NCBI GenBank assembly: GCA_963924565.1
Contig: OZ004612.1
Span: forward strand, 32,922,001 to 32,986,000
Source of the DNA: Ascidiella aspersa
Taxonomy: Eukaryota
Length of the DNA: 64,000 nt
Direction: 5' to 3'
Made by a program: the position numbers and the translations under genes. The notes beneath the pieces were generated by a model. That model did no database searches. It was not told where the DNA came from and worked only from the letters and a program-made list of their open reading frames with translations. Positions 1 to 64,000 of this stretch are shown in pieces (within the stretch, counting starts at the first letter, position 1; each line of letters begins with the position of its first letter).

Positions 1-192
1 CACTTGCTGGTTTTTGTATAAAGCATGAAATACTCGATTACAATTCGACAGCATAAAACCATTATTGTAAATAAGTTTAACACTAAGTGGATCTCCCCAA
101 GCATTTGTTGCCCGGTTAAGAACCACTCGTTCAGATCATTTATAAACTCACATGATTAATATCAAGTTGTGTGAAACCGATGTTATTTGCAG

Positions 193-1505
193 TCCTGGTG
201 TCGGCTTCATGGATGACGACAGCGAGTTAGTGGACCATAACGACACCCATGTGCTTGATTTGGGTGAGTTGCTAGGCACGGTTGCTATGCAACACTAGAG
301 GGCACCAACCTCGCAGTTGTATGATTTCTATGAAACATTCTCGATTAATATTTACCGCCATATTTAACTCGCGCTAAATATCAACGACTCAATGGTTTGT
401 TAAGTTAATACGCTTGGGGTCAAAGGTCACCTCATCTGACCTGCGTGACACCACGAGGTCAAGGGTCAACTATTTATCGCCGCTTTAAATATTTGAAGCA
501 AATCTGTTGATTAACTTGACCCATGGCCATAAGGTATTTGTTAGAATCCTGTTTGTTCCGTCACAATCCGAGCACATTGTTGGTAAATCACTATACCATT
601 GTTACGTCATAATTACGTAATTGTTTACAGCACCTAGTCTCCGAACCCTCAGTGCATTGTGCGTCATCAAACACGGACTCGACCTTGCTTGGCTATCGCA
701 AGACGTAAGGTGAGCTATTGTGACGTAAGGTAAGCTTTGTGACGTATGGTAAGCTATTGTGACGTCACTAGGCATGTCAACATTGTCCCTCATAATTAGT
801 AAATAGATATGAGGTCACTAAAGGCCATATTTAGGACGTTAGCGTGGAAGTGAATGACCTGGGGACACAATGTGACGAAATATAGGGGTCATGAATGCAG
901 ACTGTGACGTACATCGGTGTTTTTATTACGTCAGTCGTTGAGCGAAAGCTAATTGTACTTTGTTGCACGATTAAGGCGAGGTATTTGTTAAAACTTTTGA
1001 AAGTGCAAATGTACAGCTTAAGTCATGCGTTTCGAAAAGTGTGGATGCTTATTGCATAGCTTTTGATTCCGGACACAATCCAACCCCTGCATACATTAAA
1101 TAACCCAAACAGAACCCAACTCCAAGTTGCACATTTGAAGTGGTTCCCTGCTTGGTTTGTGCGCTAGTCTGCATTAATTAACTCTCTAGGTCTAGGTCTG
1201 TGATTTTCAACCCGTGTTCTACGCAACATTTGTGTTCCCTATAAGATCGCGTTTCATTTTTATATAAGCCGTTATCAGTTTTCAATGTTCATGGAGATTT
1301 GCTCCGTGGCTCAAAAAAGGTTGAAAAGCACCGCGTTAACTCTCTAGAAGCCACCTGGCAGTTGTTATTAACCCCATGATTTTGTTTAAAACTTGGTGTA
1401 TTTTCTGCTTTCAATCGTTCATAATAAAACTTATTTGTTTTAAGGTGGGAAATTAAAATGATGACAACGCCAAACGTCATCAGCAAATCGCTGACTCACG
1501 GATGA
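193..1505 (+). CDS. KLHDC3: Kelch domain-containing protein 3, last three coding exons (193-263, 631-709, 1445-1505); 5' part lies outside the window
   Basis: Phase-consistent AG/GT exons translate to PGVGFMDDDSELVDHNDTHVLDL-APSLRTLSALCVIKHGLDLAWLSQDVR-WEIKMMTTPNVISKSLTHG*. This matches the KLHDC3 C-terminus as I recall it (DLIDHSDLHILDFSPSLKTLC...DIRWELNAMTT...HG, BC-box/Cul2-box). AATAAA at 2018-2023. Confidence 0.9.
703..768 (+). repeat. ~20-bp tandem repeat (about 3.5 copies) containing the KLHDC3 exon end and 5' splice site
   Basis: gacgtaag|gtgagctattgt, gacgtaaggtaagctttgt, gacgtatggtaagctattgt, gacgtcac. Confidence 0.85.
1198..1333. mobile_element. Degenerate hAT-like MITE
   Basis: Imperfect TIRs ctgtgattttcaacc / ggttgaaaagcaccg; no clean TSD. 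Confidence 0.4.
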
Positions 1506-1780
1506 ACAACTGACTCATGTTTTCTGCTTTTGTTTTTTTCTTGCACAATTTCAAGATATGCGAAACTATCTTAACAAGTTTATTGTTAAACACTGATTTG
1601 TTTATTGCAATTTAAAGTGTTTTATGTGTTTTACTGTGAAGGTGTGTGTCAGTATTTTAGTTTTTGTCGCGTTTGCCTTAGGTTTGCAAAATTAAAACTA
1701 AAAAAAAAATAAAAACTGTTTTTACCAAACAAACTGTAGCGACGGTTTCATGCAGTTGTTTAGTTTTGTGTCAAAATATT

Positions 1781-1806
1781 TGTTGTTGTTGTTGTTGTTG
1801 TTGTTG
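1781..1806. repeat. (GTT)n microsatellite in KLHDC3 3'UTR
   Basis: Perfect tgttgttgtt run. Confidence 0.9.
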
Positions 1807-2985
1807 TCCGCTGTATGGTGTTTTACAACGTTTTTTGTGAATTTTATCTGAAACTCGGTGCGATTTTATTTAATTTGTAAATCCTAAAAATTTTCCCAAA
1901 CACATGATTACACAGCTGCTGCTACGCATACACCCATCTGCGATTTAATGTCGTTTGTTCGGTACAGTTTAATCGTGTATAGCTTGGTGGTATTTTATTT
2001 TTCATTGAATTTGTTTCAATAAATTTATCATTCGTTCAGTTTTATAGTTATTGAGCTGATTTTCGAAATAATAAGTTTGTTTTGTGATGCATTTGGTGAA
2101 AACCGACATTGCAATGAGCAGGGCTGCGAAGTGGTTTTGACTTGACCCCAGTTTTAAAGCAAATTTCTCAAACTTTAAGCAGTTTTCCCAAATGTTTTTC
2201 GTAATCGATTGATTTTAATAATTTAACACTTTATCATTATTTAAGTTGAAAACACTTAAATTTTGATGACTCGTGTTACTTCCAAGTATTTCAAAATGAT
2301 TATTGACAGCATTATAAACCACACCCAGAGCGGCAATCCACTTTTTTGTTTATCCTGAAATCATAAAAGTTACTAAATGCTCGTCACTAATATGTCGCAA
2401 AATGTAGCAGCAGATTATATCTAAATGCAATATTGTAAGTTGTTGAGTATCGACAGGCTTGATTCTAAAATATCGGGTAAAGCGATCTTGTCTTCCGTAA
2501 TGTTCGGTAAGGTTGTGGTTGTGTTCTAACTTTTAGCAGAATCGATTAAATCATTGTAGTGTCGCTTTATATTTACAGCAATCTCCATCCTAGAACTTTA
2601 ATAAAATCAACCAACTGTAGGCTACGGGCTGTTCTAAACGTTCCTTCTTTATGACGTCATGTTTTGACGTGAATTTGTGACGTCATTTCCCCGAATAAAA
2701 GTCCTGGCCCATCAAACAAAACACTGGTTGCGATTTTGCGAAAATTAAAAGTGAACTTTATGCAAAATCCAAACTAAACATTGTTAAACTTTTATTGGTT
2801 CCTTGCTACCTAATATTTCACTATACAAATGTGAAATGCATTTATTTTTTACTTTAGTTGCAAATAAACACAACTGATGGCAGCACAGTTAACATTTGCC
2901 AAACACATTCCAGCTTATCGAACAGCATTGTTTTAACACCTTCACCTAATTACGAAATGTGTCGATGCTTGAGGCTGCTGTAGCC

Positions 2986-3032
2986 GTCACGTGACCTCAC
3001 GAGTAATCAGCGCGGATCGAAATTCCTTTTTC
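2986..3032 (+). promoter_or_regulatory. Candidate TCT/5'TOP-type start with upstream E-box
   Basis: GTCACGTGAC at about 2987-2996 and CCTTTTTC at 3025-3032, followed by a strong donor cag|gtaagt at 3119/3120. The pyrimidine run could instead be a trans-splice acceptor (ttcctttttcggcag). Confidence 0.45.
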
Positions 3033-3283
3033 GGCAGATTGAAGAAAGAAAAAGTAAAACGTGTCAGTGGTGGAATGCTGTCAAGGTGGAAAGGGTCATT
3101 CTTGCTCAACCGCTGTCAGGTAAGTTTGTGTTAATTTAGGTTATCAGCTAAAGCTATTTATAAGCTTTATAACTATTTACCAAACTGATAGCTTAACCCG
3201 ATAACACCATCAACTAAACGTGGTTTAAACGTAGGTTAACTTTATTAAATCAGTGTTTAATTTTTAAAGTCCATTAATCGGTA

Positions 3284-3384
3284 TCCAAGTGATGTTATTC
3301 GTCTTACAATGTTGGTTATTGCCAACAATCAAGTACCAGGGTTAGTTTTGTGATAATCCGCTATGGGCGCTTGTTTCTGAGGGA
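3284..3384 (+). ncRNA. Candidate box C/D snoRNA (family unassigned)
   Basis: C-like box GTGATGT 3289-3295, C'-like GTGATAA, D box CTGA 3377-3380, short terminal stem tcc/gga, about 100 nt, intronic. Confidence 0.5.
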
Positions 3385-3716
3385 CGCAAGCTGAATATTA
3401 TTTACTTGGCTGATATGTCAAAGAGGTCGCCGCTATTTGAGAAAGTTATTCGCCCGTATAATTGCTGTTTTACCTTGTTCTACGACTTGATAAATTATTA
3501 CTATAGCCGATCACCAACCGCTATAAAACCAAAGTATGCGAGTTTTTATTTTTTGCTGGCACTATCTTTTGCGAACGATTACAGTTTGTTGCTTTTTTGG
3601 CTTTTTGCGCGCAAAAGTGAACATTATTTAACAAAAGCATTCGCTTCCATTCGTTTTTTCACACACATGTTTTTCTTTACAATTTGACGTTAATAACCAC
3701 GGAATTCCCCCAAGTC

Positions 3717-3841
3717 CCCAGTCGACTTTTGTTTTACTTGTTTGCTGAAACTATTTTTCCTCTTTTTTCTCTTCTCTTAAGCAGAACCGCCCTTCGGTTT
3801 TGTTTGTGTGCTGTGATCGTAAAAGTCGACTGGGAACATTT
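3717..3841 (+). ncRNA. Long hairpin followed by an ACA box (H/ACA-like candidate)
   Basis: Perfect 14-bp stem cccagtcgactttt/aaaagtcgactggg, internal hairpin gcagaaccg/cggttttgt, ACA at 3836-3838. Confidence 0.4.
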
Positions 3842-4095
3842 TTAACAAACTCTCCTACTTTCGATTTTAACTTTATAATCGCTTATTGACGGTTTGTAAT
3901 TCGGCTCCTAACGATAAGGACGTGGACCCAGGATTTTTTTTGCGATATCAATTTTTTACATGACGTCACCGAGTTACGTACTAACGTACTAACGTGACGT
4001 CATAAATAACACCTTCACAGTTTGTTTATTCTGTTCAGAAAAGTCGCATTACGAATATGTTATTGATTCGCACAAAGCGAAAAACATCTGAAAAT

Positions 4096-4189
4096 CTAGT
4101 TGCCATAACTTTCATTCCCTATGTGGCGATAGAAAGTATAACGACGACCTTTGGCTGAAAGTATTTTATCAAAATGGCCCAAGACATGC
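4096..4189 (+). ncRNA. Compact H/ACA snoRNA candidate
   Basis: Hairpin, H box AAAGTA (4133-4138), second hairpin ctttggct/ggcccaag, ACA (4184-4186). Confidence 0.35.
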
Positions 4190-5304
4190 TTTTTTTACAT
4201 CGCTAGCAAACTTATAACATTCCATGGTTTCTAGTTCGTCTCTGTCCACCGCGGTATTGTGATAAATATTTAAACGTTTGTGTAGATCAGTGCCCCACGA
4301 CCGATGTGCCGCGAGACCATGCCAGGTGCGCCGCGATGTAAACACTGTTTTACTTGCGGTTACAAGGGAATAATTCCAAAAACGTATAGTTTAGGCGGCC
4401 GTTTTGATTGTTTTTAGGGAGTTTTCTGTTTGTATCAAGAGGGTTAAATGATGCTTGTAACTAATGCTTTTAGTTTCGTAGAGTATTACTGCAAAGACAA
4501 GTTTCATCTTTAGATCGAATATCACCTTTTTGCTATGTTTTTGAGGTTTGTTATTATTTTATCTTGTATGAGGTTTATAATGGTTGCGTTTTGATTATTG
4601 CTGGAACTAATTCAATGGTTTTGTTTTTCAGAAGGAACTCAATTGATCCCTTTGTATTTCGGTTTTGAAGGGGTTGTACTTTCAAGACACAATTTCTATT
4701 GCAAACATTGTGACATATCTGGTATTATTGTGTGACATAGACTTCCGTGTTTAAATTTATTGCTTAATTGGTTAAACAAAAATTTTTCTATTTTGTAGAA
4801 CTTAACATTCTTACTAACGATGCCGAAATCTAATTGAAAGGAATATTTATGGCAAATTAACCTTAGGATTCTTTTAAACTGGAATTTTAAATGTTCGACC
4901 TGGAAATTACGACACCCGCTAGGATAATGAGGTTTGAACAGTGCTGTAGTTATTTAAATGTGGTGGGTCAGGCCTACAATTTGACCAATGTTTTTAGTTT
5001 TGTAGATGATTACAGCAAAGACAAAATATGCATCTTAACAGCGAATATCAATACACTTGTCAAGTCGAGGTTATTATTTTATTTTGGTATTTTATCTCGT
5101 GAGGTTGTAAGTCGATTCCTTCTCCAAATCCAATTGCTCAGTACAATTAAATATATTGGAAATAAGCATTGCTTGCATTGCATATATTTTTTATCAGCGC
5201 CAATTTTATAAATCCTTCAAATTGTTTTTCTTATTGCAGGCTAACAACGATTGTAACACCAGCACAACTCACGATTATTTCGAGCAAGTTTGAAGTACCT
5301 AGGA

Positions 5305-6960
5305 TGGAAATTACGACCGAAGCTCAATATCGACCTTTAAAAAATGTTGTTTGTTTTATAAACGCAGCTTATTTATTGCAAGTAAATTATTTTCAATAAA
5401 ATATGTATAGGGTTTGTATAAATCTTGTTTGTTTAGTTACGTAATTTCACTCGACTTGCATGCCTTTGTGTGGTTTTTGTGTTTGATACTAACCTTTGCC
5501 ACATGACGTCACGTGAATGCGCTTTTTACGTAATTGTTGCTATTCATCATATAAAGATCGTGACGTCATTATTCGTGACGTTGTAAAGTTACATTTTACT
5601 AACTTGTAAATATATTGGAAACGTTAACCGAATATGTTGTTTGCTAGCCAACTATAGCTTTAAATATTGTTGTTTTTAAAGTTATTTTTGGTGGTAGCTT
5701 TGGCATAGATTTTAACCAATATTTTTTTCTTTGTAGATGATTACTGCAAAGATTAAAGATGCAACTTCGAAAAGAATATCACTCCACATTTTGTAATGTT
5801 TTTGAGGTTTGCTGTTTTAACTTAAGACGCGATAATATATTTGCGTTATAAAGAGGCTGTTCCCCTGGACACCAAAGTACCGGTAGTTCAAAGAAAGCTA
5901 TCCTGTCAAATAGGCTAGTTGTGCACCTCCGGAGGCTATTTACCCGGCTGACAATTATATAAATCGATTTAAAACAAATCATTGAAATTTTGCAAAACTC
6001 GTTAAATTAAATGTAATACTATCACCACCCAACCCATACGCTAACACTAACCAAAGAATACTCCTGTGTAAAGCGTAAAAAGATTCGGTCAAATGGCCAA
6101 TTCCGGACATACATTGCTTAAAAATTTAAATGTTATAAGCATTGTTTTGTTTTCCAGAAATAACTTAATGGATGTTGTTCCAGTTGTTCAAGTGCGACTG
6201 TATAAATGAAAAGAATCAAATTTATGGCAAGTAACCCGTATGATTGTTTCAACTAAAATTGCATATAGACACCTGGTTTTATTTATTAACTAAAACTAAA
6301 GGACACAATGTTTCCTGTTTTCGATGGTAGCCCAATCTGCGATAATATAAAGTTGAATAGATTAAATACAAGCTGATAATGATATTTACCTACTCTACTT
6401 GGCATCTTTGCTATTATAGTTGTATTTTGTGACCACCGAGTTTTGACGCTTCATCCTAGCTGGCCAATTTAGATATTCTTAGATAATGGGTTCATCTGCT
6501 AGTTTTTGACAAGCCCCCTTAAAAAATAAAATTGGAAATAAAATAATAGTCTCAAGAAGCATTTCTAGCCTAACGTTTTATTTCGTGGAGATTCACACCT
6601 GATCGACCTGGAAATTACCAATCGAGCTCGATATCGACCTTTAAAAATGTTGTTTGTTTTATAAACGCAATTATTTATTGCAATATTGTGAGTAAATTAT
6701 TTTCAATAAAATATCCAGCATTTATATAAATCTTGCTAAGTTACGTAATTTACTCGACTTGCATGCGTTTGTGTGGGTTTTCTGTTTGATACTAACCTTT
6801 GCACTATGACGTCACACACACACACCAACGCGCGAAACAGTTTGCAATCTTCCGTATGACGTCACGTGTGTTGTACCGCGCTTTTTACTTATTTGTTCGG
6901 ATATTTATCGTACAAAGCATTTGCCGTGGCGTCATTATTGGTGACATTGTTACTTGTGAC
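5305..6960 (+). repeat. Local segmental duplication (about 5305-5600 versus about 6609-6960)
   Basis: Shared ggaaattac...tatcgacctttaaaaatgttgtttgttttataaacgca...ctcgacttgcatgc...gtttgatactaacctttgc. Confidence 0.85.
5853..5956 (+). ncRNA. H/ACA snoRNA candidate
   Basis: Hairpin, H box AAAGAA (5890-5895), hairpin with aaatag/ctattt upper stem, ACA (5951-5953); relatively GC-rich island in an AT-rich intron. Confidence 0.4.
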
Positions 6961-8221
6961 GTTTGTGTCTATATTCGTGACGTTGTCATTTGTGTCGTCA
7001 TAATTTCTCTATCGTCATTGTAATAAAACAATCCCAACAATACTTGTAGGTTGTTCAGTTATAACAGTTAGTTATTTGCCGCTTCGGTTAATTGTTTTAA
7101 GATTGAGCTGCATTTTGTCTAATATTTGTACTTTTCAGATTCTGCTGCTGCACCTTCTACAACCATGCGTCATTTGTATTCACTGTTTTGTTTGATCGCA
7201 ATAAACTGGATTGTGTTGTGTTTCTTACATTTCCACCAACCGTCAACTAAAACCATTGTGGGAAAATAACTTTGCAAAATCCTCTACATTTTGCCTTTCG
7301 GGGAAAAAAAATCAAATTGACCAGTTTTTATTAACTTCTTGCCAAAAAAAGTAAACTCGGCCCAATTTGCGATAGCGTTAAGTTTTTTGTAAATATTTTT
7401 GATAAAATCACCTTTAAAAGTAGAAGTTGCATTAGATCGCAAATTGATTAACTTCCTTTATTATTTTGGTACGCACTAGTATCGGACGAGAACTTAGACG
7501 ATATTTTATTATCGGGCATTTTTTCGTTCCTCTATTAACCCTGTCAGAAAGCTCCTTTTCTTAACTTAGATTTAGTAAAAAGCCGCGCTAATTAAGTTTT
7601 GTGCTGCTCTTATTGCACGTTTGCGGCTCACCCCGATGTCAGAGGTGGCCAAACTTTTTCTTAAATTATCAGATTTTGTTGTTTGGTTTTTTTATTCTCT
7701 ACGCGATATGAATGATTTTTATTGTGTTGTAAGTCGTAAATAAATTGTAGATGGAATTAACACAAATTTAAAATAAAAAATAATTCAATTTTTTTTCCCA
7801 CGGAAACGAAACAAAAAGTAAAAGAGTTGAGTTTGTGGAATGTGCTTTTTTTGATTTATAATTATTTATTTTCCAACAGATATATATTTTGGTAACTGAA
7901 TTTTTTCACATTTCCAAGGTTCACATGTATTGTGATGGAAGTTTCCATATTCCATTTGTTTTCCATAGTTTCCAGTGATATCTGTGGGAAGAGAGAAGAA
8001 GGTTGTCCTGCCTGCCACGCCTAGATTCGAACCTGCACCTACCTAACCGCAATCCTAATCCCTAACCGCAACCCTAAGTCGACCGATGGAATCCAGCTCG
8101 TCAAAAACTAGTTATAACAACCCTTGGTTAGTACTGCATTACAGTATATATATATATATATCTATATAGGAACTTTTTTTAACTTTAATTCATATTTAAT
8201 TTTACGGCATTAAAGTGAAAC

Positions 8222-8490
8222 GGGCCCGCGGCGCGCCGGTTAAGAGTCGGACTCCGAGTCGGTAGGGTTCCGGATCAAATCCCGGTTGTCCTAGGGCCCC
8301 CGCAGGTCCCGCGCTCGACTGAGCAACTCACTGGGGCCCTCCGGGCCCCAAAAGCCTCCCCGACCACCCAGAACCCCCCCAACAGTGGAGCAGCAAGGGG
8401 CCCGAAGGGCCCCCACGCCATCCAGCCCCCCCAAGCGCAATAGCGGGGCCCGCAGGGCCCCAATCGGCAGGGAACCCGTAAGGGTTCCCG
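8222..8490 (+). mobile_element. tRNA-derived SINE-like head with GC-rich GGGCCC-containing body
   Basis: A-box-like ggcgcgccggtt, anticodon-arm-like stem, B-box-like ggatcaaatccc at tRNA spacing; sharp GC-rich insert in AT-rich DNA. Confidence 0.45.
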
Positions 8491-11400
8491 AACATACCTT
8501 TTGCTTAAAATTTCTAGTTTCCAATAAAAAACAAGTCTCCTTTTTAAATTATAAGTATTGATAACAAAGTATGAACTTTTTGTTTTATTGGCGCTAAATT
8601 ATAACACAACGAAATAAACACCACAAAGGCAACAATAGAAATAAAACACAACAAACAAAAATACCTCCGGACTTAAACAACTGAGCTTCTCACATTTTAG
8701 CACAAGAACCTCAAAGTCCCCCTCACGCAGTCGCTTTTGTTGTGCAGTTTATTGCGGCTGCTGGTAAAGCAAAGCTAGTCCCAACTGTATGAACGAATAC
8801 TTTTGAGACGTGTTGGTGTTGTATTAATTACATGCTTAGTTGTTATCCAGACTGTTCGAATTTTTTCTAGCAGTTTCGACTTGGTGTGGTTTAGTACGGT
8901 GGTTAATGTTCCTGGTTGAAATATACACTGGCTACTTTTGCGCTTACTAGACAAAGTCTTATATAGAATACTTGCTTTCATCAGGCCCACTATTAAAGAC
9001 CTAACCCCCCCCCTAACAATAAAACCTAGAACTTTCTATGTACTGGACTACACGAACGCAAATTACTTGCCTTCACTTTGCGCAGATAAATACTTTTAGG
9101 AATGCCCAGTATAACCATATCCAAGATGTCATTTTAGCACTGTTTACACGTTTTATATTTGAAGAAAAAATACTAAACACATTAAATTTCTACTCGCAAC
9201 TTCCTTTATTTTCGCCCAATATATTAATAACGTCGTTTTGTTTAAATAAGACGTCGAAACTTTTTGCGTAAAATACCGGTTACCGTGGTCGGAATGAATC
9301 GATATACTGGACATTCCTAGTAGGTATTACTCAGGGTGGCTACAGAATTGTAAATTTATCATATTCACTTAATATGAATAACTTAAAACAATAAAATTTT
9401 AAAAAGCAATAACTTCAAACACTGGAAATGCTATTATGTTAAGTAGGCCAATTTACAAAAAAGTTACTCTCATGAAGGACTGACAAAATGCATGGCAAAA
9501 AGTTGAAAAACAAGTCAGCATGTAAAATTAAATTCTTTTTTAAAGGGTGGTAGAAAAAACATTAGCAAACTTAAAAGAATTACACATTTCTAAATTAAGT
9601 TCAAGATTGTAGCCACCCTGGAGTTTGGTTGACAAATGGCAAATGGAAAATCAAGTTGAACAACACGCACACATGACAAGGTTGCTTTCTGCAACAACGA
9701 AACGAAAAACAAGTGACAATGTAAAACAACAACTAAGTTATTGCAGTTCAACGTGGCTGTCTTTATAAATGAAGTGTGCGAAGACATGAAGCTGAAAACA
9801 TCATTCCTGCGACTTCTATGAGAAAATGATTTTCCCTTTTGAAGGTTGTTTAATTGGAAAGCTGAAATGCACAAAAAAAAATAAAAAAATGTAAATCTTG
9901 TGTAATACTAAGAAGTTATAAATTAAGTGTATTTTAAATTACTTTACAAAGTTATTGTTAAACTATAAAGTACTGGTGGTTTGGTACAAGATTGTCAGCT
10001 TGTAAATCCACAATATTGTTTGCAAATTGTCACAGATCATGTCAAAAAGTTATGTCATTAAAGCAAGTAACTAGAATGAGTTTTGTATTGACTGTCGAAC
10101 TCGTGCTAAATTTGCAACCCAATTTCAAAACAAATTCGCACTACGTGCAAAATTTTTTTACGCATTTTGTTTTATTGCAAAACTGGGGGTTATAAATAAC
10201 GCATTGAGCACACAAAATAATTTGGAAATGCTTGTGTAGTCGTTGTTTTATTATTTGTTGACCCAATTCAATTCTGACAACATAAAACATTGACCCCCTA
10301 AAGAAACACGGAGATGTTATTTACATCCCGTTAACACACCTCTGCTAAAAGATTCTATGAACAAGATGTAATGTTATAAAGATACGTGGCAAAAACTGTT
10401 AAATGAAATACAACCTCATTCTTGCAATTTATATTTAAATTTAAAATACAGAAAAACATAAAACTTTCATTAGAGAATTTGACATTATGCACACAGCAAT
10501 TTTGGGCCAAATCACTTTAAACCGGGTTCAAAACACCTCAAGTTGAGCCTGTATTCCACCAACTTACGCAAATAAATACTGTAGATATCAAGCAATCTAC
10601 TCAATGAGTGTCAACTGTGTCAATTCATTCACTCACAAAACATGCTTGAAAATAATGACTATATGTTATTCCACCTTTACAATTGGCGGCCATGTCAGTT
10701 TAAAAAGTCGGACTAGGAACTCCGGTAGTTTTACATGGTCTTACCAGAGCCTGGTCCTTGTACCCCAGACATCAATTTAGACGAGTGCTACATTAATGGA
10801 AACCGATTAACATGAAAAGCAGTAAATTGTGAAGCAATATTTTGCTGTTTTTTTTATATTACTGCAGCTTTGGATAATTGGTGTTACACAATTAGAAAAA
10901 AATATTGGGAGTTACCTAATTTAATAATGCTTGGTGGGTCAGATGATGATGTATTGGCCACAGAGTCAGAATAACTGGTCTGATAACCAATTTATAAAAT
11001 AAACATTACACAGTTGATACAGAGTAATTAAATAGCAAACTATGTGACACATAATTTAGTTCTTGGCTCAATATTTCTAATTTAAATATTGCCTCAGATA
11101 AAACAATATTACAACCACCCCACAAGATGCTGGTGATTTAAATAATAAATAACATTGATATTTGTTGAAAAACATGTTTTAGGTAGAGTTTACATTTACC
11201 TTTGGAATAAGGGTGATAAACCTGACTGATGACTAGATTTCTTAAATTAACATCTTGGTACATTTCCGAAAAGATGTCGATTTTATAAAGTACCTGAAAA
11301 GACAAGTTTTATGTTTGTTTGATAAATTAAAAGTGAACTTTGGTGGAATGAATTGTGAAAGTTCTATTCTTTTAAACTTTAAAGCAAATACAAAAGGGAT

Positions 11401-11611
11401 TTTTTTGGTAATTTTAAACAAATAGTTCGGAATAATTCCCAGTTTTAAGTATAATAAGGTTCAGACTTTATGGATTGCTCTGCCTTACTTAACAACTGCA
11501 ACATGCCGAGATCATCTGTGATGAACATCGTCAGGTTGGAGAGCTTGGAGAGATCATCATTGGTTCAGCAACCTTTTATAAGTAAAGCGCCAAAATTACG
11601 ATGTGAAATAA

Positions 11612-11903
11612 CAGGTGTAGCCAACTTATGTTTGATTTCGATTAACTAAAATATTTTTAAAGGGTGGCGATCGACTGGTATAGTAAAATAGTCACAAGAA
11701 TTAAATATTTTGAGCATTATTTAATTCCAAGTCAGCGATGGTGGTTAATTCGTTATGTTAAATAATGCGATATTAGGCTTGTCCAGACAACAATTGGTCA
11801 TTTTAATGTTCTGCTTGTGTGCCACAGCTACTGTAATGACAGTTCACATATTTGACACAATAAATCAGGTGAAATGGGGCGATCGACATGTTGGCTACCA
11901 CTG
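11612..11903. mobile_element. hAT-like MITE
   Basis: TIRs caggtgtagccaac / gttggctaccactg, internal gcgatcgac repeats; TSD degenerate. Confidence 0.55.
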
Positions 11904-14049
11904 TCCTATAACATTAAATCGTGGTATTATTAGTGCCACAAAATTATTTACAATTTTAACTCAATGATAAATCACAAAAAGCTAAGAAGCACTTCTCTAA
12001 ACAAACCTGTGATGCAGTGTTTTTCTCAGGTTTTCATCTTTAGGTGAAGTTATCCATGTGGTAATTAATTGCTTGGTTGGATCATTGGTTTATTTGATGC
12101 ATTCACGGTGAGCAAAAATCTTCAAGTTTACAGATTTTTGTCACATATATTATCATGCTTAGCTTTACACGATTATAGGGTCAAATTATCAGCTTACCTT
12201 CAGCCTAAACCGAGTAAAAAATGTAACCAATTTAGTAGTGTTTTTAATAAACTGAAGTTTAGAAAAGTTGCATTTCACTTTTAGTTACTAAAGCACAGTT
12301 TTAGATTTTTCAAATGTCAGGGTGTCTGTGTCAATAAATTAGTGTTCAGTTTTGAGACTGCTGCAAAAAAACACAAATTAGTTACGACTTCCCCAAATCT
12401 TGTGCAAAAGTAGTTTAATTTCCAATTTATTGTTAAAATTTTGCACTCGCCCGCTCGCTAAAAGGTGAAATTAGTTCGAGACGAGAGATGATTAAAAGCA
12501 ACTGGCCCGACTGCCAAGAGGCATAACTATAAATTATTTGCAGACAAAATTTTTCTTAAAGAAAAGCATTAAACTTATTAAATGGTCAAGTAAGCCATTA
12601 AGACTGGCAATACAATAAACTATGTAACAACATTTTTTGGTGAATTTTTATTCATCTGGGTAGAGTTTGCATTTCACTTCGAGATCTCAGGTGTGCAATT
12701 GATATTATGCACATCGAGGTTTGAAATGTTACAGAAATTCAACCTTTATTAGTTTCTTTATTTAGTTTGCAATTTTAATTTGACGACTGGTTTCGTCATT
12801 TACTTTTCTATTTGCATGTGTGTTGTAATTAAGCGTGGATGGGGAAAACAATAAAACTTGAAACTTGGTTTCGTTACTATACTTATCCCAGACCAGCGCC
12901 GAGCTGTTTAATCTGTAGTTTTGCTTTTCTTACAGAACTGCATGGAGCTATTTCAAACACAACTTACGTTTCGTTTTCGTTGACGAAGAAACAAGATTTT
13001 TTTATTTTCGACAAATCAGAACTTGCAACCTCTCATCCGATATTAACACTGACCTCTAAACTACAACCTCTCATCCGAAATCAAGTGCTATTAAAAAAAA
13101 TTAAAACGAAATTGAAAACTTACTTTAATACTTTAGTTTGGATTTGTTTTAAAAAATCTAAATAGATTATTAATATCCCCAGCATTGATTTTGTGCGAAT
13201 AAATGGCGTTAATATCGACATCCCGGTTTGCTCTACCGCTGCCTAGCGGCCAGATATTTTAGCGATACATACCACTAGCGTTTAAATGTATATATGTATA
13301 TTTACAAAGTCCTGTTAACATAAATTGCCCCAAGTAAAAGGACGGATTCAGAAAGACAAAGCCATGCTATTTTAATGTTTTACTGAGTAATACTGCTGTT
13401 GTATCGTAGTAAATAAATCCATAACTTGAAATCTATACAAAATAAGCTCATTTTTTGAGGTTAACTGTTTTTGTGAAACCATACTGTTGGGCGAATGGAT
13501 CACAACTTATTTCCAAACTCCTACCGATACTTGAGAGGCAGCAGAATTGATGAACCTTACGGCCTTTCGCTGCCGCCTTGGAACACCAATTTGTTTCTAA
13601 TTAATTAGCGTATATTTTGCTTTAAGACTTTATGCAAGTTAAGCTTTCAAATTTTTTACCCATTTAACGTTGAATATTTATTATTACAAAACTTGATGTT
13701 TGACATTTTTATTTCGTTGAATTTGAAATGTAATTGGCGAAATGTGAAGAATTGCGGAGCATAAATGAAACGTAAATGAATTGTTCTAATAATCACTTTA
13801 CAAAACAATTAAGAGCATAAAAAATAAGCGTCATTAAAAACTCCACTTTATAAAGAGCGGCTCAAAAACAATCAGTCCCCTATCAAAATAAAATCACAAA
13901 CTAAAGAAGCGAAGATGTTTTCTGACTTGTTTTAACAATTGCCTTTTACGTGGTACCGCGATCCACAAACAACTCTGGTTGAAAAGCAACGAAAACAAAA
14001 ATTTCCCGCGCAAAGTTCCCGCCAAGCCGGCCACGTGTTGAGTCACGTG

Positions 14050-17000
14050 CTAGTCCAAGTAGCCAATCACGATGACGGTGAGGCTTTCGATCATGAGGCA
14101 GACTCCGACAGCTCCAAGCACCAAGGCTGAGATCTTCTTGGGAGATGAAATCTTCCGAGGATCAAGTTTGAGGAAGAAGATGCAGGGGAGAACGAAAACC
14201 AACATCGTGGACGCCGTCGCGCCTGCAACAATCAGGTCATTGTCACAAACAATCAGACATAGAATTGTGAAATAGCGTGCGATTAAATCGTAAAAACCCA
14301 AGTTGATACAGATGCAGTAAGAACCTACTTTGTGTATTTATTTAAAGTCAGCATTTTTAACAATAAAGATTTAAATGAAATTAATGAATCTTGCAGTCAA
14401 GATAAAAATAAATAATATTTCCTAAATGATTTTTATTTGTCAGTTGATTACACTCTTTATCACACATAAGTGACGATGTACGACAGAAAAATGAAAATAC
14501 TAAAGCGGTGTGACGTAGTAGGTATGACGCAACCAATTACCGATGATGCCGAACACTTCTCTGATGCTTGGGACGAAGATGACGAGAATATTGATGAAGG
14601 TGAGAAGAAAGAACATTATCCCGAGGTGAATCGCCCAAGAGAAGTCGCGGTTCGGAAACAACAAGAAGGTGAGGGCCTTGCGCGCCTACAAAACACACAC
14701 ACCAGAGTGAGGTTTGGTGGCGATTACAGGGGAACACACACTAGAGTGAGGTTTGGAGTCGATTACAGGGGAACACACACTAGAGTGAGCTTTGGTGTCG
14801 ATTACAGGGGAACACACACATCAGAGTGAGGTTTGGTGGCGATTACAGGGGAACACACACACAAGAGTGAGGTTTGGTGGCGATTACAGGGGAACACACA
14901 CTAGAGTGAGCTTTGGTGTCGATTTCAGGGGAACACACACTAGAGTGAGGTTTGGTGGCGATTACAGGGGAACACACACTAGAGTGAGCTTTGGTGTCGA
15001 TTTCAGGGGAACACACACACCAGAGTGAGGTTTGGCGGCGATTAAAGGGGAACACACACTAGAGTGAGCTTTGGTGTCGATTTCAGGGGAACACACACAC
15101 CAGAGTGAGGTTTGGTGGCGATTACAGGGGAACACACACTAGAGTGAGCTTTGGTGTCGATTTCAGGGGAACACACACACCAGAGTGAGGTTTGGCGGCG
15201 ATTACAGGGGAACACACACCAGAGTGAGCTTTGGTAGCGATTACAGGGGAACACACACCAGAGTGAGGTTTGGCGGCGATTACAGGGGAACACACACCAG
15301 AGTGAGCTTTGGTGGCGATTACAGGGGAACACACACTAGAGTGAGCTTTGGTGTCGATTTCAGGGGAACACACACACCAGAGTGAGGTTTGGCGGCGATT
15401 AAAGGGGAACACACACTAGAGTGAGCTTTGGTGTCGATTTCAGGGGAACACACACACCAGAGTGAGGTTTGGTGGCGATTACAGGGGAACACACACTAGA
15501 GTGAGCTTTGGTGTCGATTTCAGGGGAACACACACACCAGAGTGAGGTTTGGTGGCGATTACAGGGGAACACACACTAGAGTGAGGTTTGGAGTCGATTA
15601 CAGGGGAACACACACTAGAGTGAGCTTTGGTGTCGATTACAGGGGAACACACACTAGAGTGAGCTTTGGTGTCGATTTCAGGGAAACACACACACCAGAG
15701 TGAGGTTTGGTGGCGATTACAGGGGAACACACACTAGAGTGAGGTTTGGTGTCGATTACAGGGGAACACACACTAGAGTGAGGTTTGGTGGCGATTACAG
15801 GGGAACACACACTAGAGTGAGCTTTGGTGTCGATTTCAGGGGAACACACACACCAGAGTGAGGTTTGGCGGCGATTAAAGGGGAACACACACTAGAGTGA
15901 GCTTTGGTGTCGATTTCAGGGGAACACACACACCAGAGTGAGGTTTGGTGGCGATTACAGGGGAACACACACTAGAGTGAGCTTTGGTGTCGATTTCAGG
16001 GGAACACACACACCAGAGTGAGGTTTGGCGGCGATTAAAGGGGAACACACACTAGAGTGAGCTTTGGTGTCGATTTCAGGGGAACACACACACCAGAGTG
16101 AGGTTTGGCGGCAATTACAGAGGAACACACACACCAGAGTGAGGTTTGGCGGCGATTACAGGGGAACACACACACTAGAGTGAGGTTTGGTGGCAATTAC
16201 AGGAAAACACAGACACCAGAGTAAGGCTTGGTAGCAATTACAAGGAACACACACATCAGAGTGAGGTTTGGTGGCGATTACAGGGGAACACACACTAGAG
16301 TGAGCTTTGGTGTCGATTTCAGGGGAACACACACACCAGAGTGAGGTTTGGCGGCGATTACAGGGGAACACACACTAGAGTGAGCTTTGGTGTCGATTTC
16401 AGGGGAACATACACACTAGAGTGAGGTTTGGTGGCGATTACAGGGGAACACACACACCAGAGTGAGCTTTGGTGTCGATTTCAGGGGAACACACATACCA
16501 GAGTGAGCTTTGGCGGCAATTACAGGGGAACACACACACCAGAGTGAGGTTTGGCGGCGATTACAGGGCAACACACATCAGAGTGAGGTATGGTGGTGAT
16601 TACAGGGGAACACACATCAGAGTGAGGTATGGTGGTGATTAAAGGGGAACATACACACCAGAGTGAGGTTTGGTGGCGATTACAGGGGAACACACATCAG
16701 AGTGAGGTATGGTGGTGATTACAAGGAACATTTCGTAGCGATTTCAGGGGAACACACACACCAGAGTGAGGTTTGGTGGCGATTAAAGGGGAACATACAC
16801 ACCAGAGTGAGGTATAGTAGTGATTCTAAACACTTAAGATATTTTTTGAATACTTTAACACCTACCGGGAAATGCGTCAGGGGCACGGTTAGGATGACGG
16901 CGAATAGAACTGTGAGTCTGACGATCAAAGTCAAGATGTCACCGGGGTCGCTCAAACTGTACATCAGCAACATCTCAGCCTCCATCCAATCTAAGCAAAG

Positions 17001-20000
17001 ATGACGTCATATAGCAATGTGACGTCACACAGTAGTCAGGGTCACTCACTGTAGAAGGTGAGGTATCCGAAGAGGGCAGCCAGTGAGTAGAGAGCGAAGC
17101 AGAATCCGATCGAAGTGTTGGCGACTTTCTGCATCCGAGCAGCTGAGGGTCTGGGAAACAAGATGTTTGTAACAACAAGATGTTTGAAACAACAAGATGT
17201 TTGTAACAACAAGATGTTTGTAACAACAAGATGTTTGTAACAACAAGATGTTTGTAACAACAAGATGTTTGAAACAACAAGATGTTTGAAACAACAAGAT
17301 GTTTGAAACAACAAGATGTTTGTAACAACAAGATGTTTGTAACAACAAGATGTTTGTAACAACAAGATGTTTGTAACAACAAGATGTTTGTAACAACAAG
17401 ATGTTTGAAACAACAAGATGTTTGTAACAACAAGATGTTTGTAACAACAAGATGTTTGTAACAACAAGATGTTTGAAACAACAAGATGTTTGTAACAACA
17501 AGATGTTTGAAACAACAAGATGTTTGTAACAACAAGATGTTTGAAACAACAAGATGTTTGTAACAACAAGATGTTTGAAACAACAGGGGTTCAGCGGGTA
17601 TATGGAGGATTGAGCTACATCGTGTGTTTAATTTAAGTGTTCTGGTGGACCGAATCTGCCTTTCAAGTTTTGACAGTTCCACAAAATATAGCTTACTTGT
17701 GTGCGGCTAGTAAAGCAAGGATTAGCAGTTAGCCTTTGTAAGAGATTACCAAAGCTCATTCTTAACAAAACTGCACATTCACACCTTCAGGTTTCAGGTT
17801 GAAGAGATTTGTTAAATCGCTACATCTTATTAAATCACCCTAAAGGTTAATAATTACCTTGGAAACAAAAACAAGGATCGTATAATGCTTGTTTTAAACA
17901 CCAAAGAAAAAACAGCAGGTTTTCTGAGCGTATGACTGGATAGAAATTTCACAACTTTAATGAAAACCAGCAAGTAAAACACCAATCTTTAAGTTGTTTC
18001 TCACCTCTTTAGTTCTGCGTAGATTGGAAGCACCGCTGTGTGACAAACGAAAGAGAACGTCATAGTAGGGATCGAGTACGCCCACTGTTAACAAACAACA
18101 CATTAACATATGTGTGTGACGTCACAATCAATACAACTGCCAAATTTTTAAGCATAAAATCTGCTCTCCTTGTACTTTATTTTATGATCCCACATTCCAA
18201 CTCATCGGATTCAGTGGGAACACACAAAACAAGTGATATGAACCAAATGTGCACTTCAAGATTTGATTCTAATTGTATTTATAGTTTACAAGAATTAATT
18301 CGCTGAGGGTTTTGCTAACTGACTCTTAAAATATCTATGCTTCAGTTTAAAAAAGTCATTTTGAAATTACTTTTCAGTCTAGTTAATGCAAGTCATTGAC
18401 TTAAGTCCTTACGAACTGTGATGTTCACATTTCCCAACGTATAAAAAGTATAGGTTTCTTAGATTAGAGCAGTGGTTCTTAACCAGGGTTCGATCGAACC
18501 CTTGGGGTTCAACGCAGCTGTTTCAAGGGTTCGGCGAGAACGTCCTTGAAACATAAATGCTGTTATTTCAACCTAAATTCGAATATCTTTTATGCGCCAA
18601 GGTGCCATGTAACGTTATAAATTGAAAGTTCAGCCAAATTAACCTATGTAAATGCAAGTTTATAATTTGATGAAACGAATATTAAGCGAACATTTGGGAT
18701 TCGACGAAAGCTTGCAGAATGACATAGAGGTTCGACAGGTTACCAAAAGTCAAGAACCACTGGACTAGAGGAAAACTAAAAACAGCGTAATCACTGACCC
18801 GTGACGTGAACGCGAACGGTTCCGCTTGACAGACTTGCTCGCCGAACACTTCGTACAATTCCTCCGCTCGCTTCTCCATGGCAACCTGCATTGCGTCACT
18901 CTCGTTGTGTGACGTCAGGTTGTTGTACGTTGACGTCACCAACTCCGTCACGATCAGACCCGCCGATGACGTGACGTTATCGTCGTAGTGTGACGTCACA
19001 TTGCTGTGCATTGTCGAGTTGTCGTGTTCGAACAATGACTGGTCGAACAATGGACAAGGGATCTGGAACTTCTTGACAATGACCTGATTCAACAATAGAT
19101 GTTTATTACGTCACACATAGCATTTGTTCAATATGAAGATAAACGAGGGTTGATCGAAGTTAAGCCCACAATATTTTTGGAGCATTTAGTAAATGATATA
19201 ACCATGATATAACGACACGTTACTTTCATAAAGGTTTGAATTGATCGATTTGAGTAGTTTCTTGCCATTACAACAATTAGATCACTTGGATTGGAATATT
19301 CTCGCCTACTGAAGTCAAATTTCAGCGGGGTTTATGTTTGGTAGTGGGGAATCATGTTTTCATGTTGATAACGACTCACCACTCCTGTGAAGAAAAACAT
19401 GCACGATATTGAAAATCCGCTCGTGTATCCCAAGAACCCGATGTTCTTTAGGGTCGCCAGGGGCATCACTATTGTCAACGTCACAATAACAACAAGGTAG
19501 TCCCCGTTGATGTACCAAGACCTGTGACGTAACAAACAAGTTTCGGGAGCTTTCCCACTTTATTGATGACGTAGTTCACACTTTATTGATGACAAGGTCA
19601 AAGGACGGTTGGGGTGAGTCAGCGTAAAGCAACTTAAGTTCGGGAAACTGTGGCGTATTTTAAATGTTCGATTTACAGTTACAACGGATGACGTTTTAAT
19701 GCCACGCCTGAATCTTGCCAAAAATAAATAATTAACCAATATAAAATGTGCTTAACCACTTGAACAAATTTTATTTGCAAAATATCTATGAATGAAAAGC
19801 ATGTAATTAACCCTAACCCTAGCAAGATATTGTGGATTTCAGGTTGTACCAGGTATTGCGCAACATCTGACGTCACGCATCCCCTCTGACGTCACTCACC
19901 CGTCATTCTCCGACATTCCTGCCAGCGTCATAAGCACGTTCGGGAGTTCGTACTTTACGATGAAGAGGTAGCTGCTCATCGCCCCGATGTTCTGAAGCAA

Positions 20001-23000
20001 GATGCAGCAAGCAGCAGTGATCTGCGGGGTTACTGAAGGTCAGTAGGGGTATTTGGGGCTACTCCAGGTCAGCAGGGTAATTAGGGGTTACTCCAGGTCA
20101 GCAGGGTAATTAGGGGTTACTACAGGTCAGCAGGGCAATTAGGGGTTACTACAGGTCAGCAGGGTAATTAGGGGTTACTACAGGTCAGTAGGGGTATTAG
20201 GGGTTACTACAGGTCATTAGGGTAATTAGGGGTTTTCTACAAGTCAGTAGGGGTATTAGGGGTTACTCCAGGTGAGCAGGGGTTTCAGGGGTTACTACAG
20301 GTCAGTAGGGGTAATTCGGGGTTGCTCTAGGTCAGTAGGGTCATTAGGGTAATTAGGAGTTACTACAGCTCAGTCGGGTATTTGGGGGTACTACAGGTCA
20401 GTAGGGATATTAGGGGTTACTCCAGGTCATTAGGGATATTAGGGGTTACTCCAGGTCAGTCGGGGTATTTAGGGTTACTACCGGTAAGTAGAGGTATAAG
20501 GGGTTACTACAGGTCAGTGGGGATATTAGGGTTTACTACAGGTCAGTAGGGGTTTTAAGTCAGTGGGGTTAACATGTTAGAGGTTATTACAGGTCATTAG
20601 GGGTTTTAGGGGTTATTACAGGTCACTAGGGGTATTTGGGGTTACTACAGGTCAGTAGGGGTATTAGGGGTTACTACAGGTCAGTAAGGGTGTTAGGGTT
20701 TACTACAGATCAGTAAGTTTATGAAGGGTTACTATAGGTCAGTAAGGTTATTGAGGGTTATTAAAGGTCAGTTGGGTTAACTATTGAATTTTAAAAGGAC
20801 CAACTGAACAACATTTTTGGAGCATTGGTGCAAAGTGCTTTGGATGTGTATGTTGAGTACAAGTTGTGGTTGACGCACATTTCGACACGCATGAATTAAC
20901 ACACATAGAAACCTTAACATCATTCGCACTCTCGGTGTTTCCCCGCTCACGTCTGCGGCTTAAATGCGCGTTGCGCGTAAGAACAATGGGTAACAATGCT
21001 GCGGTTGTTTACTTAGACAACAATTGTGGGATTGTGATTCGCGCGAAGTTATTGTTTGTTTTGATGCTCGATGCGTACAAACGTTGATAAATATTTATTG
21101 TGATCTCACAAGTTACTCCATTGTAATGCACCTCGATGCTGAGCTTGCCAAACTAGCCCTGGTGCGTTGTTTCTAGTTTTACATGCAACGAAACCTTTCG
21201 CACAAAAAGAGCCTCCCAGACGTGACACGCGATAAACAATGTTTTTTTAAGGGTGTTGCAAAACAATATTGGGGAACCACCGTTGTAAGTTAACCCAACT
21301 ATACTGTTGTGTGTTTTAGGAGACCTGAATAACTTCCAAACCCTGTTATACGAGAAACCTCAATTACCGAACTTTTATGACAAGCAAGATAAAATACCAA
21401 ACTTTAAATGACATAAATTAAGCTCGAAATAACTGCTGTTGTTTAGAACTCAAAATATGATGGGACTTTAATCAGTCCAGAATAACAAAGTATAAAGTGT
21501 TTTTATAACATTCAGGAAACAGCGACAATGGCGACGGCGAGATTGCATCGTTCAAACAATCGCAAACAATCGATTTCCGCGCGAAACCTGGCATTTTCCC
21601 TTGTTGTTGTTTATGACATCATAGGTAAATATTTTCGCAATAATTGAGTTATTGTGGCGTGATTAAGGGAGCAATACCCTTAAATCAGGGGGTGATATTT
21701 GTGTTGGTGCTCAACGTCCATTGTTCCACGAGCAATAATTCGAGTCGTAAAAGACGTAAAAGGCGTTTTAATGTTGCGGTGAAATAATTAGGTTTGCGAT
21801 GTTGTAAACTGGGAGGCGGCAAGTGCTGCGGGTTTCTGGTAACATTTGTAAATTGAAAGCCAAGTGATTTATTTGTGGTCGGCAGATCTAGCGGGATATT
21901 TTAAATTTTGTTTCGAATTTTATCGAAGTAACTAATTTAAAAAAAAACCCTAAAACAAACACGTCACAGATCACGTGACGTAACATGATGGTCTGCGGGA
22001 ACACTGTCATGTTGGTGGCCACCGGTGTAAATATGAACAACCACCACATAACAGCCCCACTAACGTTCCACTCACCCTTCCAGGAAGTCCGAACGCGTTG
22101 AAGCCAAGTTTCTCGTAAGCCTTCACTCCTGTCTGGTCGCAAAGTATTAGGAGGAAGTGGATCGAGTAGAGAGCCACGATCGCCACCAGAACCATCATGA
22201 TGCTGCAATATAAACCACAGTTACACCAGAACCATCATGATGCTGCAATATAAACCACAGTTACACCAGAACCATCATAATGCTGCAATATAAACCACAG
22301 TTACACCAGAACCATCATGATGCTGCAATATAAACCACAGTTACACCAGAACCATCATAATGCTGCAATATAAACCACAGTTACACCAGAACCATCATAA
22401 TGCTGCAATATAAACCACAGTTACTATAAAGTTATCACCAAACTAGATCGGTACTTTTGTCATTGAATTTCAAATAATTTAGTAAATAAGCTGAAACACT
22501 TTGGGGAGTAAGGAATCTCCCGCAGACAATGAAATGTAAAAGAAACACACCTGCTTTCGTATCAGGTGATCTTAACAATAAATTATCTTTTTTTGGTTTA
22601 TTTACCGTGGCCGGAAACTTTATCCTGGCTTTACTCTGTTTATTCTTAATACAAAATATATTTTTAGGCTCAAGTCACTTTCCAAGTATTTATGGCAATT
22701 TATTTCTATAATTTGCTTATTTCTATAATTTGCGCATATTTTTTACTACAGTGTTTTAACAAATACTAAAATGTGCCTTTTCTATAAAACGTGCCTTTTT
22801 GGTGTGTTGTACAACTAAGACCAACTAAGTACAATTGTTGGAAGCTATTAATAATACTTTGGCAGTTTGACAATTTTAAACCAAATTAATTCGCTGGACG
22901 TACTTAGTAAAAGCTTGCATTAAATAATTACTGGCAATAGTGAACTATTACATAACCACAGAGCGACGTGTTTGTTTATTAGCAGATGGTAACCTCGTGT

Positions 23001-26000
23001 ACTCACTGCCCTGTTACTCACAAGAAGGTCACCACCCCGAGTTGAGCCATGGCATAAGCAAGCCCAAGTATCCCGGATCCGAGGATCGCGTTCATGAGGT
23101 TGAAGACGCTGATGGAAAAAGATGCAGATGCACCGTCTGGTTCCTGGTGGTAAACACTCATCTTACGCTGGCTGTCCGTCAGCGGCTGCAACATACAACA
23201 ACCATAGATGGTGGGTGTACACCAAGTGTGTGTACATCTGGATTCTAGAGTGTGTTAATCTGGAAGCAATGTACACTAATATCCGATCTGAGCCGATACC
23301 TGATGTCGAGTGGTATTATAGGTACTCGCCAGGTGCTAGAGCGGTACCCGATCCAAATTAATATAAGAATTTCAGTCATGATTTGCGATTCAACACAGAG
23401 ATTCCACATTAAAAAGTAAGTTTATAAAAATAGTGAGGTTAAGGAACTGTTGCTGTTGCCTAGGGATGACCGATAATATCGGATCGCAGCCGATACCTAT
23501 ATTTTAAGTTGGAGTATCGGTCACCGTCCGATACAAATTACCATAAGATTTGGTTAACACCAGCATCGGAACGGGCATCATTCTGTCTGTGCCACCTATG
23601 TTTGGACGACAAGGTTAGTGCTCACAGAATAACATTATAATAAAACCTTAAATATTTAGTTTGGCTTGTACCTGTCTACTTGAGTTTTCCATTAACTAAG
23701 TTGTTCGATGACGTTTGGGAAGTTTCAGACGAATATAAATAAAACCTTTTAAATTAAGGATTGTTTACGCAAATGCGTTAGACAAATTCCCCTGAGTATT
23801 AATTTTACAGCCACTATATTTAAATTGGGGGTAACCCTGCCTTTACCAGAGGAATAAACCGCCACTTTACAACCTGGATCCGTTATTATTTTACCACCCA
23901 AGTGTTTTATTGCCACAAGCCTCTTGTTAAACAGTTTAGTTTCTTCATAAAACCAACAGACAAACCTACAGGTAACTTTACGAATATAAAGCTTACATAA
24001 AGATGATTCGTGTATACACAAAGTATATAGCTTTACAGCAGGGGAGGGCAATTATTTTTGACAGGTCACACATATTTTGAAGGACCAGAGTAAACGGGGA
24101 TGCAAAATACACATAATGTTGCGTGTGATCTCTTTGGAAAGAAAGCTGTTCGAAGTAGGAATAAGTTAGGATGCCTAACGAGTGTCACTTGTTTATCAGC
24201 ATATTCTAAAATCGAGAATAAAAACGTAAAAGCCTATATGTGCTGTAAATTAGTTATGAAAAATGGTCCGCGGGATGGACTACAATGCTGGGCCGTGGTT
24301 TGTCCAGGTCTGTTCTATAGCACTAGGCATATACCAAACTTGAAATAGCCATCACTCTTTTGCCCATTACTATATACTCTTATTCTTCCGCATGGAAATC
24401 TTACGTTTAGTTTGAAATTGTTGCGTAACTTCGAATAAAAGGCGTTTTGCCGGTGAATTCCCAGGGGTAAGCAAAGGGTAGATGTTGTTATGTCAGGTTT
24501 ATGGCAATCATATATAGTTGTGGTATTTAAAAACATTTAGTAAAGCAATTTTCTGTGGTAATCTCAACTTCTTTCGGAAGTTTCCTAATTGTGCGGTAGA
24601 TTATGTGTTACCATTGTTTTATGTTGGTATTTGGGTTAATAGAGATAAGTTGTTGCAAAAAACAAGTTATATTTGTGGTTACTTTTGGCATGACAAGTTA
24701 CCATTTCAAACATCAAAAGTGCCACTAACATGTGTTTTTAAACGCTCGTTCTATGCGGGTGATATTCACCAGCTACAACCGAGCAGAGGCTTGTATGGCG
24801 CGTATACACTTGGTACCTGGGCCGAACATAACAACTTATTGTGTTTGTGACTTGGAGGTCCAAAGTGCGCAGTTTCGAGCTGAGCAAACAATAATTTCCC
24901 CCTCCCCCCCCCCCAGCTTCACAAGCAACAAACTGTTGCGAAACTTCGCTCGACCCGCCCTGGTGTTTGTGGTCGGTGTGATTATCGCGCCAACAATTAA
25001 AATAATTTACTCGGGGCAAGGTTAAACATTAACCCCAGCACCTCGACGTGGAACGTGCCAGTAAATCGCGCTGCTCATTGTGTTTTCGCGCAGGTGTTTG
25101 TGACGTGTACAATGGGGTCATTTTTCGGGTTTAATGAGCGATGGGCTTAAGTAGAGAATACACATTTGGTGATTCATGAACAAACATAAGGCTCAGTTCA
25201 CGTAACCCCGGGTATGAACAGGTGGCAACATATGGAAGGTATTTAACTTCATGTCACTAACTTGCTGCAATATCCCACCTTTGTGTCGCACAAGTGTAGT
25301 ATTTACCTTGGAACGTTAAAGACTACGAAGGAAAGCGCGAAATATTAACTTATTGACATAAACCTTATCACTTACCACTTATCAGGGATCAGATTTACAG
25401 TAAGTGCATTAACCATTAATTAAAAAAACAAACATTGAATAAACTACTAAATGTATAATCTACTTATAGGAATTTTATGTAAACGTGGGAAGAAGGTTTA
25501 GTTTGTGCTTTTACGAAGTTAAAAACGGCTAAAGATCAATTTTAAAATGTTTAATACTTTAGTAAACTTATGATATTTCGTTAACGTTTCACTACTGCCT
25601 AATGTATTGTGTTTTTGCCACTTCTATGAGTTTAGCATTTTTGCTCGTTTTTAAAATTCCATCTAGTGGTTGGTTAATAAATCTCATACGCGTGCTGTGA
25701 TTGGTTGATATACTTTACAGACGAGCTGTGATTGGCTCACCATTGTTGACATGCCGCCCACTGATTGGTTCCTGGGAATGAACACCTCACTCTCATCACG
25801 ATTCATGTTGGTTTCCTTGATGTCCCTTCGACACCAGGGGTCGTGCTGGTGCAGCTTCTGGTAGTTGCTATGACGACAAAACAACGTGTTACGTCATAAA
25901 TGGTTATACAGCTGGCAAGCACGTCACAATGGTTTAGACGGGGGTCAGTGACATTAATTATTATTTGTATCATCTTGAGCCCATCCTTCTCAGTGATTTA

Positions 26001-29000
26001 AACCCCACAGTTAAATTTAAGATTTGTTAGAGGGGGACTTCATTTGACGCGGACCCCCCTAAACATCGTTTGTTCGCGCGGACCGGGGTTGGCATAGAAT
26101 ATATAGAGATGACGACATAAAACAAGTAAAGTTAGAAAACCTGCTCTCAGGAAAAAAACGTGACACTGAAATAAATAAATGAAGTTCAGGGGAAGCGCCA
26201 ATTTACATTTTTAGTTAAAAAAATTCTATTTTTTAAATTATACACCAGGATTTTTAACAGGCCCTTAATTGTTCCCCTAAAATTAGCCCACAAACCCCCA
26301 AGGGTTCCACGGACCCCAGTTTAAGAAGCCTTTTGTTGGATTTTTTGTCCTAAAAATTGATCAAGTCCTAAATTATTTCATGAAGACAAAATTGGAATCC
26401 AGTTAAAAAGTTTAGGAAACAGTGGTTTGCGGTGAGGTCGCTTCAAGTAACACTTCGACAGCAAGGCGCGTTTCGCACAAAACCTTCCAATCAAACACGA
26501 GCGTTGCACAGATTAGCTTCAATACAAGGTTTGGCTTATTCTTGCTTCAGTTAACAAACCCTCACGTTTTAGGGGGACGGAAGGTAAAAACTAGGGTCAC
26601 TTAACAAAGGGGTTTTCCCTAACCCACCCATGCCTTCCTGAACTAGAAAGGTTGTTATTGGAAGTTAAGATTATTTATAAAAAGTTGTTATTTCAGCGCA
26701 AATAAAAGCAAAAGCTTAGCATTGCACGAAGTTTATGCTTTATGATAAACGTCTGATCCTGTTTTTACTCATGTTTTTAACTATGAGTTTTACTTGTTAA
26801 TATACGCGTCAGCGGAGCAGTGATCGACTGGCTAAAACCTGCCGCCGATGGTTTTCGATTCTATAAAGATACACCCTATTGCTTTATGATGAGTATGTTG
26901 AAGTCAATACATTTAGAAACAAATAGTAATGGGCAAAGTCAATGAAGGATATTAAAGGAGAGGGTTGTTTGCGTAAGAACAAAGCAAACAGAATGTGTTA
27001 AAGGTAAAATCATGCTTAAACACAAAATAACATTGTTAGTTGGCAGTTTTCACTTCATTCAGTTTGTTATGGTTTAAATCTAGCAGCCTTGTTAACTTTT
27101 CATGACGTAATAATACCGTATTTGTGACATAACAAATCGATCTCCATTAAGATGTTCCTTGGACGTGTCGCCATTTCTCCAAATTCTGCAGATTATATTG
27201 TTGATTGTGACGCTTCAACAAGCAACAATCGCCCATTGTCAGCGATCAATGGCTCAGCGATTTATTTCGCGCAAATGCAATAGTTTGCAATATTTCCGAT
27301 CGATGAGATCGTGGTTTAAATGCCACCTCGAACACTGCAAATAAATCGCTGATCTTTGCAAAACCACTTTCCATTCGAACCTTGGCTCTTGTTGCGTAAC
27401 ACCAACCCATTGTTGGCCTCACTTATTACGTCATAAAGCTCAATTGCTTCCTGTTGTGACGATTACAGAGATGCAGGTGTTCGCGCGTTTAATAAAGGGC
27501 TGCGCAACAAGCTAATGGAGCCAATCACAGAGCGATAGAGTTGATTGACAGGTCGCTTGTGAAGCGATACATTGCTCGATTGAAATCTTGCTTTGTAAAA
27601 TTTGGATAACTTGTGAGTTTTTTTGTTTTGTTAGTTTGATTTCGCTGATGATTTTACTTCTTGCTCTAACCTTTTGCCTTATTGTCGTGTTGGAAGTCAT
27701 TTAATCGCTTTGTCATATTTTGAATTTGCATTAAATCTAACCTACTTAACACTTATTTCTACCTCATCAACAATTTCCGTGTTCCAAATTCCTAGTTTTA
27801 TTATAATATTCATCTTATAGGATTCTCGCAGTGGTGAAATATTTTAAACTGTGACGTAATAAAGGTACGCGGTGCCACGCCCCCATAAAGTGCATTTCCC
27901 CCAAATTGTGTTTTCTGCAAATTAAGCACCTTTAAACGACGGTTTCCGAAACTCGATCATGCGTGTCGATTGTGACGTACAAAGCGCTTTGTTACGCATT
28001 CTGTGTTCAGTCATGCGTGGCTTGAGACATCGAGGATTTTTCTTTAAACGCGAGACTTTAGAAAATTACTTTAAATCGCGATCAAGATAAATAGAAGAGT
28101 GAAATGTTTGGGGGAATACCCTGAATTTGCCACGCCTAAATCCAAGTTGTTGAAATGAGTTGATTTTTATCAGCCTGTTTTTACCTTTTCGAAATATTGC
28201 TCATAAATGAACAAATTGAACATTTTAGATGTTTTGAAATTATTATTCGAAGCAACTAACTTATTGTAATTAACAACGCCATAGTTTAAGTGAGATATTT
28301 TAAAAGATATGACCATGGTAATTAACTCAAAGACTTGTCCGTAAAAACGATAAACACTTAAGCTCATTAAAGTAGGGCGCTGGTCATGGTTTTAACAGAT
28401 GGTGGAATGTTCTGTTGTGTGCATTACACGATCTCTTCGTTTAACATATGTTACATGTGGTTGCTTCATGAATGGTTGCAGCTGCGACAAATACAACCAT
28501 AAAGATCACTTGAAGTTTAATAATTCATGACTGTAAAGTTACTACAGTTGTTATCATTTGAGCAACGGTGTTTATAGTACAGGAAAACACCCTTTGTGAC
28601 CTAACATGCGCCTGTCACGTCACAATACATGCTTCCTTTGGTAAGGTTTGAACGTAAACAAACCTCGGTTGCTTGATTAAGCTCTCAAACGTTGATTGTT
28701 CGCGACATTTTAATAATTAACCCGAAATGTGACGACTGCAAAACACATTAATACTTTTCTAGTTTGCCCCAACCTAGACAGAATGTTTAAAACAGGCGTT
28801 TGTAGTAAATACTGAAAGACGTTGTAACTTTACTAGTTATTGTCGAAGTTATTTGAAAGAAATCTAATCTTAAACAACCGATGTTTTAAAGGTTTTTAGA
28901 AATATTATAACACACTGTTAAATTTAAACTCAAGCTCCGAGAATAGGAACTTTTGTGTCACGAAAAAAAATCGTTTTTCCCGAAAGATCAGAGTTTAACT

Positions 29001-29174
29001 AATACGCCGCTTATCTAGCATTTCAACAAAATGTTAACAAAAACACAAATCACAAGAAAACCCAATAATACTAAGGCCTAGTATAATTGCTGCTCGTTGC
29101 AAGCTCCGAACTTGCTTTCGGGCCGACCTAAGTTTGTTTCATGAATCACTTTTTACTTACTTGTTTGCCTCCAT
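14050..29174 (-). CDS. SLC38 (SNAT, system A/N-type; SLC38A1-6 group) sodium-coupled neutral amino-acid transporter, about 534 aa. Exons 29161-29174, 25741-25867, 23022-23185, 22076-22202, 19900-20021, 19380-19521, 18799-19083, 18005-18084, 17050-17150, 16866-16990, 14541-14685, 14050-14222
   Basis: All junctions are GT-AG and phase-consistent (total 1605 nt). Family signatures: [84 protein letters not shown]. The first two exons are less certain and the exact paralog is not assignable. Confidence 0.92.
14691..16822. repeat. 39/41-bp minisatellite (about 53 units) filling almost the whole intron
   Basis: Unit cacacactagagtgaggtttggtggcgattacaggggaa, with alternating variants forming an 80-bp dimer in the centre. 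Confidence 0.97.
17157..17585. repeat. 17-bp minisatellite (about 25 units) abutting a 3' splice site
   Basis: Unit aacaagatgtttg(t/a)aac. Confidence 0.97.
18470..18762. mobile_element. hAT (Charlie-like) MITE
   Basis: TIRs cagtggttctt / aagaaccactg; 8-bp TSD gattagag / gactagag. Confidence 0.85.
20025..20780. repeat. ~30-bp degenerate minisatellite (about 25 units) abutting a 3' splice site
   Basis: Unit ggggttactacaggtcagtaggggtattag. Confidence 0.95.
22184..22423 (-). repeat. 40-bp tandem repeat (6 copies), each containing the SLC38 3' splice site and exon start
   Basis: Unit caccagaaccatcatgatgctgcaatataaaccacagtta; on the minus strand ...tttatattgcag|catcatgatggttctggtg. Confidence 0.95.
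24039..24312. mobile_element. Degenerate hAT-like MITE
   Basis: Imperfect TIRs caggggagggcaa / ttgtccaggtctg with subterminal gggccg. Confidence 0.4.
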
Positions 29175-30137
29175 TTTTCCGGCACTGAAACCTTCAACGA
29201 AAACTTGGTTGTCTTCCTCCATTACGATTTCTATGTTTAGATTTTTTTTTTGGATGTTGACGTTCCAGGAGTCCTTCCAGCGAACCTTGTTTCCAGCAAA
29301 GCGCGATTACAGAGTGAAGCCTCGAGCTGCAAAACATCGAGCGTTCTTCTCTGCAACTGTGACGTAGCCATTCTTGCGAAACAATCGTTTGCACTAAGCG
29401 CTGTTTCGAAATCGAGCGTGGCATTGTGACGCAACAACACGTTTGTGGATTGTGTGAACTCAACCGATAAGTTCTGTAAAGAAGTTTACTTTCTGTGATT
29501 TAAGTAAATGTGGAATGTGGGTGAATACTTTCTGGTTCTTTCTATCACTTCCACTTTGTTTCCACTTTGTTTGACCAGGTTGCACGATTATTGCCGCCAC
29601 TTTACGGTGAATGTTTGCTTGAGACCGTGGCTTCCCACAAATAATGTTTTGTCCATTTTATTTTTACCCGTATCTTCTAATGTTTCCAGTTTCACATTTG
29701 CACTCGAGTTTTAGCAGGTTTTTTTTTTCATGTTATAACATTAAGACGCGAATTGTGACAGTTTCTGCCAGGGGCTAAGCAAATAACGAAACACTTACAA
29801 CAACAAACCAATAAACCAGGGCTTGACCCGCTTTATGACACTTTAACTTCGCGCGTCCCTTACCATGTCCTAACAATGCGCCTTGTGACGTCACACTTCT
29901 TGGTTGTTTTTGTTTATGATTGAATTGTTGTGAGACGGAAGCCCTTTGTGACGTGAGAGTATTTTGATTATTGCGAAATTGAAGCGAGACTTGCAATTAC
30001 TTTGGGATTACATATAACGACTTCGTGTTAAGAACGAAGGCGTTATAACGTTATCAAACAATCTAAACAAAAATTAAGATTTAGAAACAAGTCAATGCCA
30101 AATGTGCAATCAAATGTAAAATTGAACTGACATAAAT

Positions 30138-30580
30138 TTAATTATATGTTACAAGATAAGAAGGCTATGCAGTGGCGTCCACCCGGTCTATCTACAACAC
30201 TGCCTTAGGGATGGTTATTATGTTACATGGGGGGAACCCGCATCGACTGAGCACCTTGGCAGTATTTCCCAGTTATAACTTCGGCCAGAAACATTTGCTT
30301 GGGCGAGCTACTTGCGTACCGGCCTGAATAGCGCGCAGTAGAGACAAAGTAAACATCGCTGCCGCGTGCGGTGCCTGTAGAAATGTAAAAGTTTGACGCC
30401 TTCAAATATAACGAAATAGAAAGGAATGGACCCCTTAAAAATAGTTTACATTGGAGTAAAACAATTTAGAAGTAAACCAACAAAATAGATTCATACCATG
30501 CTACCGAAGCGATAAAGACAAAATGCCAACATTTTATTGCGATGGTTTCGATCGTGCGGTTAAAGCCGCTTCGTTCGCTT
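30138..30580 (-). pseudogene. Decayed PARP (PARP14/12-like mono-ART) catalytic-domain fragment
   Basis: After acceptor tttctacag (30375): GTARGSDVYFVSTARYSGRYASSSPKQMFLAEVITGKYCQGAQSMRVPP, then in-frame stops, SVVDRP, and a frameshifted A*PSYLVTY* resembling the AYPEYLI motif; upstream donor at about 30495. Confidence 0.65.
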
Positions 30581-33500
30581 TGGTACAAACTTTATATCGA
30601 GGCGAACGAGGCTTTGTAATATAAAGAATAAAACCTTTGTGTTATGCTTGCACTGAGGACCCGGTAGTTCGGTTGATTAGCATTATTACCACTTTATGCA
30701 ATTAATCGTAATAAAGTTTAAAAAAGTAGCAAATGTTTAGAAAATTGATAAAAGTCTACATGTTTTGTTGAACACGCTGAAAGCTGCCAATCGAGTCAAT
30801 GAACTCTGGTAACATCATCATTGTCTAACGGCACAACGAACGATGAGCGCCGCTCAAGTTTAGAAATGCTGTTTAATAGAATTTACCAAGCAGCTGTTTG
30901 TCACCACCTTGTGGTACAAATAAACGTCAACACCTGCCGCTAGGTAGCGTGGTTGAGTAAATAATATACATTACGTCGATAATGGTGAAAAGAAACCCCA
31001 TATGAATGTGAAACATTGCACATGCAGGTAATAACAAGTGCCAAATACCTGATTGGTACTGCTTTATTTCTTTATTTTATAGTAAAAGGCGAACGATTTA
31101 CACGTAGCAATAATTTTGTAATTGGAGCGTTTACTGCTCATGGGCGTCGAAGTAATGTTGCACCAAAAAACTAATAACACGCGCGCTTATATGGGCGCAG
31201 AATGCAATCACCATTTCAACGTAAACCAATAGTTTCTGCGAATTAGGGACGCTAGCGAATTGGCAACGCGAGAAACAAGTGCACAAGTCGTGCATGCTGC
31301 AGGGTAGTAGACATTTAGAGTGCGACAACAAAACACTCGGTATGAAATTGATGCGATGGTCGAACGGTTGTTTCCAGCCGTGACGTCACTATTCACGTCA
31401 TCACGTACGTCACCATACCTTTGACCAGTTGAAGTTATTTACGACCGAGCGGCAACTCCTAAATATTATTTTGTTTCGTTAGGTGGCGTGCGGGAGGTCC
31501 TGAGCTTGATTAAACAACTTTTACGACGCAATATTTAACCATTCTCTTCTATTATGCTTTAATAATTTGCAGTTGGTGTTTTGGTAAAATTTTGCTTGAA
31601 CCAAACCTGATATATGACATTATACAAAGTTAGACAATATTTACGTTTAAATTGTAAACTATATTTACGTTTAACCCTAACCCTATATTTACAATTCCTC
31701 TTGAGTTAAACGATTTATTCCTAATTATGGGGCATGTGGTTTGGCATTTGGCTCTCCAGCATTTAACCCAACCTATCCAATAAGTTGTTTACTTTTTATA
31801 CAAAGCGTTCGTTGTTTTCACCAAAGCATCGGGTTTAGGTTTGCAAAATTAAGTTTAAGCGCCACCTAGTGTGTGATTTTATACTATTATTTTACCGCTA
31901 GATGACAGCAAAGCTTCGCTATGTATTACTTTGTCGCGCCGATATTTACCAACCACATAAAACGTCGTCGCTACTCTACAATGGAGCTTATTATGTCACA
32001 ATGGTTAACAATGGCCACGCGCACCCAGGCGTTTGTATTGTGACGACATAAGTAAATCTGTTGCCGAATAAACGGCCTCTGTTTAAAAACAACAAATTGA
32101 AATTAATCTTTGGGTAAACGTGGTAAACAAACAACGATTGAAACTGATTGTTGGTGGATTGTGGATTGTGACGTAACAAAAGATGGCGCGCGTACAGACT
32201 AACTCCTTGAGGGGTACTTTCGGGGGGTGTGCCTTCTTGAACCGTTGTGTGCGTCGGCGTTAAGTGTTTGTAAATAAACGTGGTCGATGCGAATAAATGC
32301 AAGTATGACGTCACATTGAACTTTTTAGAACACGAAATGGTTCCCAGTAAAAGTGCAAGAGTTACTGACAGTAGAAACAAAAAAACTTAGTGAAGAGAGG
32401 AATGCTACTCGCAAGCCGCTGGTTCACCTTCCCTGTCATACAACATTGCACAGCAAGAAGTTGAACCTGGAACTTTTGTTTGAGATTGAGCGGTGGGAAA
32501 TAACATTTATGGAAATTGTGTTGACTTTTTACATAGTTCAATTCAGCGAAGTTATGTTTTTTAAATATTACAATCCTAAATCACTGATGAGTGAAAATCA
32601 TGTGCGAGTCGAACAGAGAATATCGAACTTTGCGTTTTCAAGGTTTGTTGCATACGTAGTTCTTTATTTATACAGAAAAATATTGTAATAAACAAAAAGT
32701 CACAAATGCTAATAAGTGGTAAGTTGTAATTTATAAATTACAATTTAATTGGAACTTGTGAATAAATCAACTTTACTTGGTTTGAATAAGGTAACTTACC
32801 TCTTTATAATCCATGATATTAGGGCTACTCAATCTGCTCTTGCACTGACTGAGACAAATCAAAGTTAGGACGAATTTTGTTTCATCCTCCATTGTTTTAA
32901 AGCAGAACAAACTCACATTTTCCCAATCAATGAGATGCTTCGTCCAAACTCAACAAAACCTGCAACTATGAAAAAAAAAAGTACATTTTTAGAATTCGTT
33001 TTTTAAATAATTCAGCGTTGATTGGTAGATGCATTGATTTGGAACAACAAACGCAAAATTAAACAAAACTAAGTAGTAAATTTGCGTTGAAATACTTTGC
33101 GGTTAAATAAAGCGCTGTTAAAAGTGGAAAGTCACTAAAAGCCGCTGGAATCTCAACAAAGTGCAAAGGGATTGCAAACTGAGGCGCCACAATCACTTAA
33201 TACCAGCTTATGCTTATTTCCAGATAATACCCCACAACTAACTTCCAGGGGTGTCCAGTATCCCCTGCCCCCCCACGAAGCAGGTCCCTGGTGGATTATG
33301 GGCAGCAATAACAAGTAAAGTGTGTGGGGAGTGTGTGAGGTCACGCATGGTTGCACCCACTGACAGATGTGTTGGTTGAGAACCTTACTTTCCTGACGTT
33401 CCCACGATCCGAGCTTTTAAAACTTGAGACGCTTCAGCGCACAAGTGGTGCTCGGCGGATGAATATCAACGCAACACCGCGGATGAATATCACTTTGAAG

Positions 33501-36500
33501 TCAGGGTTGGCAACCCAACGTAGATATTATGGTTTAATACATTTCCGAAAAGGTTCCATAAATATGTGAAAATAAATGAACTTTCATCCAAACACCCCTG
33601 CTTCCGACAAAGTTGTATTTCTCACTTTTTACTTTAAACCTCGTTTATTTGTTGAACGCAGACGATTCGTTCGCTGAGAGTTAATTCGACTCAAGAGCTC
33701 CATTGTCTCAAACACGCGCCCACTCGCTATTGTGACGTAACACGCGTGCCTTTCTTTTCCGAGCTATTATTACGTCACACAGGCACACTCCCCACATTCA
33801 GGGGTTTTCGGTACTAACTCGTGCGTAACCAGGATTATGACGTCATAAGGTGAGTGATATTTGAAGTTTAATTTGAGCTTTTCATATTTTTTTAAAATTT
33901 TTTTGTTGTTTTTTTAATTTATTTATTTTCCTTTTTGTTTCAAGCGAACGAAACATAGCAGAAAATATTTTAAGATGCTAATTTCAGTAAAAACTTATTT
34001 TCTATTTTTTGGGTACAAGTATTTTTTTAACTTTTAGTTAAATATGATAAGCTGTTTTTAACGTAGTTCCATAATCCGGGCTTCACAGTTAAATAACTGT
34101 AACCAAGTGAGCATGTTTTAAAAAAGGTTGCACATGTTAAAACATTGGCACCCGCCATTTTTATCGCGGTTGTAACAAACGAATCGCGCTTTTGGTTTTG
34201 TTGCGACATCTCTCACAAAATGCTCGCCTCATCCCACTAATCGCTGCTCTCATGGGATCCTGGCGTTGAAATCAAAGGTTTAGTTTTTTTGGGGGGGAGG
34301 GGCGAAATCCAAATGTGACCGATTTGGGAATTATCGATTCCTTTGAGCTTTCGCCAAAATCTTGTCTGGCTTTTTGTGGCCGCCTCAAGTCCTGAATCAT
34401 CTGTAATTGGCCGATGAAAGATTGTTTCGTCACAGTGAGATAATTATAAGGTCACAATGGGAGAACACAAACCACCAGAGATCTCACTTGTTACGGCTCA
34501 ATTGGTTTTATCGGGTTTATTTAGGTTTTACAATAAATGAAAACACGTTCATTTGTTTTAAAGCCATTTTTGAACAAAGCAAATCCGAGGTTTGTGAATA
34601 TAAAGAACTCAGTTTTAATTAAAATTATAAAAGAATTCTGTTTATCAACTTCACAATTGATCGTTTTTTATTTAAAACCGATTAATTTTTACTTGTCCTA
34701 TTTATTTAATAAAAACTAAAAACTTCCATTGTCAATGTAGAATTATAAATAGCATCTTCACATATTGCATAGCACAGAAAATTCTCTAGAACAATAAACA
34801 ATCGGCCCTACCCTGTTTCCATTTGTGACGTAACAGGGCAAATGGATTTGAAAGTAAACAAGTTTGTTTTTTGTGAATGACGCATCTCAATTGTGCAAAG
34901 TTGTGAATGTTGTTGCTTTAACTCTTCACACTAAAATTCACTTCTTCAGCACAACCTGGACATAAGTGAAGCAAATAGTAAAATTAAAACAAATATATTA
35001 ACAACCACAGTTTACAAGCATGATCTTATTTAAGCGCTCTTAATTTCAACCAGAAGGTCTGTTTATATGAACGTCAGTTTTCGTTCCATCTTTTAGGTGG
35101 AATGTGATTTATGGCGGGGAAGTGAACTCCTAACGGCGACACGAAGTTGTTTAGACTTAGTTTCAAGTTTCCCTGGTTTGTTTGTGTTTTGTGAGGGATG
35201 GGCTGCAACCTTCAACACTATTAACCCGCTGACACGTCTGCCTTCTGTGCCACTTGCCACACACGCATGATACTTGCCACACACGCATGATACTTGCCAC
35301 TTGCCACTTGTTGTCAGTTTTCATGCAGTAATACCTCCAGTAAAAGAGTTATTGGTCAAAAACGTCATTGGTCAATATTTCTTCCCTACAACTTGGTGTT
35401 ATTGCTATTTATTGATTATACGCACAAGTTTTGTTTAACCCAGGGTTCTAGCCTGGCCCTCTACGCTCTGGGGCCACGAGTATACGATATTGCATTATTC
35501 GCAAGTTAAACTCTTGGTAAAGGGAACAAATACTGACTAAACGTTGAAAAGCACTGAGTATAAGATATGTTGTTTAAACAAACCATACTTACTTGGCTCA
35601 ACAAAACTTGCACGTGTTTGCAATCCACAACCTTGTATGACCTTTCCCCCCTCCGCTCTAGTCCCAAACCAGCCTGATTTGTTTAACTTCGCGTCGGGGG
35701 ATTGTGACATCACAGTGTCGGGATTATAAACAATGGCTTCCCGCGCGGCGAGACAGCGGTGGTCTCGAATCAGCCGCCCGTGATTAATAATATGACCTTC
35801 AAATGTCCTTGGGCATTGTTCGCGGCGGTTTAAACAATGGGAGTCTCGCGTTATTTTAGTTATGCCAAGTTTGGTGAATCGTGTGCTAAGTGTTCTCAGC
35901 ATGCAAAAGTGGGAATATTACTTAATAACCACCAAAACCGAATAAAGGTTTTAAAAATCATCGCCGCAGAAAAAGCCTAAAAAGTGAACATTTGTAAAAT
36001 GTTTGTCAATTATCTGTGGCCCTCTTCTTTCAAAGCAGCGAAGCCTTGGTGAAACTTCAACTTTACATTTCGTGTCTCAACCGACGTTTTGTGCAGGTTT
36101 TAAATTGAAGCGGTTTTACAAAGAGTGAGATTCCAGCTTGTCATTACAACTTGCCGATCCACTTCACGCAAGTTTTGTTTCGGGCGAATTTGTGAAACTT
36201 CTCGCGTTTGAAGTTGGCCACGTGACGCGCAAAGTGCTCGCGACAATCAAAACGCGATTCTCGCACTTTTAAAACAATCGACCATTGTTACAACACAAAG
36301 CGTGCCACTTCCACACTTCAAACCTCTTCACACCTCCTAACAAGGGCGTTACGTCATTTATGGATGACGCCACTGTATTATAATTGTCGAAATCTTTAGA
36401 AATAACTAAAAACTAAAACTTTCGCAATCTACTTAGTAAAACAATTGTTTCGCAACTATGGGTTCTAGCTTCTGTGTTATTCAATACTTTCCCTAAATTT

Positions 36501-37669
36501 TTTTTTGTGTCGCGGGAATTGTGAAATTCTTAATTTTTTGCTCGTTCAACTTTTGTGTTTATTTCACTTGAGCATTGACGTTTGTGTTGGCTAAAACATT
36601 TTCACAAAAGAATAGTATTTTAGTTTCTGTCGTCAAGCAAACTTCGAGAAATAAATATAGAATTGACACGGCACAGCGGTGCCTTATGACGTAACAAAGA
36701 GGCTGGGTTCCATTGTCGTTGTTTTGTCATAATACATTTCCTAAAAGGCAACTAATTCTGGATTTGTAAGGTAAAGCTTTGTGGTGTAATGGTTAAAGGA
36801 TGTAACTTAGAACAAAGCAGAACCAACATATAAAGGTAAAACATCGTGTCGGCGGTAAACCAATGTATTTATTTCTCAACTTAATCGCAAACCAAACCTT
36901 CACAAACGTCACTTAGTAATAACTTTCCTGGCTCGCTTATTCATTAAACTGTTTTAATCAAAATTAATTCATGTATTTAATATTTTCGTTTCGTGGAATT
37001 AACTTCTCAGTTATTACACATGCTTACATGACGTAATCAGTTGTTGTGACGTAGATGGGGGGAGCGGTTTGGGAGGGGCGACACGATTGATGGCGTCATC
37101 ACTTGTAAGCCAGGGATCGGCCTGGATTGGTGGAGTGACGTCAAGCAAATGTGGTTCTTGATGAAACAAGTTCAGTGGCACAACTATCAACCATTTGCTG
37201 CCTGGGGCCTTAAAGCTGACAATATAAGAAACATTTCACTAATGTTACGTCACAAAGCTTGTATTATCATATAAACAATTACCACATTATCGACAATTTA
37301 GCACTTCTCATCGTAATCTGGTTAATATTGATTTCCTGCCTAAATGTCTGTCACTGAACTGATGCGGATATGCAAGTTATTACGAGAAACTTCTCTTGTT
37401 GCAAACGCCCATAAGCTCTCCTTTGACCATCACCTTCAGCCCAAGCGTTCAACAACGAGCGTTAACGGCATGCCTGAACCAAGACTGCCCGTGGTGTGTC
37501 ACTAATTGTAAACCAACGATTTCACAACAAAAGCGCAAAACAATCAGTGATTGGGAGAGGAAACGTAGAAGTGTAGAGGCGGAAAACTAAACAAGGTGTG
37601 GAACAAATTTAATCAAAGCAAATAAGTTAAAAATGGGGAATATATTCGTGCGACATTAACGGCCTAAAC

Positions 37670-38202
37670 CAGGGGTGTCCAACAAGCGGCACGCGTGCCA
37701 AATATGGCATGCGACCTAATAAAAAATGGCACGCAAGCCCTCCCCAAAACATACTAAAATTGTTATTCAGCCAATTCTCAAAAAAGCTCAATTTGTTATT
37801 CAGCCAATTGTCAGAAAATACTAAGTTTGTTATACAGTCAATTGCCATTGTTTGTTCACAATATACCTTTGTTTGTTCACAATATAAAACAATCGCGACA
37901 ATCACGACAACCAACAATTACTTTTGATCTAGTAACATTATACTGTGTGGAGGCTTGCATTCACATAATATTATATAGCTTGGTGTGAAGAAACAAAAGT
38001 CAGATCACCGAGAGACACTTTGATGTAGTGATGCGCATTTCTACTAGACAGTTTTTTTTTCAAGTTTAAATAAGCGTTTTTATTTTTGGTAAAAAAGCGC
38101 TTTTATGATTAAAAAGAATTGGTTCGGTTACGAAACTTTGGCACGGGAAGAAGTTATAAGATAAAAATTCGCACGCCAGCATGTTTGAGTTGGACACCCC
38201 TG
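37670..38202. mobile_element. hAT (Charlie-like) MITE
   Basis: 14-bp perfect TIR caggggtgtccaac / gttggacacccctg; TSD gcctaaac / gcctaaat. Confidence 0.9.
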
Positions 38203-39986
38203 GCCTAAATGTTTCTGGTGCTAAGAAAAGTATTTTTAAAGGGAGTCATAATATTGCCTAAATACCAACAGGTTTCTTGCTCAAACGGAACCAAGAAAAT
38301 AGTTTTATTATTCAACTCACCTCCACCCCTATTATGACCCCTTCTATAAATACCCACCCACGCCCCACAAATAGATCGCTTCAAACCTGAAAAAACATTC
38401 ACTTTTATCGCGCAATAGCACGCACAACAATGCAACGCCAGCGTCCATTGTTACCCACACATTATGTCATAATCGAAACAATTTAATTGTCAAGTCGCGT
38501 GCTTTTAGATCTGCTTGTTACGTCATCAGTTTATGATTATTTCGTGTAAAGTGATATTAAAAAAGTTTCACAATCCTGTAACTTTTCACAAAACTTAACA
38601 TTTTGTACAAAAACCGCCCTGAAGGCTCATCGCTATAATGTCGTGTGTGCGGCGTCTGTTATCGAAGCACTAAACCATCAATAACAATCAATATCGTCTC
38701 TGTGCACCGATAACAATAATATCGCTCTATAGCACCGATACATCCCCTGGGACCATCGTTACCCCAACATCCCTAACCCCCTCAATCGCCTCCATCCCCC
38801 TCAATCGCCCCCATTTGATGAAGTCGCCCACATATCAGTGACCCCATTAAATCTAACCCCCCTAAGCGTGTGTACAGGGGACCCCGGCTCGTGACCTCAC
38901 AACTACACCCATTGTTACCCATTGTTTGGATCGCGTTTAATCAGAGCGCGAGCCTATTGTGACGTCAGCAGGTAGAGGCACCTTACAGCGGTTTCCCATG
39001 ACGCAACAATGGTTGTGGAATAGGCACGCGCGCGTTCTCACAGTAAGCGAACCTGGACATATATCTGATGTCGATGTACATTGTTGCTGGTTCGGGGGCG
39101 TCGATTTATTGGGCAACTTTGTACGAAGGTTCTTGTCGTTTTAATCCGTTATGTTGGCAACACGAGACAAGGAAAATATTTATTTTAATATAATACAAAA
39201 ACTATTTCCTTCATTTTAAGATTTTTGTTTCTAAAAACCCAAATAGTTGCGCAAATACTAAACATGTAAAAACTTTAACGAATGTCTTTAATCTTATGAA
39301 AGTAAAGTTCAGAAGAAACTATTTTCTGTCTTAATAATAAAACTATATCAGCGGTCAAACAATCCTTAACTTAATGATTTTTTGAAGTACTTTTTATTGT
39401 CTTAATCCCCAAATAGATTGTTATAGCGGAACTTGTTTGATCTTACCGAGTTAAAGTTGTGTTTAAAGGCTCCACTTTGATTTGCTGACAGCTTTCCTCA
39501 GTTGTGTATTCCAACAAATCGCGTCGCACCAACAATGGTCCAACAATCGCGCTATTGTGACGCGTTCCACCGCTTCTTATGTTTCTTGCCCCCCTAACCC
39601 CAGCAAGGTTCGGTTTCAATCCACGCTCGTTCGTATTTGTTGCTTTAACGCTTGTACACGACCGAAAACATGGAATACCAAATTAAAACTATTCTCACAA
39701 ACTTGTATGTAACACCGACTTGCCTAACCATGTCCTAATTCAAATTGAAACAGCTGTGTTTAAGCGCTTATAATAAGATTTTTATGTAAACGTTTTTGGA
39801 GAAAAATAAAAAGATTTCCACTGTTTTATTCAATGAGTAGTTTTTGGATTAAACACTTAAAGTTACCCTGGCTTGCTTATTTAATGGCCAGTACAAACCG
39901 AGGTTAAAGAGTGCTTTTCATGTATTTTCAATATATTTATATAACTCTCGAAGAAGAAAATGGCATGAACAGGCTTGAAACATTTG

Positions 39987-39994
39987 AAGGCACG
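39987..39994 (-). promoter_or_regulatory. miR-124 seed match in Hes 3'UTR
   Basis: Minus-strand CGTGCCTT is complementary to miR-124 nt 2-9 and lies between the stop (40279) and AATAAA (39825-39830); a second 6-mer lies at 40140-40145. Confidence 0.55.
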
Positions 39995-40278
39995 AGTGAA
40001 ACATTGTCGCGCCTCGGTTGAAAAAACACACAAACTTCCAAAATGTTAAACATCTTAAATTGAAGCAGCTTACATAAGATTAGTATGAGGTCATAAATAA
40101 CCCTTTGTTAATGACGTCACTAGAGCCCCGCTATAGCTGAAGGCAGTCACAAGAAAAGCAAGAAAGTCATCGGAAGGTAAAACAGACTCGAGTCTGCAAA
40201 GTTGTCGAAAAAGCAAACACAAAAATAACAAGGAACAATAAAGTTTAATCCGGTGCGCTGTGGCGATAATAATCCCGA

Positions 40279-41724
40279 TCACCAGGGTCTCCAGACTTCC
40301 GATCCTTCGCTGCCGTCATCCGACGCGGCGCTGCAGTCATCCGACATATCGGGGGAACAAGGTGCAACATCTAGCGGTTGGTGTGATGACGTAGCAGGGA
40401 GCATGAAGCCCCCCTGAAGCTGACGGTCATCGAGGGGTTTCTTGGGGGAGGGGGAGAGCGACAGGGGGGAGCTAGGGAACCCTGATGACGTGAAAGATGA
40501 TCCGCTATTGTGACGTACATGTCGCGGTCGTGGGGATTTCCCGCTGTGTGAGGAGGTTGGTGAAGTCGCGCTCTCCATCAAGTGTGCTTGTTGTTGCTGT
40601 TGTTGTTGTTGTGCTTGTTGTTGTTGCTGTTGTTGTTGTTGTAGCATGCTCCTGTTCATTGCGGCAGCTGCAGCGACCATTGCGTGCTGGATGTGTGGGT
40701 TTGGGGCCATCCGGATCTGCAGAGGGGCAGGACCCGCTTGGACCGGGGGCGTGGTGGTCAGGAGGGGACCGTGGGGCAGCAGGTGGGGCGGAAGGGGGTT
40801 CCCCTGGTGGATCGGCATGTTAGAACCGAGGTGGCTCATCAACCTGAGAAGAAAATAACGTTTAAACTCATGCTTTAAAGTTAATTACAAACGTATATTG
40901 TGATGTCATAGTCGCTTAGATTTGAAAGATGCACTTTTCTTATGTTTACTCACCTTGCTTTGACCTCTGGGTGTACATTCTCGCTCGTTCCGTCGATGAA
41001 TTGCGCAACTTCGCTCTTGCACTCCTGGTATCCACCCCGGTAGTTCCCCATAGCAGCGGGGTCCATGGCCATGGCGGCGGTGACCCTCTGTCGCTGGATT
41101 GTGCGGAGGTAGCGGACTGTCATCTCAAGAATGTCGGCTTTCTCCAACTTCGAGTGGCAAGTGCTCTGCTGTGGGGAAAGCAACGTTAGATCATGAACTG
41201 ACTGGTCGGATTTGTAAAATGTGCGGCAATATTATGTATTGCAAATGTTGAACACAAATGCTTCTAGCGTTTGGATGAATTGATGTTTGATTTTGTACAA
41301 TACTTTAGAACAACTACAACACACGTGACGTGTATATTTCAACTTACGTCTTTTCTGAGCGCGTTCAGCAGAATTGACTTGAGTTCGTTCAAACTCTTGT
41401 TGATTCTTTCGCGGCGTCTTTTCTCCATGAGAGGTTTCGAAGCCTGAAGACAAAACAACTATTGTTAAAGTTGTCACAAAAAACGCTAAAGTAACACGAA
41501 AGTGATATGGAAAATAAATTAAACACTACAGTCGCAAACAAGTAAGGATTTCTTCACTAAACTCTAACCTATAAAGGCCGCCTTATATTAACCAGCGGCG
41601 GTCGGCCATTTTATATTGGCTCAATAGACCGTGGTTTAGTTCTCACCCTGCGGTCGTTTTTCATCACAGCTCCGGTGTTGACCATAGGAAGGGTTGGGGT
41701 GTGGGGCGCCATTACAGTCTTCAT
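40279..41724 (-). CDS. Hes: Hairy/E(spl) (Hes) bHLH-Orange repressor, about 317 aa. Exons 41647-41724, 41348-41443, 40954-41168, 40279-40843
   Basis: [17 protein letters not shown] basic region with proline, [13 protein letters not shown] helix 2, [12 protein letters not shown] Orange domain, polyQ, C-terminal WRPW; phase-consistent junctions; NAGNAG acceptor at 41165/41168. Confidence 0.96.
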
Positions 41725-42141
41725 TGGTGAAAGCAGCAAAATATTCCCTTGGCTCGTGGAAAGAGCTTGTCGATAATTATCGCGATATTGCGATTTGTCA
41801 GAAAGCAGGTTTCTAGCTCAGTTTAAAGCTGGAAAATAAAAAATAACTTGGTGAACAACGATGCAATAAAAATCAACTTTATCTAAAGCAATTTAAATAA
41901 CAAAACAATCTAATGGCTTATTGTGACTTGTATTTGTAAGTTGTCTTTCTGTCAAATTTTAAGTTGATAAATCCTTAACTTTGAACTAAAACCTTCAACT
42001 GAAACCCATCGACTGAATGCGATTAAATAAACTCAAGCTGCATTAAATCCAACAAGTTCCTTTTTATTTCCTAACTTAGCAAATATTTCTTCCAAGAAAT
42101 GCTTCCAGCAGTAACGGACATCCTACTTGGAACTCTCGCCG

Positions 42142-42367
42142 AACTGATCGCGGCGTCTATTGTTTCGTCACTTTTAAGCGTCTGTGTCGCGTGGGCCGGC
42201 GCGCACTTTCAACAAGCGCCTTTTTCCGCCGCCGCGCGTTCAACAATGGGAGTTGTGAGGTAATAAATAAGCCGCGTCGCGTCTGGTGGCTGCGATGCGA
42301 ACCCCGGTCGAGGCCGGTTCCCACGCTCCTCACAGCAGAGGCCGATTGTAAACACGAGCCGCGCGTG
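42142..42367 (-). promoter_or_regulatory. Hes proximal promoter
   Basis: Inr-like TCAGTT (42142-42147) with TTAAAA about 30 bp upstream, CSL site CGTGGGAA (42318-42325), N-box CACGAG (42353-42358), class-C sites CACGCG (42188-42193, 42362-42367). Confidence 0.65.
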
Positions 42368-45300
42368 CGCCTCCTCCCACTCTGCTCCTGCTCCTCCCGC
42401 CACTTGACCAACCTTTAAAGGCTGTTGGAGTTTTATAAGTCGTGTGTGTGATTCTGGGGCTGGAAATGGTGAAATTGGGGCGGGTTTGGTTCAAACTATC
42501 CTTGCGTGTTAATTTGAACACTTAACAAAACGTAATTCCCGATTTTACTAAGTTTTGTGCGAGTTTTACTCGGTTTAGTATCAGTGTCGTAGCAGACTGG
42601 GGTTTCTTACCGACTTGGTAAATTTCTTGTTAAAAAGTCAAAACTTTTAAAATCCCTTCAGCGGCATTTAAGTTGGAACTTCACATTTCAAACATCAGGA
42701 ATCAAAGTAGTTTGGAAATGTTGCTTCAAAAGCTTTCGGCGCGTTTCAGCGGATTTTCCCAAGGCGCTCCTCCTCTTAATGCTCTCACTCCATCCCAGCT
42801 GCTCCTGTAAGCCACTTGAAGTTTGAATTAATCTCCAACTCCAAACCAGAGCCAACCACATTCCGCCTTCAACCAAGCTCTAAATAACTTCGTGGAAACA
42901 ATTTGGACGTGGTGAAATATATAGGAATAGTTACTGTGATGTTGCTTTTATTTTGGTGTATGTTTCTGTTAACTTTTCATCCTAACTTACCAACATTAGA
43001 ATCCTTGTTTTAATGCGCGAAGTTGAGGTTGTGCTTAGATCGACAGTTTTGCTTCCCACGACAAACCCACTCTGACATTTCGATGCTCCAACTCAAATTA
43101 ATCCGCTCTAAATCCGCCTAAGGATTCGCAGCAAGTCTGTTTCAAACGCGGCGTAATTACAAGATTGGACGCTTCGTGCCAGCAACCGCGAGTAACTCGT
43201 TACCTAGATTCGTAGACCCACGAAAATCTCAGCAGCCGACGTTGACACCAAAGAACATTCCCCTGCTTGTCGATTAAAAAGTTTATCCAAGTGCATTATG
43301 CTGAGCGATTCGGTTTCAAGTTAAACTTTGACCTCAGGTCGCGAGCAAATGTAACTCGCTTAGATTGTTGAACTTATTACAACTGTAGAATATTCCTGGG
43401 TATTCATACGCTATAGGCAAATCACAAAATGTTGTCAGCGCCGAGCAAACAAAAACTCGATTTTTTCACCACAGCAGAAAGTCACCCCCAGTCTATCTTG
43501 GCTCCAGGCGATAAGATCAGTTCGGGCGCGAAACCAAAAGTTTAGGTTGTTTAGGGTTCATGTGATTACCTGGCAAGTAACTTGTGGTTGTCGCATAGAG
43601 TATTAATGTTCAACAAATTCATGCAATGAGATTTATGCATTTACAATTATTTTTGAAGAGTTATTGCGTCTAGAAGTTTATTGACAAATCAACTTTCTCC
43701 GATAAGGAATTATTCGTCCACAACCCCCTCACGCCGAGTTTTACCCCCCCCCCCCAAACCCTCCCCCACTTCCTGCACTTTCCCGCCTCAACATCCTGCA
43801 AACAGGGGATTCCCCGTCGGCACCCTTCATCGCATTGTCACGTCACAATCGTGAGAACGCGCTGCTTCTTTGTATCGAGCGTCTGCGAAACGTCACAATG
43901 TACAGATAATGGGTGATTGTTACGTCGCGTGTTGGGCATCTGTCTGCATCGCGCGCTAATTGATGACGCGAGCGACTCTTTGTCTTTTAAGGGCCGTAAA
44001 ATTCGATTAGGAGCCGAGAAATTGTTTTAATCGCCCCAGAACCTCGGTCCTTGGTCGGATGTGAAAAAATACAGACTTCTGGAAATAACGATTTGGTGAA
44101 AAGTAATTATTCGTGTAATAGACTCGACAAAAAATTTCGGTCAAATAACTATTAATTTTATTTGGGTAAAATGAAGATTATTGTAAATCTTTTTTTCTCC
44201 TGAAATCAATCATTTAAAATGCTTTTTTCAAGTTATTGGTAACGGTAGAGAAACAATTAGATTGTTTTAAATAAAACGCCTTGAAGTTTCAGAGTCTCTT
44301 ATATGGGTCTGCTTTAATAAGTTTAATAAGTTTATAAATATAGATATTATCGATTTTAAATTGCCGGGTTTGACTCGAAACGATGAAATATTGCAAAGTA
44401 AGTTCACACTTCTCAAGTAACTTTATGGCATTCAAAATACATCAGGGTTAACTAATGGCGAAATCACTTTCATGTGGCATTATGGACTTGTATTAAAACC
44501 TTTGTAGAAATCCTGGACTTTCGTAACTTTTTATCAGTTGATGTCGATGCTTGTTGCAAAACCTACAGCTGTGATTTACAAATTGAAATTAAAATTCACA
44601 TTAACCCCTATAATACCCAATACTATTATCAACGTTAGTGACTTGCAAACTTATAACAGCTACACAAAAACATCCCTCAATAAATGCTCCCTCTATTTCA
44701 CAAAACCACGCCACGTCACAATGCATTGTTTCTTACGTTACAATCCCATTGTTCTGGGGAAAACCCAGGTTAGGTGAAAACATACTTAGCTCGGCCAATA
44801 CAAAAGCTTTGTTTTCCCGCCAATTCCAGCGGATAGTTAATTAGTTTGGCGGGAAACAAGTCGATTGTTGTAATGTTTTTGGTGGTTTAAGCGATGTTTT
44901 TGTGGGAAGTTTGGGATTTGAAGGAAGCAAATTCCCACAACTTCACTTTATATCTTGTTGTTGGCCTCGGACAAACGGAATCGGTTGTAAGTGGATTGTT
45001 GCGTTATTGGTGTTTGTGTTCAAAGGGCGCTATGTTCAAACAATGTAATGTGCCTCGGAACGTGGGAAAGCCTTTGTTTAAATTGCCGCAATTTTCTTAA
45101 TTCGCCGAGAAACGATTTACATAAACATTTGTCGAAAACGTTTAAACGCGAGCTTCATTTATTATTAATGGTTCCCACGACTTATACCTGCCTTAATGCG
45201 CTCTATGACACCACAGGGGATTTGTGACATCACAGTCTACATTGTGACGCTGTTTAAATATGAATGCGCGTGCATGAGTCACGTGCCGAGCAGATTAACC

Positions 45301-48300
45301 AATCACGTCGCTTCTAATCCGCTTTTAAGTCCTTGAAATGTCCTTGAGGTCAAATGTGTGAAGACATCAACTAAACAACTTCAAAGTAAGAAGCACCACA
45401 ATGAAGCGGTAAATTTCGCAATTGGAACTAAAACTTCGGTAAATTAAACAAAGGAATGACTTGACGTTTTGTGTTCGAATAAGAAGTTGCTTCCTGAAAT
45501 ACGGTTGTGGTAAATAGTTGTGCCTTTGCTTTTTGCTGATTTTTTTAAGTGTTTTGTGATATTACTTCCACCAAAGAAGAACTTGCCGCATGTTTATGTT
45601 TAATTGTGATCTTACTGTGAGTGAAAATAGTTGGTTTATTGCATTGCACGCTTTGTCTCTACAACAGCGGTTATCAGCCTGTGGTACACTTCCGACTATA
45701 TTGATACAGACGAACTCTTCTTTAGATATTATGCGGTATTTAGGAACAATGCAGGAGGGCGATGTTATTTGCGCATAAGTTACATTCTCTCTTTGCTACA
45801 TTCGGTCGACTTGTAATATTTACAACTAGTGCTGGTGCGAGGTTGGAAATCCATTTTTCTGCTTAAATAAAATAAGTAAACTTTAGCAAAATAATAACGA
45901 GGTTGTTCGGTGAGAGAAGGTTGGAACCACTGAAGACCACGCAACCATACAAACCTGTCCCTAGCGACCTCCTAGAGCTTCCCACGCTTTCCACCAACCC
46001 CCCGTTGTTCCGCTGCGAGGGGCGACCAATTAACAACAGGGGGCAACCGGCTGCGCACAACCGCACTGCGCAGCACGATGCCAACGTTGTAATCATAGAA
46101 AACAATTCATTCTTTACTTTGTTGTTGTGTTCGATGCCCGGTGACAATCTGGTGTCGGTTTCATCAACTGATTTAAATCGGCACTATTTATAATTTCGGT
46201 GAAAGTTGACCTGGGATTAACCTCGTCGTCACTTGACACCAGTGTGACGTAACAAACGGTCGCGTTCGGAGTCGCGCGACGCTCGGTCGCCTGCTGCATC
46301 GCGATCTGCATCGCGGCGCCTTTATAACGTCATAAATCAGATCGTGCGATTGTTGATTAAAAAGCGTGGAAATGGCTTCGTGAGAAAAGCTTCGAGTGAA
46401 ACAAATTGGGGATAATTGAAACAATCGCCTTCTATTGTTCCCACCGCGATGCGCTTTTATTGCCCATCGCGATTGCGCCTTTTGTTCTATGACGTAACAC
46501 TTGACTTGTCAACTAAAATAGTTCGTTGCAGACAAGGTCGGCTCACGTCCACAAAAATAATCTGCTTTATATCGCTATTATTTAAAAATATATAAAGAAG
46601 TTCGATTTTAATTTTTTGTGCTGAGCTTACTGGGTGGACCACGTGACAATTACATTGTGACGTCATAAAAAAACACCTAATGCGTGCTTTGGAAAAGTTT
46701 TTATGCCTTATTCATATTTTGACTTATTGATCTTTCATACTTTACAACTTTTTAAAGACGAGCATCTTTATTTACTGACCTTTGACCTTTCTATCCCAAA
46801 ATTCACCTTCGGAGCATTGTGACGTTACAATGGAATGATGAAAGCGGCCTATTTACGTGGAAAAGTGCGACGTGTTGTCCTTATGTCGCATGTTTTCACG
46901 CCCTCTAATGCGATGCTCGGGGCAGGCCAGTTGTTTGTGAAGCTACAGTATGGTTGGGTTTATATCAAGCTGTGTCAAGCTGAAGGTTCACTTGGTGGAA
47001 ATTTAAAGGTGGTTTAGCAAGTTCGCATTTCCCACGAAACACAAAAACTGGTTTCTTGCGCAGTTGACATCCTTAGAACCTCAGTAGTGTTGACTTAAGG
47101 TGGAGAATTGTGTCAGAACTTAGTATCTTCGTATTTCCAGACCTAAACGTAATCCACTATAGATACTAAACTTTTTTATCCACAAAATTATTTCTCGATT
47201 TTATTGAAATAAGACTTTAAGCAGAACTGTTGATGCTGTTTTTGGCGCAAATGCAGTATTTTGGAGTTATTTATTCAATAAAAGTTGTTTTAGATATAAA
47301 CCTTTTTAGTTCTTTTTGGAATTTACTTCTTTACATTTAACGTTAATATCCATTTACAAAATAAATAAAAAGCAATAAATGTTAAAAACATTCAATTTCT
47401 TTCGATGTTTGAAACTTAATTCGACCAACCAACCCTAATCCTCCTTTAACCAAACCTGACAATTTGCTAAAAATAATCGCTTCGGTAATTAGCACAAAAT
47501 GGCCTCCAAATTGCCGACATTAGGTTGAACAGCTGAACTTGTGATAATTGCTTCAAATTAGTGGTTGCGGTTGCGGGAAAGCACCGGGTTTACGCGCAAT
47601 TATCTGGGATCGGCCTCAATTAATCGCGCCTCAATTGTGACGACATAAGGCATTACATCACCTGATGATGTCATCCATGGCCTCGTAGTATCAGGGGTGT
47701 TCAGTTGTGACGTCATAAAGGACCTGCGATAATATTTTCCAACAAAACAAACGTGTGTTTGGAACGTGTGGAGAAAACGTTCCCAAATTAGCAACAAAAA
47801 CACTTTTTATTATTCCTCACGGCAAATTGATCCGGCGCCAATCACAGGCCACTAATCTCCCGCCAAATTGTCCCCCAAATAAATAAACCCCCGCCATGAC
47901 TTGCACTTTGCACCCCTTCTTTGCATTGTTACGTCACTGTGGCCGCTTGTTGCAACAATAAATAGAATTGAAAGCGGCATCGCGCGATCCTAATTGTGAC
48001 GACACGCGCGTGCCATTGTTACGTGTGCAAGTTGCTTCTGTGTGAAAGTTGTGACTTGTTTAGCGAACAATCACTTTTCAAAAGTGGATTGTGACAAGAC
48101 AATACAAACAAGATGGTTGACGTTTGAATATTTCTCATGCTGCAAGTAATTGTGGGTCTTTCACGTCGAAAGTTGTAATATTTGTCATTATGTTAAATAT
48201 AGTAACAACAAATTAAGTAGTTTTACTATTTTGCAAAATACAAATGAGTTACCTTGATATTAGCATTAAATTTAATCCATAAATCTGATCAAGTTGATCT

Positions 48301-49250
48301 TATTTGCTCAAACTTGAATGTTTTGCCAGCAGTTCGTTTCAACAATGTCACTTTTTAGATTTTTTAGCAATTAAAATACTTTATTGAACTTTCTAGATGA
48401 ATAATATGAAACCTTGTGCTGACTCGTTTGTGACGTAGACAACTGACCTGTGTCTGTAAATAAACGGAAAATATTAAATTTCGAATCGTGTTATTTGTCA
48501 TGCGCGTCTTCTAAGTCTGACTTGTGTTACGTCACAAAAGATCCCCATTCGTGCGACATTTCGATCCGCTTTTTAATTTTCGGAAAACTGTTAAATTCGT
48601 CGAATTTCCTGTTGCGTCGGTGGCACTAGAGGTCATTGACCCCGGCAAGTTAAAGGTCATTGACCTCTATCCACTTGCGCTTAATTGTGGGAAGCGAATT
48701 TAAGGAAGCGAAGGTTAAACAAAGCGCCATTGTCGAATGCCCCCCAGTCTGCACCCCTACCCTGCTGCTCCGGAACAACAATTTGTTTCCAAAAGAGACA
48801 ATTCCTCTAAACCGGAAAACAAAGCTTTCGAGACTGCTTTGTCAACGTCACAATGCCAATTATGTTGGGTTCCTAATCCTGGAGTCGCGCGTGCCTCTAT
48901 TACGTCATAGGGTCTTTCGCTGTTCGAGGGGATGAATAATTGTCGGGGCATTGTTCGCTCACTGAGGGTTCATTGAAGCGGAACGATTAGACGAGTTAGA
49001 GTCGAGATTCTCCAAAAACTACTTTCCCACAAACTTACTTCAAACTTACATTAGAACATACTGTTGCTGCCAGGCATTATATTATATACCTGGATAGGTT
49101 ATCGAAACGTCGGTACAGAATAAATAATTGTCGGAAGAACCCTCTTTATAACTTACATTAGAACCTCTTCAAACCTGCTGTGGCATCTTAAAGCATGAGC
49201 TTTCCTCGAGTGATTATGTGCGCTTCACTCATACGAGCGATTCTACAGAT

Positions 49251-49574
49251 CAGAGGTGGAAAAACTGCGGCTCTCCGGCATGTGTTTTGTGGCTCTTCTA
49301 GTTGAATCGTAAAACTGTTTTCTTTATTTAGGCCAGCATTTCGTTAATGATGTAACACTAGAAATAGAGTCCGAAGAGTTAGTTAACAAATGAGGTATTT
49401 TGCTATTACGGTTATTACCGTGTTGATTATTATCGTTTTGTTATATTACAATTCCGTATTATTGCTGCTGGCCTAGCATTATTTACCGTTTTTGTATTGA
49501 AATAAATTTGAGGCTCTTTGGTACTTGTATTTTCTGCAAATGGCTCTTCCATTGAATACATTTGCCCATTCCTG
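49251..49574. mobile_element. Degenerate hAT-like MITE
   Basis: cagaggtggaaaaa / tttgcccattcctg ends with subterminal ggctct repeats; TSD unclear. Confidence 0.4.
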
Positions 49575-50062
49575 ATCTATATGATGTTGTTCATTTGCAA
49601 CCAAAATCATTTACAATTTGTCCCAATAAGATTTGGTTTGAAACTTACTTAAAACTTGACAATCCGTTCTAAGAGCATCAAACGCCATCCAGGTTTCAAC
49701 ACAGGGGACATTTAATAGCAGTTGATTGGTTGCTTCATTGCTTCAACTTGACAACTTTACATGAACCGGTGTGTGACACCAATCCTTATGTTCGGTGATT
49801 CCCCGAATTAATTGCTGTTTATTGCGACATCCGGTGAAATTAATCCACAAGAGACGCCTTTATGATGTCATATTGGAATTGACGACCGTGCATTGTGAGG
49901 TCATAAACTGGGAGAATCACTGAAACATAGAGTTTTAAATCAAACTAGATTAACATTTTATTATTTTTTGTCCTTTTGAAATGCAAGTGTTGGTTGGTAG
50001 TCGTATTTTTCTCATTTTAAACTAAAAAGCAAGTGGCACTGAAACAATTTCTAATTGACTAT

Positions 50063-50235
50063 ATTAAGCTTTCGCACAACCGTGCTTCATCAGGTGAAAA
50101 AGTGATTGAAATATACGAAGTAAATGCTGCTGCCTGTGGAATGTCTGACCTTATGCTTCTTATCGCTTTTACTCGCGCTTGTGCTTTTGCATTTCTACTT
50201 TGACCTGATGAACTCCGGTTGTGCGAAAGCTTAAT
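50063..50235. mobile_element. Penelope-like remnant with two inverted minimal hammerhead ribozyme motifs
   Basis: Minus 50064-50095 reads c-CTGATGA-a-gcac-ggtt-gtgc-GAAA-gcTTA; plus 50203-50234 reads c-CTGATGA-a-ctcc-ggtt-gtgc-GAAA-gcTTA. Confidence 0.65.
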
Positions 50236-52482
50236 CGGGTAAAATACAATTTATCAACAGCTTTACGTTTTGTTAGTTTTTGGATAAAATTGTTTGAACT
50301 CGCACCGTTTCAACCTTCTTGTGACGTAACAGTCGTACGTTATGACGGTTGAATTGCAGGGGTCGTGTGACTTTCCGCTCCTCTATTGTTACGTCACGGA
50401 TCACATCCAGGGCCGACCCTCCAAAAAAAATACCACGAGAGGGAGCACCACTTCCCGCCCTATGTTTGTGACGTCACAACTTGGGAAGTTTGTCTTTGTT
50501 GCAACAATGGCCATTGTAACAAAATCACGAGCACGTGTCTCGAGGTATATTCATCCGCGTCGGTGAAAAGCGGAAGGATACCACTTGTACCGGAAATGAA
50601 TATCCGAGTGCAGTGATTCGAAACGGCAGAATGTGTTCAGCGGAGCGTGAAGGTTAAGTTGAAGGTCGTTTTTGTTGCAGCTCCAACTTATTTCACCGGC
50701 TTCAAACTTATTTCACCGGCTCAACTTTTTAACGAGTTTTTAATTTTTTTCTGATTCGATCAAACCTCGCCCAAAGCCCGGAAATAAATCGCGGATATGA
50801 GGTTATTAAATCGCGGCCCATTGTCCCACAACGCGATCCCTTTTGTCCCCGAAGCCACCAGCATCGCCCCTCATCATTCACTACGTCACAATGCCCTTCC
50901 GTTCCAATCGATTGTTAGGCACGCGCGCGCCGCTCAAAGCCCCGCTGTCACTTGTGCGCGCTCAGCCGTGACGGATCGGCGCACTTTCCCACACTACGTC
51001 ACAATGGCCCGCACACACGTGACGCGGGAACGCGCGCGCTCGAGTAATCGAACACTTCTCGCGCGTGGCAACACAAACAAGCGCGCGCGTTCCGTGGGGG
51101 GAGGCCCGCCACTGCGGGGAGCGACACTTTTCGCTTTGTGATGTCACACTGCTTGCTGAAGTTGGATTGGAAAATTTTAAAATATATGTTTTATGACGTG
51201 ACAATGGCAAATCGCAAATTCTTCGAGCGCTTTTGTGTTCTAATCGACTGATTCGATTGTTACGTAGTAACCCGGTTGCTGGTTCCGGAATTATTTATAC
51301 AAGGTTCATTAATTATCGCGGATAATTATGACGTCGGGTGAAAGGCGATTATGTGTCATAATTAGGAGCATTGAAGCGATTGTTCGTCATAATCGCCTGG
51401 AAACATTCTGTTGTCGTTATACTCGCCCCAATTAATCAAATGATCGCGCCGAGAATTCGTTGTTGGTGGGAGAAGCTATGTTTAAAGCGAACAAGTTACA
51501 CTAAGTTGGTAAGGCGGGAATTTATTGATAGAAGGAAACATATAAACACTGGGTGCCTATGTAGCTGAAATGTGTTTTAACCAGTGGGTGTGAAACCTTT
51601 AAAATAATGAAGTCTAACATTGAAAAAAAACTAAATATAAATTTGCGAGTCAACTTTCCTTCAAGGCAGATTCCGCACAAATTTAAAACTTCAACATTTT
51701 GAAAAAAGGTTTAACCTTTTCTAAAAAAAAATTTAAAACATGCATTTTTTGTTACTCACAGTAGAATTATGCGCCGAGCTTTTACGCCCCCCCCCCTACT
51801 TTATCCCCCCCCACACTTTTACCCCCCGCAGCACGTGCTTGGTTTCCCGATGAATCACGTCAGGATCGAGCGGAGATAAGAAGCTCTGCTCACTTCCCAT
51901 GACGGTTCCGCCCCGGTGATTCCCCGGCACGAGCGGGGTCATGGCCCGTCACGCCCCACTGCACACAGCACCCGTTCACCCACGTTAAGCACCACAGAAC
52001 ACCACTTTGTACTTACACGCATAATCCCTGCGATCCTGCAGTAGTATGGTTAATCCTTGCACAACTGAAGTATTATTAATGCTTGTCGCACTCTGCATAT
52101 TCATATATTTGTCTTTGTGCGAGGTTATGTGTTTGTCTGTGTGTGTGGTTATGTGTTTGTTGTGCTCGTGTTTGTGCGTGTTCCAGACTTACCCAGCGCC
52201 AGAATCGGAAGCCCCAGGTTAATGGGTCAGATAATCGCTGACCCCACTTCACCCACTTCACACACAAGCTTCCTCGCCGACCAAGTATCGTCTACTTTTG
52301 TATCAAGGCTTCAATGTTTCGGCCCGATCTTGATTTGTTTTTTGATCGTCACAAGTTGTTTAAGTTTCCCAACGAGTCGGTCGATCTCCAGCCACAACCT
52401 TCACTTAAACCCGAACCCGTTCCAACATTAAAAACAACGAAGATCTACTGGCTAAGCTTGCATTAAATAAGCAGACATATAG

Positions 52483-52557
52483 TGGTCCCATGGTGGGATT
52501 CGAACCTCAGCCTCAATCATCTTCGAAGTGGAATAATTGTTATTTGTCCCACAGACC
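52483..52557 (-). other. Degenerate tRNA-like sequence (pseudo-tRNA or SINE head)
   Basis: B box GGTTCGAATCC, partly complementary ends, about 75 nt; D and anticodon arms do not fold. Confidence 0.35.
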
Positions 52558-54094
52558 TTTAAACTCACCATTTAACCCCCCAAACCCACCCATATTCCCC
52601 CCAACCCCGCGGTTTGCTCCCTCGGGCGCACCTGTGTCGGAAAGTGCTTGGGCGGAAATCTTGTCTGACTCTTGTCGGAATTCGATACTTGAGGGTGCAT
52701 GTGCACTCAGGCGTGACTACCCCCAACTTGAACCCGTGTGTGGATAGCAACCCCCTTATTTGTCGCGCATCTTTGAATTGTTGCAAATTTATCCTGTGTT
52801 TAGAAATTATCGCGGAGCCTCCAAAAATTTAAACTTAAAAATCTCTTTAGAAGCATTCATTCTTTACTAAGGTGCGCCTCAAAAACTTGTTTACAATAAT
52901 TTATGGTTATTTACCTTAAACCAGTTTTGTTTTAAATTTTATGTTATTTAGTTTGTTGCGCTATCTTACAACCGATCCATAATTACCTGGAACCTTGAGA
53001 GTTGCGACCAAACGTGTGGTTGAGTTAAAGCAGCGACGAGCTTTGAAAGTTTTGGAAGTGTTGCGCCATGGCGCCACCTTGCGGATGGTGCTTTATAAAT
53101 TAAAAACTTTCATTTTCCTGGCAAATAACAAAGTTAAGTCACATTTTACTTCACCTCAATAAATCGAAGTAAATCCAACCTATGTGACGCCATCTTCGTC
53201 ATGACGTCATACCCCTATTACGTCACTTCGTCCCAATTCACCAAACTCCCTACTGCAAGTTCGTCCCCCAAAACCCTTTATTACGTCACACATCCCACTT
53301 GATCGCGGCAGAGCATTGTTTACGTCACGGCTGTTAACAAACGCTTTGATGTTGTCATGACGACAGCCTCTTGAATTGTTTAAAGGTCATGACCTTGAGA
53401 GCGTGGGAAGCTAAACTCGTGACCAGGATTGTTTGTGACGTTACAAACATGAAAGCGCGTAGAACGGCATCTAAGTGACGAAACAATTGTCAACAAAAGC
53501 GTGCGACTTTCACGCAACAATCGCCATTGTTTGTCGCGCACTTGGGTTTGTTTCGTCACAAACAAGTTCCAGAAAAACCTGCAACATTGTCACGTGACCC
53601 AAGCTAAGGACAGTTGTGAAGTTGTTTTTTTTTTATAACAAATTGTGAAGGTTTTAATTATATTTATATCATCATGAGCTAGTTCAAATCCAAACCAAAT
53701 TGTTGTGCTACGAACATTATGGGGTTCATGTAAATGTCACCTTTCCCTAAGCTAGAATAATATTTTAACATTCGCTTCATATTGTGGGTTAAATCTCGCT
53801 AACCTGCAATTGCTGATCGGGGTTGCGAGGGTTCTGGTTGTGAAATGTGGAATATAAGTTTTAGCGGTCGGTGGCGTAACATTGATAATGATCGAGGTTT
53901 TGCAATAGCAAACGCTTGACCTTTCACCTAGTTATGACGTCATACTTCGTCGATTTCGAGAAAAATCTAAACGATTGTCATGTTGTTTGTCAAGGACAGT
54001 AAGTGAAGCACTCATCGAAATAATATATAACATTGATCGAAGCAATCCTTGTAAGTTTCGTTTATTTATAAAATAAACTTTAAAATTCATAAAA

Positions 54095-57000
54095 TCAACA
54101 AAACAAACGCGTAACAATGGCTGCGATTGTGACGTGGAAGCTGTAGACAATGGCTGAGTCGGTGACCACGTGACTAGTTCCAATATTTCTTGGGGTGGTG
54201 GCGGGTAACAGCGCCGCTGGTGGATAAACACAAGAAGTAAGCACTCTATGTTTAGATTGCGAAACAATTGTTGATGATAAATATGGTTTAGCGCATAGCG
54301 TGGTAAAGCTACTCAGTAATTTGACATCTGTCAGGAATATAGCAAATGTATAATACAACTCATGTGTCCGTGCTTGTACTCACAAAATGCAACTGTGGGA
54401 GAGGGCAGGCACTTCTCGTAAAGCACAAGTACGTCATCAATCGCTATGTCACCCTCGTATCCATTGTCTTGTGTGATTTGCGCCTCGAATACTATCTGTG
54501 ACGTAACAACAATAGACGATTAGTTACGCGTAGTTACATTTAACTCCAGGTTTATGTTTGTAGTTGTTATTTTGTGAAAAAGTAAGAAAGTTATTTTTTC
54601 AGTCACCCAAAAAGCAACGGTTTCTGCATCCAACAGCTGTGTTACACTGATTAGAAGTTAATTATGTTAGTATCTATATATTGACTGACTTGGTAGGCGG
54701 TGCCGGCGAGCAGATTGACCCTCGCTTGCAGCCAGGAGTCCGCTTGCGGTCCGGTCCTTGACCAAACCTCCGTCATGTTGTCAGTCCCCACAAAAGCTTG
54801 CAGAACCCGCAACTTGCCTGGAATACGTGATGTAAACTTTAAATAATACGTTTCTTTGACTGATTCTATGCAAGTGTGATTCATTATTTTCTCATTTATC
54901 CCTGTTATTGCAAACCAATTAAACAAATAGTGGATTACCGATGTGCCTTCCCTTCATGTGGTAAACGAACTTGAGGCAATGTTCGAACGAACTTCGGTCG
55001 TAAAATGTCGGGCTCAACAACCGCGCTCTGGCGCCCTTGTGCGGCGTAGAAGATTCGATGAACATATATCCGCCTGTGACGTAACAAACACGTTGAAATA
55101 GGTGCTTGTGACGCAACAGACACGCTTGAATAAACTAGCCATCACATATGATATGTGCACATCTGTGGAAAGGAAGTTAAAAATACTACACCAGGATGAA
55201 CTTAAGACAAAGTGCTAGGGTTTCATTTGTAAATTATAAGTGAAATGAAAGCTGCGATCGCTGCCACGTTTCAAACCTTGGTCTCGTTGCTGAAGTTTCA
55301 TGAGCAAGTTGAAACTTTATAATCTGGTTAGTTGCTGATCTAAGACTGTTTATAAAAACAGATAAAACATAAAATCATTTATTAAAATTTACAAGTTAGT
55401 TGCTGGCTGTTACTTTAAATTACGCAAAGGTTGAGCGCGTGTCTTACTGAACACCCCTGTTGTACCCCACACCCCCAAATAACCCCCAAACACCCCCTAC
55501 CGTGTGGGTCGGAGTTGGTCTTGTCCTGCCTGGGGCCGGTGTTTGGGGTTCGTCTTGCTTGATTGCCCACGTAATTCCAAACCCAATCAAACTCATCAGC
55601 GACATCTTGTGAGAAGGAGCATATCTTGGCGCTGTCGAAGGGACAGAAGAAGGGGCGACCTGCAAATAACCCGGGAAAACACCTTTAACCCCGTGGATCA
55701 CAAAATAACGACAAAATATTTACCGCTTGGGTGAAGCGTTGGCCCCACTCCGTTCACATCCCCTGCAAAATGTGGTATGCGGTCAAATAAATGTGGTATG
55801 CGGTCAACACACCCTTATGCTTAACCTACTTTCACTCCTGACGTCAATCATCGTCTTGCTTGCGTCACCGTAACCTAGCAACGTCTTGGGGGTGACCTCT
55901 ACTTCGTACTGGCCGCTCACAAGGTCATTCAGCTTGCACGTGACCAGCTCCCCGTAGTTGAGCGTAGCTGTGGAAGTGAACGTGTTAGTTTGACAATAAG
56001 TTCCAGGGGTCTGGGGTTCGAACCTGGCAGGAGTCTGTGCTTTTCCGTCCATGGAACCGGCGTCGATTCAGGTCCAGTGTTCCCGTCACGCTTCATCGCT
56101 TTCCCGATCTCCCGCCATCTCACTCTGCGAATCACGTGACATACGTCATTATGTACTATGACGTCACTGCGTTCCTAAGGTTTAGTTCGATCCAAACTAT
56201 ATTCTCCTATGTTTATGACATCATAACAGCTACCTGTATTCCAGAACGGGGTCAACAGAGTCCGGGTTCTTTTGCGTCCAGGAGAGAAGGTAAGCGAAAG
56301 TTCCGGGTGCAGAATCGACCTGCGGGAAAGCTCTGAGCGAATCCCTTCGCAATATCTCGGGCGGGAAAGCGCGGCCTGTGAGGTTTATCGAGCATCTTCC
56401 GCTTCCAACCTCGTTGTAAACATCACAAGTGTACAAGCCGTAGTTAGCTGGGCTCAGGTTCAACAACTCGATCCCGTGCGACGATTTGTAGCGGGCGATC
56501 GTCACGTTGTCTTTCTTCCAAACGTAAGTCAAGTTGCTGCAAAAAAAGTAAGTCCAACAGGACATACGCTTATACAGGTTTGCGTCACAATAAACGCACC
56601 TGAACGGACTTGCGTCACAGCATACGCACTTGAATGGACTTGCGTCACAACGTACGCACCTGAACGGACTTGCGTCAACAACATACGCACCAGAACGGAC
56701 TTGAGTCACAACATACGCACCTGAACGGACTTGCGTCACAACATACGCACCTGAACGGACTTGCGTCAACAACATACGCACCAGAACGGACTTGCGTCAC
56801 AACATACGCACCTGAACGGACTTGCGTCACAACATACGCACCTGAACGGACTTGCGTCAACGACATACGCACCTGAACGGACTTGCGTCAACGACATACG
56901 CACCTAAACGGACTTGCGTCACAACATACGCACCTGAATGGACTTGCGTCAACGACATACGCACCTAAACGGACTTGCGTCACAACATACGCACCTGAAC

Positions 57001-60000
57001 GGACTTGCGTCAACAACATACGCACCTGAACGGACTTGCGTCAACGACATACGCACCTGAACGGACTTGCGTCAACGATATACGCACCTGAACGGATTTG
57101 CGTCAACGACATACGCACCTGAACGGACTTGCGTCAACGATATACGCACCTGAACGGACTTGCACTAACGACGCACCTGAACGGACTTGCGTCAACGACA
57201 TACGCAACTAAACGGACTTGCGTCAACGACATACGCACCTGAACGGACTTGCTTCAACGACATACGCAACTAAATGGACTTGCGTCAACGACTTATGCAC
57301 CTGAACGGACTTGCGTCAAAGACATACGCACCTGAACGGACTTGCGTCAACGACATACGCAACTAAACGGATTGGCGTCAACAACATACGCAACTAAATG
57401 GACTGGCGTCAACGTCATACGCACCTGAACGGACTTGCGTCACAACATACGCACCTGAAAGGACTTGCGTCACAACATACGCACCTGAACGGACTTGCGT
57501 CAACGACATACGCACCTGAACGGACTTGCGTCAACGACATACGCACCTAAACGGACTTGCGTCACAACATACGCACCTGAACGGACTTGCGTCAACGACA
57601 TACGCACCTAAACGGACTTGCGTCACAACATACGCACCTGAACGGACTTGCGTCAACAACATACGCACCTGAACGGACTTGCGTCACAACATACGCACCT
57701 GAACGGACTTGCGTCAACGACATACGCACCTAAACGGAATTGTGTCACAACATACGCATCTGAACGGACTTGCGTCAACGACATACGCACCTAAACGGAC
57801 TTGCGTCACAACATACGCACCTAAACGGACTTGCGTCACAACATACGCACCTGAACGGACTTGCGTCAACGACATACGCACCTAAACGGACTTGCGTCAA
57901 CAACATACGCACATGAACGGACTTGCGTCAACGACATACGCACCTGAACGGACTTGCGTCAACGACATACGCACCTAAACGGACTTGCGTCACAACATAC
58001 GCACCTGAACGGACTTGCGTCAACGACATACGCACCTAAACGGACTTGCGTCACAACATACGCACCTGAACGGACTTGCGTCAACAACATACGCACCTGA
58101 ACGGACTTGCGTCAACGACGTTGCAAGTGAGGGTTTGGCTTGTTCCTGTTCTTTTCCTGATGTTGGTGAAAGGTTGATCAACTGTCGGAGCATCTGTTGA
58201 ATCAAATAAATGTTTGTAATTGGGCGTCCGTTACGAGATATCAAATTATCGATCACTGAGTTGGTGTCGGTGTTGTGCAAAAGTGTAAGCGATTCCATAG
58301 TTATCTTAATGTCCAAGGCTGTGTTTCGGCAACTTAAAGGAGTGTGTTAATGGTAGGATTGCATTTATTGTAATGCAGATTAGCATTAACAACCTCATTG
58401 TTTAGCATTTCTTCCTTTTGATTTACGGAGGATTAGTAACCTATATTTATCCCGAATACGAACCCTAAGTTATCGCGCCTCGCCCACTTTACAATCCCAA
58501 GCGCAAAAATCAAATCCGCTCAACACGTGGTTCTCACTTTGACCTCGACATTATAATTCGACCTTGAAGAATGGCGCAAAGCCACTAAAGAGAATCTTAT
58601 TTTGCCTCCAAATGTTCACTTCACAGCCGCTAATTGTGTCTGTGTGAGTTTTATGTTGAACTCACAAAGAACTTGGAGCTCGACCGAGTCTTCAAACCCT
58701 CGCTTCCTTAAACTGCTGAATCCGTTGAACCTTGCTGGAGAGCAGAAGTAGAATCCCGCGTCTTCACGACTCACACTGGAGATGTTTAGGCGGCCGTCCT
58801 GTCAAGCAACGACAGACAAGCTGGTGTGTTGTTCGTTTACAAATAGTAAAAACAATATTTGTAAGTAAAGTCAAAAAGTAAAACAGCTTTTAGCCCTATC
58901 TAAAACATATTGATGAAATTTCAGACCATGAAAATAATCAAGCTTTTGTTGTTGTAACCTAGCAACCAGTGACGTCACCCACCTTAACAACGTCCTCCAC
59001 GTTTCCGCTCGGCATCGTCAGGTTTTCCTCCCGTCGCCAAGCAACCGACGCGCGCGGTGTTCCCATGGCAACGCACTCCAGGCTCGTTTGCGCCCCCTCG
59101 CGGGCAACCACCGTCGCAACTTTAGTTCGAACGCTAGAGGGCGCTACAACGAACAATAAACCCCCAATGTGAGAAAAGTATTGTATTTATTTGTTTTTGC
59201 GGAATCTTTTGGTTTTGAACCTGATTTGATTTGCATCGAATGAAAGCGACATTTGCTTCGTTTGGTTTCACTTAATTCGATTCCATCCAAGGAATCAGGT
59301 TTGTGAGATCTTGGCTCATAAATAAATAATGATTCTCTGCAACTGAGTTCATGTTCACAACAAAAAGCAAAAGCCTAGAATCGTGCTTTAGCGCACAAAT
59401 AACAGTCGATCGCAACAGCTGGAATCAATGGGTTAAAGTTTGCTTTGTATGACGTCATTACCAATAAAAAGCGATTACGTCAACAACCTAAACCACGACA
59501 TTACAAACAAGTGTTGACGCTATTTGACCTGAGTCTGAAACAAAGTGTTTACGCTTTAAGAATATTTGACCTGAGTCTGGACTTATGGTGATTGTGGCGG
59601 ACACCGAAAGGTTGGTGTTTCCCCGAAGTCTTCCCTCGCAAACATACTGGCCGTAGTCGTCACGTGACAAGTCCCCGATCTGTAGACGACTGTCAACAAA
59701 CAAACACCTTAGTTACATCAGATTGTGACGTCACAGCACATCGTACCTTGACTTCTCGGGGAAGGTGAATCCCCTTTCCACCTCCTCTTCATCAAGTGAC
59801 GTCACGATGACGTTTCTAACGATTCGATCGAGAACGCGGATTCTTTCGTAGTTTGAGTTCTGTGGGAGTTTGTAAAAATCTTAATTCCAACCTTTTTGAC
59901 AAACCAAACAAAAATGTAACTAGATTGCCACACGCATAATACATTTCCTCTAAGTCAGGGGTTCCCAACCTTTTTACGATCTCGTACCACTTGGACGCTC

Positions 60001-63000
60001 TGTATTGCCATGCGTACCACTTCTTGCGGAACAACTAATTTGCTAGACCAGTGTTTCTTAACCTTTTTGTAAATTTTCTTATGCCTTGCACCGCCAAAAT
60101 TGGTTAATGTTTTCGTAAACCCCATGAAAAGCAATTCGGCATTTTCAATTAAATATCACTAAGACAACTTGAAAATAGTCAAGTCTGTTGTCGGTCGCGC
60201 GAAGCGCGAAAAAAATAGGTTGAATTGGCGCTAAAGTACAATTTTGCAGGGCAATTTGTTGAAAAACATTAGGGCAATTTGTCGGAAAACCTGTTTTAAA
60301 CCAGCAATTCAGCATGTTTCATGGCTACATTAATTTTCAGAAATAAATACAACGTATCGCCTAAAAGTCTTGTTAAAGGTATAAGGAACTAACTCGAAAT
60401 GCAAAAAAGGGGACATTTGGACACTTTTGAGCGTCCTCGGTGGACCATTCAGTTTTCTTGAAAAAAGAGGACATATGGTAGGCCTAACTATGCTCCTTGT
60501 CGTCAATTGACATGGCCTGCATTTTAAAGATCGCATTGTTTCGAAACAACAGGAATAGTTACGTAACAATAAGAATGGGCTTCGGGGAAAATTATTTTAT
60601 GTAAACAAAATATAAAGTTGTGAATGCAGGTTTTGTGAAAAAAAACGGAAGCTACTCGCGTACCACCTGAAAAACCTTCGCGTACCACTAGTGGTACGCG
60701 TACCACAGGTTGGGAACCCCTGCTCTAAGTGGTTTGCTGTGATGTCACAAATAAAAATACATTCATTAACTTTAAACAATTTAGAACAATATTGTTCGAC
60801 AATCATGAACATTACACAATAATTGTATCAAGAACGCTTTAGTTTTCCTAGTCCTGAAGTAAAATTAGTGAAAAAGTCGCAGCGCATTGCTTATACGTTA
60901 TGTTATATATTTTTGTTTGAGAATGCGGTGAACATATGTTGTCAAAGCAACTAGATGGCCAGGTTATAGATGGTTGGTCCCCTTGGTAAAATAACGGTGA
61001 CGTCATAACATAACGTAAATAAGAACAAATAATCCTCGGGACTTGTTATGGGTATACACTCTACTACTTCGGAAATAAATTGGCGGGCTTTCAAAACAAT
61101 TGAGGGGTGAAAAAGATTTTCTGGCTATGATTGCTATTTTTTTGGTCTTTTCGCCGAAAAAGTTCTCACAAAGTTCAAACAAAGATTTAGGGGAGGAACA
61201 CCCACGTGTTTGCTATATCCAATGAGTGATACGCATTCATGTGGAAGAGGGCTAATGCGTGCTTATAAGGCAACTCCGAGATAACATATGAGCGGGTTCA
61301 AACAAAGAGTTTGACATACCAGTTTAAACCATGAATACTCGAGCTCAGAATAGGGCGAAGCGTCAGCGTGGCACGTGATCTTTGCTTCGCTGTGAACAAC
61401 CAATCGGAGGTCGTCACGCCTGAGTTCCGGTGTGATCCAGTAAATCATTGGACCGATGTCTGAACAAAGTTAAGTTTAAGTCGGTTTTAATGAGTTAAGT
61501 TAGTTGTCGAACTTGTGCTGACTTACATCTCACGGCGAGTTTAGTTGATTTTCGCACAGGAAGTCCAACGCCGTTGCTTCCAACACAGAAGTAAGTTCCA
61601 CTGTCCGACAACTGCACGCTGTTGATGCGGAGAGTTGCCCTGAAACAAACACATGCACGATAAGTGAAAAACACTTTAATTTACACACTCGGTTCAACGT
61701 TAGCTGTTTTATTGTTCGCTACATATTTCTTGAAAGTAGTTTTCTCACAAACGTTTCTTCGCTTTATTTTGTTCCAAACCTTTTTCCCCCGACCTCGGCA
61801 CTTGGAGGAAGTTCCCCGTCTAGTCGGACCCACGTGATCGTCGGGCGCGGGAAGCCGTTTATCACGTCACAAGTGATCTTGACGCGGTCTCCTACGTCAA
61901 CAACGAGGTTCTCGGAAGTCCTAAGGGCGATTTCAGGAGGAACTGCAGCGAGCAAGTGGAAGTTAAGGTTAGTAACCTGCATTAACCTGCATTAACCTAA
62001 TTGTGCTTTCTTACCTATCTGCGATGTGTAGGTGAAGTTGGCTCGCGTGTCCTTGACGTTGTAAGCCTTCTCACCTCCGATAGAAGCTCGGCAGATGTAG
62101 TTGCCGTAATCGTTAGAGTTGGCGTTCTTGATCTTAAGCACAACTGAAGAAATCCCGGGTTTGTAGGGGTCAGATGTGCGTACACTGGGACCTAAAGGGT
62201 TAATAAGGGTCAGATGTGCGTACACTGGGACCTAAAGGGTTAATATGGGTCACATGTAAAAGCAGTGTTGATAGTAAAATATTTAAAAGCAGTGGTTAGG
62301 GTTTGTGTTAAACACGCATGGGTGATGAAATTTTACCGTTCATCTTCCCAGGTTTGATTTTCCTTCCGTCTTTCCACCAAGTAAATGTTGCCGCTGGATT
62401 ACTCCGAACTTCGCAACTTAAATAAACTGTATTTTCGAACCAAATGCTGCTTCGCGATGTTTCAGCTCTGCTTGGGTGGATCGACAATTTCGGGGTGTCC
62501 AGGTCTGTGACGACATAATAACATATTATGGAGCGCGGCGACAGTTAGTAACATCTTGATCTTAAGTAACCCCGCACTCACATAGTACTTTGATGGTCTT
62601 GGTGGTGACCTCAAGTAACCCCACACTCACATAGTACTTTGATGGTCTTGGTGGTGACCTCAAGTAACCCCGCACTCACATAGTACTTTGATGGTCTTGG
62701 TGGTGAGAGCAGGATTGCCGATCCCATTGTCGGCTCTGCAAGTTACTCTTCCTCCTTCGGTCCTCCTGATCTTCCTGATGTTCAAGCGAGGATTCCAAGG
62801 ATCCAACTTCCTCCTGACGATAACGATATTATTATATTTGTGTAATCCCGGTAAAGGTTGTGATATTTGTCTAGTGTTGTGCCAACCCTACTGCACACTA
62901 AACTGTGGTTTAAACCCAAACCAACGTGGTCTACCGAGCAAGGTTTTTAAGATAACAAGTAACCAATTTTTACCATCACGGCTTGACGTCATAATTGCCA

Positions 63001-63163
63001 TGACGTCATTATTGTACTTACCTCGTCAGAGCCCCAGCTACGAACGACCACCTCACCAACGGCCGGGGATGTCCCTCTGCTGCACACGCCATAGCTACGT
63101 CATCAAACTCCTTGACGACGATGTACTCTGACGAAGTGGGCTCAATGCGAACCTTTGGTCGCC
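54095..63163 (-). CDS. MDGA: MDGA-type protein (6 Ig, FN3, MAM, GPI-like tail), 5'-partial, about 965 aa. Exons 63022-63163, 62680-62813, 62337-62504, 62015-62191, 61780-61942, 61527-61639, 61320-61459, 59747-59859, 59571-59689, 58983-59143, 58666-58798, 58097-58193, 56234-56536, 56024-56124, 55830-55967, 55724-55762, 55501-55659, 54939-55073, 54690-54817, 54384-54495, 54095-54216
   Basis: 21 phase-consistent GT-AG exons. Ig1 CAAEGHPRPLVRW; Ig6/FN3 YGLYTCDVYNEVGSGRC...GRAFPPE...LSWTQKNPDSVDPVLEY; MAM CPFDSAKICSFSQD...PNTGP...GYMFIESS...GDIAIDDV; hydrophobic C-terminus. An alternative in-frame last acceptor exists at 54327. Confidence 0.92.
56570..58118 (-). repeat. 30/31-bp minisatellite (about 50 units), each unit being the MDGA exon end plus 5' splice site
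   Basis: Minus-strand unit (t)gacgcaagtccgttcag|gtgcgtatgt(t/c)gt; the first copy overlaps the coding DASPF end of exon 58097-58193. Confidence 0.97.
59956..60722. mobile_element. hAT (Charlie-like) non-autonomous element, possibly composite
   Basis: 15-bp TIR caggggttcccaacc / ggttgggaacccctg; perfect TSD ctctaagt; internal second left-end-like cagtgtttcttaacc at 60049. Confidence 0.92.
62168..62252 (-). repeat. 40-bp duplication spanning an MDGA 3' splice site
   Basis: ggtcagatgtgcgtacactgggacctaaagggttaata occurs twice; acceptors before 62191 and 62231. Confidence 0.9.
62563..62706 (-). repeat. 49-bp tandem repeat (about 3 copies) spanning an MDGA 5' splice site
   Basis: Three cta t|gtgagt donors at 62679, 62630 and 62581. 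Confidence 0.92.
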
Positions 63164-63816
63164 CTGGAAACATCGCTACGTCACTCAACGACGAGTGTAT
63201 TACGTCACAGGTGTCGGGAGTTATTTGTGTTTGAATTGTTTGACCAATCATAAGCCGAGGATGAACAAGATGGCGAAACGCGGTTCCTATTAGGAGCATT
63301 TTTTACAGAGAGTTTATTGATTTTTGTTGTGCATCGGTTTCAGTGGAAAAAAACGAAGTTGCTAATTAACGGTGCGCGCTGTGCTCCCCAGTCATTAATA
63401 ATAAATGAGCTCACAAGGCCTCTAGTGCTACTTACAACGACATAATTGATGGAAAAGCATTGTAGGAGTGAGATGTTATCGATCACGACAAGCTAATGTC
63501 CCCACAGGACACGTCATAATGACCACAATCACTGTCACGTCATAATTAACTGCTTGACCAAGCGCGCTGGTCAAACGTCAACAAGTTACCCGAAGATTCC
63601 TAGAGATTCTTCCGAATGGGGTTAGGGTTAAACTTGTTTATTTGGTTGAATAGCAATGGATTTGCATAATAAGTCAGTTAAAACTACAAATGTTTACTAT
63701 ACATATATATTTACCACAAACGCGGTTAAAAAGACGTCCCTCTTATTTATTGACGCTAGTTTTAACTTGAAATCCTAATTTATTTAGGAGCATAATGGTT
63801 GGAGGTTGTAGTAAGA

Positions 63817-63991
63817 CGTAATAAGAATATCAAAGCCCATACAGAAGTAGGTATCATTTTGGACGTTTCGAATGACTCTTTATTCATTTTCAACCATTCC
63901 ATTTACAAAATTGGTTGAAAATGAATAAAGAGTTATTCGAAACGTCCAAAATGATACCTACTTCTGTATGGGCTTTGATATTCTTATTACG
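63817..63991. repeat. Near-perfect inverted repeat with 80-bp arms (foldback/MITE-like)
   Basis: 63817-63896 is the reverse complement of 63912-63991 with one mismatch; 15-nt loop. Confidence 0.95.
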
Positions 63992-64000
63992 CCTGATTTA

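What the first reader, a model, noticed from the sequence alone, without database searches (positions are those of the whole stretch)
56570..58118. An intron made of about 50 tandem copies of its own 5' splice site
Seen: the minisatellite unit is the last ~20 nt of the Ig6 exon plus the donor (ttcag|GTGCGT), so about 50 near-identical donors fill the intron. Reading past the first donor gives ...FRCVCC-TGA, so only the first copy yields protein. Inference: the spliceosome must pick the exon-proximal copy among dozens of near-identical decoys nearer the acceptor. This implies strict exon-definition or first-come selection, or a copy-number-tunable leak to nonsense-mediated decay (NMD).
Basis: partly seen in the sequence, partly recalled or inferred. 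Interest (0 to 1): 0.8.

Follow-up and report, generated by a model that had tools for sequence, protein, structure and literature searches.

The report
Splice-donor minisatellite filling an MDGA intron
One intron of a sea-squirt MDGA-type cell-adhesion gene is filled almost entirely by 50 tandem copies of its own exon/intron boundary; the array is real, but arrays of this kind are already known from lancelets ("mirages") and several human genes, and no RNA data could show which copy is spliced.

Summary
The gene is MDGA-like and lies on the minus strand. Its intron 58096..56537 (1560 nt) splits the sixth Ig domain.

- **The array:** 97% of the intron is a 30/31-nt minisatellite (58116..56580, 50 units). 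Each unit is the last 20 nt of the upstream exon plus the first 11 nt of the intron.
- **Donor copies:** 30 units carry CAG|GTGCGT (the first, presumed authentic, copy plus 29 exact copies). Ten carry TAG|GTGCGT and ten are damaged.
- **Consequence of a wrong choice:** any later copy runs into the same TGA stop.
- **Exon boundary:** splicing from the first donor aligns without a gap to the Styela clava and fish MDGA2 proteins.
- **Origin:** the unit occurs nowhere else in the 308.6-Mb genome, so it arose in place.
- **Assembly check:** contig depth in one public run (10.3x) fits the assembled copy number (9.9x).

That the first donor must be chosen follows from homology, not from RNA: the one RNA run laid gave no reads. 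An NMD leak is untested.

The kind is known. Examples are human F7 IVS7, IFI6, CBS, LMNB2 and PDGF, and the amphioxus "mirages". This scan has already noted the same thing at other loci of this genome, and I found three more in this window.

Verdict: a new member of a known kind, of modest interest.

The parts
58097..58193 (-). Exon a (97 nt). It encodes (Y)APTVDQPFTNIRKRTGTSQTLTCNVVDASPF plus two bases of a split Ser codon: the first half of Ig domain 6. Its last 20 nt are the exonic part of repeat unit 1.
   Evidence: Sequence. The acceptor is ttgattcaacag|ATGCTCC. It aligns to Styela clava MDGA2-like P0064 and fish MDGA2 P0108 at columns 680-710 of A1.
58091..58099 (-). Presumed authentic 5' splice site CAG|GTGCGT. 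The cut lies between 58097 and 58096.
   Evidence: This is the only donor that keeps the frame open and keeps the Cys-to-Trp spacing of the orthologues.
56537..58096 (-). Intron of 1560 nt, phase 2, lying between the B and C strands of Ig6.
56580..58116 (-). Minisatellite of 50 units of 30/31 nt with a 61-nt higher-order period and a recurring ABCBC block pattern. The unit is 20 nt of exon end plus 11 nt of intron start. There are 29 exact and 10 TAG-variant decoy donors.
   Evidence: It is locus-specific within the genome.
58081..58083 (-). In-frame TGA, reached whenever donor 1 is skipped.
   Evidence: the stop falls at the same codon for donors 2-50.
56594..56602 (-). Last decoy donor (unit 50, CAG|GTGCGTTTAT). 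With the real acceptor it would make a 63-nt intron.
   Evidence: One search places G+1 at 56599; sequence.
56537..56579 (-). Non-repeat 3' tail of the intron: a degenerate unit remnant, a branch-point-like CTTAC, the tract TTTTTTT, and the acceptor GCAG|.
   Evidence: read by eye. The branch-point assignment is inferred.
56233..56536 (-). Exon b (304 nt). It encodes (S)NLTYVWKKDN...CSINLTG (second half of Ig6) and then AFPPE...LSWTQKNPDSVDPVLEYR (the region after Ig6, taken by me as the start of the FN3 domain). It ends at ACAG|GTAGCT.
   Evidence: Pfam Ig_2/I-set hits below the curated cut-offs. 39% identity to P0064 residues 600-707. Alignment A1.

Best explanation
This is a locus-born 'mirage'-type minisatellite.

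**Origin.** A 31-nt segment spanning the donor junction of an originally very short intron was duplicated in tandem. Subtracting the array leaves about 54 nt. Slippage or unequal exchange then expanded the duplication to about 50 units, including block duplications. The extra copies all lie downstream of the first donor and so sit inside the intron.

**Splicing.** The gene stays functional because the spliceosome joins the most upstream donor (58097|58096) to the single real acceptor (56537|56536), whose branch point and pyrimidine tract lie outside the array. The 39 intact decoys are most likely silent. At most, chiefly through copies 2-4, they give a minor class of transcripts with a premature stop.

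**Role.** The array itself probably has no function. It is tolerated rather than used.

**Shown versus inferred.** Shown: the array anatomy, its in-situ origin, the stop codon, and the homology of the first-donor junction. Inferred: actual donor usage, silence of the decoys, the ancestral intron length, and neutrality.
For: - Array anatomy and unit composition.
- All genomic matches to the unit fall inside this intron (21 of 21; 47 of 47, none elsewhere).
- Every decoy leads to the same TGA.
- Exon a end, one split codon and exon b start align without a gap to P0064 (Styela clava MDGA2-like) and fish MDGA2 P0108/P0130. The A-x-P motif encoded by the repeated 20 nt is conserved, so the exon part is ancestral coding sequence.
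- The gene is collinear with P0064 from Ig1 to MAM with open exons, so it looks functional.
- Run X1 contigs reach into both array edges. An array unitig has depth 514 against 49.8 in the flanks (10.3x), and the assembly predicts 9.9x.
- Raw DNA reads of X8 and contigs of X3 also hold array sequence.
- Units near the acceptor are the most degenerate, as is usual at array edges.
- Precedent: in F7 IVS7 only the most upstream of identical donors is used; IFI6, CBS, LMNB2 and PDGF have the same layout (PMC1557585). Amphioxus mirages do not disturb regular splicing (PMC3087553).
- Three further junction-spanning arrays lie in this window.
Against: - There is no RNA evidence at all. RNA run X9 laid nothing on four exons, and no spliced protein fragment turned up in the word search.
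- Unit 2 is identical to unit 1 over 31 nt, so no local sequence marks the authentic donor. In human IFI6 and CBS the next two copies are in fact used (PMC1557585), so a leak is quite possible.
- Most introns of this gene are short. Pairing across the intron might therefore favour the last decoy, 63 nt from the acceptor, which the model must assume does not happen.
- X1 may be the very sample the assembly came from. X8 depth in the array is only about a third of the flanks, so the copy number in other individuals is open.
Confidence: 0.72

Rival explanations
1. Regulated or copy-number-dependent unproductive splicing. A sizeable share of transcripts use decoy donors, mostly copies 2-4 or the acceptor-proximal copy 50. 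They acquire the TGA and are degraded, so array length would tune MDGA output.
For: - 29 decoys are identical to the authentic nine-base core, and unit 2 is identical over 31 nt.
- All decoys give a premature stop upstream of a later junction.
- Human IFI6 and CBS use their second and third copies, and the CBS VNTR has been associated with reduced enzyme activity (PMC1557585 text and reference list).
- X8 depth hints that the array differs between individuals.
Against: - No RNA data were obtained.
- In F7, LMNB2 and PDGF only the first donor is used (PMC1557585).
- There is no sign of selection on the decoys. Loss of G+1 (5 of 50 units) is similar to the most variable neutral positions.
- Such arrays are common in this genome, in unrelated genes. 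That fits a by-product better than a tuned device.
Confidence: 0.15
2. Assembly artefact. The array is over-expanded or mis-built, and the true intron is short or holds only a few units.
For: - Minisatellites are often mis-assembled; the amphioxus BflGb6 mirage was (PMC3087553).
- X8 short-read depth in the array is about 1.5x against about 4.3x in the flanks, with none over 56910-57151.
Against: - X1 unitig depth ratio of 10.3 matches the 9.9 predicted from the assembled array.
- X1 contigs run from both flanks into the array with no differences.
- X3 holds array 61-mers at 2-4 times its single-copy depth.
- Almost all 151-mers of the array are unique, so it can be assembled from long reads.
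- The X8 shortfall is explained equally well by allelic rearrangement of unit order combined with a 95% identity cut-off.
Confidence: 0.04
3. The intron was created by the duplication itself (Rogers-type intron gain by tandem duplication across an AGGT), rather than being an old intron later filled by a repeat.
For: - The unit contains AG|GT, and the intron is 97% exon-derived repeat.
- Ebner et al. propose that mirages can seed new introns (PMC3087553).
Against: - The acceptor, pyrimidine tract and branch-point-like motif lie in non-repeat sequence (56537-56579). Exon b does not begin with the unit's post-AG sequence.
- Two single-exon ORF fragments from other organisms (P0072, P0136) start their homology at exactly the same column as exon b. 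This suggests a shared intron position.
Confidence: 0.05
4. The array is functional as an RNA or DNA element in its own right: a U1 snRNP landing pad, a structured RNA, or a regulatory repeat.
For: About 40 U1-complementary sites lie within 1.5 kb. There is no direct evidence.
Against: - The array RNA folds worse than shuffled controls (z = +2.4).
- There is no Rfam match.
- The unit is unique to one locus.
- The many identical units and the degenerate edge units suggest ongoing minisatellite turnover rather than a constrained element.
Confidence: 0.04

Closest known systems
Human F7 intron 7 37-bp VNTR (Borensztajn et al. 2006, PLoS Genet, PMC1557585)
   Same: The first monomer of the minisatellite spans the exon/intron boundary, so the authentic donor is followed by identical pseudo-donors. 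All of them must join one acceptor, and only the most upstream gives the normal mRNA.
   Different: F7 has 5-9 units of 37 bp with only 4 nt of exon per unit. Here there are 50 units of 30/31 nt with 20 nt of exon per unit. F7 donor usage was shown with 50 minigene constructs; nothing was tested at RNA level here. F7 is mammalian, this is an ascidian.
Human IFI6 (6-16), CBS intron 13 31-bp VNTR, LMNB2 and PDGF junction minisatellites (as reviewed in PMC1557585)
   Same: Each reiterates the splice donor through an exon/intron-spanning minisatellite. IFI6 has 25 pseudo-sites. CBS has a 31-bp unit with 15-20 repeats. The LMNB2 repeat covers most of an intron.
   Different: In IFI6 and CBS the two pseudo-sites next to the authentic donor are also used. 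Whether that happens here is unknown. The copy number here (50) is higher than in any of these.
Amphioxus 'mirages' (Adh3, globin genes BflGb6/BflGb9; Ebner et al. 2010, PMC3087553, citing Canestro et al. 2002)
   Same: They are minisatellite-like tandem duplications of exon/intron boundaries in an invertebrate chordate, at both donor and acceptor sides. They are locus-specific, unstable in length, show concerted evolution with diverged edge units, and regular splicing is kept.
   Different: The amphioxus globin units are 150-160 bp with 2-6 copies (Adh3 units are 10-72 bp). Here the host is a tunicate, with 50 copies filling the intron. My literature searches found no description of such arrays in tunicates; that is not proof that none exists.
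Recursive-splicing ratchet points (juxtaposed AG|GT)
   Same: Every unit holds ...TTCAG|GTGCGT. Splicing donor 1 to an internal AG would regenerate the same donor.
   Different: The units lack a pyrimidine tract before the AG, unlike this gene's real acceptors. The intron is only 1.5 kb. This is a resemblance in sequence logic only.

Membership tests
Junction-spanning ('mirage') minisatellite | Head-to-tail array of 10-160-bp units | tested here: met
   50 units of 30/31 nt with 90% matches.
Junction-spanning ('mirage') minisatellite | The first or last unit spans a true exon/intron boundary, so the splice site is reiterated | tested here: met
   Unit 1 is 20 nt of exon a plus 11 nt of intron. 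The boundary is fixed by gap-free homology to P0064, P0108 and P0130, not by cDNA.
Junction-spanning ('mirage') minisatellite | Arose in place, and is not a member of a dispersed repeat family | tested here: met
   All hits in the 308.6-Mb genome lie inside this array.
Junction-spanning ('mirage') minisatellite | Length or structure varies between individuals | tested here: inconclusive
   X8 reads cover the array at about one third of flank depth, with a gap at 56910-57151. X3 ratios are lower than the assembly predicts. X1 matches the assembly. Short reads and contigs cannot size the array.
Junction-spanning ('mirage') minisatellite | Regular splicing is kept: the authentic site is used | not testable with these tools
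F7-type 'most upstream donor wins' selection | Pseudo-donors are functional but silent; knocking out donor n activates donor n+1 | not testable with these tools
   This needs minigenes or natural variants with RNA. Only the sequence precondition is shown, namely identical donors.
Intron gain by tandem duplication (Rogers model) | The intron runs from the GT of the first copy to the AG of the last copy, with no unique 3' splice region | tested here: not met
   The acceptor, T-tract and CTTAC lie in non-repeat sequence at 56537-56579, and exon b does not start with unit sequence.
MDGA (MAM domain-containing GPI anchor protein) gene | Six Ig domains, then FN3, then MAM, collinear with known MDGA proteins | tested here: met
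   tblastn of Styela clava MDGA2-like P0064 is collinear from 63158 to 54937. Pfam finds MAM in two exons, one at 41.7 bits (cut-off 26.4) and one just below it at 23.4, and Ig hits below the cut-offs in exon b. Source names. The GPI signal and the N-terminus were not examined.

The most novel reading that the evidence does not exclude
In this sea squirt, splice-junction minisatellites may not be random accidents. They could be the product of a mutation process that preferentially amplifies junctions of very short introns. They would be tolerated because the spliceosome follows an absolute 'outermost site' rule: first donor, last acceptor. That rule would override proximity even when a perfect decoy sits an ideal 63 nt from the acceptor. 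The MDGA array, with 39 intact decoys, would then be one of the strongest natural tests of 5' splice-site choice outside mammals. A milder version is that decoy use gives a heritable, copy-number-dependent reduction of MDGA output.
Probability: 0.12. Interest if true: 0.6.

Novelty: new member of a known kind. Interest (0 to 1): 0.3.

Why it matters
If the first donor really is used exclusively, this intron is an extreme natural experiment. There are 29 exact and 10 near-exact copies of a good 5' splice site between the real donor and the only acceptor, and the last lies at the ideal short-intron distance. That would extend the 'most upstream donor wins' behaviour, shown for human F7, to a tunicate whose introns are mostly short.

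It also adds to the evidence, from this window and from other notes of this scan, that junction-spanning minisatellites are frequent in this genome. This matters for gene annotation: gene predictors can pick a wrong copy. It also matters for ideas on intron growth, since a roughly 54-nt intron has become 1.56 kb.

Taken alone, however, it is one more example of a described phenomenon.

Tried and rejected
- **RNA evidence.** The single read-laying run put RNA run X9 on 55700-59300 and laid no read from about 6% of the run. This is no test of expression or splicing.
- **Spliced protein fragments.** The word search with exon b found nothing.
- **Orthologous introns.** Two metagenome scans gave nothing or only bacterial Ig-repeat ORFs without introns.
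- **RNA structure hiding the decoys.** The ACGCA/TGCGT complementarity that I saw by eye does not give a stable fold (z = +2.4 against shuffles). Rejected.
- **Known RNA families.** None in the whole window.
- **Dispersed repeat or transposon origin.** Rejected.
- **Paralogue comparison.** Exon b has no second copy in the genome.
- **Bacterial promoter scan.** It returned 16 'sites' in the array. These only echo the repeat unit and mean nothing in an animal gene.
- **Selection on decoy GTs.** Loss of G+1 in 5 of 50 units is not distinguishable from other variable positions. No conclusion.
- **Joined model.** The spliced (joined) protein model was never sent to any search tool. Exons were searched and aligned one by one. 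Only a local frame check in a script joined them.
Full report
**What is there**

The finding lies in a gene on the minus strand. tblastn of the Styela clava protein named 'MAM domain-containing glycosylphosphatidylinositol anchor protein 2-like' (P0064, name) against the window gives collinear matches from 63158 down to 54937. These run through the Ig domains and the post-Ig region into the MAM domain. Pfam finds MAM in two exons, one above the curated cut-off (41.7 bits) and one just below it (23.4 bits), and Ig half-domains below the cut-offs in exon b. The closest named relative is a sea squirt, and earlier notes of this scan also call this genome a sea squirt. I did not establish the species.

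The genome holds 308.6 Mb in 75 contigs, and the window is C6:32922001-32986000.

**Anatomy**

- Exon a is 58193..58097 (97 nt). It encodes APTVDQPFTNIRKRTGTSQTLTCNVVDASPF and ends ...GTTGACGCAAGTCCGTTCAG.
- The intron runs 58096..56537 (1560 nt, phase 2).
- Exon b is 56536..56233. It begins (AG|C = Ser) NLTYVWKKDN and ends ACAG|GTAGCT.
- Tandem Repeats Finder reports a 31-nt array at 56580..58116 with 50.3 copies, 90% matches and a 61-nt higher-order period.
- Parsing on the coding strand gives 50 units of 30/31 nt (one of 27), each with a donor-like site.
- Unit 1 is the last 20 nt of exon a plus the first 11 nt of the intron. Unit 2 is identical to it over all 31 nt.
- The nine-base cores are 30 CAG|GTGCGT (the presumed authentic donor plus 29 decoys), 10 TAG|GTGCGT and 10 damaged.
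- The array makes up 1517 of the 1560 intron bases. The remaining 43 nt (56579..56537) hold a degenerate unit remnant, a CTTAC branch-point-like motif, a T7 tract and the acceptor GCAG| (the branch point is my inference).
- Reading through donor 1 gives ...SPFRCVCC and then TGA at 58083..58081. Use of any of donors 2-50 meets this same stop.

**Is the exon boundary right?**

No cDNA could be obtained, so I used homology, exon by exon. In alignment A1 exon a ends at column 710 and exon b starts at column 712. Exactly one column lies between them, for the split codon. There are no gaps against the Styela clava protein or the two fish MDGA2 proteins (P0108, P0130).

The Cys-to-Trp spacing of the Ig domain is 15 residues in all of them. 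The A-x-P motif encoded by the repeated 20 nt is also shared (ASP, AKP, AHP). The repeated exon end is therefore ancestral coding sequence, and first donor to real acceptor is the junction that homology demands.

Two short ORF fragments from other organisms (P0072, P0136) begin their homology at the same column as exon b. This suggests an old, shared intron position, but that is an inference.

The joined protein was not sent to any search tool.

**Is the array real and local?**

- A 91-nt piece of the array matches 21 places in the genome, all inside this intron.
- A 27-nt core with up to 3 mismatches matches 47 places, all inside C6:32978590-32980113, which is window 56590-58113. There are none elsewhere and none in the reversed control.
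- In public run X1, contigs enter the array from both flanks without differences. One array unitig (57509-57599) has depth 513.8 against 49.8 for the flanks, a ratio of 10.3. The mean multiplicity of its 31-mers in the assembled window is 9.9. X1 may be the assembled sample itself, so this checks the assembly rather than giving an independent individual.
- Run X3, under another organism label but with identical flanks, holds array 61-mers at 2-4 times its single-copy depth.
- Raw Illumina reads of X8 cover the array at about 1.5x against about 4.3x in the flanks, with none at 56910-57151. Nearly all 151-mers there are unique. This hints that unit order or number differs in that animal, but with a 95% identity cut-off it proves nothing.

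**How it most likely arose**

Without the array the intron would be about 54 nt (11 + 43). Several other introns of this gene are roughly 60-170 nt, as far as I could read their junctions. In so short an intron a 31-nt tandem duplication will often include a junction.

The unit-type string ABCBCDECBBCFCGABCBCCHGIJKLMNOKPQRQCABSBCCGTAGUAVW shows three things:
- many identical units;
- a recurring ABCBC block, which indicates block duplication;
- diverged units in the middle and at the acceptor-side edge.

This is the usual picture of minisatellite turnover. The exon-side edge unit equals the consensus, as expected if it is held by selection on the coding sequence and the donor.

**How it most likely works**

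Only donor 1 gives protein. By analogy with human F7 intron 7, I take the first donor to be the one used, with the decoys silent or nearly so. In F7, a 37-bp minisatellite reiterates the donor, the pseudo-donors are functional, and only the most upstream is ever selected (Borensztajn et al. 2006, PMC1557585).

The same paper records that in IFI6 (6-16) and CBS the two copies next to the authentic donor are also used. Unit 2 here is identical to unit 1, so a minor leak into stop-containing transcripts is plausible.

Nothing in the sequence marks donor 1 apart from what lies more than 20 nt upstream. Decoy 50 would make a neat 63-nt intron with the real acceptor. The choice of donor 1 is therefore not trivial, but it is untested here.

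A hairpin idea (ACGCA/TGCGT) failed: the RNA folds worse than shuffles (z = +2.4). There are no Rfam matches.

**Comparison with what is known**

[quoted passage not shown] In amphioxus it is described under the name 'mirages' (Adh3 and globin genes), at both donor and acceptor sides, with length instability and regular splicing kept (Ebner et al. 2010, PMC3087553).

The term 'mirage' came to me from earlier notes of this scan, and I checked it in that paper. My searches found no description of such arrays in tunicates, but absence from that library is weak evidence.

**Context in this genome**

The scan has already reported junction minisatellites at several other loci of this genome. I found three more in this window.

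| Location | Unit and copies | What is repeated | Evidence |
|---|---|---|---|
| 62706..62557, same MDGA gene | 49 nt x3.1 | Donor CTAT\|GTGAGTG, three copies | |
| 62257..62167, same MDGA gene | 40 nt x2.3 | Acceptor CCCTTTAG\|, two copies | |
| 22424..22184, neighbouring amino-acid-transporter-like gene (named from my reading of its ORFs) | 40 nt x6 | Acceptor TTGCAG\|, six copies | |

Two other large arrays of the transporter-like gene (39 nt x51 and 17 nt x25) are purely intronic. With introns this short I see no need for a junction-targeted mutation process, but I did not test that genome-wide.

**What could not be done**

- Read laying had one call, and its RNA run gave no reads.
- The metagenome scans returned only bacterial Ig repeats.

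**Verdict**

The array is a new member of a known kind, and interest is modest (0.3).

Noticed in passing
window 62557-62706 (minus strand): The same MDGA gene has a 49-nt unit in 3.1 copies, made of the last 24 nt of the Ig1-end exon (...TTKTIKVL) plus 25 nt of intron. This gives three copies of the donor CTAT|GTGAGTG. Reading through the first runs into TGA. The real acceptor tcacag|ACCTGGAC lies just downstream.
   Followed up: partly
window 62167-62257 (minus strand): The same gene has a 40-nt unit in 2.3 copies, made of 15 nt of intron end (TTATTAACCCTTTAG) plus 25 nt of exon start. This gives two copies of the acceptor. The upstream copy would put a TAA in frame. Homology to P0064 and P0108 fits the downstream copy.
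   Followed up: partly
window 22184-22424 (minus strand): A neighbouring gene that I read as an amino-acid transporter has six copies of a 40-nt unit: 21 nt of intron end with TTGCAG| plus 19 nt of exon start. Only the last copy continues into the exon (...[13 protein letters not shown]...).
   Followed up: partly
window 14695-16825 and 17157-17585 (minus strand): There are two more large minisatellites in introns of the transporter-like gene: 39 nt x51, starting about 40 nt after the donor CCG|GTAGGT, and 17 nt x25, ending about 10 nt before the acceptor TTTCCCAG|. Neither includes a junction. Not every array here is junction-spanning.
   Followed up: partly
window 58489-58590: Runs X8 and X1 show loose ends on both sides of this roughly 100-nt stretch of the upstream intron. 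This looks like an insertion/deletion allele or a repeat copy.
   Followed up: no
window 56456 (inside exon b): One low-depth 151-nt record of run X3 (organism label B) matches 56340-56456 and then continues with 34 unlike letters. It could be a structural variant, a chimeric read, or a different gene structure in that sample.
   Followed up: no
window 20026-20779: A degenerate 29-nt array (about 76-79% matches) lies in another intron of the transporter-like gene. Its relation to junctions was not examined.
   Followed up: no
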